In this document: positions 1-64,000 of the stretch, one piece after another
Layout of the letters: every line of letters starts with the position of its first letter
How positions within the stretch are numbered: position 1 is the first letter of the stretch
Source of the DNA: a virus
Direction: 5' to 3' (one strand)
Virus record (IMG/VR): IMGVR_UViG_3300042945_001784
Span: 16,808-80,807 of that record
Length of the DNA: 64,000 nucleotides
Translations under genes and position numbers: made by a program
Notes under the pieces: model-generated
Database searches by the model: none
What the model was told of the DNA's origin: nothing
What the model saw: only the letters and a program-made list of their open reading frames with translations

Positions 1-1
1 A

Positions 2-1426
2 TTTCAATACGAATGTTCGACGCCTTGGGATCTTTCAACCATCACCTATTCAGGTAAAAGCCTGGTAGTTGGTGATTGGGACCTTAACTGTAATGGACTT
101 GCAATTAGCAACGATGGCACCCGTCTGTGGTTTACTGGACGGGCTGGTGCTACCGTCTGGTCGTGTACGTTATCTACGCCTTATGACCTTGCTACGGCCA
201 CGGTTGATGTAAAGAGGGTTTACATTGGCACGCAAGATCTATCGTCAGAGGGTTTCGTCTTTGGTGACAGTGGCACCAAGATGTACGTTTTAGGTAACAC
301 CAGTAGGATAGTGTATCAATACACACTGAGCACTGCGTGGGATGTCAGCACAGCTACTTATTCCACTAAGAGCTTTAGTGTAAACACTCAAGATACCAAC
401 GCACAGGGCATTTTCTTCAAGAGTGATGGCTTGACTTTTTACATGGTCGGAGCAACTACCGACACGGTGTATCAATACACGTTAAGTACCGCTTGGGACA
501 TTGCTACTGCAAGTTATGCCAGTAAAAGCAAAGCAGTTGGCACAGAAGAAATAAACCCTAGTGATGTGTTCTTTAAGCCTGACGGCCTCAAGATGTACGT
601 CATAGGATCAACAGGTGACGATGTTAATGAGTATGACCTAAGCACGGCATGGGATGTCAGCACCGCTACATTCTTGCGTGTCTCTGCCACTGTAGGAGAG
701 ACTGCACCGAGTGGCTTGTGGTTCAAGGACGACGGCACCAAGATGTACGTTATAGGTCAAGCCAATGATGCCGTGCGTGAGTTCACGCTGTCTACTGCCT
801 GGAACGTGTCAACAATTTCTTTTTCTAAGTCACTCTCGATTGGTTTTGAGACTGCTCCAACGGGCGTCACGTTCAAAGACGATGGCACTGAGATTTATGT
901 CCTAGGTCGCACCAATGACTGTGTTTATGAAATTCAGTTAGGTACAGCTTGGGATACTGGCACCGCAAAAGGTTTTACTTATGTTGGCGGTACTGAAACT
1001 ACACCAAGAGGTCTTCATATTAACAGCGACGGCACACTTTTGTTTTTAACTGGCGGCAGTAATAGCGTCCGCAAATACACGTTATCAACCGCCTATGAAT
1101 TAGGCACGGCAACGTTATCCCAAAGTTTTTCAGTTACTGGAAGTTATGGCATTCATGTAACTGCAGATGGATTGCGGATTTATGTGACACTAGATAGCAA
1201 TGCAGCAAACCCTGCGGGCGGCAGGCAAGTTCGACAAATTACGCTTACATCTCCGAACGATTTAACGACAGCAACACTTAGTACAGTTGAGTTAATTCCT
1301 TTGCTTGGATTAACTGGAACAGCAAGCACTCCATGGGGCGTCCGCGTTTCTCCTGACGGCACTCGCATGTTTGTGTTATCTGACAGCACTCAAGGTATGT
1401 ACCAATTCTCGTTGAGGTTTGCATGA
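2..1426 (+). CDS. Beta-propeller repeat protein, probable tail/receptor-binding protein (5' partial)
   Basis: Frame is open from base 2 (FQYECSTPWDLSTITY...). Repeated ~50-aa blades of the form 'G.FFK.DG.KMYV.G...D.V.QY.LSTAWDVSTA'. Confidence 0.75.
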   Translation, partial: FQYECSTPWDLSTITYSGKSLVVGDWDLNCNGLAISNDGTRLWFTGRAGATVWSCTLSTPYDLATATVDVKRVYIGTQDLSSEGFVFGDSGTKMYVLGNTSRIVYQYTLSTAWDVSTATYSTKSFSVNTQDTNAQGIFFKSDGLTFYMVGATTDTVYQYTLSTAWDIATASYASKSKAVGTEEINPSDVFFKPDGLKMYVIGSTGDDVNEYDLSTAWDVSTATFLRVSATVGETAPSGLWFKDDGTKMYVIGQANDAVREFTLSTAWNVSTISFSKSLSIGFETAPTGVTFKDDGTEIYVLGRTNDCVYEIQLGTAWDTGTAKGFTYVGGTETTPRGLHINSDGTLLFLTGGSNSVRKYTLSTAYELGTATLSQSFSVTGSYGIHVTADGLRIYVTLDSNAANPAGGRQVRQITLTSPNDLTTATLSTVELIPLLGLTGTASTPWGVRVSPDGTRMFVLSDSTQGMYQFSLRFA

Positions 1427-1674
1427 TGCTCTACTCTTACCATACCTGTTGGCCCCAGGTTTTACCTTTTCGTATCCGTTTAAGCGATGGTTCTACACGT
1501 ACAGATCCATCTACATTTACAGCAGAAGAAATTGCAGATGCTGGATACACTGGTCCGTACGTTGAACCTGCTTACAACCCTGAAACAGAAGTTTTAAACT
1601 GGGATCCTTATACTCTTACTTTTTATATCACTCCGAAACCACCGGAACCACCTGTTGATCCCATAAGTGAGTGA
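1423..1674 (+). CDS. Small tail-fibre-associated protein
   Basis: 'LPFRIRLSDGSTRTDPSTFT.EEIADAGY..P...P.Y' pattern typical of small genes following phage tail fibres; ATGA overlap with the upstream gene. Confidence 0.55.
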   Translation: MMLYSYHTCWPQVLPFRIRLSDGSTRTDPSTFTAEEIADAGYTGPYVEPAYNPETEVLNWDPYTLTFYITPKPPEPPVDPISE

Positions 1675-1843
1675 CAAGATTCAGGCTACAGGAGCTTTTG
1701 ATCCTTTAGTAGATGAATACTCATTCTCTATCTGTAGTGGTTCTCTTGTCGTTACGTTTGATTTCTTAAAAAAGGATGACATTGAACATTTAGTTTCGTG
1801 TCTTTCTTGTATGCTGGTTGACGACGAATCAGCCAACCGATGA
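1667..1843 (+). CDS. Hypothetical protein (58 aa)
   Basis: GTG-started ORF (VSDKIQATGAFDPL...) filling the gap; its stop overlaps the thyX start (ATGA). Confidence 0.45.
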   Translation: MSDKIQATGAFDPLVDEYSFSICSGSLVVTFDFLKKDDIEHLVSCLSCMLVDDESANR

Positions 1844-2493
1844 GCATTGTTGAACTTGTTTGGGCAACGCCAGATGCCGAAGCACTGATCACAAAGATGG
1901 CTCGCGTTTCAGCGCCAGCCAATGAGAACAACATGGAGACTGCTCCTAAGTTGCTCCATTATCTAATTAAACATGCTCACTGGTCGCCATTTGAAATGGC
2001 AAACATGTGCGTAGAGATTCACACAACGCGTGCAATCTCAGCGCAGATCATCCGTCACCGTTCGTTTTCCTTCCAGGAATTCAGTCAACGCTACGCAGAC
2101 ATCAACCTGTTAGGTTCAACTTATGTGCCGCACCTGCGTCGCCAGGATACAAAGAACAGACAGAATTCTGTTGATGATCTTGATGCGGAGATGACCGGTC
2201 AGTATTACCGGCGCATCAGTACTCTTTTTGAAGAAGCTGAACATCTGTATAAAGAGATGGTGAGTTCAGGTGTCGCAAAAGAATGTGCACGTAACATTCT
2301 TCCGCTTGCTTCTCCAACCCGTATCTATATGAATGGGTCCTTGCGTTCATGGATTACTTACATTGCTCTCCGTGAAAAGCACGGTACACAAATGGAACAC
2401 ATGCAGATTGCAAAGGACGCTAAGAAAATTTTCTGTGGTCAGTTTCCTACGATTGCAGAAGCTCTTGGCGGCACTGAAGAATGGACAATCTAA
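1840..2493 (+). CDS. thyX: FAD-dependent thymidylate synthase
   Basis: HWSPFE and the ThyX signature RHRSFSFQEFSQRY; ECARNILP. Confidence 0.97.
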   Translation: MSIVELVWATPDAEALITKMARVSAPANENNMETAPKLLHYLIKHAHWSPFEMANMCVEIHTTRAISAQIIRHRSFSFQEFSQRYADINLLGSTYVPHLRRQDTKNRQNSVDDLDAEMTGQYYRRISTLFEEAEHLYKEMVSSGVAKECARNILPLASPTRIYMNGSLRSWITYIALREKHGTQMEHMQIAKDAKKIFCGQFPTIAEALGGTEEWTI

Positions 2494-2582
2494 AGAATAA
2501 AGTATAAACAATTAGTAACACTTAATTTCCTGGGCATCCTTTGGAGTAAGTCCCAGGCTTTGTTGTATTTGCACACACCACG

Positions 2583-3530
2583 ATGGACAACAAACTACCT
2601 AAAGTTCCTGAAAAAGCGCTTGAAGCTTTGAAGGATGGCATTCAATCTGTTCTTGATTCTAAAGATTGGACTGGTTTTCTTTCTGCTATACGGTGCATAC
2701 ATGACTATAGTTTCAACAATAAGTTGTTGATCATGATGGCGCAGCACAAGCGTGGATGGGCGTTTAGTCCATTTGTTGCTGGTGCCAGGAAGTGGAACGA
2801 TAAGTTCAATCGGCAACTTAAGAAAGGTGAGTTCACCAATCCCATCTGGATCCTTGCTCCAGTACTCATTAAGAAGACAGATGAGAATGGACAGGTCCTC
2901 TGTCGTGCGGATGGAACGCCAGAGCAAGTGCCGATTCGCTTTCGTGGGGTGAAGGTCTATGACCATCATCAAACAGAGGGAGATCCAATCCCTGAACCAG
3001 ACACCACTGGCATGATGGCACAGCTAGAGGGAGACATTTCCTCGCATGTCATGGATGGTATGGTTGCTGTCGCAAAGCGCCGTAGCGTTGAGGTGCAGCG
3101 TTGTTCTGCAGCTGATCTTGGTTCTGCTTTAGGCCGCTGCTGGTTTGCCAATCAGGGCCGCGCCAGCAAGATTGAGATCAGCTCTGAAATCAATGAGATC
3201 ACTGCTGTCAGTGTCATGGCTCATGAGCTAGGTCACGCCATCCTTCACAACCGTGATGAGTACCAGGAACATGACTCTTCCTCCATCAAAGAACTGGAAG
3301 CTGAGTCAGTTGCTTATCTGGTTTGTTCTCATTACGGCGTGGATCTTGGTCGTCGCAGCTTTCAGTACATTGTTCATCACAACACTGCATCTGATGATGT
3401 CGTTGCAGATCTCTTGAAGTCCGGTGATCGGATTTTCCGTGCCTACGAGGAAATCATTAAGACCACTGATGACTACCTCACGACAGAGCCAGCTCCAGTG
3501 GCTCGACAATTGTTTGTTAGTACTTTATAA
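2583..3530 (+). CDS. ArdC-like ssDNA-binding domain plus zincin metallopeptidase (antirestriction-type protein)
   Basis: N-terminal 'HDYSFNNKLLI...VAGARKW...RQLKKGE...IWILAP...FRGVKVYD..QTEG'; C-terminal HELGHAILH and ELEAESVAYLVCSHYG. Confidence 0.8.
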   Translation: MDNKLPKVPEKALEALKDGIQSVLDSKDWTGFLSAIRCIHDYSFNNKLLIMMAQHKRGWAFSPFVAGARKWNDKFNRQLKKGEFTNPIWILAPVLIKKTDENGQVLCRADGTPEQVPIRFRGVKVYDHHQTEGDPIPEPDTTGMMAQLEGDISSHVMDGMVAVAKRRSVEVQRCSAADLGSALGRCWFANQGRASKIEISSEINEITAVSVMAHELGHAILHNRDEYQEHDSSSIKELEAESVAYLVCSHYGVDLGRRSFQYIVHHNTASDDVVADLLKSGDRIFRAYEEIIKTTDDYLTTEPAPVARQLFVSTL

Positions 3531-3531
3531 T
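3526..3531 (+). promoter_or_regulatory. Putative sigma70 -10 element upstream of a structured intergenic RNA
   Basis: TATAAT overlapping the stop codon, 6 nt before the first hairpin. A second TGGTATAAT lies at 3823-3831. Confidence 0.4.
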
Positions 3532-3537
3532 TTCTTT

Positions 3538-3825
3538 GGTTCTGATCAGACCCTCGTGGCCGCGAGAACGTCCGGTTACTTTCAGGCGTAACTGGATACC
3601 TGATATCACAGAGTGGAAGCTGTGATGTCAACGATGAAGCAGAAAGAGGAATGGGGGCCGACCCTCATTTAAAACCCGTGAACGGGATCCTCTTTTGTTA
3701 AAAATTTTTGCAGGGGCGCAACCCCACCGATAGCTACACGGCAGGGCTGTTCACTTACCAGCAGAAGGAAACCACAAAAACTTCTGCTCCCCAGGGCCTG
3801 ACGTGGTTCTTCTACGGCCCCTTGG
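3538..3825 (+). ncRNA. Unclassified highly structured ncRNA candidate
   Basis: Gap with no ORF of 60 aa or more, containing about nine stems, several with G-U pairs on the + strand, and loop-loop complementarities (see findings). Confidence 0.6.
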
Positions 3826-3861
3826 TATAATAGGTTCTATGTGCTTTACAAAAACCTTACC

Positions 3862-4092
3862 ATGGCCGTATTATGCAAACCCAAGATCATAGGAACAGTA
3901 GCCTGTGATTCCGGTTCAATCGCTCTTGTTGACCCGTCTCATCTTGAAGTATCGAACGCAGATACTGTTCAGCTTCCTCATTGGAATCTGTTTACTTCTG
4001 TTGATACTGAAATGGGGGATGGAGAATTTGTTGTTTACGCTCAACGTGACAACCGTGGTTGTTTGCGTCGAGTCATCATTGAAATTGAATGA
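3862..4092 (+). CDS. Hypothetical protein
   Basis: ORF with 'IGTVACDSGSIALVDP...GDGEFVVY' motif; preceded by TGGTATAAT. Confidence 0.6.
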   Translation: MAVLCKPKIIGTVACDSGSIALVDPSHLEVSNADTVQLPHWNLFTSVDTEMGDGEFVVYAQRDNRGCLRRVIIEIE

Positions 4093-4241
4093 TTTCTACT
4101 TACGTCTTTCTAGTCTGGGTTCTTATTAATATCATCTTTCTATTTAACTTTACGCTTCCGGTTGGTTACCTTGTTATTGTCAACCTGTCCTTTATAGTAG
4201 CCAGTATCCTTTCGGACACTGAACCTTCTAATCGGATATGA
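4089..4241 (+). CDS. Small membrane protein (50 aa)
   Basis: MISTYVFLVWVLINIIFLFNF...; ATGA overlaps at both ends. Confidence 0.5.
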   Translation: MISTYVFLVWVLINIIFLFNFTLPVGYLVIVNLSFIVASILSDTEPSNRI

Positions 4242-4516
4242 GCAACCTGCTTGACCCCAGGCGCGAGCCCAATCGCTGGCTTGCTGCTATGTTTGATCAC
4301 CTTCTCCAGGTTGGCGATGCTGACTCTCTTGATTCTCTTCGTTCTGGTTATTATCAACTTTGTAATGTTGTTGAGCCTGGTTTGATTGACAGTCTATTTC
4401 AACCTTGGATTGAAGCATATCTTCAAGGACTCCAGGAAACGGATGAAACAGAAAACATTCAAAGTATCCAGCGTCCACCGCAGGGGCTAGAGGATCTGCC
4501 GGAACCACTCCAATAA
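4238..4516 (+). CDS. Hypothetical protein
   Basis: Translationally coupled ORF, 92 aa. Confidence 0.55.
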   Translation: MSNLLDPRREPNRWLAAMFDHLLQVGDADSLDSLRSGYYQLCNVVEPGLIDSLFQPWIEAYLQGLQETDETENIQSIQRPPQGLEDLPEPLQ

Positions 4517-4970
4517 TTTCCCCTAACTCATACAACGGTTCAGAAGCGTACGGTGGTCTGTGCCACCAAAACTTTAAGGCTTCCCAATCTACTAACCAGT
4601 CCGGGTGGTATGCCAACCACCTGGACCATGCTTTAAATTGTTTTTCTGGATGCCTTGAAGTGCAATCTAAGTACAGACAGTCACCAGGTTCTATTTGCCA
4701 GCGTGCTAACAACAGGTGTTTAAAGCCTCGATTGATTGATTTGAAACCACCCTTGCCTGTTAGGTGGCTACGCATGTTGCTAGCACGTTTGTTTTTTTTA
4801 TTTCGATACCAATCGTTAAGTTGTCGTTTTGATTTACTAATAGCATAAGCTACACGCCACACCCAATGATTACCGGTAAAGCAAAACTCTGGTGTTAAAA
4901 AGAGTTTGCAATACTGATCATTGATTTTAAACGTAGTAGTGCTACGCTTTCGGGATACTCTATAGGTCAT
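4287..4970 (-). CDS. Hypothetical protein
   Basis: Long Trp-rich ORF, likely start MTYRVSRK; its 3' end overlaps the 4238 ORF antisense. Confidence 0.55.
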   Translation of the reverse strand: MTYRVSRKRSTTTFKINDQYCKLFLTPEFCFTGNHWVWRVAYAISKSKRQLNDWYRNKKNKRASNMRSHLTGKGGFKSINRGFKHLLLARWQIEPGDCLYLDCTSRHPEKQFKAWSRWLAYHPDWLVDWEALKFWWHRPPYASEPLYELGEIIGVVPADPLAPAVDAGYFECFLFHPFPGVLEDMLQSKVEIDCQSNQAQQHYKVDNNQNEENQESQHRQPGEGDQT

Positions 4971-4973
4971 GGC

Positions 4974-5252
4974 GTGGACGATCTTATCATTGCTATCCAA
5001 CAAGATCCCGAATTATGGGAGATTGTTGAGAAGCTGAAAAGTCCTGATGAAGATCTAGAAGATTTCCTGCTCAGCATAGCTCATATGCTATCCATTGAGT
5101 TTCAGGAGCTTCATAAAACAGATCTTTCCGATAAACTTGCTTCTTTATTCGGTGGTCTTCCTAGTAAGTCACTGATCATGGCACCGATGCTCCTGCACAT
5201 TGCACTGGACATCTTTTTGATGCGTGCCATTCCTCAACAAGAGGAGGGGTGA
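4974..5252 (+). CDS. Hypothetical protein
   Basis: 92-aa ORF in the operon before the polymerase. Confidence 0.6.
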   Translation: MDDLIIAIQQDPELWEIVEKLKSPDEDLEDFLLSIAHMLSIEFQELHKTDLSDKLASLFGGLPSKSLIMAPMLLHIALDIFLMRAIPQQEEG

Positions 5253-5253
5253 T

Positions 5254-5487
5254 ATGCAACACGGTTATGTTCTTTGTAACTATGATCTGTCTCAGGTGTT
5301 GTGTCTGACGCCAGAGAAAGATGGCGTGGTCCTGCAAGATGTGAGCAGTACAAAAGTACTCAATAAAGCGATATGCTTGTCAGACCTGACTGAAGCTAAG
5401 AATGTTTTACAAATGCTTCAGAATAAAGAGATGACAGGCGATCTTGAGATTGTTAATGTGGCACGACTGTACAAGAAATTCTTCTAA
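5254..5487 (+). CDS. Hypothetical protein
   Basis: GGAGG ribosome-binding site upstream of ATG at 5254. Confidence 0.6.
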   Translation: MQHGYVLCNYDLSQVLCLTPEKDGVVLQDVSSTKVLNKAICLSDLTEAKNVLQMLQNKEMTGDLEIVNVARLYKKFF

Positions 5488-5499
5488 GGTGATCTCAGT

Positions 5500-7347
5500 A
5501 TGAGACTTGTTCTAGACCTTGAGAGTAATGGATTGTTGCCAGTGATGGACACGATCCATTGTATTGTTCTGCGTGATCTAGATACAGGTAACATCATTAG
5601 CTGTGCTGATCAACCTGGTTATCACAGCCTTGAGATGGCCCTTGATTTTATAAGAGAAGCCACGTTAATTGTTGGGCACAACGTTATCAAGTTTGATATA
5701 CCTGCCCTTAAAAAAATATATCCAAGCTTACAACTTAAACCTAATGTTGAATATTACGATACGTTAGTTGTTAGTAGGGTTATGTGGCCCGAGTTAGAGC
5801 CTGTTGATGCTGCTAAGTTTTCACATATCCCACGTAAATACTTTGGTCGCCACAGCTTAGCAGCCTGGGGTGAGCGCCTTGGCGTAAGCAAGATTAACTT
5901 CAAAGAAGAAAGTAAAAAAGATAACGATGAAGTAGAAGATGTGTGGGAAAGATGGACTCCTACAATGCAAACATATTGTGAAGGTGACGTAGAAGTATCG
6001 ACTAGACTATATGAATATCTTTCCTGCCAACAGCTTGACCCCAGGTGTCAGCAACTAGAGCATGAGTTTGCTCTGGTCATGATGCAGCAGGAAACATTTG
6101 GGTTTCCCTTCAATGAAAAGGCAGCCTATGCGTTGGTCAACACGCTCAAAGCTCGACGCTCTGAGCTTGAGGATGAACTGCAAACAACCTTCCCGCCAAT
6201 CGAGGAAGAACGCTGGTCGGAAAAGACTGGCAAACAACTTAAAACAGAGATTACAGTATTCAATCCTGCCTCCAGGACACAGATCTCGCAGCGGCTACGA
6301 GCTAAGTACCCTGAGATTACATTTGAATCCACGAAAAAGGGTAAGCCCAAGGTGGATGATGACGTTCTGGAATCTCTTGGTCAGAAATATCCAGAAGCTA
6401 AGTTGTTGGCTGAGTACCAACTCTTTAACAAAAGGCTTGGTCAAATCGCAGAGGGGAAGGAAGCGTGGTTAAACCATTGCAGGATCTATAACGATGGCCG
6501 TATTCATGGCGAAGTTATTACTAACACTTGCATTAGCGGCAGATGTAGCCACAAACGGCCCAACATGGCCCAAGTCCCCAGTGTTGGTCACGCTTTTGGA
6601 GCTGAGTGCAGGGCTCTGTTTTATGCTCCTGATGGTTGGTTGTTGGTTGGTGCTGATGCTTCTGGACTCGAACTCAGGGCGCTAGGCTCCTGGCTTGCTT
6701 ACTTTGATGATGGTGAGTACGCCAGGCTAGTCAGCACTGAGGGTTTTGATATCCACACATACAATGCCAAACTCTTTGGGATCTACGATGGTGTAGGCGA
6801 GATCAGCAAGGCTACCCGTGATCTATCGAAGCGGCTTATTTATTGCATCTTGTATGGTGGCGGTGCAAAAAAGACTGGATCCATTATTTCTCCTGACGAA
6901 GGTGAAAATACCCAGTACCAGCAGGGTAAGAAAACCATTGATACGTTCTATCGGAATCTACCTGCTATCAAGAAGCTTAAAGATCTCATCGAAGAACGCA
7001 TTACGCAACGCGGTTATCTTACTGGTATTGACGGCAGACGGTTACAGATTCGCTCTAAACATTCAGCCCTCAACCAACTCCTCCAATCGACGGGAGCGAT
7101 TGCGGTAAAGAAAGCAACAACAATTCTTTATGATGATTTAACTAATGAAGGATTAGTCTTTGCAAAGGACTGGGGATTTGTTGCACACGTACACGATGAA
7201 TATCAGGCTTTAGTTAAGCCTGAGTACGTTGATCTTTATACCAAGCTAGCTATTGATTCGTTCCGTAAATCTGGTGAGTACTTTCAGTTGAAGTGTCCAC
7301 TTACTGGTGAAGCCAGGACAGGTAAGAACTGGCAAGAAACTCACTGA
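5500..7347 (+). CDS. polA: Family A DNA polymerase with 3'-5' exonuclease (T7 gp5-like)
   Basis: Exo I DLESNG, Exo II GHNVIKFD, motif A DASGLELR, motif B KRLIYCILYGG, motif C HVHDE. Confidence 0.96.
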   Translation: MRLVLDLESNGLLPVMDTIHCIVLRDLDTGNIISCADQPGYHSLEMALDFIREATLIVGHNVIKFDIPALKKIYPSLQLKPNVEYYDTLVVSRVMWPELEPVDAAKFSHIPRKYFGRHSLAAWGERLGVSKINFKEESKKDNDEVEDVWERWTPTMQTYCEGDVEVSTRLYEYLSCQQLDPRCQQLEHEFALVMMQQETFGFPFNEKAAYALVNTLKARRSELEDELQTTFPPIEEERWSEKTGKQLKTEITVFNPASRTQISQRLRAKYPEITFESTKKGKPKVDDDVLESLGQKYPEAKLLAEYQLFNKRLGQIAEGKEAWLNHCRIYNDGRIHGEVITNTCISGRCSHKRPNMAQVPSVGHAFGAECRALFYAPDGWLLVGADASGLELRALGSWLAYFDDGEYARLVSTEGFDIHTYNAKLFGIYDGVGEISKATRDLSKRLIYCILYGGGAKKTGSIISPDEGENTQYQQGKKTIDTFYRNLPAIKKLKDLIEERITQRGYLTGIDGRRLQIRSKHSALNQLLQSTGAIAVKKATTILYDDLTNEGLVFAKDWGFVAHVHDEYQALVKPEYVDLYTKLAIDSFRKSGEYFQLKCPLTGEARTGKNWQETH

Positions 7348-8481
7348 TTACTTAGATTCAACTTGGAAAGGACCACCATATCCTGTTCCTTTCAAGCGAT
7401 GTTTAGATTCATCGTATCCATATTGACGCAAGCTTTGCTCTAGCCCACTGTAATCACTTCCTCTAAAGCGATCTACAACAGGATCAATCACATAATCTGT
7501 GACAACATCTGCAAGTTTTTCTGCGCCGCGACCAGCTAATTCTCCAATAACTCCTTCAGTAAAACCACGCGTTGCTGGTGGTCCTGCATAAGTTGCAAAT
7601 GCGCCACCAAGTAAACGACGGCCTTTAGGTAAACCTAGCTCACCTGCTAATCTAAAAGCGTTACGAGTTGCCAATGCTTCTTCTGCAAGCGTGTGTCTTA
7701 TGCCAGGAGAAGTTACATTGCTTAAAAGTCCTTCAAGTCCAGCTTGCCATAAACTTCTGTTTTCATCTTGAGAATTTCTGCCTGCACTTAAACCACTGAT
7801 AGTTCCTGGTTCAATATACTGTTTTCCATATCGTAAGTTGCGTTCTTTTTGCGCAAGACCTGGATCAGCAAAGTTAAGAGCGTGTCCAAACTCATGCAAA
7901 GTAACCGGTGCTGAATATCTAGCATAATTTTTTAGTTGTGGTTTTTCATCCATTAATTTATTGAAACGTTCATCTAACTCAGGTTTGCTGCCCCAAGGTA
8001 GGCTTTGAAGATCCTGCATAATAGGTGATATTTTTTCATCGAATTTTCCAAGATCTTGCATGTATTTTGCACGTGCTTCATCAGACAAAACTCCTTGAAC
8101 ATTGACACGATTTTCATTATCGAAAAAAGCATCAGGATGGTCTATAAAACCGGTAAAGTTTACAGGTGTTCTTAGTTTTGGATTAAGAAACTCTTGTACT
8201 TTTTCAATGGTTGATAAAGGAACTTGTGTTGCAGGATTTGCTCTTAATTTATTGAGTGTTTCACTTCCTAATGAAGCTGATTGATTTAGTAAAGACCGAG
8301 CTGCGTTAACTCCTGTAACTTCTCTTGCAAAATTCTGTGCTTCTTCTACTTTTCTACGGTTTACAGACTGTCCTACATAAGGACTATCAGCTCCACCAGG
8401 GAGCAGCCCTCCCGCTAAGTTTTTATCTACGGCTCCATAAACTTTTTGAAAGCCGCCGCTTAGCCAGTTAGGAAAAGGCAT
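7348..8481 (-). CDS. Probable virion protein with HExxH zinc-peptidase motif
   Basis: TLHEFGHAL followed by EEALATRNA; Gly/Ala-rich flanks. Confidence 0.55.
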   Translation of the reverse strand: MPFPNWLSGGFQKVYGAVDKNLAGGLLPGGADSPYVGQSVNRRKVEEAQNFAREVTGVNAARSLLNQSASLGSETLNKLRANPATQVPLSTIEKVQEFLNPKLRTPVNFTGFIDHPDAFFDNENRVNVQGVLSDEARAKYMQDLGKFDEKISPIMQDLQSLPWGSKPELDERFNKLMDEKPQLKNYARYSAPVTLHEFGHALNFADPGLAQKERNLRYGKQYIEPGTISGLSAGRNSQDENRSLWQAGLEGLLSNVTSPGIRHTLAEEALATRNAFRLAGELGLPKGRRLLGGAFATYAGPPATRGFTEGVIGELAGRGAEKLADVVTDYVIDPVVDRFRGSDYSGLEQSLRQYGYDESKHRLKGTGYGGPFQVESK

Positions 8482-8510
8482 TGTATTTTTTAACCTACTT
8501 TAATTTTAAA

Positions 8511-8621
8511 TTACTTTTTCTTTCCGCCGTTCTTAGCTTTACGAGCATTGGCATTACCGCTATTCTGCTTAGCATTTTGCTTAGCAGTTGCAGCGGATTT
8601 TTTGTTCTTTGGTTTAGACAT
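8511..8621 (-). CDS. Small basic protein (36 aa)
   Basis: MSKPKNKKSAATAKQNAKQNSGNANARKAKNGGKKK; start overlaps the upstream stop (TAATG). Confidence 0.55.
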   Translation of the reverse strand: MSKPKNKKSAATAKQNAKQNSGNANARKAKNGGKKK

Positions 8622-9931
8622 TAGCGGCTAATTTCCTCCCAATCTAGAGAAGCATGGATGTCTGCACCGCTAACATCAGATGCTGCAATTAAAGTCAGCT
8701 CGTAGGGTGTAGATGTAAAAGGTTCTCTTTCTAATTGGAAAGTAAAAAGAGCTTCCTTAAGAATGTCAACTGGAGTAGATCCTTGGTTAGCGCCAATGGT
8801 ATAACCGCTGGCTAAGATTCGTCCAGTTCCTTGGGTAAATCCTGTACCCGTAATGTTATATTCTACTGCAGAATTAGTTCCTGCACTAACCCACGTTCCG
8901 CCTGTTGTTGTACCACTTGCAACAACTCTCCAGTTATATGTTGCATTGTTTGTAATCCCAATCAATGAAAGAGCTGTCAAAATAACAATGGCATCTAAAC
9001 GATTAGGAGATGTTTTAAGCCGGATTGACGCCAGGGGGTAGTAGGTTCCTGCTGTTGTTAGGTCAACAGGAGTTGTAATTGGAGTACCAATTGCTTGTTG
9101 TACGCCCCTAAGTTCGTAGCCTCCTTCGGAAACAACAGAAGAACAAACTTGTTTTAATGTACTGTTACTTGCAGTTGTTCCTGTGTTTTCAATCTCATAG
9201 CGTAAAGGTAAAGATGCTGTTGTGATATAGGTTGAAGTAATTATATTGGCGTGATGGAAAGAATGGCAGTGAATAAATACACCATTGATAACAAAACCTA
9301 AGCGAACTGTTCCTAAACCAAGCCACTCAATATCCATCCAAAAGATCTGTGCTTTTGTAATATCAAGAGTCAGTCCTGAAAGACCTTCACCATCTAATTT
9401 ATCTACGTTCCAGTTACTCTGGGCTACACGTGTTTCTGTTACGGATCCAGTGACGCTGCTTCTTTCAACAAAAGATAAGGTTGAACCATTTAATTCAACG
9501 TAGATACCATTATCATTTCCAAAGTATCCAACACGTTGACGTAAATTTTGTTTTGCAGGATTGAATACAAAAGTATTTAATACAAGAAGACTTTTACCTG
9601 GTTGGTATGAGAAAACCTTAGTAGTTTCTCGATATACTTTTGATCCTGACGTTGTTGTTACGTTTAAATTAACTAAACCTTCGCTAGTACTGAACGATGT
9701 TGTCCCACCACTTGCTGTATTTATTGCCCACAAACCATTATCGTTATAGCGATGGCTAGAATCAAACAAAGTTAAGGGTTGTGACATCCTTAACCGTCCA
9801 AAAGCATCACTTGCTATTGAACTGCCTCCACCTGATGGAGCTGTTATCGCTACATTTAGTACCTGATCATCAGGATTTAGTACTTTGACAACCTCATAAA
9901 GATTGTCATCTCTTTCAATAACGGTTGCCAT
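8621..9931 (-). CDS. Probable virion structural protein
   Basis: Thr/Ser-rich beta protein with 'DAFGRLRMSQPLTLFDS' and 'YQPGKS...WLGLGTVR.GF' motifs common in phage structural genes. Confidence 0.65.
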   Translation of the reverse strand: MATVIERDDNLYEVVKVLNPDDQVLNVAITAPSGGGSSIASDAFGRLRMSQPLTLFDSSHRYNDNGLWAINTASGGTTSFSTSEGLVNLNVTTTSGSKVYRETTKVFSYQPGKSLLVLNTFVFNPAKQNLRQRVGYFGNDNGIYVELNGSTLSFVERSSVTGSVTETRVAQSNWNVDKLDGEGLSGLTLDITKAQIFWMDIEWLGLGTVRLGFVINGVFIHCHSFHHANIITSTYITTASLPLRYEIENTGTTASNSTLKQVCSSVVSEGGYELRGVQQAIGTPITTPVDLTTAGTYYPLASIRLKTSPNRLDAIVILTALSLIGITNNATYNWRVVASGTTTGGTWVSAGTNSAVEYNITGTGFTQGTGRILASGYTIGANQGSTPVDILKEALFTFQLEREPFTSTPYELTLIAASDVSGADIHASLDWEEISR

Positions 9932-9933
9932 GA

Positions 9934-10272
9934 TTACTGCGCCGAGAAGCTAAGACGTACAATAGCATTTGTTCCGCCAGTTTCTTTGTAGAAGTTAGCG
10001 CGAACAAATTTCACAGGGATGTTGCTGGCTTTATAAACAAAGGTTCCGTTCTCAGTTATGGTATTTGAAATGATGGGTCCGTAGTGCGTTCCATCAATGC
10101 TGCCATCCAGTCGAACAACAACATTTGTATCAATATTGCTGACGGTAGCTACCAAAGAATAATTCTTGGTGGAGAAGTAATTGTTTTCATACACAGACAC
10201 AGGTGGCGTTGTTCCAGGCGCTGTTAGCTCTCCTGCGTTAAAGAACAACGTGTCCTGAAAATACGTAACCAC
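9934..10272 (-). CDS. Probable structural protein
   Basis: 112-aa beta-rich ORF ('VVVRLDGSIDG'). Confidence 0.55.
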   Translation of the reverse strand: MVTYFQDTLFFNAGELTAPGTTPPVSVYENNYFSTKNYSLVATVSNIDTNVVVRLDGSIDGTHYGPIISNTITENGTFVYKASNIPVKFVRANFYKETGGTNAIVRLSFSAQ

Positions 10273-10341
10273 TTCTTAAGACTCTTTTCTCCTTGCCATT
10301 CTAGAAGAAGTAAGTACAGTACACACGGTGCCCACCTTCTC

Positions 10342-10518
10342 ATGGAACCCCAACGCATCAGTGCTATTAAAGCCTCCCTGTACGACATGTCCATGGAGGA
10401 ACTTCAAGATATGAGCGATGATCTCAGCGATCTCATCTCAGTCTTAATCACGCGCCAGGTAGCAATCGAAGATGCCATCTTGGATCGCCTTGAAGCAGCT
10501 TTTGCAAAACAGGCATGA
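10342..10518 (+). CDS. Hypothetical protein (58 aa)
   Basis: MEPQRISAIKASLYDMSMEELQ...; ATGA overlap with the deaminase gene. Confidence 0.55.
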   Translation: MEPQRISAIKASLYDMSMEELQDMSDDLSDLISVLITRQVAIEDAILDRLEAAFAKQA

Positions 10519-10970
10519 ACCCTGAAGAGCATAAGTGGCACCAGCGTTTTACCTTGTTGGCTAGGCAAGTCGCCAGCTGGAGTAAAGATCCATCCACTCA
10601 AGTTGGTTGTGTACTAACCAACAACAAAAAAGTTTTAAGTGTTGGATATAACGGATTTCCTAAGAACATTAGTGATGACCTAAACCGACTCATTGATCGT
10701 GAGCAAAAGTATGAAATCACTGTTCATGCTGAAGTTAATGCAGTCACAACAGCTGCACTTCACGGTGTCAGTACTGAAGGCGCTAACGCTTACATTACTT
10801 TCAATCCATGCTCTCGCTGTGCTGCTGTACTTATCAACGCAGGTATTAATGCCATCTATGTGGATGGCGGTTCCGAAATCCCTGAGCGTTGGTTAGAAAA
10901 CTTCATACTGGCCAGCAAAATTCTTGCTGAAGCCGGGGTAGAGTACCACACCATTGATCCCACTTCCTAA
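10515..10970 (+). CDS. dCMP deaminase
   Basis: SKDPSTQVG, GYNGFP, HAEVNA and PCSRC zinc-binding motifs. Confidence 0.92.
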   Translation: MNPEEHKWHQRFTLLARQVASWSKDPSTQVGCVLTNNKKVLSVGYNGFPKNISDDLNRLIDREQKYEITVHAEVNAVTTAALHGVSTEGANAYITFNPCSRCAAVLINAGINAIYVDGGSEIPERWLENFILASKILAEAGVEYHTIDPTS

Positions 10971-10972
10971 TC

Positions 10973-11722
10973 ATGAACAATCTGCTTGCCACTGGTATTT
11001 ATGCCGGTGAGAAATTTATGGATAATGGTTTGCGTTTTGTGCAAATCAATCTTCCAAAGGTAGGTAATTCAGGTGCACAAGTTCCTCTACTTGTTGTACC
11101 TAATAAAGCTGCAGGTGAAACCTTTGATGTGTTTCAACCTGGTGCAACATTATTAGTTGGAGGTCGGTTGTATCCCAACCGTCAAGATTACAAGATGTAC
11201 TTGGTTCCTAACCAGGTGTTTCAGATTGCTCCCCCTAACCTCGTAGTTAATCAGGTTAATCTTGCTGGTGGTGTGGGATTTATTCCAGAACAAAACAAGG
11301 AAGATCTGTTTACTTTCTCGCTGATGTGCTCAGCTCCAGCGCAGCAGATCCTTGGCCACACTTGGGATGACAGCCTTGCGTTCCGCATGGAAGCATGGGG
11401 TGATGATGCTAAGCGCATGACTGCAAACCTCCATGTGGGACGGCAGATCGCTGTGTCTGGCGTGCTCCGCTACAACACCTGGACCACACAGGATGGTCAG
11501 CAGCGTGGTATGTATCAGGTCCGCGTGAAGAGTGGTACCTATGCCTTCTTTGGTAAGAACAAGAAGAAGGAAGAACAGAATGAGCTGCGGGCTGTCAACA
11601 CTGGCAATCGGTTTGAGTCGCCAGCAGCTGTAACAGCGGAGCCTTATCAGTCCTCTGTGCAACTGCCTCCTTTGCAGCAGGACGTACCAGCCGGTATCAA
11701 CGGTGACGATGTTCCTTTCTGA
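10973..11722 (+). CDS. ssb: Single-stranded DNA-binding protein (apparently two OB folds)
   Basis: 'EAWGDDAKRM...LHVGRQIAVSGVLRYNTW' OB fold and acidic C-terminal tail DDVPF. Confidence 0.8.
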   Translation: MNNLLATGIYAGEKFMDNGLRFVQINLPKVGNSGAQVPLLVVPNKAAGETFDVFQPGATLLVGGRLYPNRQDYKMYLVPNQVFQIAPPNLVVNQVNLAGGVGFIPEQNKEDLFTFSLMCSAPAQQILGHTWDDSLAFRMEAWGDDAKRMTANLHVGRQIAVSGVLRYNTWTTQDGQQRGMYQVRVKSGTYAFFGKNKKKEEQNELRAVNTGNRFESPAAVTAEPYQSSVQLPPLQQDVPAGINGDDVPF

Positions 11723-11792
11723 TAAGAAAAAGTAATACGTAACAATGAATTCAATCCATCTGCCTTAGCTAAGGTAGGGGAGGCGAAGAACC

Positions 11793-11821
11793 AAGGGTTG
11801 CAGGTGCTACTGCAACCTTTT
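11793..11821 (+). terminator. Hairpin followed by a T tract, possible intrinsic terminator or processing hairpin
   Basis: AAGGGTTGCAG-GTGCTA-CTGCAACCTTTT. Confidence 0.45.
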
Positions 11822-11824
11822 CAT

Positions 11825-11886
11825 CCTCAGGTCAGCGCCAGTGGAGCCAACCCGTTGTGCAGGTGCAACTCCTGCTCTGAGGACCA
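11825..11886 (+). ncRNA. Miniature tRNA-like RNA lacking an anticodon loop
   Basis: Acceptor stem CCTCAGG/TCTGAGG + A + CCA; T arm GCAGG-TGCAACT-CCTGC; reduced D arm containing AGTGG; only CAA-CCCG-TTG in the anticodon position. Confidence 0.6.
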
Positions 11887-11905
11887 TCCAAACGCAACGA
11901 ACGTA

Positions 11906-12829
11906 ATGTCTGTACTGGACCGCTACCTTAATATTGAGAAGTACCAGGGTGTCCTGCGTGACTTCTGCAACTGCCAGATCCTGAATGACAAGAGCCAGTG
12001 CGGTCTCTTTCTGAAGGACACTGTGCTGGCCCGTATTGGGTGGACTGGTACTCCCGATCAATTCCCTGATGCTGAGGAGTATGAGCACACCTACAACAAC
12101 GGTGACAGCAACAAAGGAATCTTCTTTAAGACTCCCCGCATGGTAGTGCTGCACTGCGGTTTCAGGAAAGATGTCACCTTTATCGAGAACTCCGAGAAGG
12201 GTGGCATCGAAGGAATCTATCCTCGTGATTCGTTTCTTTATGACGATTGGCAAGAGAAGAATCCTAACAAGCCTTCGCCTTACAAGCGTCGTCGCCTTGT
12301 TCTGATCTTCCTTGTCAATGAGAAAGGCACTCCGGTTCACAAGAAACCGCTGCTCCTTTCCATCCACGGTGGTGCTTCCAACCTGTTTACCGATGCTTAC
12401 GGCACTTTCATCGAGCAGCTGGAGTCTGCTTTTGCTGAATTTGCTGGGCTGAAAGGCGGTGCTGGCTTTGACCCCAAGCAAGCAGCTGCTGCAATCTTCA
12501 CTCCCACCTTTGGTTCTCAGCTTTATGGTGAGAACAACAAGAGCTGGATTGCGTTCCCTAAGCAATGGGTTGTTCCCACGGTCAAGAACATCGAGTCCTT
12601 CTTCCCCAAGGGTGACGATGATATTGACTTCATTGAGGAAGTGTGGGAAACCTGCCCGCCTGAGGTGTATGCCAAGTCCTTCTTCCAGCAATGTGAAAAG
12701 GAGATTGGCTACCACGCCATCAAGCCTGGCCTGGATTTCTCCCTGCCTCCTGTTGAATCGTCTGGATCCAGTGCTCGTGTGCTGACCGGCGCACGGGATC
12801 CTGAGACCGGAGAGATCAGCCTGGATTGA
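11906..12829 (+). CDS. DUF5895-like protein of the replication/recombination module
   Basis: 'CQILN...GLFL...IGW...KTPRMVV...LIFLVNEKGTPVHKKPLLLSIHG' resembles cyanobacterial DUF5895; strong codon bias; true start likely ATG 11906. Confidence 0.55.
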   Translation: MSVLDRYLNIEKYQGVLRDFCNCQILNDKSQCGLFLKDTVLARIGWTGTPDQFPDAEEYEHTYNNGDSNKGIFFKTPRMVVLHCGFRKDVTFIENSEKGGIEGIYPRDSFLYDDWQEKNPNKPSPYKRRRLVLIFLVNEKGTPVHKKPLLLSIHGGASNLFTDAYGTFIEQLESAFAEFAGLKGGAGFDPKQAAAAIFTPTFGSQLYGENNKSWIAFPKQWVVPTVKNIESFFPKGDDDIDFIEEVWETCPPEVYAKSFFQQCEKEIGYHAIKPGLDFSLPPVESSGSSARVLTGARDPETGEISLD

Positions 12830-12852
12830 TCTAGACTGCTCCTGGAATGTTC

Positions 12853-12878
12853 AACCGCTCCTTCGGGGGCGGTTTTTT
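12853..12878 (+). terminator. Rho-independent terminator
   Basis: AACCGCTCC-TTCG-GGGGCGGTT-TTTT between convergent genes. Confidence 0.85.
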
Positions 12879-13131
12879 ATTCTTCGTAATAGGTCTTGAT
12901 CACATCTGCCTCCAGGTTGGCAAGCCGTGCGATTAAATTTCTAATGATGGCCTGGCGTTGTACAGATAGCTGAAGAAGTTTCAGTGCTCCTGCTCTTAAA
13001 ACATCTGGATCAGTAACAGCTTCTAATTCCTTTGCAATCTTTGCTTGAAGAAACTCATCTTCTAAAGAAAGATTAAAGTCATCAGGGCTGAACTTAAATT
13101 CAATTAATTCAAAGCCAGACATTATTGACAT
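12877..13131 (-). CDS. Hypothetical protein
   Basis: 84-aa helical ORF ('LSLEDEF'). Confidence 0.55.
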   Translation of the reverse strand: MSIMSGFELIEFKFSPDDFNLSLEDEFLQAKIAKELEAVTDPDVLRAGALKLLQLSVQRQAIIRNLIARLANLEADVIKTYYEE

Positions 13132-13246
13132 GGCATAATGTTCAGTCTAAACATTCAACATTTAATGTCAAGTAATCATTGTTACTGTGCTTGACACCAC
13201 AGGCTAAGAACCTAGACTGCCACTGGCTTCTCAGCTCTCAGCTACA

Positions 13247-13378
13247 ATGGCAAAGAAATCCTTAACAGGAACCATTCACAAAGAGTCCGTGCCCAAGCGG
13301 ACCTCTATTGGTCATGGCCGACGCAAGCGTGGCTCATTTAAAAAATCTAAAGCCTATCGCGGGCAAGGAAAAGGTTGA
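13247..13378 (+). CDS. Small basic protein ending YRGQGKG
   Basis: MAKKSLTG...KRTSIGHG...KAYRGQGKG, a widespread small phage protein type. Confidence 0.7.
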   Translation: MAKKSLTGTIHKESVPKRTSIGHGRRKRGSFKKSKAYRGQGKG

Positions 13379-13433
13379 TTTCTAGACCTGGAGTAAGTCT
13401 TAAAACTGCTCCTGCACACACCACCTGACCGTA

Positions 13434-14306
13434 ATGACCGTAACTGAAGCGCTACTTTCTGATGCTCAACGTCTTGTGTATGGACGTAGAAGAATTATTG
13501 ATGCTCTTTATCAAGAAGATCCAGATAAATTCAAAGTTCTACAAGCCACTGATATTCAATCTATTTCACTTGAAGATGATCTGGTTTGTTTACAGTTAAC
13601 TGACACCCAACTCTATATAGAGAGGGCAAAAATCCTTAAAAATTTCTGGGAGCACCGCACGCGCACCCCTTCCTACTTTGATTACAAGGTTTGGAGCCAG
13701 GCATTGAGCAGTCGTCCTTGGCAAGGAACACCTGTTGCAGCATTGGATTACGGTCCGTCCCAAGCCATTGATGCGCTGGAGCCTTTGCTGGGACGCCCGC
13801 CCCGGATTCAAACAGACCGTGATGGAGTACAGAAGTTGTACTTTGTCATGGAGAAAGAAGAGATGTGCAGCTGTGAATCATGGAATCAAATGCATGTCCA
13901 CAGGCATGAACTTTCCGATGAGTTCTCTACTTATACCGACATAAAATTTAAGCCCATTTGTAAACATTTACAATGGTGTTCTGCCAACATGATGCTTCAT
14001 GCAATTCGGTTTGAATCCAGGCAGAGCGATAAAGAATACAATCCAAGAATGTGTGTTTACTATTTTGATCATCGTCGCGGTTTGTTACTGTATCGCGTTA
14101 CTTATGACGGCGTAAAAACAGGTGGTCAATGGTTACCCGTTGGTGGTTGGAAAGAAAAAGCTGTCTATGACAGTAACCACATGCCAACCGGAGCTTGCTG
14201 GCAAACCTTTACGGATGCGCTGACCCAAGATCCACCTTTTAAACTTTCACTCTATTCTCATAGCCTGGGTGCATTGATGAACAGCACCCGCGCTAAACAG
14301 TCCTGA
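13434..14306 (+). CDS. SWIM zinc-finger protein
   Basis: CSCES ... PICKHL (CxC-Xn-CxH). Confidence 0.65.
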   Translation: MTVTEALLSDAQRLVYGRRRIIDALYQEDPDKFKVLQATDIQSISLEDDLVCLQLTDTQLYIERAKILKNFWEHRTRTPSYFDYKVWSQALSSRPWQGTPVAALDYGPSQAIDALEPLLGRPPRIQTDRDGVQKLYFVMEKEEMCSCESWNQMHVHRHELSDEFSTYTDIKFKPICKHLQWCSANMMLHAIRFESRQSDKEYNPRMCVYYFDHRRGLLLYRVTYDGVKTGGQWLPVGGWKEKAVYDSNHMPTGACWQTFTDALTQDPPFKLSLYSHSLGALMNSTRAKQS

Positions 14307-14330
14307 TTGCACACCACGACATTACTCACC

Positions 14331-14927
14331 ATGGCTGACAAGCTTTCCCTGATCCAAATTGCTGAATCCATCCAGCACATCAGCTTTTTGAAGGATATGC
14401 CTGACATCCCTGAGGATGAGCGGGCCATGCTGGAGCAGCACCTTCACGATCTGGCTTCTCGCCAGGAGTCCAAGTTTGATGCCATCATCGGCATGATTAA
14501 AAAGTGTGATGCTTATATTGAAGCATTACAAACAGAGATGGATGAGATCAAACAAAACCTAGATGCATGGAAAAAGAACCGGGAAAAGATGGTTTCTATT
14601 GTTAAGTTTGCTTATCAACAGAATCTGATTGATAACAAGCCAACTGGTACTAAATATCAAGCTACGATTCGTAGAGTTAAGCCACGTCTTGTAGATAACT
14701 TTGAACACTGGGAGGAGGAAGATAAGACTGAGTTTGGTTTGCGTAAGACCACGACAATAACGCGCATTAAAGACAACACTGTTGTAGATGTAAAGCAAGA
14801 GGATTTACCTGATAAAGATCGGGTGCGTGATGCACTTGCTACAGATGACGGTTCAGCGCCAGCAGCAGCTCAACTTGTTCCTGGATTCTCCTTTGTTTAT
14901 GAGCGTTGTAAAAGGTTAAGTACCTGA
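14331..14927 (+). CDS. Siphovirus Gp157-like coiled-coil protein
   Basis: 'ESKFDAIIGMIKKCDAYIEALQTEMDEIK' coiled coil and 'PDKDRVRDAL...AQLV' C-terminus. Confidence 0.6.
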   Translation: MADKLSLIQIAESIQHISFLKDMPDIPEDERAMLEQHLHDLASRQESKFDAIIGMIKKCDAYIEALQTEMDEIKQNLDAWKKNREKMVSIVKFAYQQNLIDNKPTGTKYQATIRRVKPRLVDNFEHWEEEDKTEFGLRKTTTITRIKDNTVVDVKQEDLPDKDRVRDALATDDGSAPAAAQLVPGFSFVYERCKRLST

Positions 14928-14969
14928 TCACACTTTTAAGTTCCAACAACAACAACAACAAATTCAACA

Positions 14970-15317
14970 ATGACTCAAGAACACCCGATTACACCGCCCC
15001 CTGAGCTGGTGGAAAAGTGGCTGGAGAACACTTGCTCGCATGACTGCATCGGAGCTTACCCGGCGAACTACGAGCAGCTCATCTGCACCCAAGCCGCCCG
15101 CTGGGGCGCTGATCAGGAGCTGGAGGCGTGCTGTGAGTGGCTTAAAGCCAAAGAGTGGATTCACCACGAATTCAGCGACGAACTCCGCGCCGCCCGTCGC
15201 CCCAAGCCGCCGAGCTTGAAGGAGCAAGCGCTTGCAGTTTTAGACGACGCCTCAGATCGTCTTGATGCTGCTCACGAAAACATCATCCGCCGCGCACTGG
15301 AGCAACTCGATGGCTGA
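14970..15317 (+). CDS. Paralog family A mini-protein, copy 1
   Basis: HPITPPPEL...QAARWGADQELEACCEWL...RRPKPPSLKEQAL...IIRRALEQL. Confidence 0.75.
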   Translation: MTQEHPITPPPELVEKWLENTCSHDCIGAYPANYEQLICTQAARWGADQELEACCEWLKAKEWIHHEFSDELRAARRPKPPSLKEQALAVLDDASDRLDAAHENIIRRALEQLDG

Positions 15318-15831
15318 TTACACAGCAACGCCCAAGCAATGGGCCGAAATAGCGCATTGGTCTGATGAATACGGCTACGCTCCTCAAACCTGCATCCTTG
15401 AACTCCGCGCCAGGGTCAAGACGCTAGAAGATACGGTTCAAAAGCACATTGTCGAAACGAATTCAAACATTGTGGCTTTATTTAGCCGGGTTGAATCGTT
15501 AGAAGCTGCTGAACGCCAAGCATCAAAAGTCCACCAGATCAGCAAACCTCTGAAACTTACTGCAAAGCAACAGGCAGAGTTAAAGGCATTGCTGACGCCC
15601 GATTTTAGGGTTGGCATGACGCCAACTTCTACTTCAAACCAAGTTGGTAATTCGCTGGTGAATCAGGTAGCCCGTGCCATCGGTCGAGACGATGAACCCA
15701 TCAACTGGGAGGAAGAAGCCCGCGCTGCGATCCGCACGGTGGCCTTGTGGCTTAACGAAACTCCCTTTGATCTCTACCCCGGTGATCGCGGCATCATTGT
15801 CAATGCTCTTTATGACCAAGTAAATCAATGA
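15310..15831 (+). CDS. Modular hypothetical protein
   Basis: MADYTATPKQW...CILELRARV coiled coil plus a 'LVNQVARAI...EARAAIRTVALWL' module. Confidence 0.65.
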   Translation: MADYTATPKQWAEIAHWSDEYGYAPQTCILELRARVKTLEDTVQKHIVETNSNIVALFSRVESLEAAERQASKVHQISKPLKLTAKQQAELKALLTPDFRVGMTPTSTSNQVGNSLVNQVARAIGRDDEPINWEEEARAAIRTVALWLNETPFDLYPGDRGIIVNALYDQVNQ

Positions 15832-16010
15832 CTGACTTCAAATTTGTGCCACTAAACAGCCTTGAGAATCGCCTCGGTGATGCTCTTGGCCTTGCCATTG
15901 CCATGATCCGCGATCCAAGCGCCGTGGACAACAAAGCCATGGCTCAGATCGAGGCGCCATTCAAGGAATGGTGTGATGCTCTCGTTGATGGAGGTCTACT
16001 CAATGACTGA
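15828..16010 (+). CDS. Hypothetical protein
   Basis: Coupled ORF beginning at an ATGACTGA junction. Confidence 0.6.
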   Translation: MTDFKFVPLNSLENRLGDALGLAIAMIRDPSAVDNKAMAQIEAPFKEWCDALVDGGLLND

Positions 16011-16242
16011 CACCACCCCACTGAGCCCCGCCGCGCAGGCAGTGCTGGATGCCCTGCACACAGAAAACTCAACGGGTCCAGAGCGGTATTGGGCTCGTGC
16101 CAATGCCGTTGCCGCCCTGCGTGCTGCTGCGGATCAAGTAGTGCCAAAGTTTTGGCATGAGGACAACGACATTTACGGTGAAACAATGCAAGACGTGCGT
16201 CAAAACCTCCTCGCCATCGCCGCCGAGCTTGAAGCCCAGTAG
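16003..16242 (+). CDS. Hypothetical protein (family B, LSPAAQAVLDA...IAAELEAQ)
   Basis: Coupled start; its TAG stop lies inside a CCCAGTAGTC site. Confidence 0.7.
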   Translation: MTDTTPLSPAAQAVLDALHTENSTGPERYWARANAVAALRAAADQVVPKFWHEDNDIYGETMQDVRQNLLAIAAELEAQ

Positions 16243-16254
16243 TCAACATCACTA

Positions 16255-16428
16255 ATGCTCAAAGACATCACACGCTGTCACGGCACAGGCTGCCCCGCAA
16301 AGCAACATTGCCTCAGACACACTGCACCAATCCCAGACAATGTTCTCCTGTCATGGGCGGCAAACCTCAACTACGAGCGAGCGCACATCTGCGCTTACTA
16401 CATGCCCGCTACGCCCAAGACCCAGTAG
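16255..16428 (+). CDS. Small Cys-rich protein (57 aa), absent from the ORF track
   Basis: MLKDITRCHGTGCPAKQHCLRHTA...ICAYYMPATPKTQ; widespread 'DIT.C.G..CP....C.R' phage pattern. Confidence 0.75.
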   Translation: MLKDITRCHGTGCPAKQHCLRHTAPIPDNVLLSWAANLNYERAHICAYYMPATPKTQ

Positions 16429-16445
16429 TCCGATCAACTAACACC

Positions 16446-17144
16446 ATGACTGACCAATTTGTTAGCGCCAACAAAATGGTGCCGCCACGTGAGATTATTG
16501 AACAATGGGCTAATGAAAAGGATTACGACGAACGCGATTGGCTTTACGAGATCCACATAGCAAACTGTGCTGCTGCGTGGGGTGCTAACCAGCAACTAAT
16601 TGCAGATGCAAAGTGGCTGGATCACAATGCCTTGAATGAACCTCACCTAAGGATCACCCCAGTGGGAGAATCATTGAAGGAAGCGATGCGTCCAAAAAGT
16701 ATAAAGGAGCGGGCATTACACGATCTTCATACTGCTTATAACGCGGATCAAATTGATGACCTTGGGAGAAATTCAATGACTAACCAACAACACCCGATCA
16801 CCCCACCGCCGGAGCTGGTAGAGCAGTGGCGCGATTTGCCCGAGTTCACCGATGGGCGGCGAAAGATGATCATGGTCACTCTTTCAAGAGAAAAACTTCT
16901 AGACATCGCCACTCAAGCCGCCCGCTGGGGCGCTGATCAGGAGCTGGAGGCGTGTTGCCATCTGCTGCGACAGCAGGGGTTTGACGTGGTTGACGACCTT
17001 CGCGCGACCCGCCGCCCAAAACTGCCATCATTGAAGGAGCAGGCCCTGAGCGAGTTGAACCTGACTGCTGATCCCAACGGAGCCGAACTTTCACGAACCC
17101 AGGTTGAACTTATCCGCCGCGCATTAGAGCAACTCAATGACTGA
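16446..17144 (+). CDS. In-frame tandem of two family A units (second ATG at 16776)
   Basis: Divergent unit (AAAWGANQQL...RPKSIKERAL) fused to a canonical unit (MTNQQHPITPPPEL...). Confidence 0.65.
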   Translation: MTDQFVSANKMVPPREIIEQWANEKDYDERDWLYEIHIANCAAAWGANQQLIADAKWLDHNALNEPHLRITPVGESLKEAMRPKSIKERALHDLHTAYNADQIDDLGRNSMTNQQHPITPPPELVEQWRDLPEFTDGRRKMIMVTLSREKLLDIATQAARWGADQELEACCHLLRQQGFDVVDDLRATRRPKLPSLKEQALSELNLTADPNGAELSRTQVELIRRALEQLND

Positions 17145-17478
17145 GAAACACCCGATCACCCCACCGCCGGAGCTGCGTCGACTCTGGGCACAGCAAGCGC
17201 AACGCAAGAATCCACGCGATCCAGTGGCGTGGCAAGAGTACATCGCCGCCCAAGCCGCTCGCTGGGGCGCTGATCAGGAGCTGGAAGCGTGCTGTGAGTG
17301 GCTAGTAGTAGATGACTGGAAAAATGTAAGCGAGAACCTTCGCGCCTTCCGCCGCCCCAAGCCGCCGAGCTTGAAGCCCAGTAGTCCGACCCACTTCTAT
17401 TTAAATTCTGTTATAGTAAACAAGTTCCCGCTCTTTTTGATCGGGCAGATAGAGCCCAAGCCTCTGTCCAGTCCCTGA
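17137..17478 (+). CDS. Family A copy with chimeric, out-of-family 3' end (possible pseudogene)
   Basis: Homology stops after KPPSLK, where the sequence switches to the family B 3' end in a different frame. Confidence 0.6.
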   Translation: MTEKHPITPPPELRRLWAQQAQRKNPRDPVAWQEYIAAQAARWGADQELEACCEWLVVDDWKNVSENLRAFRRPKPPSLKPSSPTHFYLNSVIVNKFPLFLIGQIEPKPLSSP

Positions 17479-17647
17479 GGCTGGTTACGCTTGGGCCATC
17501 AATTAAGGGGACAACCCTGGACTGAGGTTGTCTTAAACGAAGTTCACCCATCAAAGTGTGCTCGCCCTTTATTGGTTACGCGTCAGGCAGACAGCCTGGA
17601 GGGCGGCCACGGTTCTGGAGGCGTCCGATAACGTCTCCCCGTTTTTT
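17422..17647 (+). ncRNA. Structured RNA, manA-motif-like
   Basis: Extended -10 TGTTATAGT (17409-17417); stems GCCCAAGC/GCTTGGGC, GACAACC/GGTTGTC, CGCCCT/AGGGCG, GGAGGCGT/ACGTCTCC then a T tract. The CAGATAGAG...CCTCT...CCATC layout recalls the cyanophage manA motif (from memory, unverified). Confidence 0.55.
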
Positions 17648-17653
17648 CCGCCA

Positions 17654-17824
17654 GTGAACCGTCGTCAACTCTGGCACCTCTGGGCAAAAGCACTCGGAGA
17701 AAAAACAGGACGGACAACCTCAGAAGCTGATCGGGTTGCCCTTATTCGTTCCGTTATTTTCTTAACTTATTTCTTAACCAATTGTTTCATTGTGGCTGGT
17801 GTCATTCGCCACTGGAACAATTGA
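17654..17824 (+). CDS. Conserved cyanophage-type small membrane protein
   Basis: 'WHLWAKALGEK...EAD.VA.IR...TN.FIVAGVIRHW'. Confidence 0.65.
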   Translation: MNRRQLWHLWAKALGEKTGRTTSEADRVALIRSVIFLTYFLTNCFIVAGVIRHWNN

Positions 17825-17914
17825 GTCTTGTGTAAGACTTAACACTTTTTCCCTACTGTCCCTAGTAACCAAGAAGAACATCCGCTAATCTTGGTGCGCC
17901 CTTCCGTACCTTCT

Positions 17915-18241
17915 ATGGCTGGTGAGTTCTACTACAGGGACTACGACACCTACTTCCCTACATTTAGCAATCATTCTAATAAGGTTGCTGAAATGATGTC
18001 TCATCTGAATTATCAGATTACCGAATTCGATTTGGCACCAGTGCCTAGTCAAGAGCTGTTTCGTATGACTTTAGATCTGATGTATTACGTTGATCAAAGT
18101 TACAAAGCAGACCACGGTATTTCTGATCAGTACGAAGTTCTTTCTTTCAGAACCAAAGATGAAATGCTTGATTCAATGCGATCTCTCCTCAAGGAAGAAC
18201 TTGATCGGTACTTGGGATCTAGCGATGCAGCCAACCAATGA
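17915..18241 (+). CDS. Hypothetical protein
   Basis: ORF starting MAGEFYY..., downstream of a GCTAATCT -10-like element. Confidence 0.55.
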   Translation: MAGEFYYRDYDTYFPTFSNHSNKVAEMMSHLNYQITEFDLAPVPSQELFRMTLDLMYYVDQSYKADHGISDQYEVLSFRTKDEMLDSMRSLLKEELDRYLGSSDAANQ

Positions 18242-18458
18242 AACAACTAAGTCCTGGATCTGTGATGTTGATGAGGACGGTGTTCTCGTCTTCCCTGATG
18301 AACTCTGGAACCTCATGGGCTGGAAAGAAGGAGACACTATTGAATTCATTGATCAAAAAGATGGATCATTTCTTCTTAGGAAAGTAGACGAACTGCCTGA
18401 CAGTCTTGATCATGTTTCAACTGTTGAAAAAGCAGTAAAAGATGATCAAACTTCTTAA
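18225..18458 (+). CDS. AbrB/MazE/SpoVT-like DNA-binding protein
   Basis: 'DEDGVLVFPDELWNLMGWKEGDTIEF' swapped-hairpin pattern. Confidence 0.7.
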   Translation: MQPTNETTKSWICDVDEDGVLVFPDELWNLMGWKEGDTIEFIDQKDGSFLLRKVDELPDSLDHVSTVEKAVKDDQTS

Positions 18459-18612
18459 AGATAAGTTAATTCGTCGGTTGAATGTTCATCTGGTGTCTCA
18501 CATTGGGGCGCCAGAAACATCAACCGACTGGGTTAATGGCTATCAACAAGCCCTCAATGATGCTGAAAAGTTTCTTGATCAGCTTGAAGTTTATGAACCT
18601 TACACAGAATGA
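18442..18612 (+). CDS. Hypothetical protein (56 aa)
   Basis: MIKLLKDK...WVNGYQQALNDA; coupled to the next gene. Confidence 0.5.
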   Translation: MIKLLKDKLIRRLNVHLVSHIGAPETSTDWVNGYQQALNDAEKFLDQLEVYEPYTE

Positions 18613-19022
18613 AACTTTCTGAACTGATCAACAAGCTGCAACGTCTTCATGACTTGTACCCACAGCTTGATCCTCAAATAACGCTAACGGAAGTAGCTTA
18701 TTGCAGCTACGATAAGAATAAAACAGAGCCAGAGTTTTTCTGTCGTACTCTTGATAAGATTGCTTGTTTTGAATTGCAAACTTTTTTGCATATTCCTTCT
18801 GAACAACTCTTCTCTGAACGCGGTCCTTATCTAAACATCTTCTATGAAGGAGATGTAATTGATAAGCCAGAAGATTACTGGAAGAACAACTACTTTGCTC
18901 AACATGCAAACAAGCAAACTGGATCAACTCATTCAAGCAGCTGCTCAACACCAGACGCAGGAGTTGGAATGGATCAAAAATCTGTTTCAACAGAGGATGA
19001 AACTGATTACGGAACCAAATAA
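18609..19022 (+). CDS. Hypothetical protein
   Basis: MKLSELINKLQ start typical of small phage genes. Confidence 0.6.
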   Translation: MKLSELINKLQRLHDLYPQLDPQITLTEVAYCSYDKNKTEPEFFCRTLDKIACFELQTFLHIPSEQLFSERGPYLNIFYEGDVIDKPEDYWKNNYFAQHANKQTGSTHSSSCSTPDAGVGMDQKSVSTEDETDYGTK

Positions 19023-19030
19023 ACTGTCTC

Positions 19031-19258
19031 ATGAAAACACACAAACCGCTTGATCTCCAGCAACCTGATTGGGTGTGCCGTGATTGTGGTGGACAATGGG
19101 GATTATGGTGGGATGGTGGTAAATACTCTGGACCACCACATCACTGTGCTACCTATCACAAAGGAAGGTGTGGTGTTTGCGGTAAAACAACAGGCGTTAC
19201 TGAAGCTCGTGATTATGGCGGCTTAAAAGAAGGTTGGCATAAACCTTTGATAGAGTAG
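19031..19258 (+). CDS. Small zinc-finger-like protein
   Basis: WVCRDCG...H.G.CGVCG...VTEARDYG. Confidence 0.65.
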   Translation: MKTHKPLDLQQPDWVCRDCGGQWGLWWDGGKYSGPPHHCATYHKGRCGVCGKTTGVTEARDYGGLKEGWHKPLIE

Positions 19259-19495
19259 TTAAAAACAAGACTATCTTAAAGTCATGCAGAACAAAGGAGA
19301 ACTTAAAGAGCAGTTTCTTGCTAACACTCGTAAAAAAATGGGCATTAGCGAAGAAAAACGTCAAGACTTTAAGCAACGTGCTCAGGAGGCTAAAGCAAGG
19401 CGTCAGAAAAAAGCAGCAGAAATGAAAACAAGACCTGCTTAATAATTGCAATAACTTAAAAAACTGCTAATTTAGTGCTGTAAGTTCCATTTCAT

Positions 19496-19732
19496 ATGGC
19501 CCGCAGCACTAAACAGGTACGCTTTAAAGGTAAGCCCTCGGAAATCCTGGACCCAATTGAGTTCGAGGGTTACACCATTCAGTCTTTACGCCACGGGGTA
19601 ACCGGTCATGTGCTCTATCGCTATCCCAGCGAAGAGTATGACTGGGAACCCTGCTGGGGTATGGACCTTGAAACAGCTAAAAAATCGGTGTTGCGCTGCA
19701 AGGAAGCAGAACAACTACAATCAAAAGCATAA
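19496..19732 (+). CDS. Hypothetical protein
   Basis: ORF downstream of a TGCTAATTT extended -10-like element. Confidence 0.6.
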   Translation: MARSTKQVRFKGKPSEILDPIEFEGYTIQSLRHGVTGHVLYRYPSEEYDWEPCWGMDLETAKKSVLRCKEAEQLQSKA

Positions 19733-19743
19733 ATAGTTTTGTC

Positions 19744-20004
19744 ATGGGACCAGCGAAGAACGACCTGATGGATGACCTTGCATGGTCTATTTATGAGTAC
19801 CTAGTTGGCGAATCAACTAAGTATGAGGGTTCTTTACTGGTCCTAATGCCAATTACTAAAATTGCTAAACAATTTGAACGTAATCATCGCACTGTTACTA
19901 GGCGATTAAGTGCACTAAAAAATGAAGGGTTGATTACTCCTATCATCAAAAAAGACTATGTGACACTTTATAGTGTTGCCGATGCGGAGAGTCCTGATGA
20001 ATGA
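19744..20004 (+). CDS. Winged helix-turn-helix protein
   Basis: 'PITKIAKQFERNHRTVTRRLSALKNEGLI'. Confidence 0.7.
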   Translation: MGPAKNDLMDDLAWSIYEYLVGESTKYEGSLLVLMPITKIAKQFERNHRTVTRRLSALKNEGLITPIIKKDYVTLYSVADAESPDE

Positions 20005-20290
20005 ACGAGACCACAACCCACTTACTGATCTCACCTTTTTGTTAGGCAGCTTTACTGACAATGGCCGTTCGCTTCGATCTTTCGTGAATCACCCTCAAGA
20101 ATTGGCTATCACCATCTTGGTTACCGGGTTACTGTCCAACTCCAGGTGGGCTATGGATCCAGAAGATGCCATCAAGACAGCCTTTGTCATTCACGAGCAG
20201 ATTCAGAAGGAAGTGCAGAACTATCAGTCTTTGAAGTTTGTCAACAATGTTGAAAACTGCTTTAAGAGACCGGAGTTGACGGAGGAATGA
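19997..20290 (+). CDS. Hypothetical protein
   Basis: Coupled ORF. Confidence 0.6.
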   Translation: MNERDHNPLTDLTFLLGSFTDNGRSLRSFVNHPQELAITILVTGLLSNSRWAMDPEDAIKTAFVIHEQIQKEVQNYQSLKFVNNVENCFKRPELTEE

Positions 20291-20547
20291 AAAAGAAATC
20301 CCCCTATGCTCCGTTGTATTACTTCGATGTGGACATCGAGTGGGGCCACCTCCGTATTGGCAAGCTACTCATTCACTGGTTTAACTCCAGCACAGAGCAT
20401 GACAGCTGGGGAAGTTGCGATATTACATGGGATCTTAAGCATTCTTTCCTTTTTTGTTTTAATGAGGCCCGCCAGCGGTTTGAGTTTAGTCACCGCATCA
20501 TTGATCCCGACATTCGCCGGGTTATGCAGGGCGTCAAACACTTCTAA
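20287..20547 (+). CDS. Hypothetical protein
   Basis: GGAGG ribosome-binding site and ATGA overlap. Confidence 0.55.
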   Translation: MKKKSPYAPLYYFDVDIEWGHLRIGKLLIHWFNSSTEHDSWGSCDITWDLKHSFLFCFNEARQRFEFSHRIIDPDIRRVMQGVKHF

Positions 20548-20600
20548 TTGGTTGCAACCACTCAGGTTTTTGCTACGTTACAGGGACTTGAGCCGCGCCT

Positions 20601-21521
20601 GTGCCTGCTGTACTGGATGAAATTTGTGCAGACGTTCGCTTAATAGAAGAACTAGAGCGCAAGATTTATACGCCGTACTCTAAAACTGCATCGTATGAGC
20701 AGTTCTTGGATTACCGTTCAGAAGGGGATACCCGTGTAGAAATTAACGGTAGTCGCCACTACAAAACTCCTTACGGTGCGCTTCCCTCTGTTACCACAAT
20801 CCTCTCAGCAACTGGTGGTAACAAGGCAGCATTAGAGCGGTGGGCAAAAAAGAATCCAGGTGGACGAGAAGCAGCAGCTGCACGTGGTACCCGTGTTCAC
20901 TCTTTAATGGAGGAGTATCTTCTTGGTATCAACAAGAATCCGCAGATTGATGATGAAGAGATTTATGACTTCTGGAAAGAGCTTCCTGAGAAACTTGACA
21001 AGCTGGAACGGGTGGTCTGGGCTGAAAACCCTGCCAATCCTAATGATTTTGCTTGGACGATGGGTGGTGATGGTATCTCCCGAGTCTGGCATCCAGGTGT
21101 TCACGAGAGCGAAACATGGGGTTGGGCTGGTGCTCCTGACATCGTGGCAGAGTACAAAGGAAAAGTGGTTCTTGGTGACCTTAAAACCAGTAATGGCCTG
21201 TATTTCAGTAAGTGGCCAGGACCTGAAACCTTGAAAAGCGAGTACGGAATGAAACGTGCTGGTTTCATGAAGTATCAGAAGTGCATGATGCAGATGGGTG
21301 CTTATGCCATGGCACTAGAGCACACCGTTGGAATTGTTCCTGAGATCATGATGATCTTTGTTGCAACACGGGAACGGTCCCAAGTGTTTGCTGTACAGGG
21401 CGGCACCATTGAAAAGTACAAGAACAAGTGGCTGGATGCTGTAAATAAGTATTATTCTGAGATTCTGCCGTCTCTTAATAAGACTGAGATTGATATGGAT
21501 GTGGTGGACGGCGACGCCTAA
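20601..21521 (+). CDS. PD-(D/E)XK exonuclease
   Basis: PSVTTIL, GTRVH, AGAPD, GDLKTS, Q..AY motifs. Confidence 0.85.
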   Translation: MPAVLDEICADVRLIEELERKIYTPYSKTASYEQFLDYRSEGDTRVEINGSRHYKTPYGALPSVTTILSATGGNKAALERWAKKNPGGREAAAARGTRVHSLMEEYLLGINKNPQIDDEEIYDFWKELPEKLDKLERVVWAENPANPNDFAWTMGGDGISRVWHPGVHESETWGWAGAPDIVAEYKGKVVLGDLKTSNGLYFSKWPGPETLKSEYGMKRAGFMKYQKCMMQMGAYAMALEHTVGIVPEIMMIFVATRERSQVFAVQGGTIEKYKNKWLDAVNKYYSEILPSLNKTEIDMDVVDGDA

Positions 21522-21640
21522 GTGCAGGTGTCTGCCCCGTAAATTAAAGATACGAAGAAAAACGGTGGACCTCTGGGCACTCCTGTCAAGTCCCGCTACG
21601 CTGGTTCCGTCGTCTTCTCCCTGATCCGCAATAAAACAAC

Positions 21641-24256
21641 GTGACGACCGCTACTCCAGAACCCAAGCCCCCTCATAAGCATCTGTCTCCAGGGCAGATC
21701 AATCTTGATCTGATTCCTGCGGATTTTCCCCTTACTCCGTTGCAAGGGAAGAAAGCTTATCTTCCGGGCTGGACTAGCGATCCAAAAACAATTGGTGAAA
21801 TCCGTAAAGAATTAGAAGAGGGACGTGCAACTGGGGTTGGTCTCCTTTGTGGACAATGGAGTAATGACCTTGCTCTGATCTTTGTTGATGTGGATGGGGA
21901 AGATGCAATCCCCGTCATCGAAGAGCTAGGTGGTGGTCCAATTAATGAGATTTTTCCTCCCACACTGACGATTACCAGTGGGAAACCGGGGAAGTTTCGT
22001 ATGTTGTTCCGGGTACCGCCAGAGCGTATCCAACAACTACCCGATAAAGCCACTATCAAAGTTGATAAGGCGCCATGGGAAATCCTTTGGAGGTCTCGGC
22101 AAGGTGCATTGATGGGTGCACACCCTGATACTGCTGGTTATTCCACAACACCACACGGTGGTTTTGAGTATGCCAAGCGGTTACCAGAAATGCCAGAGTG
22201 GCTCTATGAAGCCATTGCTCGGGCTTATCCCAGCAGCCGCTACCGAAAACGTACTTCTCCTGTTGGTGCTGTTGTAACTCAGAGCATTACTCTTAATTAC
22301 GACACAGATTCCAAATACCATCAGGAAACTGTTGTTGCAGAAGCACTTGAGTACCTCTCTGCACTATCAGAAGAACGGGCTGATGACTACGAAGAATGGC
22401 TTGCTGTTGGCATGTCTCTTCATCAGATTGATGAGTGCTTACTGGAAGCATGGATTGAATGGTCTTCTCAGTCCGATCAATTTGAAGATGGTGCCTGTGA
22501 ACGTAAGTGGTCTAGCTTTGAACGTCTTCCTGGTGGTCCAAACCCTGAGGGTGCCAGGGGTCTGAAGACGCTTCGGGCTAAAGCAAAAGAAGATGGTTAC
22601 ATTGATATGGGAGGATTTGTTGTTCCTTCCATTGATACCATCAAAAAACGTGCTGCCATGGATAACGATGGCACCGTTGAACACGATGAAAGCAATCTAT
22701 TTGCTGAGTTGTTTGGTGGCATTGAGCTGCCAGAAGACCTTTTTGGTGATGACGGTGAACTAGAACTGGTACGGATTCCTGGTCAACCGTCTCTCCCCAG
22801 TGGTAAAAAGCAGAAGGGAGCAACGCGTAACCCACCTGCTTCTGAGATTGCCAATTTTATCTCGCCAATGTTTAACAAAAATGGTTGGCGATACGACCCT
22901 AGATTTGATAGGTTTATGAAGTATGACCGCCAACGCGGTGTATGGAATGAGCAAGATCATACGAAGGATTTTAAGCATGAGGTCCAGTTTGTCCTCGGAA
23001 ACACTTCTCTCCCTGGCGGGTACACTTCTCATCTCGTTAATGATGTGTGTGCTCTGCTGGAGGGGCACCTCACCGAATACCAGTGGAATGACGATCCCTC
23101 CCGTCTTGCATTCCGTAACGGTGTCTACGATCTGGACACCAAAGAATTTTTAGAACACACTCCAGATCACTTCATTATCTGGGGTCTTGATATTGATTAC
23201 ATCCCAGAAGCTGATCCCGGTCCCATTACCGAGTGGCTTTATCGCACTCAATATGGTGATGAGGCCAGGGTTAATGTGCTGCGGGCATGGCTCCGTGCTT
23301 GTTTGGTGGGGCGCGGTAATGAAATTCAACGTTTCTTTGAAGTAATTGGTCCAGGTGGTCGAGGTAAATCCACCTTTGCCAACCTCTGCTGCGCTCTGGT
23401 TGGTAGTGGGAACTACGCTAGCACCACCCTCAACCAGTTGGAGCAAAGCCGCTTTGAGCTGTCCTCCATCAAGGGCAAGCGCCTGACACTGATCAATGAC
23501 TCGGAGCGGTATGGTGGTTCTGCTCAGACCTTCAAGGCACTGACCGGTGGTGACTCCCTTCGTTATGAAGAAAAGCTCAAGCCCATCGGTGAACCGTTTG
23601 TGTACACCGGCATGGTCATGGTAGTAGCTAATGAACCTATTCAGACCACCGATAACACCAGTGGTTTAAGCCGCCGTCGCTTAACAATTGAGTTCAATAG
23701 GCCCTTATATGACCGCAATAGTGAAGCCAAAGACATGATCAAGATTGAACATGGTCGGGTTTCAGGTCTTTGGAAGGACTATCTGCCAGGTCTTGTGAAC
23801 TGGGTGCTGGAGATGGATGAACAAACCATGCGTCAGTACCTGCTAGATACTAATGAAATGGTGCCAGCACTGCGCCGTGTTCGTAATAACATCCTGCTTA
23901 ACAGCAATAACCTAATTGAATGGCTGCAATCAGAAGTGGTTCAGGCTGATCACGTTACTGCTGTTGGTAAAAAAATTCCAAACGGCAATAAAGAAACCAA
24001 TGAACGGTATGTCAACAGTAATTATCACCTGTATCCCAGTTACTGTGAATACTGTGATGCCACAGGATCTAAAGCTGTAGGTCAGAAACGATTTATTAAC
24101 CTGCTGCTTGATTGCTGCAAAAACCAACTGGGATTGGATGACGTGCGGACCTTTAGCAAAGGTGGTAAACCCTTTGTCAAAGGACTTGCTATCCGTAACT
24201 CTGATCAGAAATTTAAAGATCTACCGACTATTCTTCCTGAAGGCAAAGAGGATTAA
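21641..24256 (+). CDS. Primase-polymerase / PriCT-2 / D5-like SF3 helicase fusion
   Basis: N-terminal FVDVDG prim-pol motif; 'DYEEWLAVGMSLH...WIEWS...CERKWSSF' PriCT-2; Walker A GPGGRGKST; FKALTGGD. Confidence 0.9.
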   Translation: MTTATPEPKPPHKHLSPGQINLDLIPADFPLTPLQGKKAYLPGWTSDPKTIGEIRKELEEGRATGVGLLCGQWSNDLALIFVDVDGEDAIPVIEELGGGPINEIFPPTLTITSGKPGKFRMLFRVPPERIQQLPDKATIKVDKAPWEILWRSRQGALMGAHPDTAGYSTTPHGGFEYAKRLPEMPEWLYEAIARAYPSSRYRKRTSPVGAVVTQSITLNYDTDSKYHQETVVAEALEYLSALSEERADDYEEWLAVGMSLHQIDECLLEAWIEWSSQSDQFEDGACERKWSSFERLPGGPNPEGARGLKTLRAKAKEDGYIDMGGFVVPSIDTIKKRAAMDNDGTVEHDESNLFAELFGGIELPEDLFGDDGELELVRIPGQPSLPSGKKQKGATRNPPASEIANFISPMFNKNGWRYDPRFDRFMKYDRQRGVWNEQDHTKDFKHEVQFVLGNTSLPGGYTSHLVNDVCALLEGHLTEYQWNDDPSRLAFRNGVYDLDTKEFLEHTPDHFIIWGLDIDYIPEADPGPITEWLYRTQYGDEARVNVLRAWLRACLVGRGNEIQRFFEVIGPGGRGKSTFANLCCALVGSGNYASTTLNQLEQSRFELSSIKGKRLTLINDSERYGGSAQTFKALTGGDSLRYEEKLKPIGEPFVYTGMVMVVANEPIQTTDNTSGLSRRRLTIEFNRPLYDRNSEAKDMIKIEHGRVSGLWKDYLPGLVNWVLEMDEQTMRQYLLDTNEMVPALRRVRNNILLNSNNLIEWLQSEVVQADHVTAVGKKIPNGNKETNERYVNSNYHLYPSYCEYCDATGSKAVGQKRFINLLLDCCKNQLGLDDVRTFSKGGKPFVKGLAIRNSDQKFKDLPTILPEGKED

Positions 24257-24410
24257 TCCTTTTTGCACTTACAGGTGTCGCACTTCTTACACCAGGTTTT
24301 GTCGCCAGGAATGACTTCGGTTCCGTAATCGAAGTCATCATAATCTGGTTGGTTGCGGAGCCAACGTGCAAACTCCTCAATGTATTTCTTGATGAGTTGT
24401 GTTGGCATGA

Positions 24411-24734
24411 TCAAAGAAAACTGGGTAGTTGAGGTCCTTTGGGACCGGTAGGTCTAGGAGGCATCAACGGTTTAAAACCACGCTCCATTAATTGATCCAT
24501 GTAAGGAGAATCAATATGGGGAGTTTTAAGGATCGCATTAGGCGGAGAGTAGCGAATTGTACGAGACACTAAAGGACCACCTTGTTCTTGTTCATATTCC
24601 TGACGTACTCCTAAATCTGGAATACCTTCACCGGCTTGGCTGTAGTCTTGCATACCACTAACGTACTGCTGCAAAAAACCAATGGTGTTTTTGTCCCCAC
24701 CTAATTTCGTGGGGAAATCACTGTCCATCATCAT
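24411..24734 (-). CDS. Hypothetical protein, possible internal virion protein
   Basis: Contains the FLQQY motif. Confidence 0.55.
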   Translation of the reverse strand: MMMDSDFPTKLGGDKNTIGFLQQYVSGMQDYSQAGEGIPDLGVRQEYEQEQGGPLVSRTIRYSPPNAILKTPHIDSPYMDQLMERGFKPLMPPRPTGPKGPQLPSFL

Positions 24735-24736
24735 GA

Positions 24737-25621
24737 TTAGATCAGCCCCAGGCGGAAGGCACGGGTCAGGTTCTGTGCTCGCTCACTTGCACTAGCGCCT
24801 GCTGTCGTTGCTTTGTCAGCTTGAGCAGCAGTTGCTTCTTGCTGTGCTGCTTGAGCTGCTAACGGGTTCAAGGTTTCCATGGTTGGACCCATCTCACCTT
24901 GAGCACGGGTACCAAAATCACCCATCTGGTACTCCTCTACCGGAGCAAACGTAGCTGCATAACCCTTGGTATCTGGGAATGTTGCAGCCAGTAACGGGTT
25001 AAAGGCACCAATAGCACCACCAGCTTGAGCCATTGGAGTCTTGCCGTACTTCTCCATCCAGATCTTCATGCCAAGATCTTCTGCTTCTTCTTGCTTCTTC
25101 TGATTGATCAGGTTTTGGTACTGCGCCATCTGCGACTTGTACTCATCACCTTGTGAATAATCAACAGTACCAGCAGGAGTTAATCCTTTAACAATCGCAG
25201 TAGGTTGGACAGTTCCAGCTGGAATCGTTGTTGGCTTTTCAGGTACAACAAACGGTTCTGTTTTGCTGCCTGGAGGCATTACACGGCCAAGAAGAGATTG
25301 ATCTGCTTCAATTGCGTCTAACTCTTGAGCATTTGCACCACGAGCAAGTTTGTTAAATAAATTTCCAGCCTGCTGTAAACCATATTGCAAACCAGTTTCA
25401 GGTCGCCCTGGAACACCAGCTAAACCTGCTAACTGTTTCATACCATATTCCAAACCACTTTGTTGATTGCGGTCAGGACGAACACCCAACAAACTCAATC
25501 CATATTCATAACCAGTCTGCGGCTGATTGGCTGCAGCAAGAGCAGCAGAATAATCTTTATATAGTTTTCCATCATCACCTTTATAGTAAGTTTTACCACT
25601 GCGTTTAACGTACTGGCCCAC
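24737..25621 (-). CDS. Probable internal virion protein
   Basis: Ala/Gly/Gln-rich, three short 'GxEYGL'-like repeats. Confidence 0.6.
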   Translation of the reverse strand: MGQYVKRSGKTYYKGDDGKLYKDYSAALAAANQPQTGYEYGLSLLGVRPDRNQQSGLEYGMKQLAGLAGVPGRPETGLQYGLQQAGNLFNKLARGANAQELDAIEADQSLLGRVMPPGSKTEPFVVPEKPTTIPAGTVQPTAIVKGLTPAGTVDYSQGDEYKSQMAQYQNLINQKKQEEAEDLGMKIWMEKYGKTPMAQAGGAIGAFNPLLAATFPDTKGYAATFAPVEEYQMGDFGTRAQGEMGPTMETLNPLAAQAAQQEATAAQADKATTAGASASERAQNLTRAFRLGLI

Positions 25622-25675
25622 GGCAATAAAGAAATCCTTTCTTACAATAGTAACACCGGGACACAGGATCTATCA

Positions 25676-25864
25676 ATGCAAATTATTCAAACCTTTCCAA
25701 AGGGTACGACTATTGAATTAGGTGAAGATTCTCATGGCAATCAAGTTCATCGTGTCTGTACTGCTGGTGGCTCAATGTGTCGTTTTGTTGAACCTTATCA
25801 TTGTGCGTTAGTCTATGCAGAACAATTTGAAGAGTGGTATTCACATAGGCCAGAACAACCGTAA
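25676..25864 (+). CDS. Hypothetical protein
   Basis: 62-aa ORF with CTAGGSMCR. Confidence 0.5.
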   Translation: MQIIQTFPKGTTIELGEDSHGNQVHRVCTAGGSMCRFVEPYHCALVYAEQFEEWYSHRPEQP

Positions 25865-26199
25865 TTTTTGCTGACATTGAAATTAGGGAGAACAACTGTA
25901 CTGTTTCTAGATCCTCCAGATCCGCTGCCGCCAGGGGCTTCTCTGGAGCTGTTCTGCGAACGGACGTTTTCATGTGTTATTTCCGGTATTTACTACGGGA
26001 TGAGTTTTTAGCTGTTCTCAAGTGTCCGTCATAAGGACGCGTACTTGGAACGGACGCATTAGAACAGCTAGCTACTACTCTCTAAGAATATTTAGGGTTT
26101 TAAGAGCAAAAGCATCCGTTCGTTTGGCAATCTTTAAAACCCCTTGACTCGCAAGGGATCTGACCCTATCCTAAAGGTGTCCCTAAAACCTCCCCTACT

Positions 26200-26706
26200 G
26201 TGGATTACCTGCAGTTTTTTAGAGATGAGTACCTAACAGAACAAGACCTCGTTGCTTTTGCTACTACTCTCAAGCTGTGTCAAGATGGAATCGGATTGAG
26301 TCCGTGTTGGTGCCTGAAAAAACTGGACCACCCTGGCCTGAAACACTTCTCTACGTCCCACCGATTCAGGCCACAGTTCAAGGGACGGGATGCCCGAGTG
26401 CTGGCGATGGCCCTTGTGAATCAGTTCATGCCAGAGGAGGGAGCGGTCGTTGTGCGGCGGCACATCTGCAAATCACAGCACTGCATCAACCCGTCCCACT
26501 ACTACTTCGGCACACTGAAGGATGTGAAGCTGGAGCACGCCAAAAGAAAAGGAGTTGACATCAGCCCAGTGGTGGTGACAGAAATACGGTCTAAGCGTGA
26601 GTCTGATAAGACCACGTGGACGTATCAGAAGCTGGGCAAGTTCTACAAACTCCCCTACCATGTCATCAGACGCATCTGCACGGAGAACGCTTACGCCAAT
26701 GGCTGA
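26200..26706 (+). CDS. Degenerate HNH / His-Cys-box-like protein
   Basis: PCW...RRHICKSQHCINPSH; C-terminal HTH-like segment. Confidence 0.6.
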   Translation: MDYLQFFRDEYLTEQDLVAFATTLKLCQDGIGLSPCWCLKKLDHPGLKHFSTSHRFRPQFKGRDARVLAMALVNQFMPEEGAVVVRRHICKSQHCINPSHYYFGTLKDVKLEHAKRKGVDISPVVVTEIRSKRESDKTTWTYQKLGKFYKLPYHVIRRICTENAYANG

Positions 26707-27310
26707 CCTTGATGGCATCCTTAGTCAAAACCTGGATTCAATCCTGAAGCCAGATAACAAGTTTGAAAACCAGGTCAAGAAGATCCATCAGGAGACCGCT
26801 AACAAGTACTGCCTATGGCACCGCAACGGAGAGCCCACCCATTGGAACAACTTTGGACTCATGGGAGAATGCCGAGATTGCTTAGCAGAGATCCAGAGGG
26901 GGCGCTGCACTGTTGATGTTTGTAACTTTGAACTGGATACCTACTGGACTGTTCGTAACTTTTGGTTAAAGGTAGACATCAAAGGACCAGATGAGTGCTG
27001 GCCGTGGATGGGAGCAACGCGCCGTAACAACCAAGAGACCGTTGCATACATGCCAAGCCCTTTCCATTCCGCTAAAACACAGTCTGCCTCCAGGGTTGCA
27101 TTCTGGTTATCCCGTGGCTACACAGGGAAATATCGTGTGTTCCACCAAGAAGGTTGTGATGTTCTGTGCTGTAACCCCTTACATCTGCGTATAAAGGAGT
27201 TAGCATCAGTACCTGAACCAACTGAAATCACAACCATAAATCTGAGCTATGGCAACATCTTTGACCGAGCAAAAACCAATGCAGAAGCGGAGTCAAGTAC
27301 TCCCGAGTAA
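26699..27310 (+). CDS. HNH-like endonuclease
   Basis: ECWPWMGA...ASRVAFWL...CDVLCCNPLHL. Confidence 0.65.
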   Translation: MADLDGILSQNLDSILKPDNKFENQVKKIHQETANKYCLWHRNGEPTHWNNFGLMGECRDCLAEIQRGRCTVDVCNFELDTYWTVRNFWLKVDIKGPDECWPWMGATRRNNQETVAYMPSPFHSAKTQSASRVAFWLSRGYTGKYRVFHQEGCDVLCCNPLHLRIKELASVPEPTEITTINLSYGNIFDRAKTNAEAESSTPE

Positions 27311-27590
27311 TTTCCACCAAGAAGAAAAGCAGTACGCAGGCTTCATCACCATTGGTGGAGAAGCACATGTCACTGCTTGGTTTGAAACCAAGGAGGAAGC
27401 TGAGTTGGAGTTGCGTTGTCTGGAGAAATCCCTAAGCTATGAACTGATTGAAACAGTGGAGATGGAAGGGATGTATCCAGAACGCGCTAGAATCATTGAA
27501 GAATTGTATCAAGCCAGTGGCCGTACCAACGGTTTATACACAGGCTTAAACATGTCTGATGTCAAGATTTCTAGCAACGCTGCCAGTTAA
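27279..27590 (+). CDS. Hypothetical protein
   Basis: ORF ending 'LY..SGRTNGLYTGL'. Confidence 0.55.
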   Translation: MQKRSQVLPSNFHQEEKQYAGFITIGGEAHVTAWFETKEEAELELRCLEKSLSYELIETVEMEGMYPERARIIEELYQASGRTNGLYTGLNMSDVKISSNAAS

Positions 27591-28236
27591 CCTGGGTTTT
27601 GTTAACTTAGGAACAGTCGAATCCTATCCAACTGGAGGCACAGGTCCTACTGCTTATGGTCCTACATCGTACTACGGCAGTGATCCATTGCCTCCACGCT
27701 TGGGAGATTCTATTAATAACCCTGTTAATTTGGGGAATCTCACGGCTATATATCGCACGATAAACATTTCTAATTCTCACGGTGGATTAAGTCGGCAACA
27801 AAGTACATTTTATTCTTTCAACTTAATTACATCACGATCTATTAAAGTTACTCAAAACTATAGTCAGTTTGCTACTACACAGCAGACTAATCGTAATACT
27901 CTGATATCTTTTTATAAAGTAGAAGATGGCAATCATCGTCGTGAATTGCCTATTAATGATCAGGGTTATGTTGTTGAAGAAGCATCAGTAGAAAATGGTG
28001 ACCAAGAAAATCCAAATGTATGGTCAGACTATCCACCAGTACAACTTTCTAAAGGAACGTATATCTTTCTAATTACCAATGATATTCGTTATCTAGAAAC
28101 AACTTACTCTATTTCTCTAGAAGCTTTTATTTCAGATTGGAGATTTGTTGCAGAATTTGTTGAAGAATCATTAGATTTTGGTACTGTAACACAACCTGTG
28201 CAAGCAACTTTGGACTTTGGATCGGTTACAAGTTGA
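27559..28236 (+). CDS. Probable structural protein
   Basis: Beta-rich, Ser/Thr-rich; two C-terminal LDFG motifs. Confidence 0.55.
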   Translation: MSRFLATLPVNLGFVNLGTVESYPTGGTGPTAYGPTSYYGSDPLPPRLGDSINNPVNLGNLTAIYRTINISNSHGGLSRQQSTFYSFNLITSRSIKVTQNYSQFATTQQTNRNTLISFYKVEDGNHRRELPINDQGYVVEEASVENGDQENPNVWSDYPPVQLSKGTYIFLITNDIRYLETTYSISLEAFISDWRFVAEFVEESLDFGTVTQPVQATLDFGSVTS

Positions 28237-28281
28237 TTGTCCTGAGGAATCTGCTAATCTAAATACAGTTACCTAGGTATC

Positions 28282-28485
28282 ATGAAGACAGTTACCCTCA
28301 AAGAATTTGAGAATAACTTTGATGTTTTCATGGATGACATTATTGAAAATGGTCGTCACTATAAAATTACCTATGGTGACAACAAAGCTGTCATGATGAT
28401 TCCTTATGCTGAATATGAACTACTTCTAGATACTTATAAAGATTGGGTAGAAGAAACTAAAGATTCTATAGAAGAAACTTTTTAA
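28282..28485 (+). CDS. Phd/YefM-like antitoxin-family protein
   Basis: 'MKTVTLKEFENNF...II.NG..Y.IT.....AVMMIPYAEYE' matches the Phd fold pattern. Confidence 0.65.
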   Translation: MKTVTLKEFENNFDVFMDDIIENGRHYKITYGDNKAVMMIPYAEYELLLDTYKDWVEETKDSIEETF

Positions 28486-28928
28486 TTATCTCCTGTTCTA
28501 TCGTAGTATGTAGGACTATTAAATTTATTGCTAATATATCTTGGCTCTGATCTCTTAATAGCTTCATTATAAACTTCTCTACTATCCTCGTTTTTATTTT
28601 CTTCTTTCTCTTCGGAAGTTTTAAACATTCCGCTTGTTTTTGCAGCTTGAACCAAACCAGATAAATCGTAGGGCTCTTCAACTTTACCCGGTTGAATAGT
28701 CCTGCCAGCATTTGTTACCATCGGGCTATACGTTGGTGTACGTCCATAAGATGCCATTGTTCGATTAACCATATCTTGATATGTGCTTCTTTCTTGTAAA
28801 GCTCTTTGACCGTAGTACCCAGCTATATCTCCTAGTTTTGTCAAGTATTCAGGAGACGCCCACTCCCGGACTATGACTGGATCTGGATTTTTAATAGTCG
28901 TTGTGGTTGTAGGAGCACGTGAGCCCAT
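28482..28928 (-). CDS. Hypothetical protein
   Basis: 148-aa ORF starting MGSRAPTTTTT. Confidence 0.55.
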   Translation of the reverse strand: MGSRAPTTTTTIKNPDPVIVREWASPEYLTKLGDIAGYYGQRALQERSTYQDMVNRTMASYGRTPTYSPMVTNAGRTIQPGKVEEPYDLSGLVQAAKTSGMFKTSEEKEENKNEDSREVYNEAIKRSEPRYISNKFNSPTYYDRTGDN

Positions 28929-28988
28929 TGCAAACTTTTACTTCAGCTTGACTTCTATACTTACTCTATCGGCAATAAACCTGTAAGC

Positions 28989-29327
28989 ATGGGGCACCAG
29001 CTGAAAACCTGCAATGACCAGGGCAAAGATCAAGATCAGCTCAGCGTAGGTAATGGGTCGTTTCATAGGTACAGTCCTTTTACTGAGGATTTTAAAGAGT
29101 TGCTCAAGGCAATGTCCACTAAGACGATGTTATCACTAATGTCAACCCAACAGAAAAACTTTGCAAACTCTTTATGGGAAGCTTCTAACTTTGGTGGTAG
29201 GCCCAAGCCAGGAGACCTAAAGCACGTGGAACCTAAACGAGATTACTATGAGTTAGTTCTGATGATGGAACATCAACGACAGTGGGAGGAGAAGCAGCGT
29301 TATTGCAGGCAGGCAAAAAGTTGTTAA
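28989..29327 (+). CDS. Hypothetical protein (start uncertain, possibly 29112)
   Basis: ORF track. Confidence 0.45.
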   Translation: MGHQLKTCNDQGKDQDQLSVGNGSFHRYSPFTEDFKELLKAMSTKTMLSLMSTQQKNFANSLWEASNFGGRPKPGDLKHVEPKRDYYELVLMMEHQRQWEEKQRYCRQAKSC

Positions 29328-29351
29328 GCTGTAGCAAAACAACCTTTATAA

Positions 29352-29924
29352 ATGAGCTATCGCTTTGCCGACCTTGATATTGATCTTGTAACTACAGACA
29401 ACTATAAAGAAATCTTGAAACCTTCTTTAGCGGAACAGGTAACACCTTTTATGCCGCCAGAAGGAAGTTTTGAAACAGCAGATCTTAAACGATATTTGGA
29501 ACTGGTTAAGAGCTATGAGGTAAATACGACTGATCTAATTCACGGCTTATCACTGGCTGATCAAATCAGGATTACATTCAGTGATATGAAACCGGCAACA
29601 ATCTGTGAAAAGTTTCCCGACATTGACTTGGCAACAAAACGGCGATATCGTTGTGTAGCTGAATATCTTATACGCCAGCAGGAGTTAGCTAAACTCAAAG
29701 ACGAGAATGGCAAACTCATTAAGAAACTAGGCAACATGGGAAAGATGGTTGTCATCTATGAACCATTGCCTAAAATCTGCAAAACCCTACAACAAACCGG
29801 ACTCGGACAATTTATTAAAGATGAGCGACAGGCGGCAAAGGTTAATCAACGGTCTCCTCTCAACAGCCAAAACTGGTGGGGAGAAGAAGATGGCACAACT
29901 TGTGATCGAGAGGATCTGTGCTGA
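29352..29924 (+). CDS. Hypothetical protein
   Basis: 190-aa ORF. Confidence 0.65.
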   Translation: MSYRFADLDIDLVTTDNYKEILKPSLAEQVTPFMPPEGSFETADLKRYLELVKSYEVNTTDLIHGLSLADQIRITFSDMKPATICEKFPDIDLATKRRYRCVAEYLIRQQELAKLKDENGKLIKKLGNMGKMVVIYEPLPKICKTLQQTGLGQFIKDERQAAKVNQRSPLNSQNWWGEEDGTTCDREDLC

Positions 29925-30237
29925 TATGTGTGACTTCTATGAGAAGTTTTACGCTAATGAAGGTCCCGGCGCCATGGTGTATGTGCCTGGCACAAAAAAC
30001 CCAGAGGACTCAATGTTCTATCTGACAGTTCCAGCATTGATTCAGGCTCAGTCTGATTTTCGCTCCAGAGAAATGGAAGGTCCTGCTGAAATCATGCAAA
30101 AAGCTATTGCCCGTGCAGAAGCTGTTGATCCAGCAAAAGAAGGTGTCTTCATTCTTCAAGATGCAAAACAAATGTCACTGATCTGTTACAAACGCGATCA
30201 ACCATTGCCGTTTGCAGAGCTGCCAGAAGATGCATAG
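29821..30237 (+). CDS. Hypothetical protein
   Basis: ATG at 29821; coupled to the MTase-like gene. Confidence 0.6.
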   Translation: MSDRRQRLINGLLSTAKTGGEKKMAQLVIERICADMCDFYEKFYANEGPGAMVYVPGTKNPEDSMFYLTVPALIQAQSDFRSREMEGPAEIMQKAIARAEAVDPAKEGVFILQDAKQMSLICYKRDQPLPFAELPEDA

Positions 30238-30856
30238 GCAAAGAGCTACAACAAATAGCCATTTTGAAAAGCTCTATCGCATTTACAGATTAGAAGATGA
30301 TTGGTGTACACCACCAGAATATCTTCCTCTGATCTATCACACGTTAGGAACAGTTGATCTTGATCCTGGATCAACAGAACATGCTAATAATGAGTTCTTA
30401 AAAGCAGATACCATCTTTACAAAAAAAGATGATGCATTAAACAGGACAGATCCATGGCGCGGAAACGTTTATTGTTTCCCACCTACCTACGGTCGGTGCT
30501 CGTTTAACAAGCACAGGGGCAGCTGGCGCTGGTCTCTACGTGGCGGCTTTGGTGCACAGAGCCCTTCAACGGCTTGGTTTCGTCGTTTAGAGAAGGACTG
30601 GAAGCTGGGTTACGTTAATGCTGCTTTGTTCTTTACGGTGACTCCAGAGGTGATGCGAACAGCGCCACAGATTTGGGATTATCCAATCTGCATTCCTTCC
30701 AGGCGTCCCAAATTACTCCACGGCAAGACCTTTTATCAGATTGAAAACTTTCCTAAGTGGGGATTCTTTGTATTTCTTCCACCAAAAGAAGGTGGTTTTA
30801 ATCGTCTTGATAAATTTGAAGAAGCTTTCTCAACGCTTGGGAAGGTTGTACTGTGA
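30230..30856 (+). CDS. Phage Dam-like N6-adenine methyltransferase homolog with altered catalytic motif
   Basis: DDWCTPPE, VDLDPGS, DDAL...W.GNVY; FPPTYG in place of NPPY. Confidence 0.65.
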   Translation: MHRQRATTNSHFEKLYRIYRLEDDWCTPPEYLPLIYHTLGTVDLDPGSTEHANNEFLKADTIFTKKDDALNRTDPWRGNVYCFPPTYGRCSFNKHRGSWRWSLRGGFGAQSPSTAWFRRLEKDWKLGYVNAALFFTVTPEVMRTAPQIWDYPICIPSRRPKLLHGKTFYQIENFPKWGFFVFLPPKEGGFNRLDKFEEAFSTLGKVVL

Positions 30857-30857
30857 A

Positions 30858-31154
30858 CTAAGACGGTGTAGCGCGAAAGGTATTACGGAAACCAATAGAG
30901 CTGTCAGTGTTACCGAGACTGGCAGCACCACGTGGCTCGTAAGGGAGCGCAACGATAGGAACAGTACCACCTTGTGCAGGGAAAATAAAGCGGTCATCCT
31001 GGCGGCGTTCTAATGTAATAGGAAGTTTACTTGCAGAACGTCTTGCGTCCAGGTAATTCTGCAGAAAATTTAAAGCCTGATTGTTATCAGGTATTTCTTT
31101 TGCTTCTTGATAGCGACTGTCAACCTTATAGGATTGACTCTTTTCAAATGCCAT
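30858..31154 (-). CDS. Hypothetical protein, possible internal virion protein
   Basis: Contains FLQNY. Confidence 0.55.
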   Translation of the reverse strand: MAFEKSQSYKVDSRYQEAKEIPDNNQALNFLQNYLDARRSASKLPITLERRQDDRFIFPAQGGTVPIVALPYEPRGAASLGNTDSSIGFRNTFRATPS

Positions 31155-31185
31155 TCTATTATTCTGCCAGCACTAAACGTTAACC

Positions 31186-31593
31186 TTGTCAGATCCAGTC
31201 GATCATCCCAGTCATTACACCAAAGGTGGTGTGGAATGTATTGATGCTATTCAATCTTCCATGACGGAAGAAGCATTCCGTGGTTACTGCAAAGGTAACA
31301 TTCAGAAATATATTTATCGCTACGAAGATAAACAGAATCCTAAACAGGATCTTCTTAAAGCTCGGTGGTATCTGGATCGTCTGCTTCAAACGTTTCCTCA
31401 AGAAACCCAGTCAGAGCCTCAACCTCCTCAATCATTAGTACCCGAGCAAACTCATCCAGCTCCTGTAAATATTTCTCTTTCTCCTCAGGAATTAGACTGC
31501 TTGCGTATCTTAGAGACTCTAGATCTTTTAGATCAGCTTCAAGAAAAGAAGATTGAGAACCCGTTGCCAACGGTTTCTGATTCCACAATCTGA
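31186..31593 (+). CDS. DUF3310 (T7 gp1.7 nucleotide-kinase-like) protein
   Basis: DPVDHPSHY..GGVECIDAI...GN..KY.YRY..K....DL.KA.WYL. Confidence 0.85.
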   Translation: MSDPVDHPSHYTKGGVECIDAIQSSMTEEAFRGYCKGNIQKYIYRYEDKQNPKQDLLKARWYLDRLLQTFPQETQSEPQPPQSLVPEQTHPAPVNISLSPQELDCLRILETLDLLDQLQEKKIENPLPTVSDSTI

Positions 31594-32230
31594 AAAATTC
31601 AGAAACAATTTCACCACCAGGGTTTAACCGCAGGAGTTCTGATTCTAAATACTCAATAGCCCTGACTTGTTCAATGGTTCCTTTGTAGTTTTCAGCAATA
31701 TTTAACAAACACTGTTCAGTAATACAGTTATGTTCCACTAACAATGGAACTTGTATATCGCTTTGCAGATAAAGATCTAATTCAGATCTTCTTCTATCTC
31801 TCAGTACGGGATCTGATTGATAGTTTTTGCGCATAAAAGGAGACCACTCTTTAATGATCTCTTGTTTACTTGCATTGCCATTGATTAATTCAAGCAGTTT
31901 ACATTGTTTGAAATAACTAAGTCCTACGCTTTCCGCATAACTTAGTACAGCACCACGCTTCTTTTCATTGAGTGGCATGTAAACCACGTCAGAAACATAC
32001 TCAGAAAAAATTTCTAGATCTTCTCTGAGTTGTTCATCAATTTCACGCCGAGTAACTTTTGTAAATGGTGTTACTGTCTGGCGGCCAATTTTTTTGCTGC
32101 CATAGCCAATCAACCAAGGGCCATCTTCCTTGGTTGCTTTATACGATGTATATTCTTCAAAACCAACATGGATGCGACAGGGTGTGTACCGCCGCACCAG
32201 TTCAAACGCGTAGTCAGTATAAAAGGACAA
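31355..32230 (-). CDS. GH24 lysozyme-like protein, apparently catalytically degenerate
   Basis: WLIGYG, 'PLNEKKRGAVLSYA..VG', 'DRRRSE..LY' are present; the catalytic Glu of the FEG motif is absent. Confidence 0.6.
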   Translation of the reverse strand: MSFYTDYAFELVRRYTPCRIHVGFEEYTSYKATKEDGPWLIGYGSKKIGRQTVTPFTKVTRREIDEQLREDLEIFSEYVSDVVYMPLNEKKRGAVLSYAESVGLSYFKQCKLLELINGNASKQEIIKEWSPFMRKNYQSDPVLRDRRRSELDLYLQSDIQVPLLVEHNCITEQCLLNIAENYKGTIEQVRAIEYLESELLRLNPGGEIVSEFFRLWNQKPLATGSQSSFLEADLKDLESLRYASSLIPEEKEKYLQELDEFARVLMIEEVEALTGFLEETFEADDPDTTEL

Positions 32231-32255
32231 GGGACCACTGGCCCCTTACCGGGGC

Positions 32256-32642
32256 TCAGGGAACAACAACAGAACCGTTATAGCTGATTTCGCTGTAATC
32301 GTCTGGAGTTGTCATCAGAACAATATAGTTCTTAGCAGCGTTCGTTACGGTAACAGCTACTGCACCCTTGCCTTTACCTGCTTTAGCAATGTTGAAAAAC
32401 TTCTGATAGCCGGTAGGTGCTGAACCTGCTGTGTAGTCATCATCTTGAAAGATCTCAATGGTTTCAATACCAACACTGCGATCAATCTTGACGATGATGT
32501 CACCTGTAGAGCCTGGGTTAACCAGGAAAGCACGCTGGCTTAGATCACCAGTGGAACCAGGCAGAGCATCGCCTTTATAAACCAGCTCAGCACCGCTAGC
32601 GGTAAAGGTGTCTTGCGTTCCTTGAAAAGTGCGGGTAGCCAT
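32256..32642 (-). CDS. Probable structural protein
   Basis: Beta-rich 128-aa ORF with strong codon bias. Confidence 0.55.
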   Translation of the reverse strand: MATRTFQGTQDTFTASGAELVYKGDALPGSTGDLSQRAFLVNPGSTGDIIVKIDRSVGIETIEIFQDDDYTAGSAPTGYQKFFNIAKAGKGKGAVAVTVTNAAKNYIVLMTTPDDYSEISYNGSVVVP

Positions 32643-32644
32643 TA

Positions 32645-32866
32645 TCAGTTAATTTGGTTTTGCGTTTGAAACTGGAAGGAGATGTCGGCATCAATACCGT
32701 GTTCTTTAAGAATGCTGAGGAACATTTGACGATCCATCATTTTCATGTGGAGCATATCAACAAAAGCTTCCTCTAGCTCGTCACGGTCAAGATCCTTGAT
32801 TGCCAGAGCTGCTGCATGGATAGCAAATTCGCTATCAATGGGCAGATCCAGGGCATTGGCATCCAT
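32645..32866 (-). CDS. Hypothetical protein
   Basis: 73-aa acidic helical ORF. Confidence 0.55.
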   Translation of the reverse strand: MDANALDLPIDSEFAIHAAALAIKDLDRDELEEAFVDMLHMKMMDRQMFLSILKEHGIDADISFQFQTQNQIN

Positions 32867-33140
32867 TAAAAATTTACCAATCCGTCACTACATCCTAACA
32901 GCTCTGCAATTTTTGGCTACTAGGCCATTGCAGATTTGGTGCCAGGGGGAATGTACCGCTGGTCAACAGTAAAGTGAGGAATGTCAGGAGCACCTTCAAA
33001 TGTTCCCTCTTCTGACTGAGGTAGCCGAGTAGAGACGTAGTTTTTTAAGAACTCTTTTGTGTTCACGATCTAAAAAAAATGAACTCAGAACGTAAGTTAA
33101 GCTGTAAACACTAGTAAAAATTAAAAGGAGCGTAGCCACT

Positions 33141-33599
33141 TTAACCTAAATTAGATTTCAGCAGCCATTGGAACTTTTTGTGAGCACGCCCACGTTCTAC
33201 TGCTAAATCTAATGTTAACTGATCTTTCATAATTTCTGCTTCTTCTGCAAGCATATTAAAAGATTCAGCTAAGGTGTTATGGTTAATTGCTAAAGCACGA
33301 ATCATTCCGTCTTGATCAAAACAACTATCGGGAATTGGAGGCAACATCGAGTTGTTAAGATCATCCACACTCATTGGAGTGCTAATATCTAAAGAACGCA
33401 AGTGCTCTGCAATAACATCAAGACCATCTTGAAGTTCTTCATAAATTTCTTGAGTTAATTTATGAATAGAGTAAAACTTACTACCCATCAGATTCCAATG
33501 GACAATGTAAGTTTGATTGAGAAGATGTGACGTATCCCTAAGCAACTGCACAAGATGGCAGTAACAGGTTGTTTTGGGATCCATTTTTCCTTTAGCCAT
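33141..33599 (-). CDS. dps: Dps / ferritin-like DNA-protecting protein
   Basis: HWNLMG..FYSIHKL...Y.EL...LDVIAEHLR ferroxidase signature; KFQWLL. Confidence 0.85.
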   Translation of the reverse strand: MAKGKMDPKTTCYCHLVQLLRDTSHLLNQTYIVHWNLMGSKFYSIHKLTQEIYEELQDGLDVIAEHLRSLDISTPMSVDDLNNSMLPPIPDSCFDQDGMIRALAINHNTLAESFNMLAEEAEIMKDQLTLDLAVERGRAHKKFQWLLKSNLG

Positions 33600-33604
33600 A
33601 GCAG

Positions 33605-33892
33605 TTACCACTTCACACGATCTGCCCAATAAGCAGCTGACATTTTTCCTTTGGCAATGTTTTTAGCATGACGTGCTTTAAAACTTTCTCTGCGTTTGCG
33701 GTAGCTTTCTGATTCACCTTGTTTTTTAGGTGAGCCAGAAACACCTTGCTGGCCAAAGCGAATGATCTTTTCTTTTCCATTCTCGCACGCCTTGACTACA
33801 TGTGATTTGGTGGGGTGCCCAGGGGTACGCTGTGGTTTATTGCAGGCCATCCGCTCCTTAGCTAACCGCTTGGCCTTTGCATGGTCTGCCAT
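33605..33892 (-). CDS. Conserved basic phage protein
   Basis: KSHVVKA...KIIRFGQQG...SFKARH...SAAYWA. Confidence 0.7.
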   Translation of the reverse strand: MADHAKAKRLAKERMACNKPQRTPGHPTKSHVVKACENGKEKIIRFGQQGVSGSPKKQGESESYRKRRESFKARHAKNIAKGKMSAAYWADRVKW

Positions 33893-33896
33893 GGCA

Positions 33897-34091
33897 TTAC
33901 ATGTAATTAGAGCGGCGTTCTTCACCAGAGACAGTCATATCCGGCTGCCCTTGTGCAATGCGCTGCCAGTCTGTTGGCCAACGGTTATCACGGGTTTCCC
34001 TTAAATTCTCTTCTGGTAAAGGAAAATCTTTACGCACAAAACTTTTAAGAAAAGCTTTACCTGGCTCTGTTGTATCTTCTGAAAACATCAT
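33897..34091 (-). CDS. Hypothetical protein
   Basis: Contains KAFLKSF. Confidence 0.5.
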   Translation of the reverse strand: MMFSEDTTEPGKAFLKSFVRKDFPLPEENLRETRDNRWPTDWQRIAQGQPDMTVSGEERRSNYM

Positions 34092-34465
34092 GCGCTTACA
34101 ACAAGATCAGGAACATTAAATAAAGAGATTGTTTGTGGTTTTTGCTCTAACCACTGTTTAATTTTACTTTCCCTTTCCTCAGTGTACAATGGATGTCCTT
34201 TTTTAAACCAGCAAAAAGGAAGCTCTGATGCTTTTGATTTATTGCAGGATGTACAGCAGCACGCTAGGTTGTTGCGAGTGTTGTGTCCACCTTTATGTTT
34301 AGGAACAATGTGATCAATGGTTGCAGTGCGATTACACAGTTGTTTTTCACAGTAGGCGCACTTCCATTCCCAGGCTTCAAATATAGATTCTCTGAATTTC
34401 TTGCGAGCACTCTTAGGAGTTAAGACAATGAGATTAACTAAAAGATCGTTCTCACAATGAAACAT
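34088..34465 (-). CDS. HNH endonuclease
   Basis: CAYC...TIDHIVPKHKGG...NL..CC..CN..K. Confidence 0.9.
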   Translation of the reverse strand: MFHCENDLLVNLIVLTPKSARKKFRESIFEAWEWKCAYCEKQLCNRTATIDHIVPKHKGGHNTRNNLACCCTSCNKSKASELPFCWFKKGHPLYTEERESKIKQWLEQKPQTISLFNVPDLVVSA

Positions 34466-34536
34466 GAGATGTTCATGATTCCTAACATCAGGTTAGGGTG
34501 CACAAACCTGTACTACCTGCTAAGCTGTAGTCGCCA

Positions 34537-34621
34537 GGGAGCGTGGCGGAATTGGTATACGCTGCGGACTTAAAATCCGTTGGTCTCGACCTTGTGGGTT
34601 CAAGTCCCACCGCTCCTACCA
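34537..34621 (+). tRNA. trnL: tRNA-Leu(TAA)
   Basis: GGGAGCG/CGCTCCT acceptor, anticodon arm GCGGA-CTTAAAA-TCCGT, long variable arm, GGTTCAAGTCC, encoded CCA. Confidence 0.93.
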
Positions 34622-34622
34622 C

Positions 34623-34696
34623 CGGGATATAGCGCAGCTTGGTAGCGCATCTGCTTTGGGAGCAGAGGGCCGCAGGTTCGAATCCTGCTATCCCGA
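34623..34696 (+). tRNA. trnP: tRNA-Pro(TGG)
   Basis: CGGGATA/TATCCCG acceptor, TCTGC-TTTGGGA-GCAGA anticodon arm, GGTTCGAATCC; CCA not encoded. Confidence 0.93.
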
Positions 34697-34936
34697 TTAA
34701 TCAATGAAACCAATTTCTTTTAAAAACAGATCGTTATCATAATCTGCTGGGTCATAGTCTGCATCTTCTAATAACTTCAACAGGAAATGATGCACACGTT
34801 CTGTTACCCACCGCAGGTCTTCATCACTAACATCGCAGACAATAGCATTAAGACGGAGTTCACGGGACGGTTCCCGAACATAGTCTGCAATTAACTCCAA
34901 AGCACGATACCGTCCCTTTGTAAACTCACCTAGCAT
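34697..34936 (-). CDS. Hypothetical protein
   Basis: 79-aa coupled ORF. Confidence 0.55.
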   Translation of the reverse strand: MLGEFTKGRYRALELIADYVREPSRELRLNAIVCDVSDEDLRWVTERVHHFLLKLLEDADYDPADYDNDLFLKEIGFID

Positions 34937-35154
34937 TAGTCTGCACCGATATCTCCAATAGCTGCTTGAATAGCTTCTGCATCAGCTGCTTGTTGGCGCT
35001 GATTGATAATCGCAAGAATCTCAAGAGCGCCTTGAACCTTAAGGTAACCTTCTTTAGTACGTAGCAGTTTTTCCTCTGTTGCACGGATTTCATCCGCAAG
35101 AGTTTTCAACTGTGCATTCAATCCTGTTTCCAGTTCAGATGTAATAGCAGACAT
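34936..35154 (-). CDS. Coiled-coil hypothetical protein
   Basis: 'YLKVQGALEIL' small phage coiled-coil pattern. Confidence 0.6.
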   Translation of the reverse strand: MSAITSELETGLNAQLKTLADEIRATEEKLLRTKEGYLKVQGALEILAIINQRQQAADAEAIQAAIGDIGAD

Positions 35155-35183
35155 GGCGTTACTAGATCTAAGCAGATAATAAC

Positions 35184-36422
35184 CTATTTAAGATCAATCC
35201 ACCAACCAGTATTTGGGCCATCAACAGTCCAACGACGTTTGAACAAGTTGTAGCTATACCGTAATCGCTCACCGTTGGTATTGATATAGGTGCCGCTGTA
35301 GTTATCAATTTCACCCCAGGGGTCGTGGACCACAAAGCGTTGCTTCTCCTCTTCATAGCCAATGACGCAAATCCAATGCCCGCTACCAGTAGGCGCATTA
35401 GCTGGGCCTTTATGCAGAATTCCAACAGGACATGGAAAGCCTTGATCAATACGCTGTTTCAGATCTTCAATGTTTCCGTTCTGTTTAAAGGTTGCTTTTA
35501 AACCTAAACCTTGTAGTGCTTTGACTTGCACCCAAGCTTCTGTGGTATCACCAATAGCAAAAACTTTCTTAATGTACTCGTTATCATTGGATACAGAACC
35601 TGGTCGCAAGTACATTGCTGCCATCGCGCAACTAGAAGAGAAGCAGGTGCGGCCAGCATCTCTGTAATTATCACGCTGGGATTGATAAGGAACAGGCAAA
35701 ATCAATCCGTCATAAACCACCTCTGCTTTTTCTAGAGGCTTTGCCATAGCGCCGCCAAGGCCGTACCAGTGCTCATCAAATGCCCACCAGACACCAAGAC
35801 CCCAGGGGAGTAACAGTTTGGTGTGTTTAGCGCGTTTTTCTAGAACTTGAACATCTCTGTATTCCCGATCTTTTTTAATGGGAACACGTTGGTTTAGTTT
35901 GAGTTCACTACTAGGAACGGGTTCTTTTTTTAAAAATGTATTAGTAACACAGCGAATATCAATTGTCTCTAAAGGTTTAAGTTCAGCACCAGAAGTAAAC
36001 AATTCAACTTCTTTTTTGCGTCGTTCTACAAGACCAGGAAGCACTACGCCATCGCCTTTAACCCACTTAGGTAACTCTTCTTGAGCTACTTTATTAAGAT
36101 CTTCTTTATTATTAAGTCGTTTGCGTAAGGTAGAATTTTCTAATGCATTGAGACCACAGTTAAAAGCAAAAGATACCAGGGCGTCGAATTGCTGTTGATT
36201 TAAAGGTACCGTAATTAAAAGGTCAACACCTTGTTCAAATTTAACAAGATCACGTCGTAACATTTTATTAGCACGATCTTCCGTAATACTCATCTCTGGA
36301 GTAACATCATCTCCGGTATGACCGTAACCAACTGTCCATACACCAGCAGGACAAAGATAGGATTCAAGGCATAACCCTTCAAAACTTTTAATTAGGTTAA
36401 TGCCAGTTTCAGAAATCTTCAC
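35184..36422 (-). CDS. Endolysin: GH24 lysozyme plus C39-like cysteine peptidase
   Basis: IKSFEG...YLCPAGVWTVGYGHT...FDALVSFAFN.G...PGLVERR; C-terminal Q.DN...CFSSSCAM, GHW, VHDPWG. Confidence 0.88.
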   Translation of the reverse strand: MKISETGINLIKSFEGLCLESYLCPAGVWTVGYGHTGDDVTPEMSITEDRANKMLRRDLVKFEQGVDLLITVPLNQQQFDALVSFAFNCGLNALENSTLRKRLNNKEDLNKVAQEELPKWVKGDGVVLPGLVERRKKEVELFTSGAELKPLETIDIRCVTNTFLKKEPVPSSELKLNQRVPIKKDREYRDVQVLEKRAKHTKLLLPWGLGVWWAFDEHWYGLGGAMAKPLEKAEVVYDGLILPVPYQSQRDNYRDAGRTCFSSSCAMAAMYLRPGSVSNDNEYIKKVFAIGDTTEAWVQVKALQGLGLKATFKQNGNIEDLKQRIDQGFPCPVGILHKGPANAPTGSGHWICVIGYEEEKQRFVVHDPWGEIDNYSGTYINTNGERLRYSYNLFKRRWTVDGPNTGWWIDLK

Positions 36423-36487
36423 AGCAATCTAGATGCTGCGTTCATTTTATCTACTCTGTATTTTCACCCGCCTATCAACCACAATTG

Positions 36488-38512
36488 CTAGTAAAACATC
36501 AGAAACATGGTATTTGGCGGTTGGGGAAGAGCACTAAAGTAAACATTAAAATTATTTCCACCATCAGTAGAATTAACCCCAACAGCAAATTTACTGCCGT
36601 TAAGTTCTCCAATATTAGAAACAGATAAATAGTTAATACCTGAAGTGGCGTTAGTAAGATAAAAGTTTCGACGCGTAGTTGTTGTGCTGTTAACAGTAAC
36701 TACATTTCCAATGGTGCCAGTTATTGACCAAGTATCAATAGTACCAATGTCTGAACTAAATAAAATAGTATGAGCAACTGTTTTTGTAGAAGCAAGTTCT
36801 GTAAAAGAACATGTTCCACTACTAATAGTTGTTGTTGATGTGCCAGTACTTCCACCAATAGTTAATTTGTTATAGGCAAGATTGCCAGGACTAAAAGTTC
36901 TTGCACTTGTTGAAGTATTTGATAAAAGAATATTAGCTGTATTTTTATTAAATGTTAAATTAACTGTAGTGCTTGCTAACCAAACAGTAGCTGTTCCTGT
37001 TAGCGTCCAAAGTCCGCTACCCATTGTAACTGTTCTAGTCGTGACTCCAGTAAGCAGAAAACCACTACATGTTACATTGTAGTTGTTTGCATTGAATGTT
37101 CCATAACTAACAAAAACTGAAGAGTTGCTATTAAATGCATCACCAAGTTGGACTGTTCCTCCAACAGCCTCTATTTCTATTGGAAATGTAATTGTTTTAC
37201 CTGCAGTAACTAAGTTTATTAAATTTCTATTAACAAAAGTTTGAGTTGATGTTCCACTAACTGTTATTCCTGAACCAAGTGTAAAGCTGCCGTGTATATT
37301 GTTAGCTGCATTAAAATTAAGAGTAATTCCTGTTGTACGGCTTGAACAATCAAGTGCGCTGATATTAACACCGTCAACTGTAAGTGTCCCGGTCAAGGTA
37401 GTAGAATTATCAATAACCGCAGTATCTTGAGGAAGCGGATAATTAGTATCTGCACCAGCTCCTCCTGAGCTTGTTGCCCACGAACCAGACCCAGCCCACG
37501 TAGTATTTGTACCTACACGATAAACAGTTTTGGAAGCAGGAAATGTAATGCCGCTATTGCCGCCGCAATTGCCTCCTCGCGTTGGTGAAATAGGGGCAGC
37601 AGCACCAGCAATAGTAATATCTCGGAAATCACAATCATTAGCTGAAACTACAGCAGCTGTAATAGTTCGGTTTGTACCAATTGTATTACTTCTGATAAAA
37701 TTACGTCGAATAGAACTGGCACCAGCGCAAGTAAGAGTTCCATTAACTGTTAGATCAGAACTAATACTTAATTGCATTACGCCTGAAGAAGGAGCTGTTA
37801 GAGTAAGATTATTAAAAGTAGCTGAACCACTGATTGACCTAATTCCACTTGTAGTACCAGTATATGAAACATTGTAGAAAGTCATGCCGCCACTATCTAT
37901 AGTGACTGATGAGCTTAGATTAATTTGAGAAGTCCCTGCATTAAATGTTAAATTTGTTGAAGGAGAAAAATCTATACCACCACTAGTAAGTGTTACTGTG
38001 CTGGAACCAAGGCTAATAGATCGTAAGTTTGCAGTTGAAGAAGTAATTGAACCAGCACAAGTAAAAGAATAGTTAGCAGTATTAAAATTTCCCTCATTAA
38101 CAAAAAAATTACCGTTACAAGAAAGAGCGTCTCCTAGTGTAAGTGTAATTCCTGCACCCGAAACAATAATAGCTGCAAGTGACTTGCCAGCACTAATTAA
38201 TGTTCCAGTTCCTGTAAAAGTTGTTATTCCGGTATAGCTATATGTCATTCCAGTTACTAACGTTATGCCGCCAGCAACTGTAATGTCAGATGATCCCGTT
38301 AATGTGCCAGTAAAACCCGTGCAGTTAATGCTTTTAGCACCCGTATTACCTGTTGCAATATTACATGAACCTGTAGAGCTAGAAGTAAAGAATACATCGT
38401 CAGCAGTGGTTGGAACTGAAGCACCTCCTGCACCTCCTGATGTAGTTGCCCACTTTGTGCCTGCAGTTCCATCCCAGTTTGCAGTACCGCCAACCCAGTA
38501 ACGATTAGCCAT
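36488..38512 (-). CDS. Tail fibre / spike-like beta-helical protein
   Basis: Duplicated 'RYWVGGT..W.....WATTSGG.GGA..PT..D.V' module; Thr/Ser/Gly-rich. Confidence 0.7.
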   Translation of the reverse strand: MANRYWVGGTANWDGTAGTKWATTSGGAGGASVPTTADDVFFTSSSTGSCNIATGNTGAKSINCTGFTGTLTGSSDITVAGGITLVTGMTYSYTGITTFTGTGTLISAGKSLAAIIVSGAGITLTLGDALSCNGNFFVNEGNFNTANYSFTCAGSITSSTANLRSISLGSSTVTLTSGGIDFSPSTNLTFNAGTSQINLSSSVTIDSGGMTFYNVSYTGTTSGIRSISGSATFNNLTLTAPSSGVMQLSISSDLTVNGTLTCAGASSIRRNFIRSNTIGTNRTITAAVVSANDCDFRDITIAGAAAPISPTRGGNCGGNSGITFPASKTVYRVGTNTTWAGSGSWATSSGGAGADTNYPLPQDTAVIDNSTTLTGTLTVDGVNISALDCSSRTTGITLNFNAANNIHGSFTLGSGITVSGTSTQTFVNRNLINLVTAGKTITFPIEIEAVGGTVQLGDAFNSNSSVFVSYGTFNANNYNVTCSGFLLTGVTTRTVTMGSGLWTLTGTATVWLASTTVNLTFNKNTANILLSNTSTSARTFSPGNLAYNKLTIGGSTGTSTTTISSGTCSFTELASTKTVAHTILFSSDIGTIDTWSITGTIGNVVTVNSTTTTRRNFYLTNATSGINYLSVSNIGELNGSKFAVGVNSTDGGNNFNVYFSALPQPPNTMFLMFY

Positions 38513-38527
38513 TATTTATGCCTTCTG

Positions 38528-38677
38528 TTAAGAGTTTTCAATTAAAGCAAGCCAACGATTAAAACGTTCTTGTTTCATTGCGTTAATCTCATCTTGAGTA
38601 TATTGATGATCATCATCAAGATACAGTGCATCACGGAATACTCCGTAATTAGTATTAAATTCAAAATCAATTTTCAT
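38528..38677 (-). CDS. Small tail-associated protein
   Basis: MKIDFEFNTNYGVFRDALYL...EINAMKQERF..W. Confidence 0.6.
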   Translation of the reverse strand: MKIDFEFNTNYGVFRDALYLDDDHQYTQDEINAMKQERFNRWLALIENS

Positions 38678-38685
38678 GTTCTTAA

Positions 38686-40458
38686 TCAAGCCTGAGTAGT
38701 AGAAGCAACAGCATCCCAAAAAGAATCAGTTGTGTTGTAAACGCAACCTACATATGTTACCTTACCAGCTACTGTTGTTGTGGGAAGTGTGATGCCAAGG
38801 GCTCTAAATCCTGTAGATGAAGTTGTCCAGGTAATACCACGTGCCGTGCCATTGTCTTTAAAGCGGAGCATTAGACGCTGGCCATTCGTTGGTGTTCCTG
38901 TTGGCGCTGCCAGTGTGATGGAGCCAGTTAGACCTTCAGCCACAAACAAATCAGTGGTGGCACTGTTAGGTGTCAATGTGCCTGTTGTGGCTCCAGCGGT
39001 TACGGAGCGGACCTTGGGTTGGGCGGCGTTTGCGAGGTCGTATGCTGTTTTAACTGAGTTTGGCGTAGCAGCAGTTGTAGTACTTGTACTAGAAGTACTA
39101 TCAGTTAATTGAAGCGTGCCGCGAATACTAGTAGTACCTGCAACAATTTTTGTTCCTTCAATTGCAGCAGAAGCATCAATATCAGCATTAACAATAACTC
39201 CAGAACCAATTGCTGTTACACCACTACTATCAATAGAAATATCTCCAGTTATAGCAGTTGCTGTTGGAACATTAGAAACGTTACCAATTAATACACTTCC
39301 AGCAGTAATACTTGCTAACTTACTATGAGCAATAGCAGCAGAAGCATTGATATCAGCATTAACAATAACTCCTGCACTAATTTCAGTCACACCAGTATTG
39401 CTAATAGTAATGTCACCGGTAACAGCTGTTGCTGTTACAACGTTAGAAGCGTCACCAAGAAGTATTTGTGCACTGGTTAATGAAGCTAACTTACTAAAAG
39501 CAATGCCAGCGGTTGCGCTAATATCAGCATTAACAATTGATGCGTTACCGGCAACTAAAATATCTCCATTTTGATTAGGAAAATAAACAGCACGGTTAGC
39601 GGTTAACGTGTTTGGAGCAACGCTAATCCGATAAGAAGAACTACCAGCACCTCCTCCATTAATATTGATACCATCGTGTGTTGTTAAAGCACTAACAAAT
39701 GTTTGACCAGAAGCATTTTGAAAAGTATTCGCACCTGTAAAGGTGTTGTTTCCTGATGCAGTAACAGACGTTGCAATGTTCTGCCAAGTTGGCGCAGAAC
39801 CTGAACCATTACTAGTTAGAACTTGGCCACTGGTTCCGTAGTTAGCACCGCTTAAACCTAATGCACCGTTGCTATCAAATTGAATACGTGCTGTACCCGC
39901 AGTAGCAAGACCAATTTGATCTGCACCTGGAGAAAAGATACCAGTATTGCTGTCACTACTAAAGCTATAAATAGGTGCTGCAGCGGAACCTGTTAATGCT
40001 AAATATTGTCCAGCACTGTTGATAGAAGATTTTAAAACACCGCCAGTTGTAAATCCTAATTCATTAGGAGAAACATTATAAACACCAGTATCAGTATCTC
40101 CTTCAAATGTGATGCTTGGAACAGAGGCGCTACCTGTTGGGAACTTTGTTCCTGCAGTAACATAATCAGCACCAGCAAGAATAACGCCAAAGAAATTCCA
40201 GCCAGCAGTAGGTGCTGTTGCAAAAACAATATTGGTTCCAACTAAATTAAAACCTGTAGTTCCTGTTGGATCAGGTTTTTGTACAACATTGTTAACAGAA
40301 ATTAAACACTGCTGTGGATTAATTGGAAAAGGTACTGGCGCAGAACCTGAAACCCTTAATGGAAATGTTTTTAAAACTCCATTAAAACTAGAACTAATAT
40401 CATCAATAGATGTGTAGCTAGGAAAAGCTACTTGAAGATCATTACCAATGTACGGCAT
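38686..40458 (-). CDS. Tail fibre protein
   Basis: MPYIGN start, GSASVPSITF..DTDTG repeats, IVNADI.A.AAI repeats, RGTLQL...TTAATPNSVKTAYD. Confidence 0.8.
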   Translation of the reverse strand: MPYIGNDLQVAFPSYTSIDDISSSFNGVLKTFPLRVSGSAPVPFPINPQQCLISVNNVVQKPDPTGTTGFNLVGTNIVFATAPTAGWNFFGVILAGADYVTAGTKFPTGSASVPSITFEGDTDTGVYNVSPNELGFTTGGVLKSSINSAGQYLALTGSAAAPIYSFSSDSNTGIFSPGADQIGLATAGTARIQFDSNGALGLSGANYGTSGQVLTSNGSGSAPTWQNIATSVTASGNNTFTGANTFQNASGQTFVSALTTHDGININGGGAGSSSYRISVAPNTLTANRAVYFPNQNGDILVAGNASIVNADISATAGIAFSKLASLTSAQILLGDASNVVTATAVTGDITISNTGVTEISAGVIVNADINASAAIAHSKLASITAGSVLIGNVSNVPTATAITGDISIDSSGVTAIGSGVIVNADIDASAAIEGTKIVAGTTSIRGTLQLTDSTSSTSTTTAATPNSVKTAYDLANAAQPKVRSVTAGATTGTLTPNSATTDLFVAEGLTGSITLAAPTGTPTNGQRLMLRFKDNGTARGITWTTSSTGFRALGITLPTTTVAGKVTYVGCVYNTTDSFWDAVASTTQA

Positions 40459-40470
40459 CTGTTATACCTC

Positions 40471-40812
40471 TTATGTTTGCTCAAGGTAGCTAACACATAG
40501 ATCTAACGATGTTGCTGTATTACATCGAGCACGTAATGTATCAGATGCTTCAACAATAATCTTTGTTCCTCCAGTCAGTTCCAAAGAAGAACCTGCTGGA
40601 ACTGGCGCGTTTGCTAACAAGTAAACATCATCGCCAGTGGTAGTAACCAAGTACAAATCAACGGTTACACTGCTTCCTGTTTTATTAGAAGCATACACAC
40701 TCAAGATAATATTTGAACTGCCTGCAACGCCTGTAAAAATGTTTGTTGTGGAGTTACTTATAAGATCGGTAACAACATTTGATTTCGTAGCGTGCTTAAA
40801 AGTGTTTGCCAT
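40471..40812 (-). CDS. Tail-associated structural protein
   Basis: MANTFK...VPAGSSLEL...KI......D.L...S.LE pattern. Confidence 0.65.
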   Translation of the reverse strand: MANTFKHATKSNVVTDLISNSTTNIFTGVAGSSNIILSVYASNKTGSSVTVDLYLVTTTGDDVYLLANAPVPAGSSLELTGGTKIIVEASDTLRARCNTATSLDLCVSYLEQT

Positions 40813-40813
40813 G

Positions 40814-41218
40814 TCAACTTAAAGCCAAAATCAAAGGGATCACGTCGCCTTGAATAAGGCCACTTAGTGCTGTAATACTACCGGTAACAATAAGATTACC
40901 GACAACAGTTGAGGTGCCTGATGAATCTATTGTAACTCGCGCAACACCACCGGTTACAAGAGACAGTTGATCAGGGCCAGAGCTAATTATTCCTGTGTTT
41001 GGATCATTAGCAAACTTTAGAGCGCAGCTTGATAAACTACCTGGAGACAGTGCCATGTTGCTGCCATCCTGGCGCAACAAAGGGAAGCCTCCAGCGGTAC
41101 TTCCATCGTGTACAACACAAGTAAATTCTGAAGTGTTAACAGTAACTTCACCCAGTGCTCCGGTAAAAACGGAAGTCTCACCGGTAGAGCCACGTCTAAA
41201 TTGTACCTGAGTTGCCAC
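40814..41218 (-). CDS. Tail protein with Mtd-like N-terminal domain
   Basis: MATQVQFRRGST.E...FTGALGEVTV.T.....VVHDG.TAGGFPL. Confidence 0.7.
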   Translation of the reverse strand: MATQVQFRRGSTGETSVFTGALGEVTVNTSEFTCVVHDGSTAGGFPLLRQDGSNMALSPGSLSSCALKFANDPNTGIISSGPDQLSLVTGGVARVTIDSSGTSTVVGNLIVTGSITALSGLIQGDVIPLILALS

Positions 41219-41291
41219 AGCTTTCTCTGAGCCTTAGGTTTATTCTAAGTTGTTAAATCCTTTAGAATAATTAGAGGTTAGTCTTGTATAG

Positions 41292-41540
41292 ATGACTCCT
41301 GAGATAATTATTGCAGCTATTACTGCTGGATTAGCAGCATTTACAGGGCTATCCAAATCACTTTCAACTTTTAACGAGCGAATCAATACCAGGTTTGAAA
41401 AAATTGAAACCAACTATGATCGTTTAGAAAATACAATCATTCGTGATTATGTATTAAAGCAAGACTTTCTCAGAGAGATGCAAGCTGTTCACCAGAAGCT
41501 TGATCGAATTTGGGACTACATGATGAACCATAAGATTTAA
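41292..41540 (+). CDS. Membrane-anchored coiled-coil protein (holin/spanin-like candidate)
   Basis: N-terminal transmembrane segment then 'YVLKQDF...KLDRI'. Confidence 0.5.
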   Translation: MTPEIIIAAITAGLAAFTGLSKSLSTFNERINTRFEKIETNYDRLENTIIRDYVLKQDFLREMQAVHQKLDRIWDYMMNHKI

Positions 41541-41959
41541 ATGGCAACCCAACTAGCACTGGTGCTGTTGTAAATATAAAGTCCAGGAGCAGATTTATCA
41601 TAATGCAGCTGCCCATCAGTTGGATTTGTTGGAAAACCGCTAGCTGACGTGGAGGCAACAGCCTTCGGCAATTGCCAAGAGCTGCCATCATAGATTTTAA
41701 AGATCTGCGTACTTGCTGTATCTAACCAGCTTTCCCCTTTTGAAAGAGAAGCGTAACCAGTAGGTACAGCGTTAGGAGCAGTGTTGCCAACATGAATTGG
41801 TCCAACTTTAATTAAAGCCGGTGTTCCTGCATTGTCACGGAAATATAAACCTGGCTCAGTAGCGTTGTAGTTAAGAGCAAGTTCACCATCTCCTAAACGA
41901 CTGGGAAACACCCTGTCATAAAGAAGACTAGAACGTAAACGTAGGATTTGAACTGCCAT
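41537..41959 (-). CDS. Tail-associated structural protein
   Basis: 'L.DGELALNY....PGLYFRD..G.LIKVGP...G..AP' cyanophage tail N-terminal pattern. Confidence 0.65.
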   Translation of the reverse strand: MAVQILRLRSSLLYDRVFPSRLGDGELALNYNATEPGLYFRDNAGTPALIKVGPIHVGNTAPNAVPTGYASLSKGESWLDTASTQIFKIYDGSSWQLPKAVASTSASGFPTNPTDGQLHYDKSAPGLYIYNSTSASWVAI

Positions 41960-41961
41960 GT

Positions 41962-44334
41962 TTAAGTATTCAGATAAATGCCACAGTCAATTTGTGTGAA
42001 GGGAGGCGTTGTTGGAACACCATTAACGTATGTACCGCAGTCTAAAACATCTGGAGTTCTTGTTCCTGTAGCAGGATTATAATCCAGTGGAGTACCGTTT
42101 AGATAGTTACCACAGTCAATCTCACCAAAGCGGAAATCAGAATTGTAATCAGTTAAAGGCTGATCAAGCATACCAAATTTGGCACTCTTAATCAAATCCA
42201 TATCAATGTTGAGCATCTTTTGCATGATAGTCAACATTGTTGTTGTCACATTTAAAGGCGTTCCAGTAAAACTAAAACGATTACTATTTGGATTATTAGG
42301 ATCGTACTGAGAATTGCGTCGAATATCGTCAGTAACCATTTGAGTTACTAAATTTGGATCGTAGTTTGCTACCTGCGTAGGTTGATTACGATCTCCGCTA
42401 ATGGATTTAGCACCAGTCCAAGGCATCCCGTAACCCATCATTTGAAGACGCTCTGCAGCCACGCGAAGGCGTTCATTTTCTTTTTCTAAACGCTTAAGAA
42501 AAACTTCGGCAGATTCACCAGCAGGCGGATCGTTAGGTTCTAATAACCAAGTGTTAATGTACTCATGAGGTTTAAGATTATTTACCGTGCAATATCCACT
42601 TGTTGTCTGACTGAAAGGATAAATGATAACAAAGTTATTAGCATCAATAATCTGAGTAATAACATACTCACCGGCAAGGGCATTTCCGCTCGTAAACTCA
42701 ACATTAACGCGGGTATTTAAGCCTAAACCATGGGGCTCATCTGTTGTAACTGTAATATTAGGACCTGATTGCGTATAGCGTCCACTCAGATTTAATGGAT
42801 CATTACCTTCATCGTGGACAATAGACCACATGGCAGCATAAATATGTTTACACCAACGAAGCTGATAGTATGCAAGCAAAGGACGTGATAGATCTGCGCT
42901 ATCTTCATATGTAGGTAACTGATAAAAATTATTAATCACCACGTAACCAAAATCAGAATAAACACCTACATCATCTCTTGTTTCAACCAAATTACCATTG
43001 CGATCAAAGCGATAACCTGGACGCACTGAGCCTGCAAGAGTATTAGGAAACTTACGCCGTTCTTGTTCTTTATAAAAGTTAAATGTTTCTCGTTTCAAGT
43101 AATCCTGGCATGTGCACTGATAACGTATCTCTGTTGTCAAATAGCGTCCTACAGTAAATCCACGATGCGCCGGAACAATTGTTTTGGGTATTCCTTGATT
43201 TGTACTAGACGGTAAATTTGTTACAGGATCAAATAAACGTGTACCATAACTATCATCACGTTGGAATAAAATTTCATTTGTTGATAAGTCTGTGCCAGTA
43301 ACCGTATAACCTACATAATCATTGTAGTCATAACCGCGAATTCTGCGGTTTACAATCATTGAGCCTGAAGTAACGCCGCTAATTAAAGTTGTTATTGTGA
43401 ACTGCGTGCTATTTAAAACAGTAACTGTATAAAGACCTGAAGCTACAGCACCACTTGTTACCGCTATAAAAACTTCATTGCCACTAGAGAGGCCATGAGC
43501 AGCAGTACAGGTTACTGTTACAGTCGATCCGGTTCTTGAATATGTAGAAAAGATTCCAGGATCCCGTTCAATAATACGATCTGCTAAACGTTCTCCTGCA
43601 AAGAATGTAACCGGTGTTGGAATAGAACGTAAACGTACTCGTTGTTGGACCCAGTTTGGATCCGTAAAGGTTGTAACTTTAAATAGAGTTACATTCCCGC
43701 TGGTACTAATAGCACTAGAAGCAGTGCAAGTAAATGTATTTATTGTCGTTCCTGTAATTGTTAACGTTTCATCAAGTGCTGCGCCGCTAGTAACATTGAG
43801 ATAGATAGAGTCACCTGTGGTGTACCCATGCTCAACACTAGTAACTGTTATGGTAGTGCCGCTTTGTAAATACGTGCCATTTTTAGGTGTTTGCATATAG
43901 CGAACACCTAAGATTGGTAAACCAAAGTTGTAGAAATTAAAAGAGTTGGCATCACGGACGCCAACCATTTGTTCTCCAATCTCACTGTGGGAGCTTGGAA
44001 AAGTAAACATCCGTGCAGGAATAAAGACTCCAGGAAACTGCTGAAATGCACAATACATACGGAAGTCGCCACGGGTATTCCGTCCGGTTGCTCCGCTTCC
44101 TAGATAGGTTTGCGTTAACGTGTATAGCTCGTAACCACGTCTCCAACGATTCCACATAGAGTCATGGTTATAAAAACGAATCCGACTAACCTGATTACGA
44201 TCACCTGGTTCAAAATCAAAAGGGTTTGTGTCAATCCCTAGTTGATATTTAGTTGGTTTTTTGTTGATCTTATCGGAGAAGTTTTTAAAACCGCTATCAA
44301 ATCTTCCTCCAAAACTATCTTTACGCCTAGGCAT
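41962..44334 (-). CDS. Large probable structural protein with repeated beta domains and a SWIM-like motif
   Basis: Three 'Y..SG.T.TVT....HGL..G..V' repeats; CTCQDY...WCKH; three C-terminal DCGxY motifs. Confidence 0.6.
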   Translation of the reverse strand: MPRRKDSFGGRFDSGFKNFSDKINKKPTKYQLGIDTNPFDFEPGDRNQVSRIRFYNHDSMWNRWRRGYELYTLTQTYLGSGATGRNTRGDFRMYCAFQQFPGVFIPARMFTFPSSHSEIGEQMVGVRDANSFNFYNFGLPILGVRYMQTPKNGTYLQSGTTITVTSVEHGYTTGDSIYLNVTSGAALDETLTITGTTINTFTCTASSAISTSGNVTLFKVTTFTDPNWVQQRVRLRSIPTPVTFFAGERLADRIIERDPGIFSTYSRTGSTVTVTCTAAHGLSSGNEVFIAVTSGAVASGLYTVTVLNSTQFTITTLISGVTSGSMIVNRRIRGYDYNDYVGYTVTGTDLSTNEILFQRDDSYGTRLFDPVTNLPSSTNQGIPKTIVPAHRGFTVGRYLTTEIRYQCTCQDYLKRETFNFYKEQERRKFPNTLAGSVRPGYRFDRNGNLVETRDDVGVYSDFGYVVINNFYQLPTYEDSADLSRPLLAYYQLRWCKHIYAAMWSIVHDEGNDPLNLSGRYTQSGPNITVTTDEPHGLGLNTRVNVEFTSGNALAGEYVITQIIDANNFVIIYPFSQTTSGYCTVNNLKPHEYINTWLLEPNDPPAGESAEVFLKRLEKENERLRVAAERLQMMGYGMPWTGAKSISGDRNQPTQVANYDPNLVTQMVTDDIRRNSQYDPNNPNSNRFSFTGTPLNVTTTMLTIMQKMLNIDMDLIKSAKFGMLDQPLTDYNSDFRFGEIDCGNYLNGTPLDYNPATGTRTPDVLDCGTYVNGVPTTPPFTQIDCGIYLNT

Positions 44335-44485
44335 TTAAAGATAACCCTTTACGGGGATCTCCTGGATAAGGATAGCTTACTTCTTTTACACCCATCATTC
44401 GACGCCAGTTATTGGCCATGTCAACAGCAAGCTGCCAATTAATCCTGTTCTGATCTTGAGACCAGGATTGAATATCTTTCATAGA

Positions 44486-45259
44486 TCAATAGTATCCGCC
44501 TTGCAGGCAAACATAAAAACCGTTGGTTAATGCTGCTGTTCCGCTAACCGATGCATATAAAGCTTGACCACGTTGCAAAACTAATCCGCGAGTTTTAGGC
44601 GAAACTTCATTATTAGTTGAAGTAAAGTTAGCTCCAGCGTGTGGAACTGGATGGTTAATCAAAGGAAGAACTTCATTTAAAGTTAGGCTGTATGTCTGAC
44701 TTGCAGCCACAGCAGGAACGCTAACAGTAAACAGTGGGAAGAATTGGTTAATATTTGTGATCGAACCAGTGTTAACAAGATAGAAACAAACATCAATAGG
44801 CTGGTAAACGTTAACGTTTCCAGAAGTAGTCAGTGTTCCTGCGCTAGTAATCGTAAACGTTGTTGAAGTAACGGCAGTAACAGTAGCTGTTTCATCAACA
44901 GCTGTACCACTGGTGTAATCTAGATAAACAGACTGACCAATTTTTAGATTGTGATTTGCAAGGGTAACTGTTACGGTAGTTGTACCAACTTGTGAATAAG
45001 TTCCTGCTCCAGGAGTAGCAGCGTCTAAAAAGATATTACGTTCTTTGCTATAACGTAACCAAATCTCATCAACGTACGCACCACTAACAGAGGTATCTGT
45101 TAATGCGCTATCAACATCTAAAACGTTGGTGGCGTTGCCCACAGCTGTAGGAATTAAGCTCGTGGAGAACAGCTGACCAGAAGCAACGGTTAAAAGAGTA
45201 CTGTTAAGAAAGGGCCGGTCAATCATTGCCGGCTGCTTATTGGTAGAAGAACTAGCCAT
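44486..45259 (-). CDS. Probable structural protein
   Basis: MASSSTNKQP...DRP start; one copy of the same beta repeat; ends QGGYY. Confidence 0.6.
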   Translation of the reverse strand: MASSSTNKQPAMIDRPFLNSTLLTVASGQLFSTSLIPTAVGNATNVLDVDSALTDTSVSGAYVDEIWLRYSKERNIFLDAATPGAGTYSQVGTTTVTVTLANHNLKIGQSVYLDYTSGTAVDETATVTAVTSTTFTITSAGTLTTSGNVNVYQPIDVCFYLVNTGSITNINQFFPLFTVSVPAVAASQTYSLTLNEVLPLINHPVPHAGANFTSTNNEVSPKTRGLVLQRGQALYASVSGTAALTNGFYVCLQGGYY

Positions 45260-45303
45260 TCCTTCTGGTTAACGTTATTTGCTAAACCTATTGTAGCGCA
45301 GGT

Positions 45304-45513
45304 TTAAGCAAATAGTTTTTCAAAAATTAAAGGGTCTATTTGCTGAAGCCCTTTAATCTTGCTCCCTGCCATCCGATAGTCACCAGGAAGCGGGCGGGTT
45401 CCAGGAGTGCCGTCGCCAGGAAGAGGCCGTAGTCCTGGTTCATAGTCACCAGTACGCGCACCAAGGCCACGTCCTCTTGGGGTTATGTCCCGCTCCTGGA
45501 GTGGATCAATCAT
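45304..45513 (-). CDS. Hypothetical protein
   Basis: Two RPLPGD repeats; RMAG motif. Confidence 0.45.
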   Translation of the reverse strand: MIDPLQERDITPRGRGLGARTGDYEPGLRPLPGDGTPGTRPLPGDYRMAGSKIKGLQQIDPLIFEKLFA

Positions 45514-45722
45514 TGCCCTTTGTGTTTAGTAGCCAGTTCAACAGCACGTCGTGCTTTTTTAGCAGCCGGTGTGTTTTCTACAAACTGTTTACCGCTCCGG
45601 GATTCACGCTGCTTCTTTTGATCCGTTTGCTTGCGTTCTTCTGGAGAGAGCCGAGCCCACGCAGCTTGAGGTAAGTAACGCTCTGTGCTTTTCTTACCTG
45701 GCTCAATTGCTTTATCAGCCAT
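45510..45722 (-). CDS. Basic protein resembling the C-terminal half of DUF5872-type proteins
   Basis: TERYLP.AAW..LSPEE...TD.KK......GKQFV.NT..AKKAR. Confidence 0.6.
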   Translation of the reverse strand: MADKAIEPGKKSTERYLPQAAWARLSPEERKQTDQKKQRESRSGKQFVENTPAAKKARRAVELATKHKGQ

Positions 45723-46143
45723 CGTTGATTGGTCCTCCATAGAGCCAGGCATCACAGGTCCTTGCTGCAGCACACTTAAACTTAAAGAGCTGGCAATAAC
45801 CTAAGTTGGAATGGTCTAAAACTTCGTAAGGATCTGCAGCACCGCTTTCATTGATTCCTTCAATGATGCAATCTAAGATTAAACCAGATTGATCAAAGGC
45901 AGCACAGTTACCACAACGTGCAGACATTACAGTTTCTACATCACTGTTCCACATGTCTGCTTTCTTTTCCCAAAACCCAGGGTCAGGTTCATCAGGATTC
46001 AAAGGACCATAAGCAAAGTTATCAATGGTCCAATTTCTATTTTTGATATTTTCTTTAATATCAGTTGTAGCACGAGGGCATGACTGTCCTACAGCAGTTG
46101 CAGTTTTACCAAGCAGTGCTTTTGCTTTGTAGTTTTCCATCAT
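45715..46143 (-). CDS. Cys-rich hypothetical protein
   Basis: YGPLNP...RCGNCAAF...GYC....FKC...RTCDAW. Confidence 0.7.
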   Translation of the reverse strand: MMENYKAKALLGKTATAVGQSCPRATTDIKENIKNRNWTIDNFAYGPLNPDEPDPGFWEKKADMWNSDVETVMSARCGNCAAFDQSGLILDCIIEGINESGAADPYEVLDHSNLGYCQLFKFKCAAARTCDAWLYGGPINDG

Positions 46144-46373
46144 CCTTTCTTCTTCTCATACTCATCTTTAGTCATCCACTTTTGCTCACCCCAACGCTTT
46201 AAAGATTTCTGTCCTTCTGTTTTTTCTCCTTTGTAACCGCCACCTTTCTTCTTGTATTCTTGCGCCAGGAGCTGAGCTTTTCGTGCACTCCACTGACCTG
46301 GCTTCCCTCCTTTGGAACCAGCCATGATGCGATCTTTAATGCGTTCACGCATTTCTGGTTTGGTATACGCCAT
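46140..46373 (-). CDS. DUF5872-like basic protein (N-terminal half)
   Basis: KGGKPGQWSARKAQLLAQEYKKKGGGY...SL..W..Q.W.TK. Confidence 0.7.
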   Translation of the reverse strand: MAYTKPEMRERIKDRIMAGSKGGKPGQWSARKAQLLAQEYKKKGGGYKGEKTEGQKSLKRWGEQKWMTKDEYEKKKG

Positions 46374-46654
46374 CAGAACTGATTTTGAATTGGTCTTTTA
46401 TTAAGAATAACAGGAGGCACTGCATCACTTGCAGAACGATCTACCTCACGCATGTAAGCAGGGTTGTTCAGCTGATACCGTGGATCATTGCTTCCGTTGT
46501 AACCTACAACATAAGAGCAAGGGCTGCTCTTCTCTTTTATCTGGGATTGAAATGGGTCAGCAAAACTAGCCGTAGTCATGCTGTAATCCTGATACATGTT
46601 GTTGTAATTAACAGGATAAGCAGAGCTATAACCAGGAACGTTTGCAAATCTCAT
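46373..46654 (-). CDS. Hypothetical protein
   Basis: Coupled 93-aa ORF. Confidence 0.55.
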   Translation of the reverse strand: MRFANVPGYSSAYPVNYNNMYQDYSMTTASFADPFQSQIKEKSSPCSYVVGYNGSNDPRYQLNNPAYMREVDRSASDAVPPVILNKRPIQNQF

Positions 46655-47304
46655 GCAAAGTAATTAGCTGTTGGTTGGCTTTGCATCATCTTAACTAAAC
46701 TGTTAACGGGAATAGTACTGCCAGATGGTTTAACCATCTTTGAAATATAGTTTTTTAAATACTGCTCACGACTTTGTTGTTCTTCTGCCTTGTTTCCAGT
46801 TTGAATAACAATGTTAATTGACTGTGGAGAATCAGTAGAAGATGGTTGTTGAGCAGGTTGAATTTGTGGAGTTTGTTGTCCACCTAAAGATGCTTCTTGT
46901 CCGCCTTTAGTATGTAGTAGCTCAATTTCGTAACCTTCTGGTGTTTGAATAGTTCCTAAACCTTTACCTGGTTTAAAAGCACCTGCACCTTTCCAGTACA
47001 ACGGAGTGCCGCCAGGAACACCAAAGTCAATTCCTTTGTGATAGGTTGAAGCTCCAGCGGTAGGTGCAGACCGTGGACCAAACCCAGAGGTAATAGGGAA
47101 CGCTGGTTTAAACCCGTCTTTTGTTTGCTGGTAAAGGGGAGTTTTTGCCTCCCCAATTACTAAGTTTTGCAGGCCACTGCGCCATGTGCTGGGGTCAATG
47201 TACTGTCCACCTTTTTTAACACGGACATCAAGGTGAGGTCCGGTTGTTGGAAAAATATCTTCTCCAGGTTTAGCAACGTAGCCAGTATGGATAATGCCTG
47301 CCAT
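46651..47304 (-). CDS. M23-family peptidase-like protein, circularly permuted
   Basis: TGPHLDVRV...YIDP precedes ITSGFGPR...HKGIDFG..GTP...LLH. Confidence 0.7.
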   Translation of the reverse strand: MAGIIHTGYVAKPGEDIFPTTGPHLDVRVKKGGQYIDPSTWRSGLQNLVIGEAKTPLYQQTKDGFKPAFPITSGFGPRSAPTAGASTYHKGIDFGVPGGTPLYWKGAGAFKPGKGLGTIQTPEGYEIELLHTKGGQEASLGGQQTPQIQPAQQPSSTDSPQSINIVIQTGNKAEEQQSREQYLKNYISKMVKPSGSTIPVNSLVKMMQSQPTANYFA

Positions 47305-47306
47305 AA

Positions 47307-48032
47307 CTATGCGAAGTAATTAGTAGGCTCTGTTTTGACCATCTGTTGCGCCAACTCCATTGGAGATGGAATAGATGAGCGCCTATTCTTTTGATATTCT
47401 AATAGGAAACTTAAAGGATCACTACTTGCTGTTGAGGAAGCCTTAGCTCCATCGGCAATAATGATGTTAATGTTTGGCATTCCTGCCTGTTGCTGTTGCT
47501 GTTGCTGTTGTTGAGGTGGTTGGCTAGCAACACTTCCTGGCCCAACTTTTTGTTTTTGTTGCTCGTAGTATTGATACAGGTCACCGAGTTTTTTAAAAGG
47601 TTGCCCATAGTAACTTCCTCCACTAGATGTTGGCAATGCAGCCCACTCTGGAGCAAGCTTGTTAAGAACAGTTCCAAATTTTTCTCCTTTTAGGAAGGGG
47701 TCTAATGCGCCTCGCTTTTTATCAATCAAATAAAGAGCAGCAAGGTCTTGAGATTTAGGGCTAAAGTCAGGTAAGCCTAAAGCTTTTGAGGTGTCCTGCC
47801 ATGTTCCAGGCATGAACTGATAAGCACCAGCAGCAGCACTGTCGTATTTACCGCTGCTAATAACTTTATCTGGATGTTTCCATCCTTTGGATGTGTCAAA
47901 TTTGCCACCACCAAACATGGTTTGGTAGCCGGTTTCTCCTGGTGTACCCTCTGCGTAACGGATGGTATTGAGCAGAGCACGTACCTGAGGACGTTGAAGC
48001 AGTTCTTCGTAGCGTTGGCGCAGATCTGACAT
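47307..48032 (-). CDS. Lambda-type lysozyme / lytic transglycosylase (GH104)
   Basis: ALLNTIRYAEGT, AAGAYQF...TW, FSP.SQD.AA..LI, EWAALP; poly-Q linker. Confidence 0.85.
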   Translation of the reverse strand: MSDLRQRYEELLQRPQVRALLNTIRYAEGTPGETGYQTMFGGGKFDTSKGWKHPDKVISSGKYDSAAAGAYQFMPGTWQDTSKALGLPDFSPKSQDLAALYLIDKKRGALDPFLKGEKFGTVLNKLAPEWAALPTSSGGSYYGQPFKKLGDLYQYYEQQKQKVGPGSVASQPPQQQQQQQQQAGMPNINIIIADGAKASSTASSDPLSFLLEYQKNRRSSIPSPMELAQQMVKTEPTNYFA

Positions 48033-48036
48033 GGCT

Positions 48037-48516
48037 TTACCGGAGGTTGTACTCGTAGTAGAAGCGGGTACCGATGGCTGTGTCGGCAGGTCCTGGTAAA
48101 GCTTGAATAAATTCGGCGCCTTCACGCTCGAAGCGATAACGGGCTTGCATAGGATTCCTATAGTTAGCCACGTATAAATGAAGAGCTAATCTGTCAGTTT
48201 CATAAAGATAAATCTCTGTCCAGGTTTTAAGTGTTTCTTTGAAATCAGTCGTTGTGATAGTACGGTCAACATCACCAGCGATGTTTTCTAACCGGTTACG
48301 TGGAACTGAATTATTATTCACACTACCTGTCATATCGGTGCGCTTCTCCGCCTCATCGCACCGAGTGACTTGTTCGACCAATTTCGCGTACCAGAAAGAA
48401 TCTGGTACATTGTTCAAAGCTTCCTCAAGCCTAGCAAGATCACCAGCAGGAATAGATGTGGTGTTATATCCTAGGTGCCAACGGATCTTTGACTTGAGGA
48501 AGTTATCAAGTTGCAT
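48037..48516 (-). CDS. Probable head-completion protein
   Basis: Downstream of the capsid genes; 'KIRWHLGY' N-terminus. Confidence 0.5.
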   Translation of the reverse strand: MQLDNFLKSKIRWHLGYNTTSIPAGDLARLEEALNNVPDSFWYAKLVEQVTRCDEAEKRTDMTGSVNNNSVPRNRLENIAGDVDRTITTTDFKETLKTWTEIYLYETDRLALHLYVANYRNPMQARYRFEREGAEFIQALPGPADTAIGTRFYYEYNLR

Positions 48517-48956
48517 TATTCAACTCGAATAAGATTTTCTTTGATAATTTCATCCCAATCAACACGCTTAATAGCTTTAAGTTGATCTAAACGGACGAAC
48601 TTTTCGCCGGGCATTGAGGTTTGTAAATCCTTAATATCCCGTGCTGTTTTCAATCCTACTCCAGGTAAATGGTCTGCAATCTGTCTAGCACTCGCAGTAT
48701 TGAGATTAATGCGAGTATCTAGTGGGAAAGTTTCCTTTTTAGTAGGAATGGGAGGGTTGACGCCTTCTTCTTTGAGCTGCTCAGTGAGGCGTTCTTCCGT
48801 CCGATCCTTTTCATTGGTAGCACCAATGTGCGGAATCAAATCATCGCGTTCGATGTACAGAACTTCATCCTGTGCATCAATACACATCATGATTCCATCA
48901 CCGTGGTGAGAAATCATTTCAACGAGTTGACCAGTTGGTTTGTATTGGTAGAGCAT
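48516..48956 (-). CDS. Helix-hairpin-helix DNA-binding protein
   Basis: INLNTAS...LPGVGLKTARDI (ComEA-like HhH). Confidence 0.75.
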   Translation of the reverse strand: MLYQYKPTGQLVEMISHHGDGIMMCIDAQDEVLYIERDDLIPHIGATNEKDRTEERLTEQLKEEGVNPPIPTKKETFPLDTRINLNTASARQIADHLPGVGLKTARDIKDLQTSMPGEKFVRLDQLKAIKRVDWDEIIKENLIRVE

Positions 48957-49016
48957 TCAAGAAGAGATGACAACTACCAATACAATACCAACCTCAACTC
49001 AGCTAATCAATATAGA

Positions 49017-49835
49017 TCAGCTATCAGTGCCACCCACCTGAGAAGCAAAATCAATGAACTCATTGATATCTTCCCAAGCCACAGCAGCAGCAGGACGCAG
49101 ATAGTTAACGCGGCAAAGGATGTAACCAGCCTTGCCAGCATCTTTATCGGTCGAGCTGATGAACACACCGTCACCGTCCACAGTGGTGGAGGTCACAGCG
49201 TTCACGTTGAACACCTTGAAGGTGGTATCTGCAGTAACGCGATAGAACATCGAGTTGGCAAAGTCAGCCGCCACGATGCCTGCTGTCGTCACAGCAGAAG
49301 TGAAGGGCAGGTCAGCAATCGTGGTGTCGCTCAGACCCTGAGCAAACAGGGAGCTGGTTGCAGACACAATGGAGCTAGCAGCAGCCAGACCATTAGCTTG
49401 AGTCGAAGGAACACCGAATGGAGAACCACCGTTGTTAGGACCAAGCAGCAGACCTTCGGTGGAGGTGCCACCGATTGCACAAGTCACAGGGGAGGCAGGA
49501 AAACCAGCCAGACCACCAGCAGGGAGGTCCTGAGCAATGGCGATAGAAGCGCCATAGATGTAAGCAGGACGATCAGAGCTGGCTTGCACCACAAGGGAGG
49601 TGCGATTGTCACGCACCCGGTCGTCAGGACGACGATCAGGAGAGGGGACAATAATGTCAAAGCTCTTGAAGTTAGCTTTATCGGCAGCAAGGTTATCAAC
49701 CTTGGCATAACCAATCAGCTCAAAAGCTTCGACGCCAGGCCAACCATAAACACCTTCGGTGTTATAGGAGGAGAGGCGGTTAATTTGATTACCGGGTTGC
49801 AGAATTGCACCGGCTTCTTCTTTGTAAGCAGCCAT
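49017..49835 (-). CDS. Probable capsid decoration / minor capsid protein
   Basis: Immediately after the major capsid gene, GGAGG RBS, strong codon bias. Confidence 0.55.
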   Translation of the reverse strand: MAAYKEEAGAILQPGNQINRLSSYNTEGVYGWPGVEAFELIGYAKVDNLAADKANFKSFDIIVPSPDRRPDDRVRDNRTSLVVQASSDRPAYIYGASIAIAQDLPAGGLAGFPASPVTCAIGGTSTEGLLLGPNNGGSPFGVPSTQANGLAAASSIVSATSSLFAQGLSDTTIADLPFTSAVTTAGIVAADFANSMFYRVTADTTFKVFNVNAVTSTTVDGDGVFISSTDKDAGKAGYILCRVNYLRPAAAVAWEDINEFIDFASQVGGTDS

Positions 49836-49853
49836 TGTTAATTACCTCCTTCC

Positions 49854-50996
49854 TCAAACGATGGTGAAAGCAGTGGTAACAAAGTCCTTGTTCAGGTTGG
49901 CAAAGCCAGCGTACAGCTGCCAAATCAGGATGATAAAGCGGCTGAAGTCATCGTTGTTGTTGATGAGCACCTGAGCATTAGGACCACCGATACCGACGCC
50001 CACGGCCTGAGGACCGAAGAACAGTGCAGGAGGAGTGTCGTGAGAAACAGCACCAGCGCCATCACCGATGTCAACGGTGATGGTTTTGGAGGGGAAGTTG
50101 GTGGACTCGAAGAAACGCACACCTTCAAACACGAAGCCAGAAGGCATGGTGGGCTCACCACCAACAAATTGAGCTTGGCCGTACTGACCGCCACCATAGA
50201 TAGCAGCGTTGGGGTTCATACCGCTCATCAGCGGGTTACCACCAGCAAAGCCAGGATAACGAGCCACTTCACGGAAGCCCTGATCAGCACGCAGATCCTT
50301 CATGAAAGAGGGATCAGCAATACAACGGTAGTAACCGTCAGCAAACACGGGGACGTTACGCTTGCGGAGGCTCTTCACCACTTCAAGCAGGTCGGTCTTC
50401 ACGTTGAACTTATAACGCTCAGAGGCATACTCAGTAGCGGTGTAAGCAGTCAGCGTGGTAGCGCCAGTCTTTGCTTTGTTGTTGGGGTAGTAGTAACCAC
50501 CCTGGGTGTCGGAGGACTGACCACGGGACTCGGACTTGAACAGTTCGTCCAGGAACACACGGTCGCGCCAGCGGCGATAGTCATCCAGCAGGGTCAGCGA
50601 ACCGATGGACTGGTGGAACATGTTGAGGTTCCCGGTGTCCAGCAGCAGACGCTGAGCGGTCATCAGAGTCTCACGAGCAATCTTGAAGGTGCTCGGGAGG
50701 TTAGCGTTGTTCGGATCTGCAGGACCGGTGTACTCACGGAGAGACACCAGCACCTTGTCCTTAACGATGGACCGGCTGTTAGCAGTACCGATGGTTTGAT
50801 CCTGGGTACGCTCACGGTTGGTCTTGGTACCAGGGTTACCCCAGAAGCGGTACCGGTCTAACTGAACCGTTTGGCCGGGCTGTTTGGTGAAGTCGTGGAC
50901 GACAACAGGCTCGCAAGCCATTTCCACGATGTAAGCTGGATGGGGGCGGTACAGCTCCGCACCCAACAGCTTGGGAAAGTCGTTATCAATAAACAT
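49854..50996 (-). CDS. Major capsid protein
   Basis: 380 aa with strongly biased codons; PGQTVQ..RY, YYRCIADP, G.FEGVRFFES, FFGPQAVG; position after portal and scaffold. Confidence 0.75.
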   Translation of the reverse strand: MFIDNDFPKLLGAELYRPHPAYIVEMACEPVVVHDFTKQPGQTVQLDRYRFWGNPGTKTNRERTQDQTIGTANSRSIVKDKVLVSLREYTGPADPNNANLPSTFKIARETLMTAQRLLLDTGNLNMFHQSIGSLTLLDDYRRWRDRVFLDELFKSESRGQSSDTQGGYYYPNNKAKTGATTLTAYTATEYASERYKFNVKTDLLEVVKSLRKRNVPVFADGYYRCIADPSFMKDLRADQGFREVARYPGFAGGNPLMSGMNPNAAIYGGGQYGQAQFVGGEPTMPSGFVFEGVRFFESTNFPSKTITVDIGDGAGAVSHDTPPALFFGPQAVGVGIGGPNAQVLINNNDDFSRFIILIWQLYAGFANLNKDFVTTAFTIV

Positions 50997-51130
50997 GTTG
51001 GTTATTCAGCGTAGTTTTAGCTGACACCGGAGATCCAGAAAGATCCCTGACTTGTGGCAAAGAACCACGGTAAATCTGGGAACTTCCGCCCCATTAATAA
51101 AATTATAGCAATACTTACTTATTGGCTTTA

Positions 51131-51799
51131 TTAATTTTGGCCCATTTCCTGGACAAAAGAACGTAAAAACCTACCTGCAGCAAGGCCACCAAGGGCTGTA
51201 GCTGCCGGAGCTATTACATAACCTGCAGCTTGTAAAGTACCAGGGACAGCAGATACTGGATAACCAGATTGATTAAGAAGATTAGTTCCCCGCCTACTTG
51301 CTTCAATCTCAGTAACAATACGTCCGCTGTGGTTGAGATAGTTCATCCCTAAAGCAAGAGAGGCAGCACGACGAACTGATGGAACAGCAGCTGCTGCACC
51401 AATAGTGGCGAGTCCCATTACATTAGGATTAATGCCAGCATAAGTGTGTCTTTGAATCCACTGAGGTAGTCCACCTGCATCTTCAATAGATTGGTGACCT
51501 AACTCATGACCAAGAGTAAACTTACTTGCAGCATACTGATTCAAGGAAATTGTTTTTTCTCCTTTCCTTACACTCCTTCCGTAGGGATCAGTATTGCCAA
51601 CAATCTCAGGGGTAACTCCTGTTTGTTTTGTATATTCTCCAACAATCTGATTAAGTGCTGGCTGCTCAAATGCAGTACCAGTTTCTTGCATTCCACGTTG
51701 TCGATATTGTTTAACAGATTGACGTTGCAAAGCGCGTGCGCCAGCCATGCCAGCTAGTGCAATTCCACTTTGCAATGCAGATTGTTCAGATTGGTTCAC
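51131..51799 (-). CDS. Zinc metallopeptidase-like protein
   Basis: TLGHELGH ... EIEASRRG..LL. Confidence 0.6.
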   Translation of the reverse strand: MNQSEQSALQSGIALAGMAGARALQRQSVKQYRQRGMQETGTAFEQPALNQIVGEYTKQTGVTPEIVGNTDPYGRSVRKGEKTISLNQYAASKFTLGHELGHQSIEDAGGLPQWIQRHTYAGINPNVMGLATIGAAAAVPSVRRAASLALGMNYLNHSGRIVTEIEASRRGTNLLNQSGYPVSAVPGTLQAAGYVIAPAATALGGLAAGRFLRSFVQEMGQN

Positions 51800-52005
51800 T
51801 CAGGATCAAAATAAGGTTGAACAGATTGATACCCACCTGTTTTATTTCCGTAGTTATAAGTTGTTGGAGGGAGTGGACCAATGCGGCCATAAGGGTTATG
51901 GTCTGCAGGTTGTAGTGTGCTTTGCCCACCAAAAACTTCTGGATTCATTTGAGCAATAAACATTTCTAAATGTTCTTTTGCTTCTGGTTTTGTTTTCTTA
52001 GCCAT
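51796..52005 (-). CDS. Hypothetical protein
   Basis: Coupled ORF. Confidence 0.5.
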   Translation of the reverse strand: MAKKTKPEAKEHLEMFIAQMNPEVFGGQSTLQPADHNPYGRIGPLPPTTYNYGNKTGGYQSVQPYFDPE

Positions 52006-52562
52006 TAGGATTCCTTGTTAGAGTTAGAAGTGTAAATAGGTTCAGGACCCATTGCAGCACGCAATAAATGTTGCCGTTGTTGTGCACTTTTTACATCATA
52101 AGAAAGACGTAATTGTTGTGTACCTAAAGGAGAGCCAAGTTGATTTAACGCAATGTAACTTGTTTGTAAATCAGCGGGCATTGGACTATCTCCCATTTGT
52201 CCTGGTTGAGCCATTGTACGGCTGCGTGGATCACTTGCTTGAAAAGCAATTAGAGAATTAATTCCTGCATTAGCACCCATGCCTCCAACAAAAGCACCGG
52301 TCATAGCAGCACCTGCAGCAGCAAGGCCTAAATCACGTTTTTTAATTGAACCTTGAGTTCCAACAGAAGAACCAAATTGCTGAGCTTGACCGCCAATGTT
52401 TTGTAAAAATTGTCCAACTTTTTTACCAACTCCGCTACCGGCAGATTCTGCAGCTTGCATACCTGCTTTTGCAACTTGAGCACCTTTCTGTTCAATGCCG
52501 CGTGCAATGCCGCCACCTAAGTAGCTAGCTGCAGTGCGTGCAGAATCTGGAAGCATTGCCAT
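52005..52562 (-). CDS. Gly/Ala-rich probable internal virion protein
   Basis: Glycine-zipper-like segment. Confidence 0.55.
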   Translation of the reverse strand: MAMLPDSARTAASYLGGGIARGIEQKGAQVAKAGMQAAESAGSGVGKKVGQFLQNIGGQAQQFGSSVGTQGSIKKRDLGLAAAGAAMTGAFVGGMGANAGINSLIAFQASDPRSRTMAQPGQMGDSPMPADLQTSYIALNQLGSPLGTQQLRLSYDVKSAQQRQHLLRAAMGPEPIYTSNSNKES

Positions 52563-52601
52563 ATCTAAAAAGCTGAAACGGTAATTAATTTCATTCTAGT
52601 T

Positions 52602-52976
52602 TTACTGCATACGCACGTTTGTTTGATATGGATTAATCATTTGTGGATTTTGCATAAGTTGATAAGCTGCTTGAGCTGCTTCTGGATCTGGATATACAAG
52701 CTGACCTCCTTGTGTTACAACTCCTGCTCCTATTGCACCCAATGTTTGTAAATTCTGAATTGCAGCATCTTTAGCCCGTTCACGCCCTGCAGCATGTCCT
52801 TGTCCATAAGCAATACCCGCAAGAGGATTAAGCATCAATCCGTAACCTAAAGTTCCACCCATACCTCCTTTTGTTGGATCAGCATAGCCTGCTTTCTCTC
52901 CATGAATTCTTGCAACAATTGCAGGAACACCAAGACCTAATGCAGCACCCGCTAATCTAAAACCCGGAGATAACAT
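52602..52976 (-). CDS. Gly/Ala-rich probable internal virion protein
   Basis: Start MLSPG immediately after a terminator hairpin. Confidence 0.5.
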   Translation of the reverse strand: MLSPGFRLAGAALGLGVPAIVARIHGEKAGYADPTKGGMGGTLGYGLMLNPLAGIAYGQGHAAGRERAKDAAIQNLQTLGAIGAGVVTQGGQLVYPDPEAAQAAYQLMQNPQMINPYQTNVRMQ

Positions 52977-52985
52977 TGCAGAAAT

Positions 52986-53014
52986 AAAAAAAGGGGCAGT
53001 AATCACTACCCCTT
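52986..53014 (-). terminator. Rho-independent terminator after the scaffold gene
   Basis: On the - strand AAGGGGTAGT-GATT-ACTGCCCCTT-TTTTT. Confidence 0.75.
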
Positions 53015-53040
53015 ATTCTAAACTCAATTGTTTTTAAAGA

Positions 53041-54003
53041 TCACTCCATGACAAGGAGTTTCTGGCGGAAGACACCAGGATTGCGTTGAGCTTGCGAAAG
53101 ATAGCGCCAGGCATTAGCAGGATCACGATCTGCAACAGTGCCAAAATTATCCCAGAAATTCCGAGAATCCATATCTAGTTGAGGGCTTGGCGGAACCGGC
53201 ATACTTGCTCGCTCCAGGTTTGGAGTGTAGTACTCAGGTTCTGCATAAGCTTGTTGATAAGCTTGTTGCCCATCTTGAACTGGGTAAGGACCGTTTTCAC
53301 CAAAGAACTCACAAGTGTAATCAGCAAGTACGTCAGGATCAGTCAAGATCTTTTCGTAAGCTTGATGTTCTTGTGCCAGTTCTTCTAACAGTTGAACAGC
53401 TTCTGATAGTTGCTCATAACGAGCAATCAAAGCATCTTCAACAGTGCAAGCGTAATCGTTAAGAACAGCAGGTGCATCGGCACCAAAGTGGTCAATGACC
53501 TCAAGACTTTGAGGACTTACCCCGTTTGCGAGGAGCTGTTGTGTTGTTATTTCCTGCGATGTTGGGGAATAACTGGGCGAGTAACCCTGGCTGGACGGAT
53601 AAATCGGGGCTGCCGAATTGCTGCTGAATGTTCCGGTCTGTTGGGAACTGAAGCTGGCCGGGTCGATTCCCTGCGTCGGTGCGGACTGTTGACCCTGGAA
53701 CGGGAATTGAACTGGTGAACTCAGGAGCGACACCACCCGATTGAACGCTTCCTTGTACGGGTTCTCCGCTGAAGGTTGGGCTGGCTGGTACGATTGGATA
53801 GGGGCGTACGGGGCTGCCGAAATTTGCGCCTGCATCTGGGGTGCCGGTGCCTGGGCCGGCTGGTAAGGCGCCACCCACTGGCTGGTTGTTGCCACCGGAG
53901 CTTGCGCTGCCGTCTGTTGTGCTACCGGCGCCGCGTAGCTGCTCGGCGGGGTCGAATACTGTTGGGGTACCGATTGGATCGGCGCTGCGGTATCGGCCTG
54001 CAT
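53041..54003 (-). CDS. Probable capsid scaffolding protein
   Basis: Pro/Gln/Ala-rich N-terminus, acidic coiled coil; between portal and major capsid genes; AGAGGT RBS. Confidence 0.55.
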   Translation of the reverse strand: MQADTAAPIQSVPQQYSTPPSSYAAPVAQQTAAQAPVATTSQWVAPYQPAQAPAPQMQAQISAAPYAPIQSYQPAQPSAENPYKEAFNRVVSLLSSPVQFPFQGQQSAPTQGIDPASFSSQQTGTFSSNSAAPIYPSSQGYSPSYSPTSQEITTQQLLANGVSPQSLEVIDHFGADAPAVLNDYACTVEDALIARYEQLSEAVQLLEELAQEHQAYEKILTDPDVLADYTCEFFGENGPYPVQDGQQAYQQAYAEPEYYTPNLERASMPVPPSPQLDMDSRNFWDNFGTVADRDPANAWRYLSQAQRNPGVFRQKLLVME

Positions 54004-55735
54004 AGGTTACCTCTTTCTGGAGACTTTCGAGTGTTCTGTAAAGGAATGGCGTCAGATCAAGACGCGGATCAGCTGCCAGGGGGAGATCTGGGCGCTGGGG
54101 ATGAGGTGTACGCATTTCTTGATTAATGAGATCAAGGAATGATGCATACGCTCGTTGTACTTGACCAACCATCCGGAAAGGATAACCGGAGAGCATCTCT
54201 GCAACTTCGTCATCCGTTTTGGACGGGAACAAGTACTTAAGTGCCTCAATACTATCAACACCCAATTCTTGTAAGTTGCGGGTAAAGATAGATTGATTAA
54301 CTTTATCTTGTGGTGTGTCTTCATAGACAGGACCCATCCAGCGCCAAAGCACTGTGCGGTCACCATCTGGAGCAAGACCGATTACACCATCAGGAATCTC
54401 TTTGGTTTCAAAAGCTTTGTTTAAAGCTTTATCCAACCCTTTCTCATACTTCTCTTTTGCTTTACGGTGTTTTTCTAGTGCTTCATCATCAGCATTTTCC
54501 GGCAATATCGGATATGTTAACCCAGATGCAACTGCTAATGATTTACGGAAGAGCTGCTCTTCCTGATAGATCATCAGTTCAAAGCAACGGCAGATCCCGT
54601 AGGTATAAAGCTGCAGACACTTTTTCTTTGCGGTGGCGCTAACGCGACCATAAGCAGATTTAATTTCGGTAGCAGTAACGTTGGTAATTGAAAGGTCATC
54701 AATACCGCCGAGTGCTAAACGGATCTCAGAACGCAGTTGATCAACATAACGGGATTGATCTGTGCTGATGGCATTAGGTGTAATAAAGCCAACGCGATCT
54801 GTTGGTTCCAGGTTGGCAATCACCCGTGGAACACGGAGGCCGCCACCAGGTAAGCCGATGTAACCAGCTTGCTGGCGCTCTGTCGGATCTTGTTTGAAGG
54901 TCGAGCTGGAGAGAGAAAACTCTGATTGGAATCCAGATTGGCTTGCAATGCTGGGTCGTTGAACTGCACCGTCTTTTGCAGTTTCAACAATGTCGTGTTT
55001 TGGCCGGGATGAAAGGAGTGTTGGATTACCAAAGAACGACAGGTTTGCCCTGATGTTCTTTACCATCTCATCGTGAGCAATGATCTGGTTAGCTAACCAT
55101 TCAAATTCTCCGCTTCCATCAGTACCGAAAGCATCGGGATTGTTGAGAACTTCTACACAAGGAATAAATCCAAGAGTGTTCTCAAGTACTTTGTTATCGT
55201 TAAAGTTAAGTGTTGCCTCCAGTGAATCGAATGTGAGTTCCTGTTCACTGTGAAGTTCGTGAATTTCACTTGGCGTGATACGAAGCCGAACATAACGTTT
55301 ATCAGTAATCAGGCCTACGCCACCAAAACCACGGCTGGATTTAACCTTGTATGCATAGATAATGATGACCTCTTCTAGATCACCATCTGGAGAGTAATAA
55401 GTACGGTAAGCATCTTTATCAAACCAATACAATCTGTAAGTTTTCTTTGTTGGTCTGATATAAAACAGTCCTTTACCGTAAGATAAGAACCGATCCCAAA
55501 TAGAATCTAACCGTGCATCTAAACGATTGAACTTGATAACTTGCTGAATAAAATCAAAACGTTGAGTTCCAAAGTTATCTTGATTGGGATAAAACTCGAC
55601 GCCCTGCCGAATCCCAAACATCTTCATTTGGGAAAGGTGAGCATTGATGAGCATCGTGTCTGCTGTCCCCGTGGCCTCACGGTTAACAACAGCTTTGAGC
55701 ATTCCTTCTAAAACGGATTGGCTCTGGGTGCTCAT
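53501..55735 (-). CDS. Probable portal protein
   Basis: Large gene after terminase; 'ENTLGFIPCVEV.N', 'SATAKKK...Y' pattern. Confidence 0.6.
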   Translation of the reverse strand: MSTQSQSVLEGMLKAVVNREATGTADTMLINAHLSQMKMFGIRQGVEFYPNQDNFGTQRFDFIQQVIKFNRLDARLDSIWDRFLSYGKGLFYIRPTKKTYRLYWFDKDAYRTYYSPDGDLEEVIIIYAYKVKSSRGFGGVGLITDKRYVRLRITPSEIHELHSEQELTFDSLEATLNFNDNKVLENTLGFIPCVEVLNNPDAFGTDGSGEFEWLANQIIAHDEMVKNIRANLSFFGNPTLLSSRPKHDIVETAKDGAVQRPSIASQSGFQSEFSLSSSTFKQDPTERQQAGYIGLPGGGLRVPRVIANLEPTDRVGFITPNAISTDQSRYVDQLRSEIRLALGGIDDLSITNVTATEIKSAYGRVSATAKKKCLQLYTYGICRCFELMIYQEEQLFRKSLAVASGLTYPILPENADDEALEKHRKAKEKYEKGLDKALNKAFETKEIPDGVIGLAPDGDRTVLWRWMGPVYEDTPQDKVNQSIFTRNLQELGVDSIEALKYLFPSKTDDEVAEMLSGYPFRMVGQVQRAYASFLDLINQEMRTPHPQRPDLPLAADPRLDLTPFLYRTLESLQKEVTYAGRYRSADPIGTPTVFDPAEQLRGAGSTTDGSASSGGNNQPVGGALPAGPGTGTPDAGANFGSPVRPYPIVPASPTFSGEPVQGSVQSGGVAPEFTSSIPVPGSTVRTDAGNRPGQLQFPTDRNIQQQFGSPDLSVQPGLLAQLFPNIAGNNNTTAPRKRGKSSKS

Positions 55736-55751
55736 AATTGAAAAGAGTTAA

Positions 55752-55937
55752 TTAGTTGTCTTCGATCTCGTAACCAGTTTGCAGACGCCGTAAGGTAATT
55801 ACGTCATCCTCTACCTCAATATCAAACTCAGTTCCTGGTTGGAGCGCCATGTCGTGACACAGCTCATCAGGTAAAGGAATGATAGCTGAACCGTAAGCAT
55901 CTTGCTCAAGTTCAACAACAAAGTAACCGGTGCTCAT
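55752..55937 (-). CDS. AbrB/MazE-like protein
   Basis: 'GSAIIPLPDELCHDMALQPGTEFDIEVEDDVITLR'. Confidence 0.7.
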   Translation of the reverse strand: MSTGYFVVELEQDAYGSAIIPLPDELCHDMALQPGTEFDIEVEDDVITLRRLQTGYEIEDN

Positions 55938-55977
55938 TGGGACGTAGTATCAGTCTAATTCCGACAATACTCTAACC

Positions 55978-57501
55978 TTAATATTCCAACTCCAACTTAC
56001 CGCGAGTCATTAGGCCATTGCAAAGCCAGACCATGGCATCAACACAATCGTCATGGGAACTAACACCAAAATTAATGATCTCATCATGAAGCGCTTGAAA
56101 CTTGCGGAATTTATTAAAGAAGATCTTACGCTGCTCAAACAAGCCCATGATGCCCCTAAACCGTGCAAGTTTGTCGCCACGGAATCCTTTGACTGGATGC
56201 CAGATCAAGTTGTAAAGACCATGTTCCATCTGGCAGATCCGTTTGAAGTCAGCTTCTAGAGATGCTTGGTAGGCCACGGCTTCTGACCAAATATCAACAT
56301 TAGATCCTGTAGGAAAATATTTCTCACCATCTTTATAAACAATTCCCCATTCATACATCATCTCCATCATCGCTTCTAATTTTTCCAGGTTACCCATTAA
56401 GCGGAGACGCTTGGTATCAATGATGTAGATCTTATCCCCAACCCTGCCGCCTAGTACAAATACACTATAGTCATTGCGTTCACGCACGCCAGCAGAAAGG
56501 TCAACACCAACACCCAGCGTGTCAAACTCCGTTGGAATTTTGCTCTTGACAAGAAGATCAGGTGAGATAGATAACTCACTAGTTTGAACAATTTGATTCT
56601 GATACTGAAAACTAAAGCTGATTGGAGCCTGGCGTTTACGATCTTGGAGATACTCTAGTGACCACATCTCAGGCCAGTAGGATTTTTCATCGCCATTCTC
56701 ATCTACCGTAATAGCAGATTGAACAATCTGTACCCAGTCATTAGCTGGAGTAAAGGTTGTGTTATGAATATCGTCATGACGGAATCGAGTACCTAGGCAG
56801 ATTGCACGAGCACCTTCAAACATGGTAGGAACAATAACTGAGTTCCAGTTATCTTCCATAGCAGCACGAATATCTCTGTTTTTAATATCGTCAGCACTCT
56901 TAATAGCGTCATCAATAATACAAAGGTGCGAACGCTTTGAGGTCACAGCACCTTTAAGACCTGCACAACAAACGGTAAATTCTTCTTCACCAGTTGATCT
57001 AATTCCTGCAAACTTCCAATCAATACTCCAGTATTCATTGGAGTTAATCCCTTTGGCAATTTTAACCATTGGGAAGATTTCTTTATAGTGTTTATTCTCT
57101 TCAATGATGCGTTTAATGGCTGCACTCTTAGGGCGTGCAACATCAACAGTGTAAGAAATATAAAGGATTTTTAACGGTTTCTTATGCAGTGCATGAACGC
57201 CAATAGACCATGCAGTAAATAAACCAAGCACAGTGCTTTTTGCTGAGCCCCGTGGCGCCAGGATGTCTACGTTGGGGCCAGCAATGCCCATCAAACATTC
57301 AGAGTTATCGCCTGTGCAAAGATGCTCATGCCATAAACGCATGTGTGTAGCTGGTGGTTTTTCACCAACTACATCACAGAAATAAGAGAAATCAACGCGT
57401 GCCCGTTCAACATCAATATTGCTAGTCTTTTTAACAACCTGTTGTTTTGCACCAGCGCGGGCAGTGCGCCTATAAACAGCGTAGAGGGATGTGTTTGCCA
57501 T
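55978..57501 (-). CDS. terL: Terminase large subunit
   Basis: Walker A APRGSAKST, Walker B CIIDD, GTRF, nuclease GVDLS and HDDCVDA. Confidence 0.93.
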   Translation of the reverse strand: MANTSLYAVYRRTARAGAKQQVVKKTSNIDVERARVDFSYFCDVVGEKPPATHMRLWHEHLCTGDNSECLMGIAGPNVDILAPRGSAKSTVLGLFTAWSIGVHALHKKPLKILYISYTVDVARPKSAAIKRIIEENKHYKEIFPMVKIAKGINSNEYWSIDWKFAGIRSTGEEEFTVCCAGLKGAVTSKRSHLCIIDDAIKSADDIKNRDIRAAMEDNWNSVIVPTMFEGARAICLGTRFRHDDIHNTTFTPANDWVQIVQSAITVDENGDEKSYWPEMWSLEYLQDRKRQAPISFSFQYQNQIVQTSELSISPDLLVKSKIPTEFDTLGVGVDLSAGVRERNDYSVFVLGGRVGDKIYIIDTKRLRLMGNLEKLEAMMEMMYEWGIVYKDGEKYFPTGSNVDIWSEAVAYQASLEADFKRICQMEHGLYNLIWHPVKGFRGDKLARFRGIMGLFEQRKIFFNKFRKFQALHDEIINFGVSSHDDCVDAMVWLCNGLMTRGKLELEY

Positions 57502-57524
57502 CCCCTTACCCTAACTCCTTACAC

Positions 57525-58010
57525 TCAGGATTCTTCTGCCAGGATTTTTGTCCACACTGCCATTACAGCATCTTGGAGTGGACCTTCAATAGGGTCATCT
57601 TTGAAGATCAGTACAATCTCACGCAGAGCACGATCAGCACCAGCAAGGATTAATCCCTGCTTGTCACCAACATAACGCTCATCTTGAATCTGCTTAATAG
57701 CGCCACGTAGTTCTTTTTGCAGCATAGCAATACGAGCAGTACCGTTATCTTGTTTCACCATGCCCAAGTCAATAGCTTGACGCAGCTTTTCTACATCTTC
57801 TCGCATGTTATCAATTTCAATCTCCAGAATTTGCTGAAGATTTCTTTTTTTAAATGTTGATTGTTGCCACTCATCACATTCCACAATGTTACCTGTAAAC
57901 CCAAGGAATCGGGCATACAGGTACATCTGAATGGGGGAACTATGTTTTTTGCAAAATGTAAGGAACGCTTCTTTCTCGTTAGGACTTAAAGTTTCTAACC
58001 AATCAATCAC
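57525..58010 (-). CDS. Hypothetical protein, terminase small subunit candidate
   Basis: Helical 161-aa gene directly upstream of terL. Confidence 0.45.
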   Translation of the reverse strand: MIDWLETLSPNEKEAFLTFCKKHSSPIQMYLYARFLGFTGNIVECDEWQQSTFKKRNLQQILEIEIDNMREDVEKLRQAIDLGMVKQDNGTARIAMLQKELRGAIKQIQDERYVGDKQGLILAGADRALREIVLIFKDDPIEGPLQDAVMAVWTKILAEES

Positions 58011-59623
58011 GAACGGAATGCAGCACGTGCTTGACTATAATCCTTCTCCTCTCTGTAACGACGATACAGCTCTTGCTGCAGTTCAGTTTCACGTTGTTCA
58101 CGTGCTTGGCGACCAATGGTTTCACGCGTTTCAGTTCCACGTGTCTGCTCAAGTCCAGTTTCACCTGTGTAGCGTTCACGCTGTGTTGCACGCTCCTGTT
58201 CTCCAGTCAAACCAATCTGCCGCTCTTGGCCAGCCAAGAGTTCTGATTGGGTAGCGCGTTGTTCACGTCCGGTTGTTTGAATGCCCAGACGTTCTTCTGT
58301 GCCACGTAAACCAATCTGTCTTTCTTCTCCGGCTTGGCGTTCAAACTGTGTTAAACGCTCCTGAGTTCCAGCAGTCTCCATACCACGTCGTTCTTCTGTA
58401 CCACGAAGACCAATCTGACGTTCTTCACCAACCTGGCGCTCAGCTTGTGTACGGCGTTCTTCTGTACCAGTTAAACCAATCTGACGCTCTTGCCCAGCCA
58501 ACAGTTCACGCTGTGTGGAACGTTGTTGTTCACCGGTAGTGCTAATTCCTAGACGTTCTTGTTCGCCACGGGTAACAGCAGTTAACCGTTCTTGAGTACC
58601 GGTTAAACCAATCTGCCGTTCTTGACCGGCTAAAAGTTCAGACTGTGTTGCACGCTGTTCACGACCAGTTGTTTGAATACCTAAACGTTCTTGTTCTCCG
58701 CGAACCCGTGTAAGACCAGTTTCACCGGCAAACCGTTCTGTTTGCGTTCTCCTTTCTTCAGCACCGGTTAAACCGATTTGCCGTTCTTGACCTGCAAGTA
58801 ATTGCCCTTGTGTAGCGCGTTGCTGTTCTCCTGTTGCGCTAATTCCTAAACGTTCTTGCTCTCCACGAGTACCAATTAAAACTCCTTCACCAGCAAAACG
58901 CTGACGTTGAGTTTCTTGTTCACCAGCAATTTGTTGGCCCAGAGTTAAACGTGATTCCCGACCGGTTAAACCAATCTGACGTTCCTGTCCAGCAAGTAAT
59001 TGCTGTTGCGTAGCACGTTGCTGTTCACCAGTAGTAGTAATTCCAAGACGCTCTTGCTCACCGCGTGTAAGCGTAGTTAAGCGTTCTTGTTGACCAGTCA
59101 GGCCGATCTGTCGTTCCTGGCCAGCAAGTAATGCTTCTTGTGTAGCTCTTGTTTGTTCTCCGGTTAAACCAATCTGACGCTCTTGGCCAGCAAGAAGTTG
59201 TCCCTGTGTTGCTCTTTGTTCTGCTCCAGTCAGCCCAATCTGACGCTCTTGGCCAGCTAACAGTTCACGTTGTGTAGCACGTTGTTGTGCGCCTGTTAAA
59301 TCAATCTGACGTTCAGCACTTTGAGAAGCTAAACGTTGGGTTTCAATTTGTCCGCGAGCAGATTCTGTTGCTGCAAAACGTGTGGCACCAGCAGACTGTG
59401 CAGCTGCATACTTAGTGGCTTCTGATTGTGATTGAACTCCTTGAAGATTAAATTGTCCAATCTTTTCGTTTGATGCACTTTGAACATTCAGCTCATTTAA
59501 ACGTGCTTGATTATTAATGGCATTAGCTGTTTCTGCTTGGTTATAACCAAGGATGTCCATAATGGCATTGGACACACCTTGAATATCACCAAGATCAATA
59601 AGGTTGACGTTTTGCTTTGCCAT
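58007..59623 (-). CDS. 11-residue periodic repeat protein (tape-measure / ejection-protein-like)
   Basis: Many GQERQIGLTGE / QQRATQxxLLA / GEQERLGIxTT units. Confidence 0.7.
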   Translation of the reverse strand: MAKQNVNLIDLGDIQGVSNAIMDILGYNQAETANAINNQARLNELNVQSASNEKIGQFNLQGVQSQSEATKYAAAQSAGATRFAATESARGQIETQRLASQSAERQIDLTGAQQRATQRELLAGQERQIGLTGAEQRATQGQLLAGQERQIGLTGEQTRATQEALLAGQERQIGLTGQQERLTTLTRGEQERLGITTTGEQQRATQQQLLAGQERQIGLTGRESRLTLGQQIAGEQETQRQRFAGEGVLIGTRGEQERLGISATGEQQRATQGQLLAGQERQIGLTGAEERRTQTERFAGETGLTRVRGEQERLGIQTTGREQRATQSELLAGQERQIGLTGTQERLTAVTRGEQERLGISTTGEQQRSTQRELLAGQERQIGLTGTEERRTQAERQVGEERQIGLRGTEERRGMETAGTQERLTQFERQAGEERQIGLRGTEERLGIQTTGREQRATQSELLAGQERQIGLTGEQERATQRERYTGETGLEQTRGTETRETIGRQAREQRETELQQELYRRYREEKDYSQARAAFRS

Positions 59624-59679
59624 AAAAGTACTCTTGAACTGCTTTAACTATTATAGAGTTGTTTCTGGATAAGTCAGAT

Positions 59680-60258
59680 TCAAGTACGCAACCAAATACC
59701 TGCGGTGCCACGTTTTAAATCGCCAAAAGCACGTTGCCTTTCTGCTGTAGCAGAAGCTGCTAAACCAGCTTGCTGTTGCATAGACAGATTACGCGCAGCC
59801 TGTGCTGTTGGAGACAGTTCTTTCATGCGGAATGCTTCCATTTGACGGTTTAACTCTTGGTTGCGCATGTACTCTGTAAAAGGAAGCGAAGCTGCACCAA
59901 AAGCTGTAGCAGTACCAAGACCTAAAACGTTTTGTTTTAATTCAGTTTCTAACAGTCCAGGCTGCAATGCTTTTTGTAACTTGACATACTGGTCAATATC
60001 TAAATCAGTTGGAGATAAAGTTCCGGCGCCAGAGGTAGAAGGAGGTGAAGGAATCTGTTGAGTAAGTCCGCTTCCATACTGCTTTTGAAGTTCCTCTAAG
60101 GCAAGGTCAACTGTTTTACCAGTATTAAAATCAATGCCTTTGTATTTACCAACCTTGGACCACAGATCTTGAACGTTGAAGCCGCTAGGTTTAAAAGTAG
60201 TGCTACCAAAATAATTTGGAGTGCTTGGTTTGTAGAAACTACTAAAGTCCTGAGGCAT
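59680..60258 (-). CDS. Probable internal virion protein
   Basis: ORF in the minus-strand virion block. Confidence 0.55.
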   Translation of the reverse strand: MPQDFSSFYKPSTPNYFGSTTFKPSGFNVQDLWSKVGKYKGIDFNTGKTVDLALEELQKQYGSGLTQQIPSPPSTSGAGTLSPTDLDIDQYVKLQKALQPGLLETELKQNVLGLGTATAFGAASLPFTEYMRNQELNRQMEAFRMKELSPTAQAARNLSMQQQAGLAASATAERQRAFGDLKRGTAGIWLRT

Positions 60259-60273
60259 GACCAGCCCCTCCTA

Positions 60274-61080
60274 TCAGAAGTAACGGTACTGGGTAGAACC
60301 AGCTTGACCAATGTTGCTCATGAAACCTTCTGCCATCCGCTGAGCACCAAGCTGACCTTGCTGACGCATTGCAGCATCTGTAGCTAAGGCTGTTGCAAGC
60401 TGAGCAGCTTTAGCGCCACGAATCAGGTCAGCTTCTTTAGAACGCTGCTGATAAGCTTCTTGGTACGGAGCATAACGCAAAGCATTCTGCAAGCTCTGCA
60501 TATACTGCTGTTGTTCAAACCGTGCTTGACTCTGAATAGCACCAAGAGGATCGGCATAACCTGCTGCACCTGGAGGACCAAACTCACTGAGGTTAGAAGG
60601 AGTCATCTGGCCTGCACCATAACCAGGAACATCAGGCAGTTGCGGAGTGCTGGCACCAGTAACCTGTCCGCCAAGACCAACAGCTTTAGAAATCGGGGTA
60701 ACAGCCTTACCTGCAAGATTTGCGCCGCCAGCAGCAAGAGCAGGAACAGCTAAGCCGCCACCAATTAGTGCAGCGCCACCTAAACCTTTAGCAAGAGCAG
60801 CTTTGCCCATAACTTGCTGGCCAATAGGATTCAGAGTACTGGAACCGCCACGGGCAAATAACTGAGATGCTTTATAAGCTTCTGGAGCAATCTTTGCACC
60901 AAATGCAGTACCAGCAAGACGCGTACCGATAGCACTGGCAGCACCAGGAAGAACAGCACCTAAACCAGTGCCAAGTAAACCACCGCCAATTGTTTGGCCA
61001 ATATCGCCACCACTGCGTTTGTAAGCTTCTGCTGCGCCTAATCCACCCCCAAATAAAGCGCTAATCAGTAATGGGTTCAT
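60274..61080 (-). CDS. Glycine-zipper probable ejection protein
   Basis: Gly/Ala-rich hydrophobic N-half, Gln-rich C-half; ends YRYF. Confidence 0.6.
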   Translation of the reverse strand: MNPLLISALFGGGLGAAEAYKRSGGDIGQTIGGGLLGTGLGAVLPGAASAIGTRLAGTAFGAKIAPEAYKASQLFARGGSSTLNPIGQQVMGKAALAKGLGGAALIGGGLAVPALAAGGANLAGKAVTPISKAVGLGGQVTGASTPQLPDVPGYGAGQMTPSNLSEFGPPGAAGYADPLGAIQSQARFEQQQYMQSLQNALRYAPYQEAYQQRSKEADLIRGAKAAQLATALATDAAMRQQGQLGAQRMAEGFMSNIGQAGSTQYRYF

Positions 61081-61121
61081 GAAATTAAATCCTCTTAATT
61101 GTTATTTTAGAAGAACTATGC

Positions 61122-61658
61122 TTAACCAAAAAGACTACCGCCAGCACCACCAAGTCTTGCACCTAAACTGGCTCCAGCGGGACCGCCAGCAATGAACCCA
61201 ATGCCTGCTCCAGCAAGTGTTCCAATGGCTTCACCAATGCCACGACTACCACCAGTCTGTGTGGTTGTTTGTTCAGGAGTACCTAAATACATTGTGTAAC
61301 CTTTACCACGAGCTGCAGTGCCTACATTAGATCCATAACCACGTTCTTCTCTAGAAGAAGAAGGAAGACCGGAAGCACTGTTTTGTTTCTTATAACCAAG
61401 TGCTTTATCTAAAGCATTTATTGCTGCACCAAGCCAACTTGGTTGACCAGAACCAGAACCAGAGGCTAGTGCGCCAGTTCCACTTAAACCTGGCAAATTT
61501 AAAGAGCCACCCCAGTCAACACCAGGGGTCTGCCCCCAGTCGGTACCGCCTCCACCGCCGCCTCTACCTGCAGATCCCCAATCATATCCACCGATACTAG
61601 GTGCTGCACCTTTAAAAATATTATCTGTTTTAACGTAATTGTCGTAAAGTCCAGCCAT
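61122..61658 (-). CDS. Glycine-zipper probable ejection protein
   Basis: C-terminal GTLAGAGIGFIAGGPAGASLGARLGG. Confidence 0.6.
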   Translation of the reverse strand: MAGLYDNYVKTDNIFKGAAPSIGGYDWGSAGRGGGGGGTDWGQTPGVDWGGSLNLPGLSGTGALASGSGSGQPSWLGAAINALDKALGYKKQNSASGLPSSSREERGYGSNVGTAARGKGYTMYLGTPEQTTTQTGGSRGIGEAIGTLAGAGIGFIAGGPAGASLGARLGGAGGSLFG

Positions 61659-61660
61659 TA

Positions 61661-62869
61661 CTAATTCATGTAAGAAGTTAATTCTTGCCAACTAGAAACC
61701 GGTGGTTGGCCCAATGCTTCAGTTGCTGATTGGAAAGAACCGTATTTATGCTTTAAGTATTCTACCGGTTGTTCTTTCTTTAGACGGTTCTCTGCTTGTT
61801 TATTGAAGACGGCTTGAGAAGCTTTCTTTGCTAAATAACCAGCGCCAAGACCAGCAGCCACGAGGCCAGCAGCTACAGGTAATTTAGGTGCACCGATAGG
61901 TTCTTTCTGGCTAACTTCTTGGAGAAGATCTTGTAAATAATTAACACCACCTTGCGTTCCTTTCTTAATTGGAATACCTGCTTTTTCCACAGCAAGCCGG
62001 CGGCTAACTTGTTTGACTGCATCCTCCATTTCTGGAGTCCTTGTCATTACTGTTTGGGCATAACGCATTTTCTCTGGCAATGCTTTTTGCAGTGCTCCTG
62101 TAGTTCCAATAGCAGTTGCAGCACCAATAGCTGTGGATGCCGTAACAGGGAAACCAAAATATTGGATTTCAGGTTCATTTAATCCTTTTGCTGTGCCACG
62201 AATAATACCAAGAGGGCCAACAAAAGATTGCGTTTCAGGATCGACTTTTCCAAATCCATCTGGTTTCATCTGTTTATAACGCAGATACTGTTGATACGTT
62301 GGGTATGCAACTTCAGGACGTTCTTCTTTAAACGTTTGATACGGAAGAGGATCACCACGACGACCCGTAAAATAACGCAGTACAGATTCAGCAGCAGGGT
62401 TGGCAGAGGTACGACCTGTTGGATCTTCTTCTTTGGAAACTGGCAAGATACTTTTGAAGCCAGCGGGACGAGCACCTTGTAGTGGGTTGCCTACAGCACC
62501 GCCTAAAGCAGCAATAGCAAACGGAGTGCTGCGACCTAGTAGATCTGTAGTAAGGGGATCAAGTCCCATCTTCTCACCAGCAGCGCGTCCCACGTTGCGG
62601 CTAACAGCAAGAGCGTGGTTTAAAAACCAGTAGGTTCCGCGTGAGGCATCTGTTAAAACATCAAGGGCGCCAGTGGCTGCAGCCAGTGGAACATTACCTT
62701 CCTTTGCATATTGGATTGCTTCTTTTATACCACCATAAACAGCACGAGGTCCAGTTGCGCTACGACCTTGCTTTAAACCTTGTTCTACATAGTTACTAAA
62801 TTCACTGCCAAATTTTCCAGCAGCGGCAACACTATTAGAGAGGTAATTAGGAATATCTGCAAAACGCAT
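61661..62869 (-). CDS. Probable internal virion protein
   Basis: 402-aa Ala/Gly-rich ORF. Confidence 0.6.
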   Translation of the reverse strand: MRFADIPNYLSNSVAAAGKFGSEFSNYVEQGLKQGRSATGPRAVYGGIKEAIQYAKEGNVPLAAATGALDVLTDASRGTYWFLNHALAVSRNVGRAAGEKMGLDPLTTDLLGRSTPFAIAALGGAVGNPLQGARPAGFKSILPVSKEEDPTGRTSANPAAESVLRYFTGRRGDPLPYQTFKEERPEVAYPTYQQYLRYKQMKPDGFGKVDPETQSFVGPLGIIRGTAKGLNEPEIQYFGFPVTASTAIGAATAIGTTGALQKALPEKMRYAQTVMTRTPEMEDAVKQVSRRLAVEKAGIPIKKGTQGGVNYLQDLLQEVSQKEPIGAPKLPVAAGLVAAGLGAGYLAKKASQAVFNKQAENRLKKEQPVEYLKHKYGSFQSATEALGQPPVSSWQELTSYMN

Positions 62870-63555
62870 TAGAAGTACCGAGTTGTAGGAGTACTTAACA
62901 TTTGATTTGCAATCTCAAAGGGACTAGGAGTACCGCCTTGAGAAATGTGATAAATGTAGCTCGGGAACTTATAGTTCCTGGCGTACGTTAATTCTAAACG
63001 ACGTTGATGATCCATTGCTTCAGGACCACCTGCAACAATTGCTTGTGGTGTAGCAGCTAACTCAGCACCTGTAACATCTGCTTGTATACCAGTCTGAGTA
63101 TTACGTCCACCACCAAATCCTTCTGGTAAAACAGAACTTGTTACTGCTTTAGTTAATGGATCAGTAACAGCCATTCCACCAACAAGACCAACGCCTAACT
63201 TACCGGCACCAGCAGCAAAACCTGCTAAACCCTGTGCAGCAGACGGTGGAATACCCATACCTGCCATTCGTTGAGCCATTGCAGGTTCAATCTGAGAAAC
63301 GCCGGGTGCTACCTGTTTTAAGCCCGCCATAACACCACGTTCAACAGGACCACTGAGAACACCAAGTGTTGCAGCACGCATCAAGCTTTCAGGAAGAGGA
63401 GGTCCCTCCTGGCCCATGACTCGCGGTAACCCCTGTTCAAGTGCCAGGCTTATTGCACCGGTACGAGCAGCTTCTTTAGCAAACGCTTTGCCGCCAGCTG
63501 GAGCAACGATGGGGAGCAGGCGTTGTCCTGCTAAACGGAGAGCGGTTCCAATCAT
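62869..63555 (-). CDS. Probable internal virion protein
   Basis: Gly/Ala-rich; ends PTTRYF. Confidence 0.6.
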   Translation of the reverse strand: MIGTALRLAGQRLLPIVAPAGGKAFAKEAARTGAISLALEQGLPRVMGQEGPPLPESLMRAATLGVLSGPVERGVMAGLKQVAPGVSQIEPAMAQRMAGMGIPPSAAQGLAGFAAGAGKLGVGLVGGMAVTDPLTKAVTSSVLPEGFGGGRNTQTGIQADVTGAELAATPQAIVAGGPEAMDHQRRLELTYARNYKFPSYIYHISQGGTPSPFEIANQMLSTPTTRYF

Positions 63556-63974
63556 GAGATGCTAGTACCTTCTGAGCCTGGGAATTCTTTTCCTTTTTCA
63601 GCTTTTTGCTGAATTAATGCAGTTAATCCACCTGGATCAACTCGATCTTCTGGTCCTAAAACAGGACTGCGATCATAGTTTGCCAAGAAAGAACTCAGAT
63701 AATCTGGTCCACTAATAGAAAACGGATCTTTACCAGTGTTAGGAATAGTTTGATTTGTTCCGGGAGCATTTGTTAAATCAAGTTTTTCATCAAATGCTCC
63801 GTACTGTTTAGCAGGAAATACAGGGTTTGTATCACGTAGGTTGGCTAAGTACTTGTTAAGAAACGCTTTTTCTCCTGCCATTTGCTGATCAACAAATGGA
63901 CCCAAGGAGTCACCTGCATTATCTTTAGATGCAGCTTTAACTCTATTGAGATAAGGGATTTGCGTTTTAAACAC
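63552..63974 (-). CDS. Probable internal virion protein
   Basis: Contains KAFLNKY and FLANY. Confidence 0.55.
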   Translation of the reverse strand: MFKTQIPYLNRVKAASKDNAGDSLGPFVDQQMAGEKAFLNKYLANLRDTNPVFPAKQYGAFDEKLDLTNAPGTNQTIPNTGKDPFSISGPDYLSSFLANYDRSPVLGPEDRVDPGGLTALIQQKAEKGKEFPGSEGTSIS

Positions 63975-64000
63975 AGTAGTTAGTTACCTTTCTTTTTCTT

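Follow-up and report, generated by a model that had tools for sequence, protein, structure and literature searches.

Two convergent small-RNA genes in a gap without long ORFs of a cyanobacterial virus, one of them related to CyVA-1

The gap and its two conserved blocks

The window, that is the whole stretch of 64,000 nt that was analysed, belongs to a virus record of 80.8 kb with an estimated completeness of 94%. Between an ArdC-N/metalloprotease-like gene and a small conserved ORF it contains a gap (3531-3861) that sits within a replication-type gene module and carries not a single ORF of at least 60 aa; TATAAT boxes are found at 3526-3531 and 3826-3831 (Table 1). On this point we agree with the first-pass annotation, which had noted a gap lacking a long ORF between two TATAAT boxes and had interpreted it as one structured RNA of ~290 nt on the + strand, not assignable to a known class. 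Over the full gap, the + strand folds more stably than 100 of 100 shuffled sequences (z -3.97), and a z of -1.65 was obtained for the minus strand. No Rfam family reached threshold in the gap; two tRNAs are the only gathering-score matches over the whole window. Using Rfam 15, tmRNA, RNase P, SRP, 6S, group I introns and known self-cleaving ribozymes or riboswitches were absent from the window at gathering score, and the same classes gave no match at E values up to 10 in positions 3400-3950. ARAGORN detected no tmRNA in the window, and a distant blastn search of 3400-3950 against GenBank phages yielded no match.

Thirteen related viral loci were gathered via the ArdC-like protein, and comparison of the loci divides the gap into two separately conserved blocks, M1 (~3531-3703) and M2 (~3713-3862). 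These halves lie 215-806 nt apart in relatives and are therefore two units instead of one: the gap is made up of two convergent small-RNA genes on opposite strands of a cyanobacterial virus, and the single + strand RNA of ~290 nt has to be abandoned.

Table 1. Genes, putative signals and RNA elements in and around the gap (window coordinates)
Feature	Position	Strand	Remarks
ThyX gene	1840-2493		upstream of gap
ArdC-N/metalloprotease-like gene	2583-3530		upstream of gap
M1 promoter (putative)	3503-3531	+	-35 TCGACA (3503-3508), 17-nt spacer, -10 TATAAT (3526-3531)
M1 RNA	~3538-3700	+	~163 nt (about 165); predicted ends
M1 5' short hairpin	3538-3552	+
M1 hairpin A	3553-3566	+
M1 hairpin B	3570-3597	+	variable
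M1 hairpin C	3602-3629	+	conserved loop AGUGGAAG
M1 linker	3630-3643	+	conserved, AACGAUGAAGCA
M1 three-way junction D	3644-3694	+	inner hairpins 3651-3668, 3675-3686
M1 U-rich tail	from 3695	+
A5T5 tract	3700-3709	both	U-run for each converging unit; probable role in termination
M2 RNA	3821-3700	minus	~120 nt; predicted ends
M2 P1 hairpin	3794-3820	minus	17-nt loop
M2 closing helix Pc	3789-3793 with 3712-3716	minus
M2 P2	3760-3788	minus	13-nt loop
M2 junction	3750-3759	minus	unpaired part, CUGGUAAGUGAA
M2 P3	3719-3749	minus	conserved tandem U.G/G.U
M2 kissing-loop pseudoknot	3803-3809 with 3769-3775	minus	P1 loop GAACCAC, P2 loop GUGGUUU
M2 -10 box (likely)	3827-3832	minus	TATTAT, reverse of palindromic TATAATA
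Small conserved ORF	3862-4092		phrog_5209; downstream of gap
phrog_38455 gene	4287-4970	minus	downstream of gap
Family A DNA polymerase	5500-7347		downstream of gap

Structure and strand of M1 and M2

The predicted 5' end of M1 lies 7 nt past a promoter-like box pair that showed 11 of 12 consensus matches in a consensus scan. The block GGCTCGACAA..TATAAT is kept in close relatives of the window, and in distant M1 members a -10-like box likewise precedes GGTTCTG at constant spacing; the TATAAT/TCGACA pair is probably used as the M1 promoter. The minimum-free-energy fold of the single M1 sequence (-61.4 kcal/mol, z -3.45) is identical to the structure conserved in the family. A covariance model (R2) built from eight close sequences found 15 of the viral loci gathered, corresponding to 12 distinct sequences. 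In addition, scanning the metagenome collection with a pattern yielded 93 stretches; among the 80 loci listed, at least 45 contain a full-length M1 match at E values up to 0.01. In alignments made by fitting to the model, a procedure biased towards the structure, 98.2% of cells pair in the 12 distinct sequences with double changes at 25 of 33 pairs, and 97.1% of cells pair in 41 distinct sequences with double changes at 29 of 33 pairs; for the latter set none of 500 shuffles reached the observed values and slid controls reached 35-46%. In a plain MAFFT alignment of the 12 sequences RNAalifold predicted 23 pairs, 10 of them double-changed, recovering hairpins A and C and the inner hairpin D1 and missing the closing helix of D as well as D2. 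M1 contains five covarying helices. The pairs with the highest mutual information all fall within the helices of the model, and beyond the known helices and hairpin B no extra tertiary pairs were found by this measure. Compensatory changes in relatives thus support the stems that the first-pass annotation had drawn in this half, namely CTCG/CGAG (3553-3566), TCCGGTTAC/GTAACTGGA (3571-3596), TGATATCACAG/CTGTGATGTCA (3601-3630) and the multibranch stem AAAGAGGA/TCCTCTTT (3643-3695) together with the two hairpins inside it.

M1 is read from the + strand, since on this strand its non-Watson-Crick cells comprise 65 G-U and only 7 A-C combinations. U-rich tails follow the junction in the window and in L018, L022, L026 and L027. 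The window itself matches the M1 models at 3538-3706 with 167 bits (R2) and 144 bits (R3), a match by construction because the window is among the sequences from which the models were built. It contains the features of the family, i.e. hairpins A and C, the linker CGAUGAAGCA and the three-way junction with a GGGCCG(C)ACCC hairpin, and the covariance model finds a single copy in the genome. On the M1 strand nothing in Rfam matched at E values up to 10 in the window and the relatives scanned. The narrow model R2, run without a positive control, detected no M1 in a sample of 151 genomes from the cyanobacterial phylum; the broader model R3 found none beside true CyVA-1 loci or in loci that carry M2 alone. 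Based on these comparisons M1 is an uncatalogued RNA family with no known relatives in the databases searched. A first M1 pattern matched 63 stretches in viral contigs, of which 52 were new, and only two of these (L102 and L118) are M1; the other new matches are unrelated coding DNA with the common GAGTKGAAGC...GATGAAGCA. A tmRNA-like reading of M1 with a resume codon at GCA was considered and rejected, because the frame differs between the window and L031 and ARAGORN reports no tmRNA.

For M2, a pattern search gave 24 viral stretches that represent 21 distinct sequences, which were aligned with MAFFT without fitting to any structure. From this alignment RNAalifold predicts a 5' hairpin (P1) followed by a three-way junction in which Pc is stacked on P2, plus P3; 22 of the 29 predicted pairs show double changes. 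Once the pseudoknot is included, 96.7% of cells are paired, and double changes occur at 26 of 36 pairs. Shuffled controls (500) did not reach the observed value of any measure, and slid controls reached 41-53%. The kissing helix between the loops of P1 and P2 consists of seven pairs with 100% of cells paired and changes on both sides at four of them, and it is also present in the contigs L043 and L046. This true pseudoknot had been suggested as a contact between AACCAC (3770-3775) and GTGGTT (3803-3808) and has become the best-supported item of the first-pass annotation. Its stems GCAGAAG/CTTCTGC (3761-3787) and GGGCC/GGCCC (3794-3820) carry compensatory changes in relatives as well. The small hairpin GGGG/CCCC (3713-3725), however, gives way to Pc and P3 in the conserved structure of M2: GGGG 3713-3716 pairs with CCCC 3789-3792 in the closing helix, and CCCC 3722-3725 sits in an 11-bp helix (3719-3729 with 3739-3749). 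Two further proposed loop contacts cross from M1 to M2 and are not conserved. AGTGGA/TTCACT is intact in only 5 of 12 loci with both parts; each of the remaining seven shows one or more mismatches without compensation. TCAGGC/GCCTGA is already broken in the 96%-identical relative L016, its loop being absent or different elsewhere.

The non-Watson-Crick cells of M2 comprise 80 G-U versus 9 A-C on the minus strand, from which M2 is therefore read; if taken from the + strand, the tandem U.G/G.U of P3, which hardly varies, would become A-C/C-A. The earlier statement that G-U pairs point to the + strand therefore holds for 3538-3700 and is reversed for 3705-3821. The M2 model matches the window with 132.6 bits, the sole match in the 80.8-kb genome. 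The fold of the single sequence is modestly better than that of shuffles (z -1.99), as calculated by a program that cannot model the pseudoknot. M2 cores differ in length by non-multiples of three, in 4 of 21 both strands are without an open frame, and for M1 an open + frame is missing from 27 of 41 cores. From these frames a coding role of M1 and M2 is rejected. The existence of structured, selected, non-coding phage RNA in the gap is borne out by covariation, shuffles and frames alike, with compensatory changes among homologues found in both M1 and M2.

A likely -10 box (TATTAT) ends 5-6 nt ahead of P1, and CTATTATA is kept at a fixed distance from P1 in 12 of the 21 aligned sequences; the consensus scan of the minus strand found no -35 element for this box. 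On the + strand, the TATAAT at 3826 may serve the small gene at 3862-4092. In the window, M2 is followed by a hairpin plus A5U5, and a terminator-like site on the minus strand runs from 3727 to 3710 plus tail. In L017, L023 and L034 M2 has no obvious -10 box and directly follows an ORF on the same strand, which indicates that M2 can belong to longer transcripts. A riboswitch-like switch was considered and set aside: in the window, P3/Pc and a hairpin GGGGUUGCGCCCC with U-run are mutually exclusive, but other members have no comparable hairpin with a U-run. A pattern scan for M2 in the genome collection gave 23 stretches, two of which are real according to the M2 model (L043 and L046) while the rest look like chance matches. 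The L046 genome carries photosystem reaction-centre genes and is the sole M2 match among 101 genomes of its family.

M2 and the cyanobacterial CyVA-1 RNA

The only Rfam family that recurred below threshold was CyVA-1 (RF02965), always on the strand of M2 and on P1. In the window the score is 15.3 bits against a gathering cut-off of 41.4 and covers only model positions 40-66; 3 of the 10 relatives scanned score 27.3, 26.2 and 26.1 bits, and none of 12 relatives reaches the gathering score. The earlier view that the RNA cannot be assigned to a known class consequently stands for M1, which matches no family, and has to be revised for M2, a sub-threshold relative of CyVA-1 (15-27 bits). CyVA-1 is described as a motif in Weinberg et al. 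2017 (PMC5737381), Rfam gives its type as 'Gene; sRNA', and its expression in halite cyanobacteria has been reported (PMC7002113).

P1 of M2 corresponds to the main CyVA-1 hairpin. Both have 17-nt loops, which share 14 of 17 letters between the window (GUAGAAGAACCACGUCA) and CyVA-1 (GAAGGAGAaCGACGUCA), and the CyVA-1-like loop is conserved across the 21 M2 sequences. In contrast, an outer helix (positions 1-6 with 72-77) and a small 5' hairpin of the CyVA-1 Rfam model are both missing from M2, in which the likely -10 box so close to P1 leaves no space for them. Of the 151 genomes sampled from the cyanobacterial phylum, 14 contain true CyVA-1, and these 14 have sizes of 3.5-8.4 Mb; the family of small genomes to which G001 belongs yielded none among 101. 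At all 14 loci a second hairpin, outside the model, follows the 77-nt Rfam motif. Its loop reads (A/G)UUU(U/C)U-NNN-G(U/C)(U/C)UCC, the variable letters of which pair with the main loop; an R1 hairpin match (model positions 56-80) occurs at 13 of these loci. The kissing pair of main loop and second hairpin is the same as that of P1 and P2 in M2. The Rfam model thus covers only part of the cellular RNA and leaves out its kissing partner. Because the kissing pair is shared with 14 of 14 true loci, we regard phage-borne M2 as a trimmed and rearranged viral relative of the CyVA-1 RNA found in cyanobacterial genomes. The 3' domain of M2 (CUGGUAAC junction, P3 with tandem G.U, closing helix) is unlike the 3' sequence of cyanobacterial CyVA-1. 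A catalogued but unexplained cyanobacterial sRNA in this way has a widespread viral counterpart.

Two further resemblances were considered. Cyano-2 (RF01702) matches the minus strand of the window with 16.1 bits (E 0.11) against a gathering score of 40, placing its hairpin, CUGG and long hairpin onto P2 and P3 of M2; in the relatives scanned nothing was found apart from a 10-bit fragment in L005. We regard this match, which lies far below threshold, as due to chance or very remote. The prohead RNA of phi29 is a phage RNA of ~120 nt with a three-way junction and two mutually complementary loops, which pair between molecules and so build the ring that sits on the packaging motor of small phages with protein-primed replication. 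M2 appears similar in form, in its length of ~120 nt, three-way junction and complementary loops. However, prohead RNA has no Rfam match in the window, the present phage is of another type (80.8-kb genome with a family A polymerase), and the loop pairing of M2 could occur within or between molecules. To our knowledge, few structured phage RNAs have a conserved tertiary contact, and most of those have proved to do something specific.

The slot between the RNAs and possible roles

M2 accompanies M1 at 36 of the 47 M1 loci counted (not de-duplicated; L141 and L102 share coordinates), always on the opposite strand and in convergent orientation. Five of the 11 loci without M2 (L151, L154, L161, L172 and L192) are uninformative because less than 210 nt lie beyond M1, and six have room for M2 yet lack it; in four loci with M1 alone (L181, L162, L193 and L118), an unfiltered search found no M2. 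By the spacing of the two model matches, the 36 loci form four groups: at most 0 nt (2 loci), 215-241 nt (25 loci), 528-551 nt (3 loci) and 770-806 nt (6 loci). Between M1 and M2, 32 of 36 loci carry a DUF4278-like (IF17-like) ORF, always on the strand of M2 and never on that of M1; the Pfam DUF4278 score is 29.4 bits against a cut-off of 25.3. A second gene of ~180 aa is added in the longer slot class, and the cargo of L173 lies on the strand of M1. The slot is empty in the window, in L016-type contigs, in L176 and in the divergent L177, where both RNAs are intact with compensatory changes, and the window's own genome contains no DUF4278. From the persistence of both RNAs around an empty slot we conclude that they are kept for their own sake, and the window serves as a natural control. 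M2 without detected M1 occurs in the retrieved parts of nine phage loci (L015, L017, L023, L024, L032-L035 and L038) and in the contigs L043 and L046; the retrieved parts of 11 other loci contain M2 without DUF4278.

According to Klaehn et al. 2018 (PMC6212724), DUF4278 marks the IF17-type glutamine synthetase inactivating factor, and cyanobacterial DUF4278/IF17 genes usually lie behind glutamine riboswitches. Like these riboswitches, M2 is a structured RNA upstream of a same-strand DUF4278 gene in the 32 of 36 relatives, but unlike them M2 is also present without such a gene. Neither glutamine riboswitch family (glnA, RF01739; Downstream-peptide, RF01704) matched at E values up to 10 in L005 (4850-5270), and neither had a match in the window or 10 relatives. 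As the phage spacer lacks a known glutamine riboswitch, another RNA may take over that job.

Starting from the observed structures, strands, linkage and family relations of M1 and M2, we favour, with about an even chance of being right, a reading in which both are separate, discrete and stable trans-acting RNAs. That M2 engages the host factor of CyVA-1 is the far less certain last step. This preference is based on the persistence of both RNAs with an empty slot and on the fact that the host homologue stands alone. M1 would be transcribed from a near-consensus sigma-70-type promoter and forms a row of hairpins, a three-way junction and a U-rich tail. M2 would start just after its -10 box on the other strand and folds into a 5' hairpin and a three-way junction locked by the 7-bp loop-loop pseudoknot. 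The converging transcripts would end at the common A5T5 tract via compact 3' junctions plus U-runs. M2 might act, as mimic or decoy, on a host factor that recognises the CyVA-1-type kissing complex, and M1 could be either the partner of M2 or a second such RNA. In most relatives the RNA pair brackets a cargo slot, mostly filled by a DUF4278 gene read from the M2 side.

As the main alternative, both elements could be cis-acting parts of a cargo operon, with M2 as a leader, perhaps with a sensing role, at the 5' end of the DUF4278 message and M1 as a convergent antisense RNA overlapping its 3' end; the window would then hold the same control elements around an emptied slot. The placement of the DUF4278-like ORF on the strand of M2 fits a leader at least as well as the favoured reading, by eye no U-run terminator is seen between M2 and the gene, and in relatives the 3' strand (GCUUCA) of an extra M1 helix overlaps the DUF4278 stop codon. 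The usual control of cyanobacterial DUF4278 genes by glutamine riboswitches (PMC6212724) and the spacer devoid of a known one point in the same direction. We nevertheless consider this rather unlikely, although it deserves to be kept in mind, given that both RNAs are intact where the gene is missing (the window, L016, L176 and divergent L177), that the window's genome has no DUF4278 and M2 occurs without it in 11 other loci (retrieved parts), that no DUF4278 ORF lies near any of the 14 true CyVA-1 loci and that the cargo of L173 lies on the M1 strand. A related and distinctly doubtful proposal joins M2, the DUF4278 gene and M1 into an RNA-run module by which cyanophages reach host nitrogen assimilation. 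Here M2 would serve as sensing or decoy RNA in place of the glutamine riboswitches before IF17-type inhibitors and M1 as its convergent antisense partner; in phages whose slot is empty, such as the present one, the target of the two RNAs would still be the system of the host itself.

The blocks could also be mainly boundaries of a gene-exchange hot spot, i.e. bidirectional terminators or insulators and homology arms for exchanging cargo, whose RNA products have no function of their own. T4-type phages carry promoter/stem-loop cassettes to which such blocks can be likened. The slot content indeed varies (nothing, DUF4278, DUF4278 plus the ~180-aa gene, or other genes, in either orientation), M2 DNA of L006 is 97% conserved versus 81% for the neighbouring protein, and in L017, L023 and L034 M2 follows and abuts a pair of LAGLIDADG-like (homing-endonuclease-like) ORFs. 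We judge this explanation improbable, as the helices are kept by compensatory changes while the sequence drifts, which indicates selection on RNA pairing and not on DNA identity. Furthermore, conserved loops, the junction and a covarying pseudoknot exceed the needs of a terminator, strand-specific G-U pairs indicate RNA, and the host homologue CyVA-1 occurs alone in cyanobacterial chromosomes. The original proposal of one ~290-nt + strand RNA with several long-range pseudoknots is contradicted by the data, and we see hardly any chance for it. It could draw on the fold of the whole + strand (z -3.97) and on RNA contigs that cross the joint of M1 and M2, contigs which cannot show strand; against it, the halves are separable in relatives by 215-806 nt and by genes, the G-U pairs and the tandem of M2 belong to the minus strand, and the contacts between the units are not conserved.

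As far as literature searches reach, M1 and the M2-cargo-M1 architecture are undescribed: the CyVA-1, cyanophage-ncRNA and DUF4278 literature, supplementary tables of PMC5737381 and PMC6212724 aside, contains no published description of M1 or of the phage form of M2. With M1 comes a family of ~165 nt that is missing from the catalogues and covaries very strongly, and the fixed convergent arrangement around an IF17-like gene connects the pair, in a concrete and testable way, with the regulation of cyanobacterial glutamine synthetase by RNA.

The locus is also represented in RNA libraries. Of the 22 runs listed by a run search, 19 are recorded as RNA and most come from rivers; each shares at most a quarter of the words sampled from a 1-kb stretch around the gap. 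In four of four river metatranscriptome runs, contigs of 233-245 nt span almost only 3553/3581 to 3787/3813; such contigs attest presence in RNA libraries, which may also contain DNA, but say nothing about strand, ends or level. Their base differences are those of the L016-type relative. Positions 3504-3537 had zero cover in all four runs, an observation that we do not count as evidence. A longer contig from a further relative extends from M1 hairpin C through M2 to 4300.

The slot between M1 and M2

The two convergent RNA genes, M1 (the uncatalogued plus-strand family) and M2 (the viral relative of CyVA-1), enclose a slot that often holds a DUF4278 gene and is empty in the window. At four related loci (L145, L165, L209 and L173) we found a second cargo gene of ∼180–194 aa in this slot; these genes belong to two unrelated types, and both orientations are possible. 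The slot resembles an auxiliary-gene hot spot. A second arrangement of M1 with DUF4278 follows from the ORF placement in three loci that carry M1 only (L181, L162 and L193): on the upstream side of M1 there is a DUF4278-like ORF in divergent orientation, and a conserved gene of ∼255 aa (MKLLKFS...) follows within 70–300 nt after M1 on the strand of M1.

Genes beside M2 and elsewhere in the window

The small ORF next to M2 is divergent from it, and the likely promoter of this ORF shares the palindromic TATAATA with the likely −10 box of M2. Distant relatives keep the N-terminus of this ORF, with GTG as their start codon. The phrog_38455 gene is overlapped on the plus strand by two ORFs (4238–4516 and 4660–4848), which are probably spurious. 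Using blastp, homologues of the phrog_38455 protein were identified upstream of M2 and on the same strand as M2 in 15 further loci (16 rows without the query, two of them from the same contig).

Protein-coding and tRNA features of the window
Feature	Position	Strand
Small conserved ORF (MAVLCKPK...), weak phrog_5209 match	3862–4092	plus
phrog_38455 protein gene, ∼200 aa, function not assigned	4287–4970	minus
tRNA genes Leu(UAA) and Pro(UGG), adjacent pair	34537–34696	plus

M2 in other genomic settings

In three phages (L017, L023 and L034) the surroundings of M2 are quite unlike those in the window: M2 lies directly 3′ of two tandem LAGLIDADG-type endonuclease-like ORFs, one of them with a Pfam score of 35 bits, and is followed by a tail-fibre-like gene and an endolysin. 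At L046, M2 is located immediately 3′ of an ORF whose C-terminus, judged by eye, may resemble an HTH antitoxin, and a glutaminase gene (Pfam 335 bits) is found ∼1 kb from M2. The 3 Mb genome that carries this locus (G001) contains photosystem reaction-centre genes (296 bits) and looks like a picocyanobacterium; genomes of its family measure 1.3–2.7 Mb.

Extent of CyVA-1 in cyanobacteria

The CyVA-1 RNA is longer than its Rfam model, which represents the 5′ part alone. All 14 cyanobacterial loci examined (L069–L082) carry, on the 3′ side beyond the model, a second hairpin kissing the main loop, and an additional 3′ domain is likewise present after the motif in each. One of these loci, L069, contains two CyVA-1 copies, each ahead of a paralogous ORF of 137–142 aa.

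Follow-up and report, generated by a model that had tools for sequence, protein, structure and literature searches.

Bacterial antigenic variation of the pilE/pilS type relies on constant and variable mini-cassettes, and partial silent copies lie beside full ones. Among phages, the gp38 adhesins of T2/T6-type phages carry hypervariable segments (HVS) between conserved glycine-rich motifs (GRM), in a markedly ordered arrangement (PMC3157838). In reports on PeSL shuffling in the hyperplastic regions of T4-type phages, short conserved DNA motifs at cassette borders are tied to small ORFans being inserted, deleted or replaced among close relatives (PMC2839356, PMC4122927). The array described below lies in a window of 64,000 nucleotides (positions 16,808 to 80,807 of the IMG/VR virus record IMGVR_UViG_3300042945_001784), and its main gene family corresponds to PHROG 32006. 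The library entry for that family is silent on function, modular build and arrays; what is said below of its mosaic behaviour, codon-conserved blocks and arrays comes from the present analyses. We assign a probability of about 0.7 to the reading that the locus is a horizontally acquired cassette island, whose family has variable segments that reassort among phages at conserved blocks. On this reading the island is accessory DNA acquired inside the replication/recombination module of an uncultured tailed phage of ~81 kb, and its cassettes are small and translationally coupled.

The island (14929..17607, + strand, as are all features below) spans 2.7 kb, comprises the array and 3' non-coding DNA, and was delimited by blastn and GC content between a Gam-like gene and a conserved hairpin, in a replication/recombination module (SSB, Gam-like, exonuclease, primase) of an aquatic phage. 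In blastn against the closest relative, L098, the alignment ends at 14928 and restarts at 17608, and the L098 counterpart measures 36 bp; read by eye in the printed alignment, L098 homology reaches ~14943. At least two further indels relative to L098 fall within the same 19-kb stretch. The island is missing in 11 of 11 evaluable close relatives (12 loci, ~6 distinct versions), among which L106 is not counted as it ends too early for island presence to be judged; relatives and loci were collected without near-identical records of the phage. Array content is thus not fixed among close relatives, since the whole array is missing there. Island GC is 0.54 vs 0.45 for the window, and along the region it runs at 0.52-0.60 within the island vs 0.41-0.46 in the flanks, in agreement with the initial annotation, which had described the region as GC-richer than its flanks. 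The (CAA)6 microsatellite reported in the same place is also there (14944..14961; Tandem Repeats Finder, 6 copies, 100% matches), at the left island edge just upstream of copy 1.

Both flanks are conserved. The left-flank gene (14307..14927) is Gam-like or Sipho_Gp157-like by weak matches (PHROG 253, E 2.7e-6; PF05565, E 7e-5, under the PF05565 cut-off) and retains 86-96% amino acid identity in relatives. On the right, a GC-rich hairpin followed by a T-run (17617..17638) forms a terminator-like site in DNA common to relatives and conserved in L098; beyond it lies a conserved small gene of 56 aa (17654..17824), with a GTG start inferred from relatives, tblastn matches in relatives and a 56-aa ORF in L102. 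Neither the island nor its 3' non-coding part gave a match in Rfam, and the RNA fold of 17470-17660 is weak (z = -2.1).

The island holds four PHROG 32006 copies, one g79-like gene and three ORFans (g173, g60 and g57). Matches to the family HMM in the window fall at 14955-15311, 16437-16760, 16773-17141 and 17134-17379, and tblastn of copy 1 against its own phage record finds the same four sites and none other. Copy 1 (14970..15317, 115 aa; PHROG 32006, E 6.1e-31; HMM positions 9-129 of 131) is intact, with four constant blocks (B) and three variable segments (V) in the order B1-V1-B2-V2-B3-V3-B4; its residues 1-113 align to profile positions 2-112 of 116, and an identical protein is recorded on 30 contigs. 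Copies 2 and 3 form a single 232-aa, two-domain ORF (16446..17144; PHROG 32006, E 4.2e-31, in 2 stretches), fused in frame because no stop codon separates them: copy 2 (16446-16775) is divergent, has a GC of 0.46, lacks B4 and ends at HMM position 115, and copy 3 (16776-17144; HMM 12-130 of 131) is intact. Copy 4 (17137..17478; PHROG 32006, E 1.6e-21) is truncated to B1-V1-B2-V2-B3, covers only HMM positions 13-98 of 131 without V3 and B4, and its final 30 residues are an out-of-frame read-through that starts inside an exact 26-nt repeat. One copy of this repeat (family D7, 100% identity) lies at the 3' end of the g79-like gene (16219..16244) and the other, read in another frame, inside B3 of copy 4 (17361..17386); the repeat in copy 4 is the scar of a deletion joining B3 to the end of a g79-like gene. 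The four family members seen initially are therefore confirmed as sites by HMM, tblastn and PHROG 32006, but those at 16446 and 16776 are not separate genes and the one at 17137 is truncated, so that the complete architecture is found in copies 1 and 3 of four. Near-identical DNA blocks separated by unrelated DNA, likewise claimed for three copies, are recovered as the three-copy direct-repeat families D1 (80 nt), D2 (62 nt) and D3 (56 nt); D1 of copies 1 and 3 shares a mismatch-free run of 41 nt, counted by hand.

Between copies 1 and 2 lie the other four genes. The ORFan g173 (15310..15831, 173 aa) overlaps the stop of copy 1 and has no significant match in Pfam, PHROG, NCBIfam or PADLOC; its sub-threshold matches are Pfam Nsp1_C (E 0.043), PADLOC DruM (E 0.0025) and NCBIfam dcm (E 0.003, 17 bits vs a cut-off of 100.65). 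It travels with the 60-aa ORFan g60 (15828..16010), which it meets in an ATGA overlap. The g79-like gene (16003..16242, 79 aa) belongs to a second modular family (76 bits with the HMM of a neighbour cluster), and g57 (16255..16428, 57 aa) is a Cys-rich ORFan with no family match.

The genes of the island are joined by a common motif. CAATGACTGA occurs exactly at 15826, 16001 and 17135 and with one mismatch at 14968, 16444 and 16774; these gene starts account for 6 of the 14 matches (at most one mismatch) in 64 kb, where 5.6 +/- 2.3 are expected and 0 of 100 shuffles reach 14. At the ATGACTGA-containing junction two genes overlap, the (N/D)D-stop that closes the first running into the M-T-(D/E) that opens the second. 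The initial annotation had assigned a shared CAATGACT junction to five gene starts; the motif is present, and a sixth start (16446) has it too.

Across the family, the constant-framework and variable-segment design first suspected in this array holds up well. In 103 unique copies the four B blocks have a mean amino acid identity of 0.76-0.84 (loci were retrieved by peptide patterns, two of them in constant blocks, which inflates this value, not codon identity) vs 0.22-0.26 for the three V segments, which are 11-28 residues long and fall into 59-66 mutually unalignable types per segment. The V segments are not significantly linked to one another (Mantel r 0.015-0.019), and among 46 pairs with V1 in common at 80% or more, just 4 share V2 at 60% or more. 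A replication with 89 new unique copies gave r values of 0.06, -0.01 and -0.03. No half-identical chimeras occur among pairs of intermediate identity (V1, 0/139; V2, 0/349; V3, 0/103), so V segments are exchanged as whole units. Breakpoints were mapped directly for the g173-g60 module only, and elsewhere are inferred from V-segment unlinkage. This module recurs at 87-98% DNA identity in 14 distinct contigs beside different family copies; on its left side the high-identity tract breaks off in B4 in 9 of the 14 and within 11 nt of B4 in 2 more, and on its right side it breaks off at the 14-nt junction in 9 of the 14.

These exchanges are not local to the array. Block DNA identity is 0.762 within a locus (33 pairs) vs 0.793 between loci (5,220 pairs), no higher within than between, which rules out gene conversion within the array, and a V type is common to both copies in only 1 of the 33 within-locus pairs. 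The proposal that the array diversifies by recombination between constant blocks is accordingly upheld by the unlinked V segments and the tract edges in B4, but not in its intra-array form: there is good support for recombination at the constant blocks from phage to phage, but not inside one array, and arrays look to be assembled from a pool common to different phages. Hypermutation of the V segments is ruled out as well, by their discrete types and by purifying selection within types (pN/pS 0.13-0.17).

All DNA in which the family was found is viral or probably viral. It comprises 2,518 clusters at 50% identity (E<=1e-3); at least 8,000 candidates were scored, all matching, and at least 590 confirmed viral stretches carry it. 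Among 185,579 species genomes it occurs on 11 MAG contigs only and in no isolate genome, and its GC stays at 0.58 +/- 0.03 irrespective of a context GC of 0.42-0.68; a host origin of the GC-rich island is ruled out by this absence from isolate genomes and by a family GC that is constant across phage backgrounds. Three cultured phages, all Synechococcus phages (S-CBS2, gp065; S-H1; S-RIP1), carry a single copy each, annotated just as a hypothetical protein and again inside replication/recombination modules. It is plausible that the island-bearing phage is itself a cyanophage; no cultured relative of its DNA polymerase exceeds 45% identity, and its record contains no psbA. Family proteins are acidic (median pI 4.8, median net charge -8.7), with acidic V segments and a basic B3 (+3.9). 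No family copy matches Pfam, NCBIfam or PADLOC, the best match of the profile to PDB sequences has E 0.55, and ESM Atlas structure neighbours above TM 0.5 are unnamed viral clusters only. A literature search with three family motifs matched no paper, and searches by topic turned up nothing on the family.

Taken together, the V segments pass between phages almost without linkage and each as a complete unit, and the exchange tracts observed end in B4 and at the gene junction that contains ATGACTGA. Arrays are built of already-diverged cassettes drawn from a pool common to phages of very different GC, not by local duplication or gene conversion, and they also decay, this island having undergone one fusion and one short-repeat deletion. 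The conserved blocks of 24-55 nt may supply the homology for recombination, probably by way of the phage's own adjoining recombination genes, and at the protein level may serve as a shared scaffold or contact a conserved partner, with the acidic V segments as a putative specificity surface. The proteins could act in phage-host conflict, as counter-defence or in host-factor binding, or in phage-phage conflict, and such conflict would keep many specificity types co-existing. Family members are putative counter-defence proteins or host-factor binders; the family looks like a common kit of specificity parts that phages exchange.

The blocks raise the question of what exactly is being conserved. 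Their synonymous sites do not diverge as fast as elsewhere: over 43 conserved columns codon homozygosity is 0.67, where 0.33 would be expected, and the codons are specific to their positions and include rare ones (Ala GCG 94/101, Leu TTG 83/97, Ser AGC 88/98), and six neighbouring gene families in the same loci, at 0.37-0.61 vs 0.35-0.52 expected, show no such conservation. This pattern could reflect a recent sweep or a function of the DNA or RNA instead of ongoing homogenisation. The second modular family bears on the same question. It consists of three constant blocks and two variable segments, is mosaic too, is found close to PHROG 32006 copies in 62 of 92 loci, and shows no homology to the main family by hhalign (probability 0.5%). 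Even so, the 16-mer core of the 26-nt repeat occurs (at most 2 mismatches) in B3 of 101/122 family copies and, read in another frame, in the C-terminal block at 37/96 g79-like gene ends; the + strand of the 823 kb scanned has it at no other place. An explanation in which the blocks are conserved since the nucleic acid itself is functional, as selected recombination linkers common even to different gene families or as a regulatory or structural element, would draw on the position-specific codons, their absence from neighbouring genes and the cross-frame 16-mer; we consider it unlikely, as the blocks are strongly conserved as protein too (pN/pS 0.23-0.29), several of their third positions vary freely (e.g., Ala81, Leu144, Ala176), Rfam has no match in the island, and the 16-mer could be chance or an old out-of-frame borrowing. 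A wider proposal treats at least two co-located families, PHROG 32006 and the g79-like one, as a single combinatorial specificity-cassette system common to aquatic phages, with balanced, long-lived V alleles. Its blocks and dual-coding junctions would be preserved as nucleotide sequence because they link recombining parts, and any phage could therefore re-deal its counter-defence or host-factor-binder repertoire in a mixed infection. We hold this tentatively and consider it rather unlikely.

Other explanations concern what the cassettes are for. The constant position of the family in replication/recombination modules (SSB, primase/helicase, exonuclease, RusA, Gam-like) and its co-occurrence with the g79-like family are what might be expected if its proteins targeted the phage's own replication/recombination machinery or competing phages, through exclusion or partner-specific regulation, and not host defences. 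Such a target seems improbable to us for proteins with no homology to any replication or recombination factor, encoded by genes whose V types are unlinked from the backbone and whose GC is independent of context. The adjacent pairs of family and g79-like V types usable for a linkage comparison number 11, too few for it. The cassettes might, on the other hand, be selfish or neutral passengers of hyperplastic regions that spread by easy recombination, the V segments having no specificity role, in keeping with an island that relatives dispense with, with the fragments, one fusion and one truncation found in arrays, and with the other indels nearby. Purifying selection on V types and blocks, maintenance in thousands of clusters and persistence as one copy in each of three cultured phages that differ in type make this quite unlikely. 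The copies might also be ordinary tandem paralogs that drifted apart through point mutation, or targets of hypermutation by a diversity-generating retroelement (DGR), in either case with no segment exchange; simple duplication and divergence would at first sight likewise leave tandem copies with conserved and variable parts. With V segments unlinked, discrete in type, unequal in length and symmetric in their sharing patterns, block identity not raised within arrays and no reverse transcriptase in the phage record, we regard this as extremely improbable. The reading of a horizontally acquired island whose cassettes reassort among phages remains the one we prefer.

The small early and middle genes of environmental phages are mostly ORFans, which offer no handle for study. 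This family offers a readable design, with three reassorting segments, nucleotide-conserved linkers, a partner family of like build and three cultured phages that carry the gene; with so simple a design and single copies in cultured phages, the generation and exchange of specificity in phage conflicts is therefore directly testable. It is also a clean natural case in which to ask whether a coding sequence can be conserved as a recombination substrate. Were the combinatorial-cassette reading true, it would imply that evolvability is under second-order selection, exerted on coding DNA in phage lineages of very different GC and morphology. Even if its function proves trivial, the family is a useful marker of gene flow across phages of differing base composition.

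Set against known systems, the closest library match is PHROG 32006 itself, which copies 1, 2-3 and 4 match over nearly the full profile length. The array shares with DGRs a local hypervariability on a conserved scaffold in phage genes, but its V segments are of unequal length and belong to discrete types. A search for reverse transcriptase (PF00078) found no match in the 80.8-kb record, which is 94% complete, and did match in 3 of 14 control genomes, and the array contains no template/variable repeat pair, its repeats being constant blocks and junctions only; a DGR is ruled out by these results and by the unequal V lengths. As in pilE/pilS-type systems, partial and apparently silent copies (copy 4; fragments in relatives) lie beside full ones, but there is no sign of donor-to-expression-site conversion within the genome, exchange taking place between genomes. 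The likeness to PeSL shuffling lies in an indel adjoining a conserved hairpin and in cassettes with a common junction motif. A scan with a sigma-70-type consensus, and that consensus only, found no + strand promoter-like site within the island; one hairpin with a T-run lies at its right border (17617-17638). PeSLs are non-coding promoter/stem-loop elements, whereas the island junction is a dual-coding stop/start overlap and the main crossover sites of the family are intragenic, in protein-coding constant blocks. Family copies have no Pfam match, and no PHROG match besides PHROG 32006, that would make them gp38 adhesins. Moreover, gp38 is an adhesin of the virion's tail fibre and is known to bind receptors, whereas PHROG 32006 genes lie among replication genes, encode acidic proteins with a basic block, and have three segments that are statistically unlinked over ~190 copies. 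The resemblance is thus one of design only, both being small proteins that alternate conserved motifs with hypervariable segments, and the GRM/HVS organisation of gp38 is the nearest known phage example of the constant-framework and variable-segment design.

The stretch 14970–17478 holds a run of short, mostly overlapping ORFs on the + strand. Copy 1 of the PHROG 32006 family (14970–15317, 115 aa) is followed by the ORFans g173 (15310–15831) and g60 (15828–16010), by g79 (16003–16242), a 79-aa member of a second modular family, by g57 (16255–16428), a 57-aa Cys-rich ORF without family match, by a fused ORF of 232 aa that contains copies 2 and 3 (16446–17144), and by copy 4 (17137–17478), all on the same strand. 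The family HMM matches the window at 14955–15311, 16437–16760, 16773–17141 and 17134–17379, and a tblastn search of the full 80.8-kb virus record with copy 1 returned the same four places and no others. A repeat search recovered DNA blocks of 80, 62 and 56 nt, three copies each with unrelated DNA in between, together with a junction motif of 14 nt at the start of five genes. GC content is 0.52–0.60 within the array and 0.41–0.46 outside, and a (CAA)6 tract lies at 14944–14961. These searches bear out the copies, blocks, junction, GC content and (CAA)6 tract described in the initial annotation, with three corrections. The four copies are present, but those at 16446 and 16776 are not separate genes, being fused in frame with no intervening stop. 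The copy at 17137 exists, but family members are laid out B1-V1-B2-V2-B3-V3-B4 (B, constant blocks; V, variable segments), and this one is not full, lacking V3 and B4 and ending in 30 out-of-frame codons. The common junction at gene starts also holds, but the list of five was incomplete, as the start at 16446 bears the motif too.

Reading of the ATGACTGA junction, where one gene's stop overlaps the next gene's start, indicates that it is dual-coding: the (N/D)-D-stop codons of one gene contain the ATG-ACT-GA of the next, which is why unrelated genes here start M-T-(D/E). With at most one mismatch, CAATGACTGA has 14 matches in 64 kb, where 5.6 ± 2.3 would be expected, and six of them are at gene starts inside a 2.2-kb stretch of the array. 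The 3′ end of g57 carries the CCCAGTAGTC gene-end motif, as do g79 and the copy 4 scar.

The copies match PHROG 32006, to which no function is assigned, with E values down to 4e-31. No match was found in Pfam, NCBIfam, PADLOC or PDB sequences, a literature text search for family motifs found no paper, and the neighbours of the family in the ESM Atlas are unnamed viral clusters. At least 8,000 scored candidates, that is, all that were scored, contain a family match. The family comprises 2,518 clusters at 50% identity (E ≤ 1e-3) or 1,627 (E ≤ 1e-10), and at least 590 confirmed viral stretches carry the family. Among 50,697 phage records the only cultured carriers are S-CBS2, S-H1 and S-RIP1, with one copy each and all isolated on Synechococcus; in these three phages and in the window the genes sit among small ORFs of the replication/recombination module. 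In a cellular set of 185,579 species, one genome per species, the family was confined to 11 MAG contigs, assigned to various taxa, and occurred in no isolate genome, and we read these contigs as binned phage DNA. Arrays are common: at least two matching stretches occur in 29 of 80 viral loci (up to five) and 21 of 80 metagenome loci (up to six), counts that take in many partial fragments, a number of loci that are duplicates and others truncated at the end of a contig. Isolated N- or C-terminal fragments stand beside full copies in many arrays of other phages (for example L025 3099–3358, L010 4047–4193, L036 1313–1489 and L045 6548–6724), and could be decay products or, possibly, segment reservoirs.

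The mosaic build of the family was analyzed in 91 loci plus the window, which yielded 142 HMM hits, 116 of them near full length and 103 unique. Among the unique copies, mean pairwise amino acid identity is 0.76–0.84 in the four blocks, for loci collected with peptide patterns of which two are block motifs, and 0.22–0.26 in the three V segments, which are 11–28 residues long. Single linkage at 60% gives 66 types of V1, 59 of V2 and 60 of V3. No correlation is seen between the distance matrices of the V segments (Mantel r 0.015–0.019; 65–96 of 300 permutations reach the observed value), and of the 46 pairs that share V1 at ≥80%, only four share V2 and five share V3 at ≥60%, a pattern that is symmetric when starting from the other segments. 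The reassortment is visible in individual alignments: one copy (L014) joins a V1 of copy 3's type to the V2 of copy 1 and a third V3 type, and another (L059) carries the V2 of copy 3 flanked by V1 and V3 segments found elsewhere. A further 89 unique copies from metagenome contigs replicate the result (r = 0.06, −0.01 and −0.03), with one of 19 V1-sharing pairs also sharing V2. Pairwise V identity is bimodal, and no half-identical, half-unrelated chimera occurs among the pairs of intermediate identity (139 for V1, 349 for V2 and 103 for V3), so that V segments move as whole units. Rather than loops undergoing hypermutation, they are discrete alleles, under purifying selection within types (pN/pS 0.13–0.17 at pS 0.31–0.45).

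Conservation of the blocks extends to the nucleotide level. Codon homozygosity, taken over 43 block columns whose residue is conserved, reaches 0.67, where codon usage in the variable parts of the same genes predicts 0.33; for six gene families that neighbour the copies in these loci, the values are 0.37–0.61 observed and 0.35–0.52 expected. Block codons include GCG for Ala (94/101), TTG for Leu (83/97) and AGC for Ser (88/98). Simple codon bias is ruled out as the cause by the position specificity of the preferred codons, successive prolines being CCC, CCA and CCG. Family GC content is 0.583 ± 0.029 regardless of whether the surrounding phage DNA is at 0.42 or 0.68. Diversification inside the array is not supported by block identity, which is 0.762 within a locus and 0.793 between loci; copies at one locus are no more alike than copies at different loci. 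An intragenomic conversion system is rejected on the same figures, and a DGR was rejected because the virus record has no reverse transcriptase match. Codon conservation, constant GC content and the lack of within-locus likeness together indicate that the cassettes form a pool moving between very different phages faster than drift. Judged from their sequences, the arrays are collections and not local duplications.

Crossover sites were mapped directly for one module, g173-g60, which recurs in many other contigs and invariably comes after a family copy whose V segments differ. Over the 14 distinct loci that were mapped, the shared tract is 87–98% identical in DNA; its left end falls within B4 in nine and 2–11 nt before B4 in two more, and in nine the right end coincides with the 14-nt junction where g79 begins. 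One contig (L119) has 94 nt, 98% identical to B2-V2 of copy 3, beside DNA 97% identical to the end of copy 1 plus g173. The blocks are 24–55 nt long, a length of homology with which phage recombinases can work. Genes for an SSB, a Gam-like protein and an exonuclease lie nearby.

In 62 of 92 loci the family of g79 (about 80 aa) has members close to PHROG 32006 copies, with a median spacing of 195 nt. It has a similar build, with three constant blocks (identity 0.70–0.74) and two variable segments (0.19–0.20) that are unlinked (r = 0.03), and has no detectable homology to the main family and no match in PHROG or Pfam beyond a weak one to PHROG 36038 (E 0.006). The two families meet in the decay of copy 4, whose break lies within a 26-nt repeat that recurs without mismatch as the 3′ end of the g79-like gene. 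Family copies are usually followed by a g79-like gene, and with the short repeats this makes a deletion between repeats the simplest reading of copy 4. The 16-nt core of the repeat (17361–17376 and 16219–16234) belongs to B3 in 101 of 122 family copies and, in another reading frame, to the C-terminal block of 37 of 96 g79-like genes (≤2 mismatches), and was not found elsewhere on the + strand of 823 kb; its presence in both families could be chance, out-of-frame borrowing or a shared DNA-level motif. In-frame fusions like that of copies 2 and 3 are rare in the loci, where the only other is a full domain with a 23-residue fragment (L023), and recur in the large library, where about 20 of the best 150 matches, counted by eye, have two or three matched stretches.

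The array lies on an island (14929–17607). Among IMG/VR records that are not near-identical to this phage, 12, about six distinct versions, encode the upstream 290-aa gene at 83–97% amino acid identity, and all array genes are absent from the 11 whose locus reaches far enough. Homology to L098, the closest relative of this phage, ends at 14928 and restarts at 17608 with 36 bp in between, at DNA identities of about 91% to the left and 82% to the right; at the site itself or next to it, other relatives have 36–900 bp of unrelated DNA. The borders are the stop of a weakly Gam-like gene on one side and a conserved hairpin with a T-run on the other. At least two more indels relative to L098 fall within the same 19 kb, which makes the site one hyperplastic spot among several. 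An identical copy 1 protein is on record for 30 contigs, which argues against a one-off assembly chimera. One 58-kb contig (L068/L104) lacks the island at this site and has two copies of the family upstream of the 290-aa gene, some 10 kb away; related phages thus carry the family at different sites.

Around the island, an indel relative to L098 at 7348–10275 holds two minus-strand genes, of which 8621–9931 (436 aa) shares 66–73% identity with a "virion structural protein" found in many cyanomyoviruses and in Puniceispirillum phage HMO-2011. At 13161/13209, L098 (6239–7776) has about 1.5 kb that is absent from the window, another hyperplastic spot. The island's 3′ non-coding end with the border hairpin (17470–17660) folds with z = −2.1, equalled by 7 of 200 shuffles, and has no match in Rfam. 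Just to the right, 17654–17824 encodes a conserved hydrophobic protein of 56 aa, whose DNA (17679–17821) matches, at 71% identity, a stretch without annotation in the T4-like Synechococcus phage metaG-MbCM1.

It is plausible that this phage is a cyanophage. The cultured carriers of the family are Synechococcus phages, and many cyanomyoviruses encode proteins with 66% identity to the 436-aa gene of the neighbouring indel. Against this, no cultured relative of the DNA polymerase exceeds 45% identity, and a search of the virus record for psbA found none. Two adjacent tRNA genes lie on the + strand at 34537–34696 (Rfam, 58 and 71 bits).

Family proteins are acidic (median pI 4.8, net charge −8.7). 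V1–V3 are all acidic, B3 is strongly basic (+3.9), and B1 and B3 are proline-rich. Many discrete types side by side, purifying selection within them, free reassortment and dispensability would together be expected of a specificity protein that is in conflict with polymorphic partners. We rank counter-defence or host-factor binding first as the putative function, at a probability of about 35–40%. Action on phage partners or on competing phages, in second place, appears unlikely, and a selfish passenger, in third, improbable. Small acidic nuclease inhibitors such as T7 gp5.9 occupy comparable positions, a lead rather than evidence. Elsewhere in the window, a 315-aa ORF (2583–3530) weakly matches the "anti-restriction protein" PHROG 7245 (E 1e-7).

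Two known systems invite comparison. The gp38 adhesins, as described in PMC3157838, have hypervariable segments between conserved glycine-rich motifs, and are like the family in this alternation of constant and variable parts; unlike them, the PHROG 32006 family is not a virion protein. PeSL-bordered cassettes of T4-type hyperplastic regions, as outlined in PMC2839356 and PMC4122927, resemble the island in its behaviour, but, unlike in PeSL cassettes, the crossover sites of the family are coding blocks and a dual-coding junction. The PHROG 32006 family belongs to neither the gp38 adhesins nor the PeSL cassettes.

Follow-up and report, generated by a model that had tools for sequence, protein, structure and literature searches.

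Copies of a 15-nt motif that carries a TAG stop codon and shortly precedes the next ATG separate small genes in a viral gene array. Since the motif stands between unrelated genes in combinatorial pairings, it marks joints of gene replacement. With a probability of roughly 0.55, we interpret the sites as conserved stop/start linkers, G-poor and free of Shine-Dalgarno (SD) sequences, that also act as short-homology crossover points, like the promoter-early stem-loops (PeSLs) of T4-type phages. Gene swapping by short-homology recombination is more likely than the work of an integron-like enzyme, which an earlier note on this DNA had favored. It has long been asked how the genomes of phages come to be mosaic at gene boundaries. 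The idea of short conserved linkers goes back decades, but there are few clear cases, PeSLs being the best. The present locus would be a second case beside PeSLs, much simpler and sharper, in which ordered 15-nt stop/start tags lie between freely swapped small genes.

The window analyzed here is a stretch of 64,000 nt from an 80,807-bp phage record that is 94% complete. Weak matches to Synechococcus phages suggest that this lake virus is a cyanophage. The features of the array are listed below, with all positions given in the coordinates of the window.

14970-15317, + strand: gA, an intact phrog_32006 member, carrying 16 nt in common with the gD tail (PKPPSLKEQ frame)
15310-15831, + strand: gB, a small gene of unassigned family, with overlapping ATG/TGA junctions to its neighbors
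15828-16010, + strand: gC, a 60-aa gene whose DNA is 97-99% identical to several relatives
16003-16242, + strand: gD, 79 aa, of a three-block helical family, ending in LLAIAAELEAQ-stop
16219-16244, + strand: 26-nt perfect direct repeat, copy 1, in the gD tail, read AAELEAQ-stop
16235-16254, + strand: site 1, with the type A core TAGTCAACATCACTA at 16240-16254
16255-16428, + strand: gE, a 57-aa Cys-rich gene in the variable slot between junctions A and B
16421-16440, + strand: site 2, with the type B core TAGTCCGATCAACTA at 16426-16440
16446-17144, + strand: gF-gG, two phrog_32006-like domains in a single open frame, which are separate genes in the relative G015
17137-17478, + strand: gH, a phrog_32006 copy cut at profile position 86/116, with a gD-type tail fused on out of frame
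17361-17386, + strand: 26-nt perfect direct repeat, copy 2, in gH, read PPSLKPSS
17377-17396, + strand: site 3, with the core TAGTCCGACCCACTT at 17382-17396, one base off its nearest type, G
17617-17638, + strand: terminator-like hairpin with a T run, closing the presumed operon that contains the array

The three sites, which the earlier note had picked out from the sequence alone, are real and lie at the positions it gave. The pattern CCCAGTAGT-N7-ACT occurs three times in the window, where 0.00 occurrences are expected from 100 shuffles; all three fall within 1.2 kb in a single array, and the remainder of the 80,807-bp record holds none. Looser versions of the pattern are not enriched. The bare dyad TAGT-N7-ACTA is found three times against 0.88 expected, a count that 8 of 100 shuffles reach and that is not significant, and CCCAGTAGT with one mismatch allowed gives 10 matches against 11.9 expected. 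One of the three bare-dyad matches is unrelated, at 28504.

The placement of sites 1 and 2 relative to their neighboring genes is exact. The left arm of site 1 supplies the TAG of gD, and 0 nt separate its ACTA from the start codon of the 57-aa gene, the ATG at 16255. The left arm of site 2 supplies the TAG (16426) of that same 57-aa gene, with the next ATG (16446) 5 nt after the right arm. These stop and start positions confirm that the two sites bracket the 57-aa gene precisely, as had been claimed. Site 3 differs in that its TAG is out of frame with gH, which runs through it. It is the last junction of the array, and its proposed role as the array's end is borne out by approximately 250 nt of non-coding sequence and by the terminator-like hairpin downstream. 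Three copies are present, but they are not three independent copies, because sites 1 and 3 are the ends of one 26-nt perfect direct repeat. In the region around the array we located one promoter-like site (13191-13218) and one terminator, the hairpin listed above; none of the three sites themselves contains a sigma-70-like promoter, and no Rfam family was found in the array region.

Collecting relatives allowed us to define the motif as a family. The loci were collected either by their homology to gD or by an exact core of type A or type B, so that the counts given here are not population frequencies. The motif was found in dozens of uncultured lake phage genomes, and also in metagenomes dated 2020 to 2025. 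Its consensus consists of an upstream CC, the stop codon TAG followed by TC, five variable bases and (C/A)ACT(A/T), with an ATG 0-18 nt further on. It is co-oriented with the genes, its spacing is fixed at 15 nt, and its cores belong to a few discrete types. Approximately 160 loci plus the genome itself yielded 276 unique motif contexts, of which 148 terminate open frames of at least 40 codons, compared to 18.7% of all TAG trinucleotides. The next ATG lies 0-18 nt after the motif in 115 of these 148 frame-ending junctions (0 nt in 28), in agreement with the enrichment at stop/start junctions that the earlier note had put forward as a check. This ATG is in frame with the motif TAG in 62 of the 115. 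Gene ends found by protein similarity alone follow the same pattern: among 61 unique ends of gD homologues, 32 have TAG or TAA as their stop codon, and the motif, with at most one mismatch, is present in 21 of these. In 20 large records, picked because they hold motif loci, there are 44 motif matches versus 18 for a reversed-pattern control.

The genes on either side of a given core are combined freely. The exact type B 15-mer is present in 73 IMG/VR stretches and terminates frames of at least 24 codons in 53 of them; judged by eye, at least 16 kinds of C-terminus run into it from the left and at least 12 kinds of gene follow on the right. Type A comes after an ALESLP[DES]-stop tail in 17 of 70 unique contexts, has at least 13 different right flanks, and recurs in relatives after other genes. 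When junctions with the same 10-nt core were compared in pairs (n = 690), 646 pairs shared neither flank, 27 shared the right flank only and 17 the left only. The order of the types is nevertheless constant, being A, (E), B, G in 11 of 11 arrays that carry two or more of them (the window, G005, G010, G016, G017, G018, G019, G020, L011, L015 and L029), while the gene between junctions A and B is different in each. Type G closes the array in G018 and G010, and the motif stands at an array end with no gene behind it in G018, in G016 and at site 3 of the window. Identical 15-mers in many pairings, together with a fixed type order and differing genes, support the cassette-boundary pattern. In the evolutionary sense, then, the earlier description of these sites as cassette boundaries stands: they form an ordered scaffold with variable contents between unrelated genes, and homology stops at the end of site 1.

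That stop is visible in two relatives, L015 (92.7% identity) and L011 (89.8%): in both, alignment to the window breaks off at 16254, where site 1 has its last base. Further breakpoints fall inside gD at 16134 and 16147, and some lie within the 16-nt shared sequence upstream of the dyad. In G018 a gene has been deleted, with the deletion endpoints inside the lost gene and the type A junction retained before the next gene. A relative lacking 16255-16428 and carrying a single hybrid site, which cassette excision had been expected to leave, did not emerge: a pattern joining any junction core to the right flank of the window matched only L123, which has another gene on the left. In assembled contigs from two DNA and two RNA sequencing runs, 0 of the 15 joints listed, out of 28, connect two sites. 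The loose contig ends represent relatives with the same junction and other flanks.

Site 3 is a recombination scar, made via a 16-nt sequence that phrog_32006 genes and gD-type tails have in common in different frames. Alignments with homologues of phrog_32006 stop at 17376 in 34 cases, and alignments with gD tails start at 17361 in 28. The 15-16 nt that the two have in common were seen in at least 30 contexts of the former and at least 51 of the latter.

The linker itself has a distinctive composition. Its G content is 9%, compared to 25-26% in the flanks, and an SD-like word precedes the ATG in only 3 of 89 type-II junctions, versus 217 of 497 overlapping and 119 of 507 other junctions. From type to type the cores differ, but the two arms, TAGTC and (C/A)ACT(A/T), are kept. 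The right arm is frequently ACTT (34 of 148), CCTA or ACCA, and TAA variants retain ACTA. Over the 148 junctions, RNAalifold predicted no consensus structure (mean z-score +0.51).

Several other readings of the motif were set aside. An RNA hairpin at the dyad was rejected, with no structure predicted. No antisense partner emerged in the genome, where the longest reverse-complement matches of 9-11 nt were judged to be at chance level. The outline of the motif resembles T7-class promoters, but a phage-RNA-polymerase promoter was rejected, given that 28 of 148 junctions have the ATG directly after the motif, with 0 nt between. Amber suppression or readthrough was likewise dismissed, the tRNAs of the genome being Leu(TAA) and Pro(TGG) only.

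The preferred reading, conserved linkers that double as crossover points, could work as follows. The linkers stand between the small early genes that make up hyperplastic arrays in lake cyanophages. In a polycistronic early mRNA, an unstructured, G-poor and SD-less linker may let a ribosome that stops at UAG restart at the next AUG. A near-identical linker plus the conserved 30-35 nt of a gene tail or head would offer arms of approximately 45-50 nt, along which phages infecting the same cell could recombine by short homology. The intervening gene would then be swapped by a double crossover, with one exchange in each of two different junction types, and heterologous cores inside one array may limit internal deletion. 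Site 3 would be a by-product, in which gH acquired a gD-type tail through the shared 16 nt. The process would call for no dedicated site-specific recombinase. We infer the crossovers themselves, and within a junction common to two genomes the exact crossover point cannot be placed. Genes for an SSB, a PD-(D/E)XK-type exonuclease and a Gp157/Gam-like protein are located around the array; no SSAP was identified in the genome, and DUF5895 is a domain of unknown function.

Some observations count against linkers of this kind. Where both flanks are unrelated, the shared identity is approximately 15-20 nt, which is short for homologous recombination. A generic unstructured linker does not explain why genomes that differ widely have exactly the same five variable core bases in a given type, and no reader is known for the arms, which are conserved from type to type. 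Motif copies that close an array, where no gene follows them, also misfit a pure start signal.

The mechanism that the earlier note had attached to the sites, an integron-like system using a tyrosine recombinase, fares poorly, as there is no recombinase gene, the symmetry is limited to 4 bp without covariation, no hairpin is predicted, and breakpoints also lie elsewhere. The remark that no integrase is visible extends from the window to the whole record: PF00589 and PF00239 have 0 matches in the 94%-complete sequence, while a PF00589 control was positive in 14 of 14 genomes. Among the 20 large motif-bearing records, PF00589 (Phage_integrase) exceeds the cut-off in four, and none of these matches adjoins the array positions listed. 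A tyrosine-recombinase core site has two inverted, recombinase-binding arms longer than 4 bp around an overlap region of 6-8 bp. Inverted arms of that length are absent here, the symmetry being confined to TAGT/ACTA with a stop codon as the left arm. The flanks do not covary either; in the 148 junctions, Watson-Crick pairs number 2 at positions 4/10, 58 versus 59.4 expected at -1/+15, and 70 versus 68.4 expected at -2/+16. The likeness to integrons lies in the co-oriented array of small, mostly promoterless genes, bounded by sites and variable in content, which both share. An integron attC, however, is a long and imperfect inverted repeat, folding into a hairpin as a single strand, whereas the junctions here are 15-20 nt long without predicted folding. 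No IntI-type integrase occurs here, and the junction consensus is unlike the attC core.

A broader form of the same idea supposes a dedicated site-specific factor (a recombinase, nickase or homing-type endonuclease) supplied by the host, by an unrecognized phage gene or by the array families, with core types serving as heterospecific sites for ordered cassette exchange. We think this quite improbable. The discrete core types, exact in many unrelated contexts, would suit such a factor, as would their fixed order, the 15-nt spacing, the heterologous cores inside one array and some homology breaks at the motif edge; the core of site 3 can be read as a B/G hybrid, or as a one-base change. Against this stand the asymmetric arms with their non-covarying 4-bp dyad, the lack of PF00589 and PF00239 in the genome with PF00589 in only four of 20 large records, and the breakpoints away from the motif. 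The same right flank also appears with several core types, which is unexpected under strict exchange. The neighboring 290-aa protein (13434-14306), considered as a partner and rejected, was found in only one of 20 motif-bearing records (E = 1.7e-4). The models of gD (pLDDT 76.7) and phrog_32006 (pLDDT 72.5, pTM 0.41) are predicted small helical bundles, neither with a PDB match at E <= 0.001. Just as improbable is an address code, in which the discrete 15-nt tags (A, E, B, G and others) would have a dedicated but unrecognized reader that nicks or exchanges DNA there; this could be a member of either ubiquitous array family (the gD-like three-helix proteins or phrog_32006) or a host enzyme. If true, lake cyanophages would possess an ordered, integrase-free cassette exchange with heterospecific sites keeping the slots apart.

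It is unlikely, though a serious possibility, that the motif serves gene expression alone. It would be a signal recognized on the mRNA, either by the ribosome or by an RNA-binding protein or nuclease of phage or host, and would resemble the start-associated sequences of Cluster K mycobacteriophages. Illegitimate recombination would then occur anywhere and selection would retain the signal, with the motif filtering the shuffling and not acting as its substrate. The one-orientation link to a stop codon and a nearby ATG fits well, as does an SD-less, G-poor, unstructured linker inside a presumed operon, and the conserved arms imply a sequence-specific reader. The G018 deletion kept the junction with endpoints inside the lost gene, and the breakpoints within gD indicate that exchange is not confined to the motif. 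However, identical 15-mers, core included, in pairs that mostly share neither flank speak for descent and joining, and convergence fits them worse. A signal also has no need of discrete, position-specific core types, nor does it account for a motif that persists at array ends with no downstream gene. We consider it very doubtful that the motif is functionless, an inherited 3′ tail or intergenic remnant of duplicated gD-like and phrog_32006 genes. Sites 1 and 3 do share their 26 nt through one recombination event, type A comes mostly after phrog_32006 tails, and many copies follow gD-type tails; yet the arms are conserved across types while cores differ, gene ends of at least 16 unrelated kinds lead into type B, a junction was kept after gene deletion, and G is strongly depleted. 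Operators of a DNA-binding regulator are highly improbable. The sites do resemble stoperators, in the features compared, in being short, intergenic and uniformly oriented with a stop codon inside; but there are only three in 80.8 kb, in one array, and their cores vary within the genome. No repressor candidate was found, in searches that were not specific for repressors, and since the genome lacks an integrase, a temperate lifestyle is not indicated.

Short-homology linkers have their nearest counterpart in PeSLs, which, as described by Arbiol et al. (2010, PMC2839356), comprise a sigma-70 promoter, a stable stem-loop terminator and an SD sequence, and whose exchange is ascribed to recombination between repeats, with mini-circles shown. 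Both are short repeated intergenic elements running from an upstream stop codon to the next start, both lie in hyperplastic, ORFan-rich regions, and both are joints of insertion, deletion and replacement between related phages. The junctions here differ in being 15-20 nt long, without a promoter or stem-loop and nearly always without an SD-like word, and in falling into discrete ordered types. De Paepe et al. (2014, PMC3945230) describe mosaicism that arises from relaxed homologous recombination carried out by phage recombinases. There too, short or diverged homologies between phages give mosaic joints; that work concerns temperate phages and Rad52-like recombinases, whereas no Rad52-like recombinase was identified in this genome.

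The start-associated sequences (SAS/ESAS) of Cluster K mycobacteriophages offer another parallel. According to Pope et al. (2011, PMC3203893), their function is unassigned, a role in translation is suspected, and they contain an SD core with one consensus per cluster. They are asymmetric repeats of 13-15 nt with some outer symmetry, a few nt upstream of ATG, found only at non-structural genes of different families, in one orientation and sometimes with an upstream stop. The junctions here differ in being SD-less and always TAG, with several cores in fixed order and combinatorial flanks across many genomes. The junction consensus is also unlike the Cluster K SAS consensus. Stoperators of Cluster A mycobacteriophages are, in the features compared, likewise short and asymmetric; they lie in small intergenic gaps, point in the direction of transcription and may contain a stop codon. 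They are repressor sites, many and near-identical, spread over a temperate genome; here there are three sites in one array with variable cores, and neither a repressor nor an integrase was found.

The locus makes three ideas testable: tags as crossover points, SD-independent re-initiation in cyanobacteria, and heterologous tags as the definition of slots. Should the tags prove to be portable linkers for coupling, they would also be of use in designing operons for cyanobacteria.

No description of the motif was found in the literature searched, supplementary files aside. Two 20-mers (type B plus ATGAC, and CCCAG plus type B) had no match in species (cellular) genomes. Among cultured phages, tblastn with gD gave no match, and a 65-nt query around site 1 gave short weak matches only, including a 21-nt identity in S-CBS2. 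By eye, gp065 and gp066 of S-CBS2 represent the two array families, with an overlapping junction between them.

The three TAGT-N7-ACTA dyads described in the earlier note proved accurate in position and sequence:

16235-16254, site 1, CCCAG TAGT CAACATC ACTA
16421-16440, site 2, CCCAG TAGT CCGATCA ACTA
17377-17396, site 3, CCCAG TAGT CCGACCC ACTT

The extended pattern CCCAGTAGT-N7-ACT occurs three times in the window against 0.00 expected from shuffles, and a pattern search found it nowhere in the remainder of the 80,807-bp virus record (the window being its bases 16808-80807). The bare TAGT-N7-ACTA carries no significance in the window (three occurrences versus 0.88 expected; 8 of 100 shuffles reach three). 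The sites sit within a co-oriented series of small genes:

14970-15317, gA, phrog_32006
15310-15831, gB
15828-16010, gC
16003-16242, gD, C-terminus ...LLAIAAELEAQ*
16255-16428, gE, 57-aa Cys-rich gene
16446-17144, gF-gG, one frame with two phrog_32006-like domains
17137-17478, gH, matched by the phrog_32006 profile only up to position 86 of 116

Sites 1 and 2 bracket gE exactly, which bears out its description as a precise site-to-site unit. The gF-gG frame is a single one of 232 aa in the window; the gF homologue of a related record (G015, locus L172) is a separate 120-aa gene with stop TAA. Most of the array's other junctions are of a second type, in which each ATG falls within the final codons of the preceding gene, giving overlapping ATG/TGA signals with a 13-nt repeat (...CAATGACTGA; six copies in window 15305-17144). 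At the overlapping junctions of relatives, the upstream gene tail often contains a GGAGG word.

The observation is confirmed and extends far beyond the three copies of the window. Fetched viral loci and this genome together hold 276 unique contexts (at most one mismatch) of a motif in which the stop TAG is followed by TC-N5-(C/A)ACT(A/T). Enrichment at stop/start junctions was borne out, with 148 of these contexts closing open frames of at least 40 codons (18.7% for any TAG) and an ATG following 0-18 nt past the motif in 115 of the 148, most commonly at 0 nt (28) and 2 nt (20). Frequent upstream bases are CC at -5/-4 and A at -2. Of the 115 ATGs, 62 share the reading frame of the TAG, against an expected one third; the copies are not independent. 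In that frame, most cores read Ser-x-x-Leu. The gD family was gathered by protein similarity alone (80 loci, 61 unique gene ends). TGA is the stop in 29 ends, 14 of them with an ATG within the last bases before it; TAG or TAA ends the remaining 32, 21 of which continue with TC-N5-(C/A)ACT(A/T) at no more than one mismatch.

The five variable bases form a small set of recurrent cores:

Core types of the junction motif
A, CAACATC
B, CCGATCA
C, CATT(C/A)C(A/C)
D, CACCTTC
E, CCACCTC
F, CGCTTCC
G, CAGACCC

Twenty large records (G-numbers) selected for holding such loci, 17 of them at least 90% complete, contain the pattern 44 times versus 18 for a reversed-pattern control, with canonical cores grouped into arrays. 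Their gene maps share a recurring plan: a phrog_32006 gene (...ALESLPD*), A, a variable gene, optionally E, B, often a gD-like gene, G and the array end. The order A, E, B, G is kept in all 11 arrays having at least two of these types (window, G005, G010, G016, G017, G018, G019, G020, L011, L015 and L029, the L-numbers being fetched loci), which are not independent lineages. What fills the A-to-B slot is different each time: the window has gE (57 aa), G017 a gene of 52 aa, G019 one of 128 aa and G020 a gD-like gene, and G010, G016 and G018 each carry two genes separated by E. The remaining core types are less regular; D precedes B in G005, L031 has the reverse (a B-like core, then a D-like one), and L066 has two D-type cores.

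The same core also stands between different genes. IMG/VR has the exact type B 15-mer in 73 stretches. In 53 of these it ends a frame of at least 24 codons; five others are family contexts interrupted by a contig edge or a preceding stop, and roughly 15 resemble chance matches in unrelated AT-rich contigs. Inspected by eye, the family contexts combine no fewer than 16 sorts of upstream C-terminus with no fewer than 12 sorts of downstream gene in varied pairings; in L123, for instance, the linker and right flank of the window follow another left gene. Type A was found in at least 116 stretches; among the 80 matches listed there are 70 unique contexts, of which 17 lie behind a phrog_32006 tail (...ALESLP[DES]*) and are followed by 13 or more different genes, and roughly 50 seem to be chance matches. 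Pairing the 115 unique junctions by identical 10-nt core gave 690 pairs, with neither flank common in 646, only the right in 27 and only the left in 17 (70% ungapped identity). Core type is predicted equally by a common left flank (17/31) and a common right flank (27/50), versus 11% overall.

Some breakpoints of homology fall at the edge of the dyad. The window alignments of L015 (92.7% identity from 15287) and L011 (89.8% from 15770) both break off at the final base of site 1 (16254), after which L015 continues with a second gD-like gene and L011 with an 84-aa gene. Exchange is not confined to the motif, because other breakpoints lie away from it. L012-L014 (97.3% identity) and L017 (99.7%) lose homology within gD, at 16147 and 16134, in a conserved block matched by many loci. 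G018 (L167 1937-1986) has a deletion of a gene between gC and junction A: a start (ATGACTGAC...) now runs, out of frame, into the final ~35 nt of a phrog_32006-type tail, and junction A persists before the next gene. The nearest gE homologue (91% aa), in L004 (3001-3426), forms a 141-aa ORF with a gD-like gene by in-frame fusion, and the junction between the two is gone.

Site 3 itself is a scar, with gH fused out of frame to a gD-type tail plus its junction, because in the gH alignments phrog_32006 homologues end at 17376 (34 cases) and gD-type tails begin at 17361 (28), overlapping in 16 nt common to both in different frames (PPSLK / AAELE). The TAG of site 3 is out of the gH frame, and the two copies of a 26-nt perfect repeat (16219-16244 and 17361-17386) end in sites 1 and 3. 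Across the fetched loci, unique contexts of the 15-nt block number at least 30 in phrog_32006 genes and at least 51 in gD tails. The shared 15-16 nt, found in many loci, lie at 15208-15223, 16219-16234 and 17361-17376 in the window and read PKPPSLKEQ in phrog_32006 and IAAELE in gD-type tails, two unrelated gene families. The conserved gD blocks, three in number, and the shared 16 nt serve as joints too, and this fits recombination at any short conserved sequence.

The proposed integron-like cassette boundaries hold as an evolutionary pattern; a tyrosine-recombinase mechanism is not supported. The earlier note saw no integrase in the window, and the virus record indeed contains no tyrosine or serine recombinase; PF00589 scores above cut-off in 4 of the 20 large motif-bearing records. 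The arm symmetry is limited to an inverted repeat of 4 bp, neighbouring positions lack covariation, the last base of the right arm is T in 34 of 148 junctions, and TAA variants retain ACTA. Compared with integrons, the junctions fail on both integrase and site form. Other readings were rejected: an RNA hairpin at the junction (no structure predicted), amber suppression (no suppressor tRNA in the genome) and a neighbouring 290-aa protein as shared partner (present in 1 of 20 other motif-bearing phages). The genome has no antisense partner longer than 9-11 nt, and two motif 20-mers have no copy in 185,579 species genomes. Predicted structures of the two array families are small helical bundles with no PDB match at E <= 0.001.

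The likely working of the junctions is partly translational. Within a polycistronic mRNA, a ribosome terminating at UAG would re-initiate independently of a Shine-Dalgarno (SD) sequence, which fits a junction that is G-poor (9% G with its linker versus 25-26% in the flanks), less paired (probability 0.35-0.46 at +5 to +35 versus 0.49-0.65 over 60 nt upstream) and nearly SD-less (SD-like word in 3/89 junctions versus 217/497 overlapping and 119/507 other, on crude gene calls). Conserved tails (AELEAQ, ALESLPD) or heads (MTxxLSPAAQ) of ~30-35 nt adjoin the junction, so that many junctions offer ~45-50 nt of near-identity between phages, which could in principle suffice for phage-type homologous recombination; no single-strand annealing protein was identified in the genome. 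Re-initiation with short homology leaves the exact conservation of core bases and arms unexplained, and a sequence-specific reader of the motif is possible.

Literature searches, supplements aside, turned up no account of the motif. Its closest known counterpart is the PeSL of T4-type phages, a repeated stop-to-start intergenic cassette of hyperplastic regions that mediates modular shuffling; PeSLs contain promoter, terminator and SD sequence, whereas the junctions here lack all three (PMC2839356). The start-associated sequences of Cluster K mycobacteriophages are alike in size, placement and orientation, with function unknown in both, and differ in containing an SD core (PMC3203893). We place the motif among the junction cassettes that structure phage mosaicism.

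The three sites have no promoter-like site or terminator-like hairpin; one of each frames the whole array (13191-13218 and 17617-17638). Behind the array, a ~250-nt non-coding stretch (17405-17660) that ends in this hairpin is more stably folded than its shuffled versions (MFE -93.1 kcal/mol, z -3.0) and contains no Rfam family. The array bin (16001-18000) is the window's highest-GC 2-kb bin, at 0.53 versus 0.38-0.49 elsewhere. The array's neighbours are replication/recombination genes: DNA polymerase, dCMP deaminase, SSB, DUF5895, a Gp157/Gam-like protein, a PD-(D/E)XK-type exonuclease and primase. The record is of a lake-water virus that recurs in many lake metagenomes of 2020-2025; among cultured phages, only Synechococcus phages give DNA matches, all of them short. 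None of the 15 joints listed (of 28) in assembled contigs connects two of the sites; loose contig ends represent relatives in the same samples whose flanks differ around an identical junction, in RNA libraries too. In phage S-CBS2, gp065 and gp066 belong by eye to the same two array families and lie near ssb, DprA, RusA and an exonuclease.
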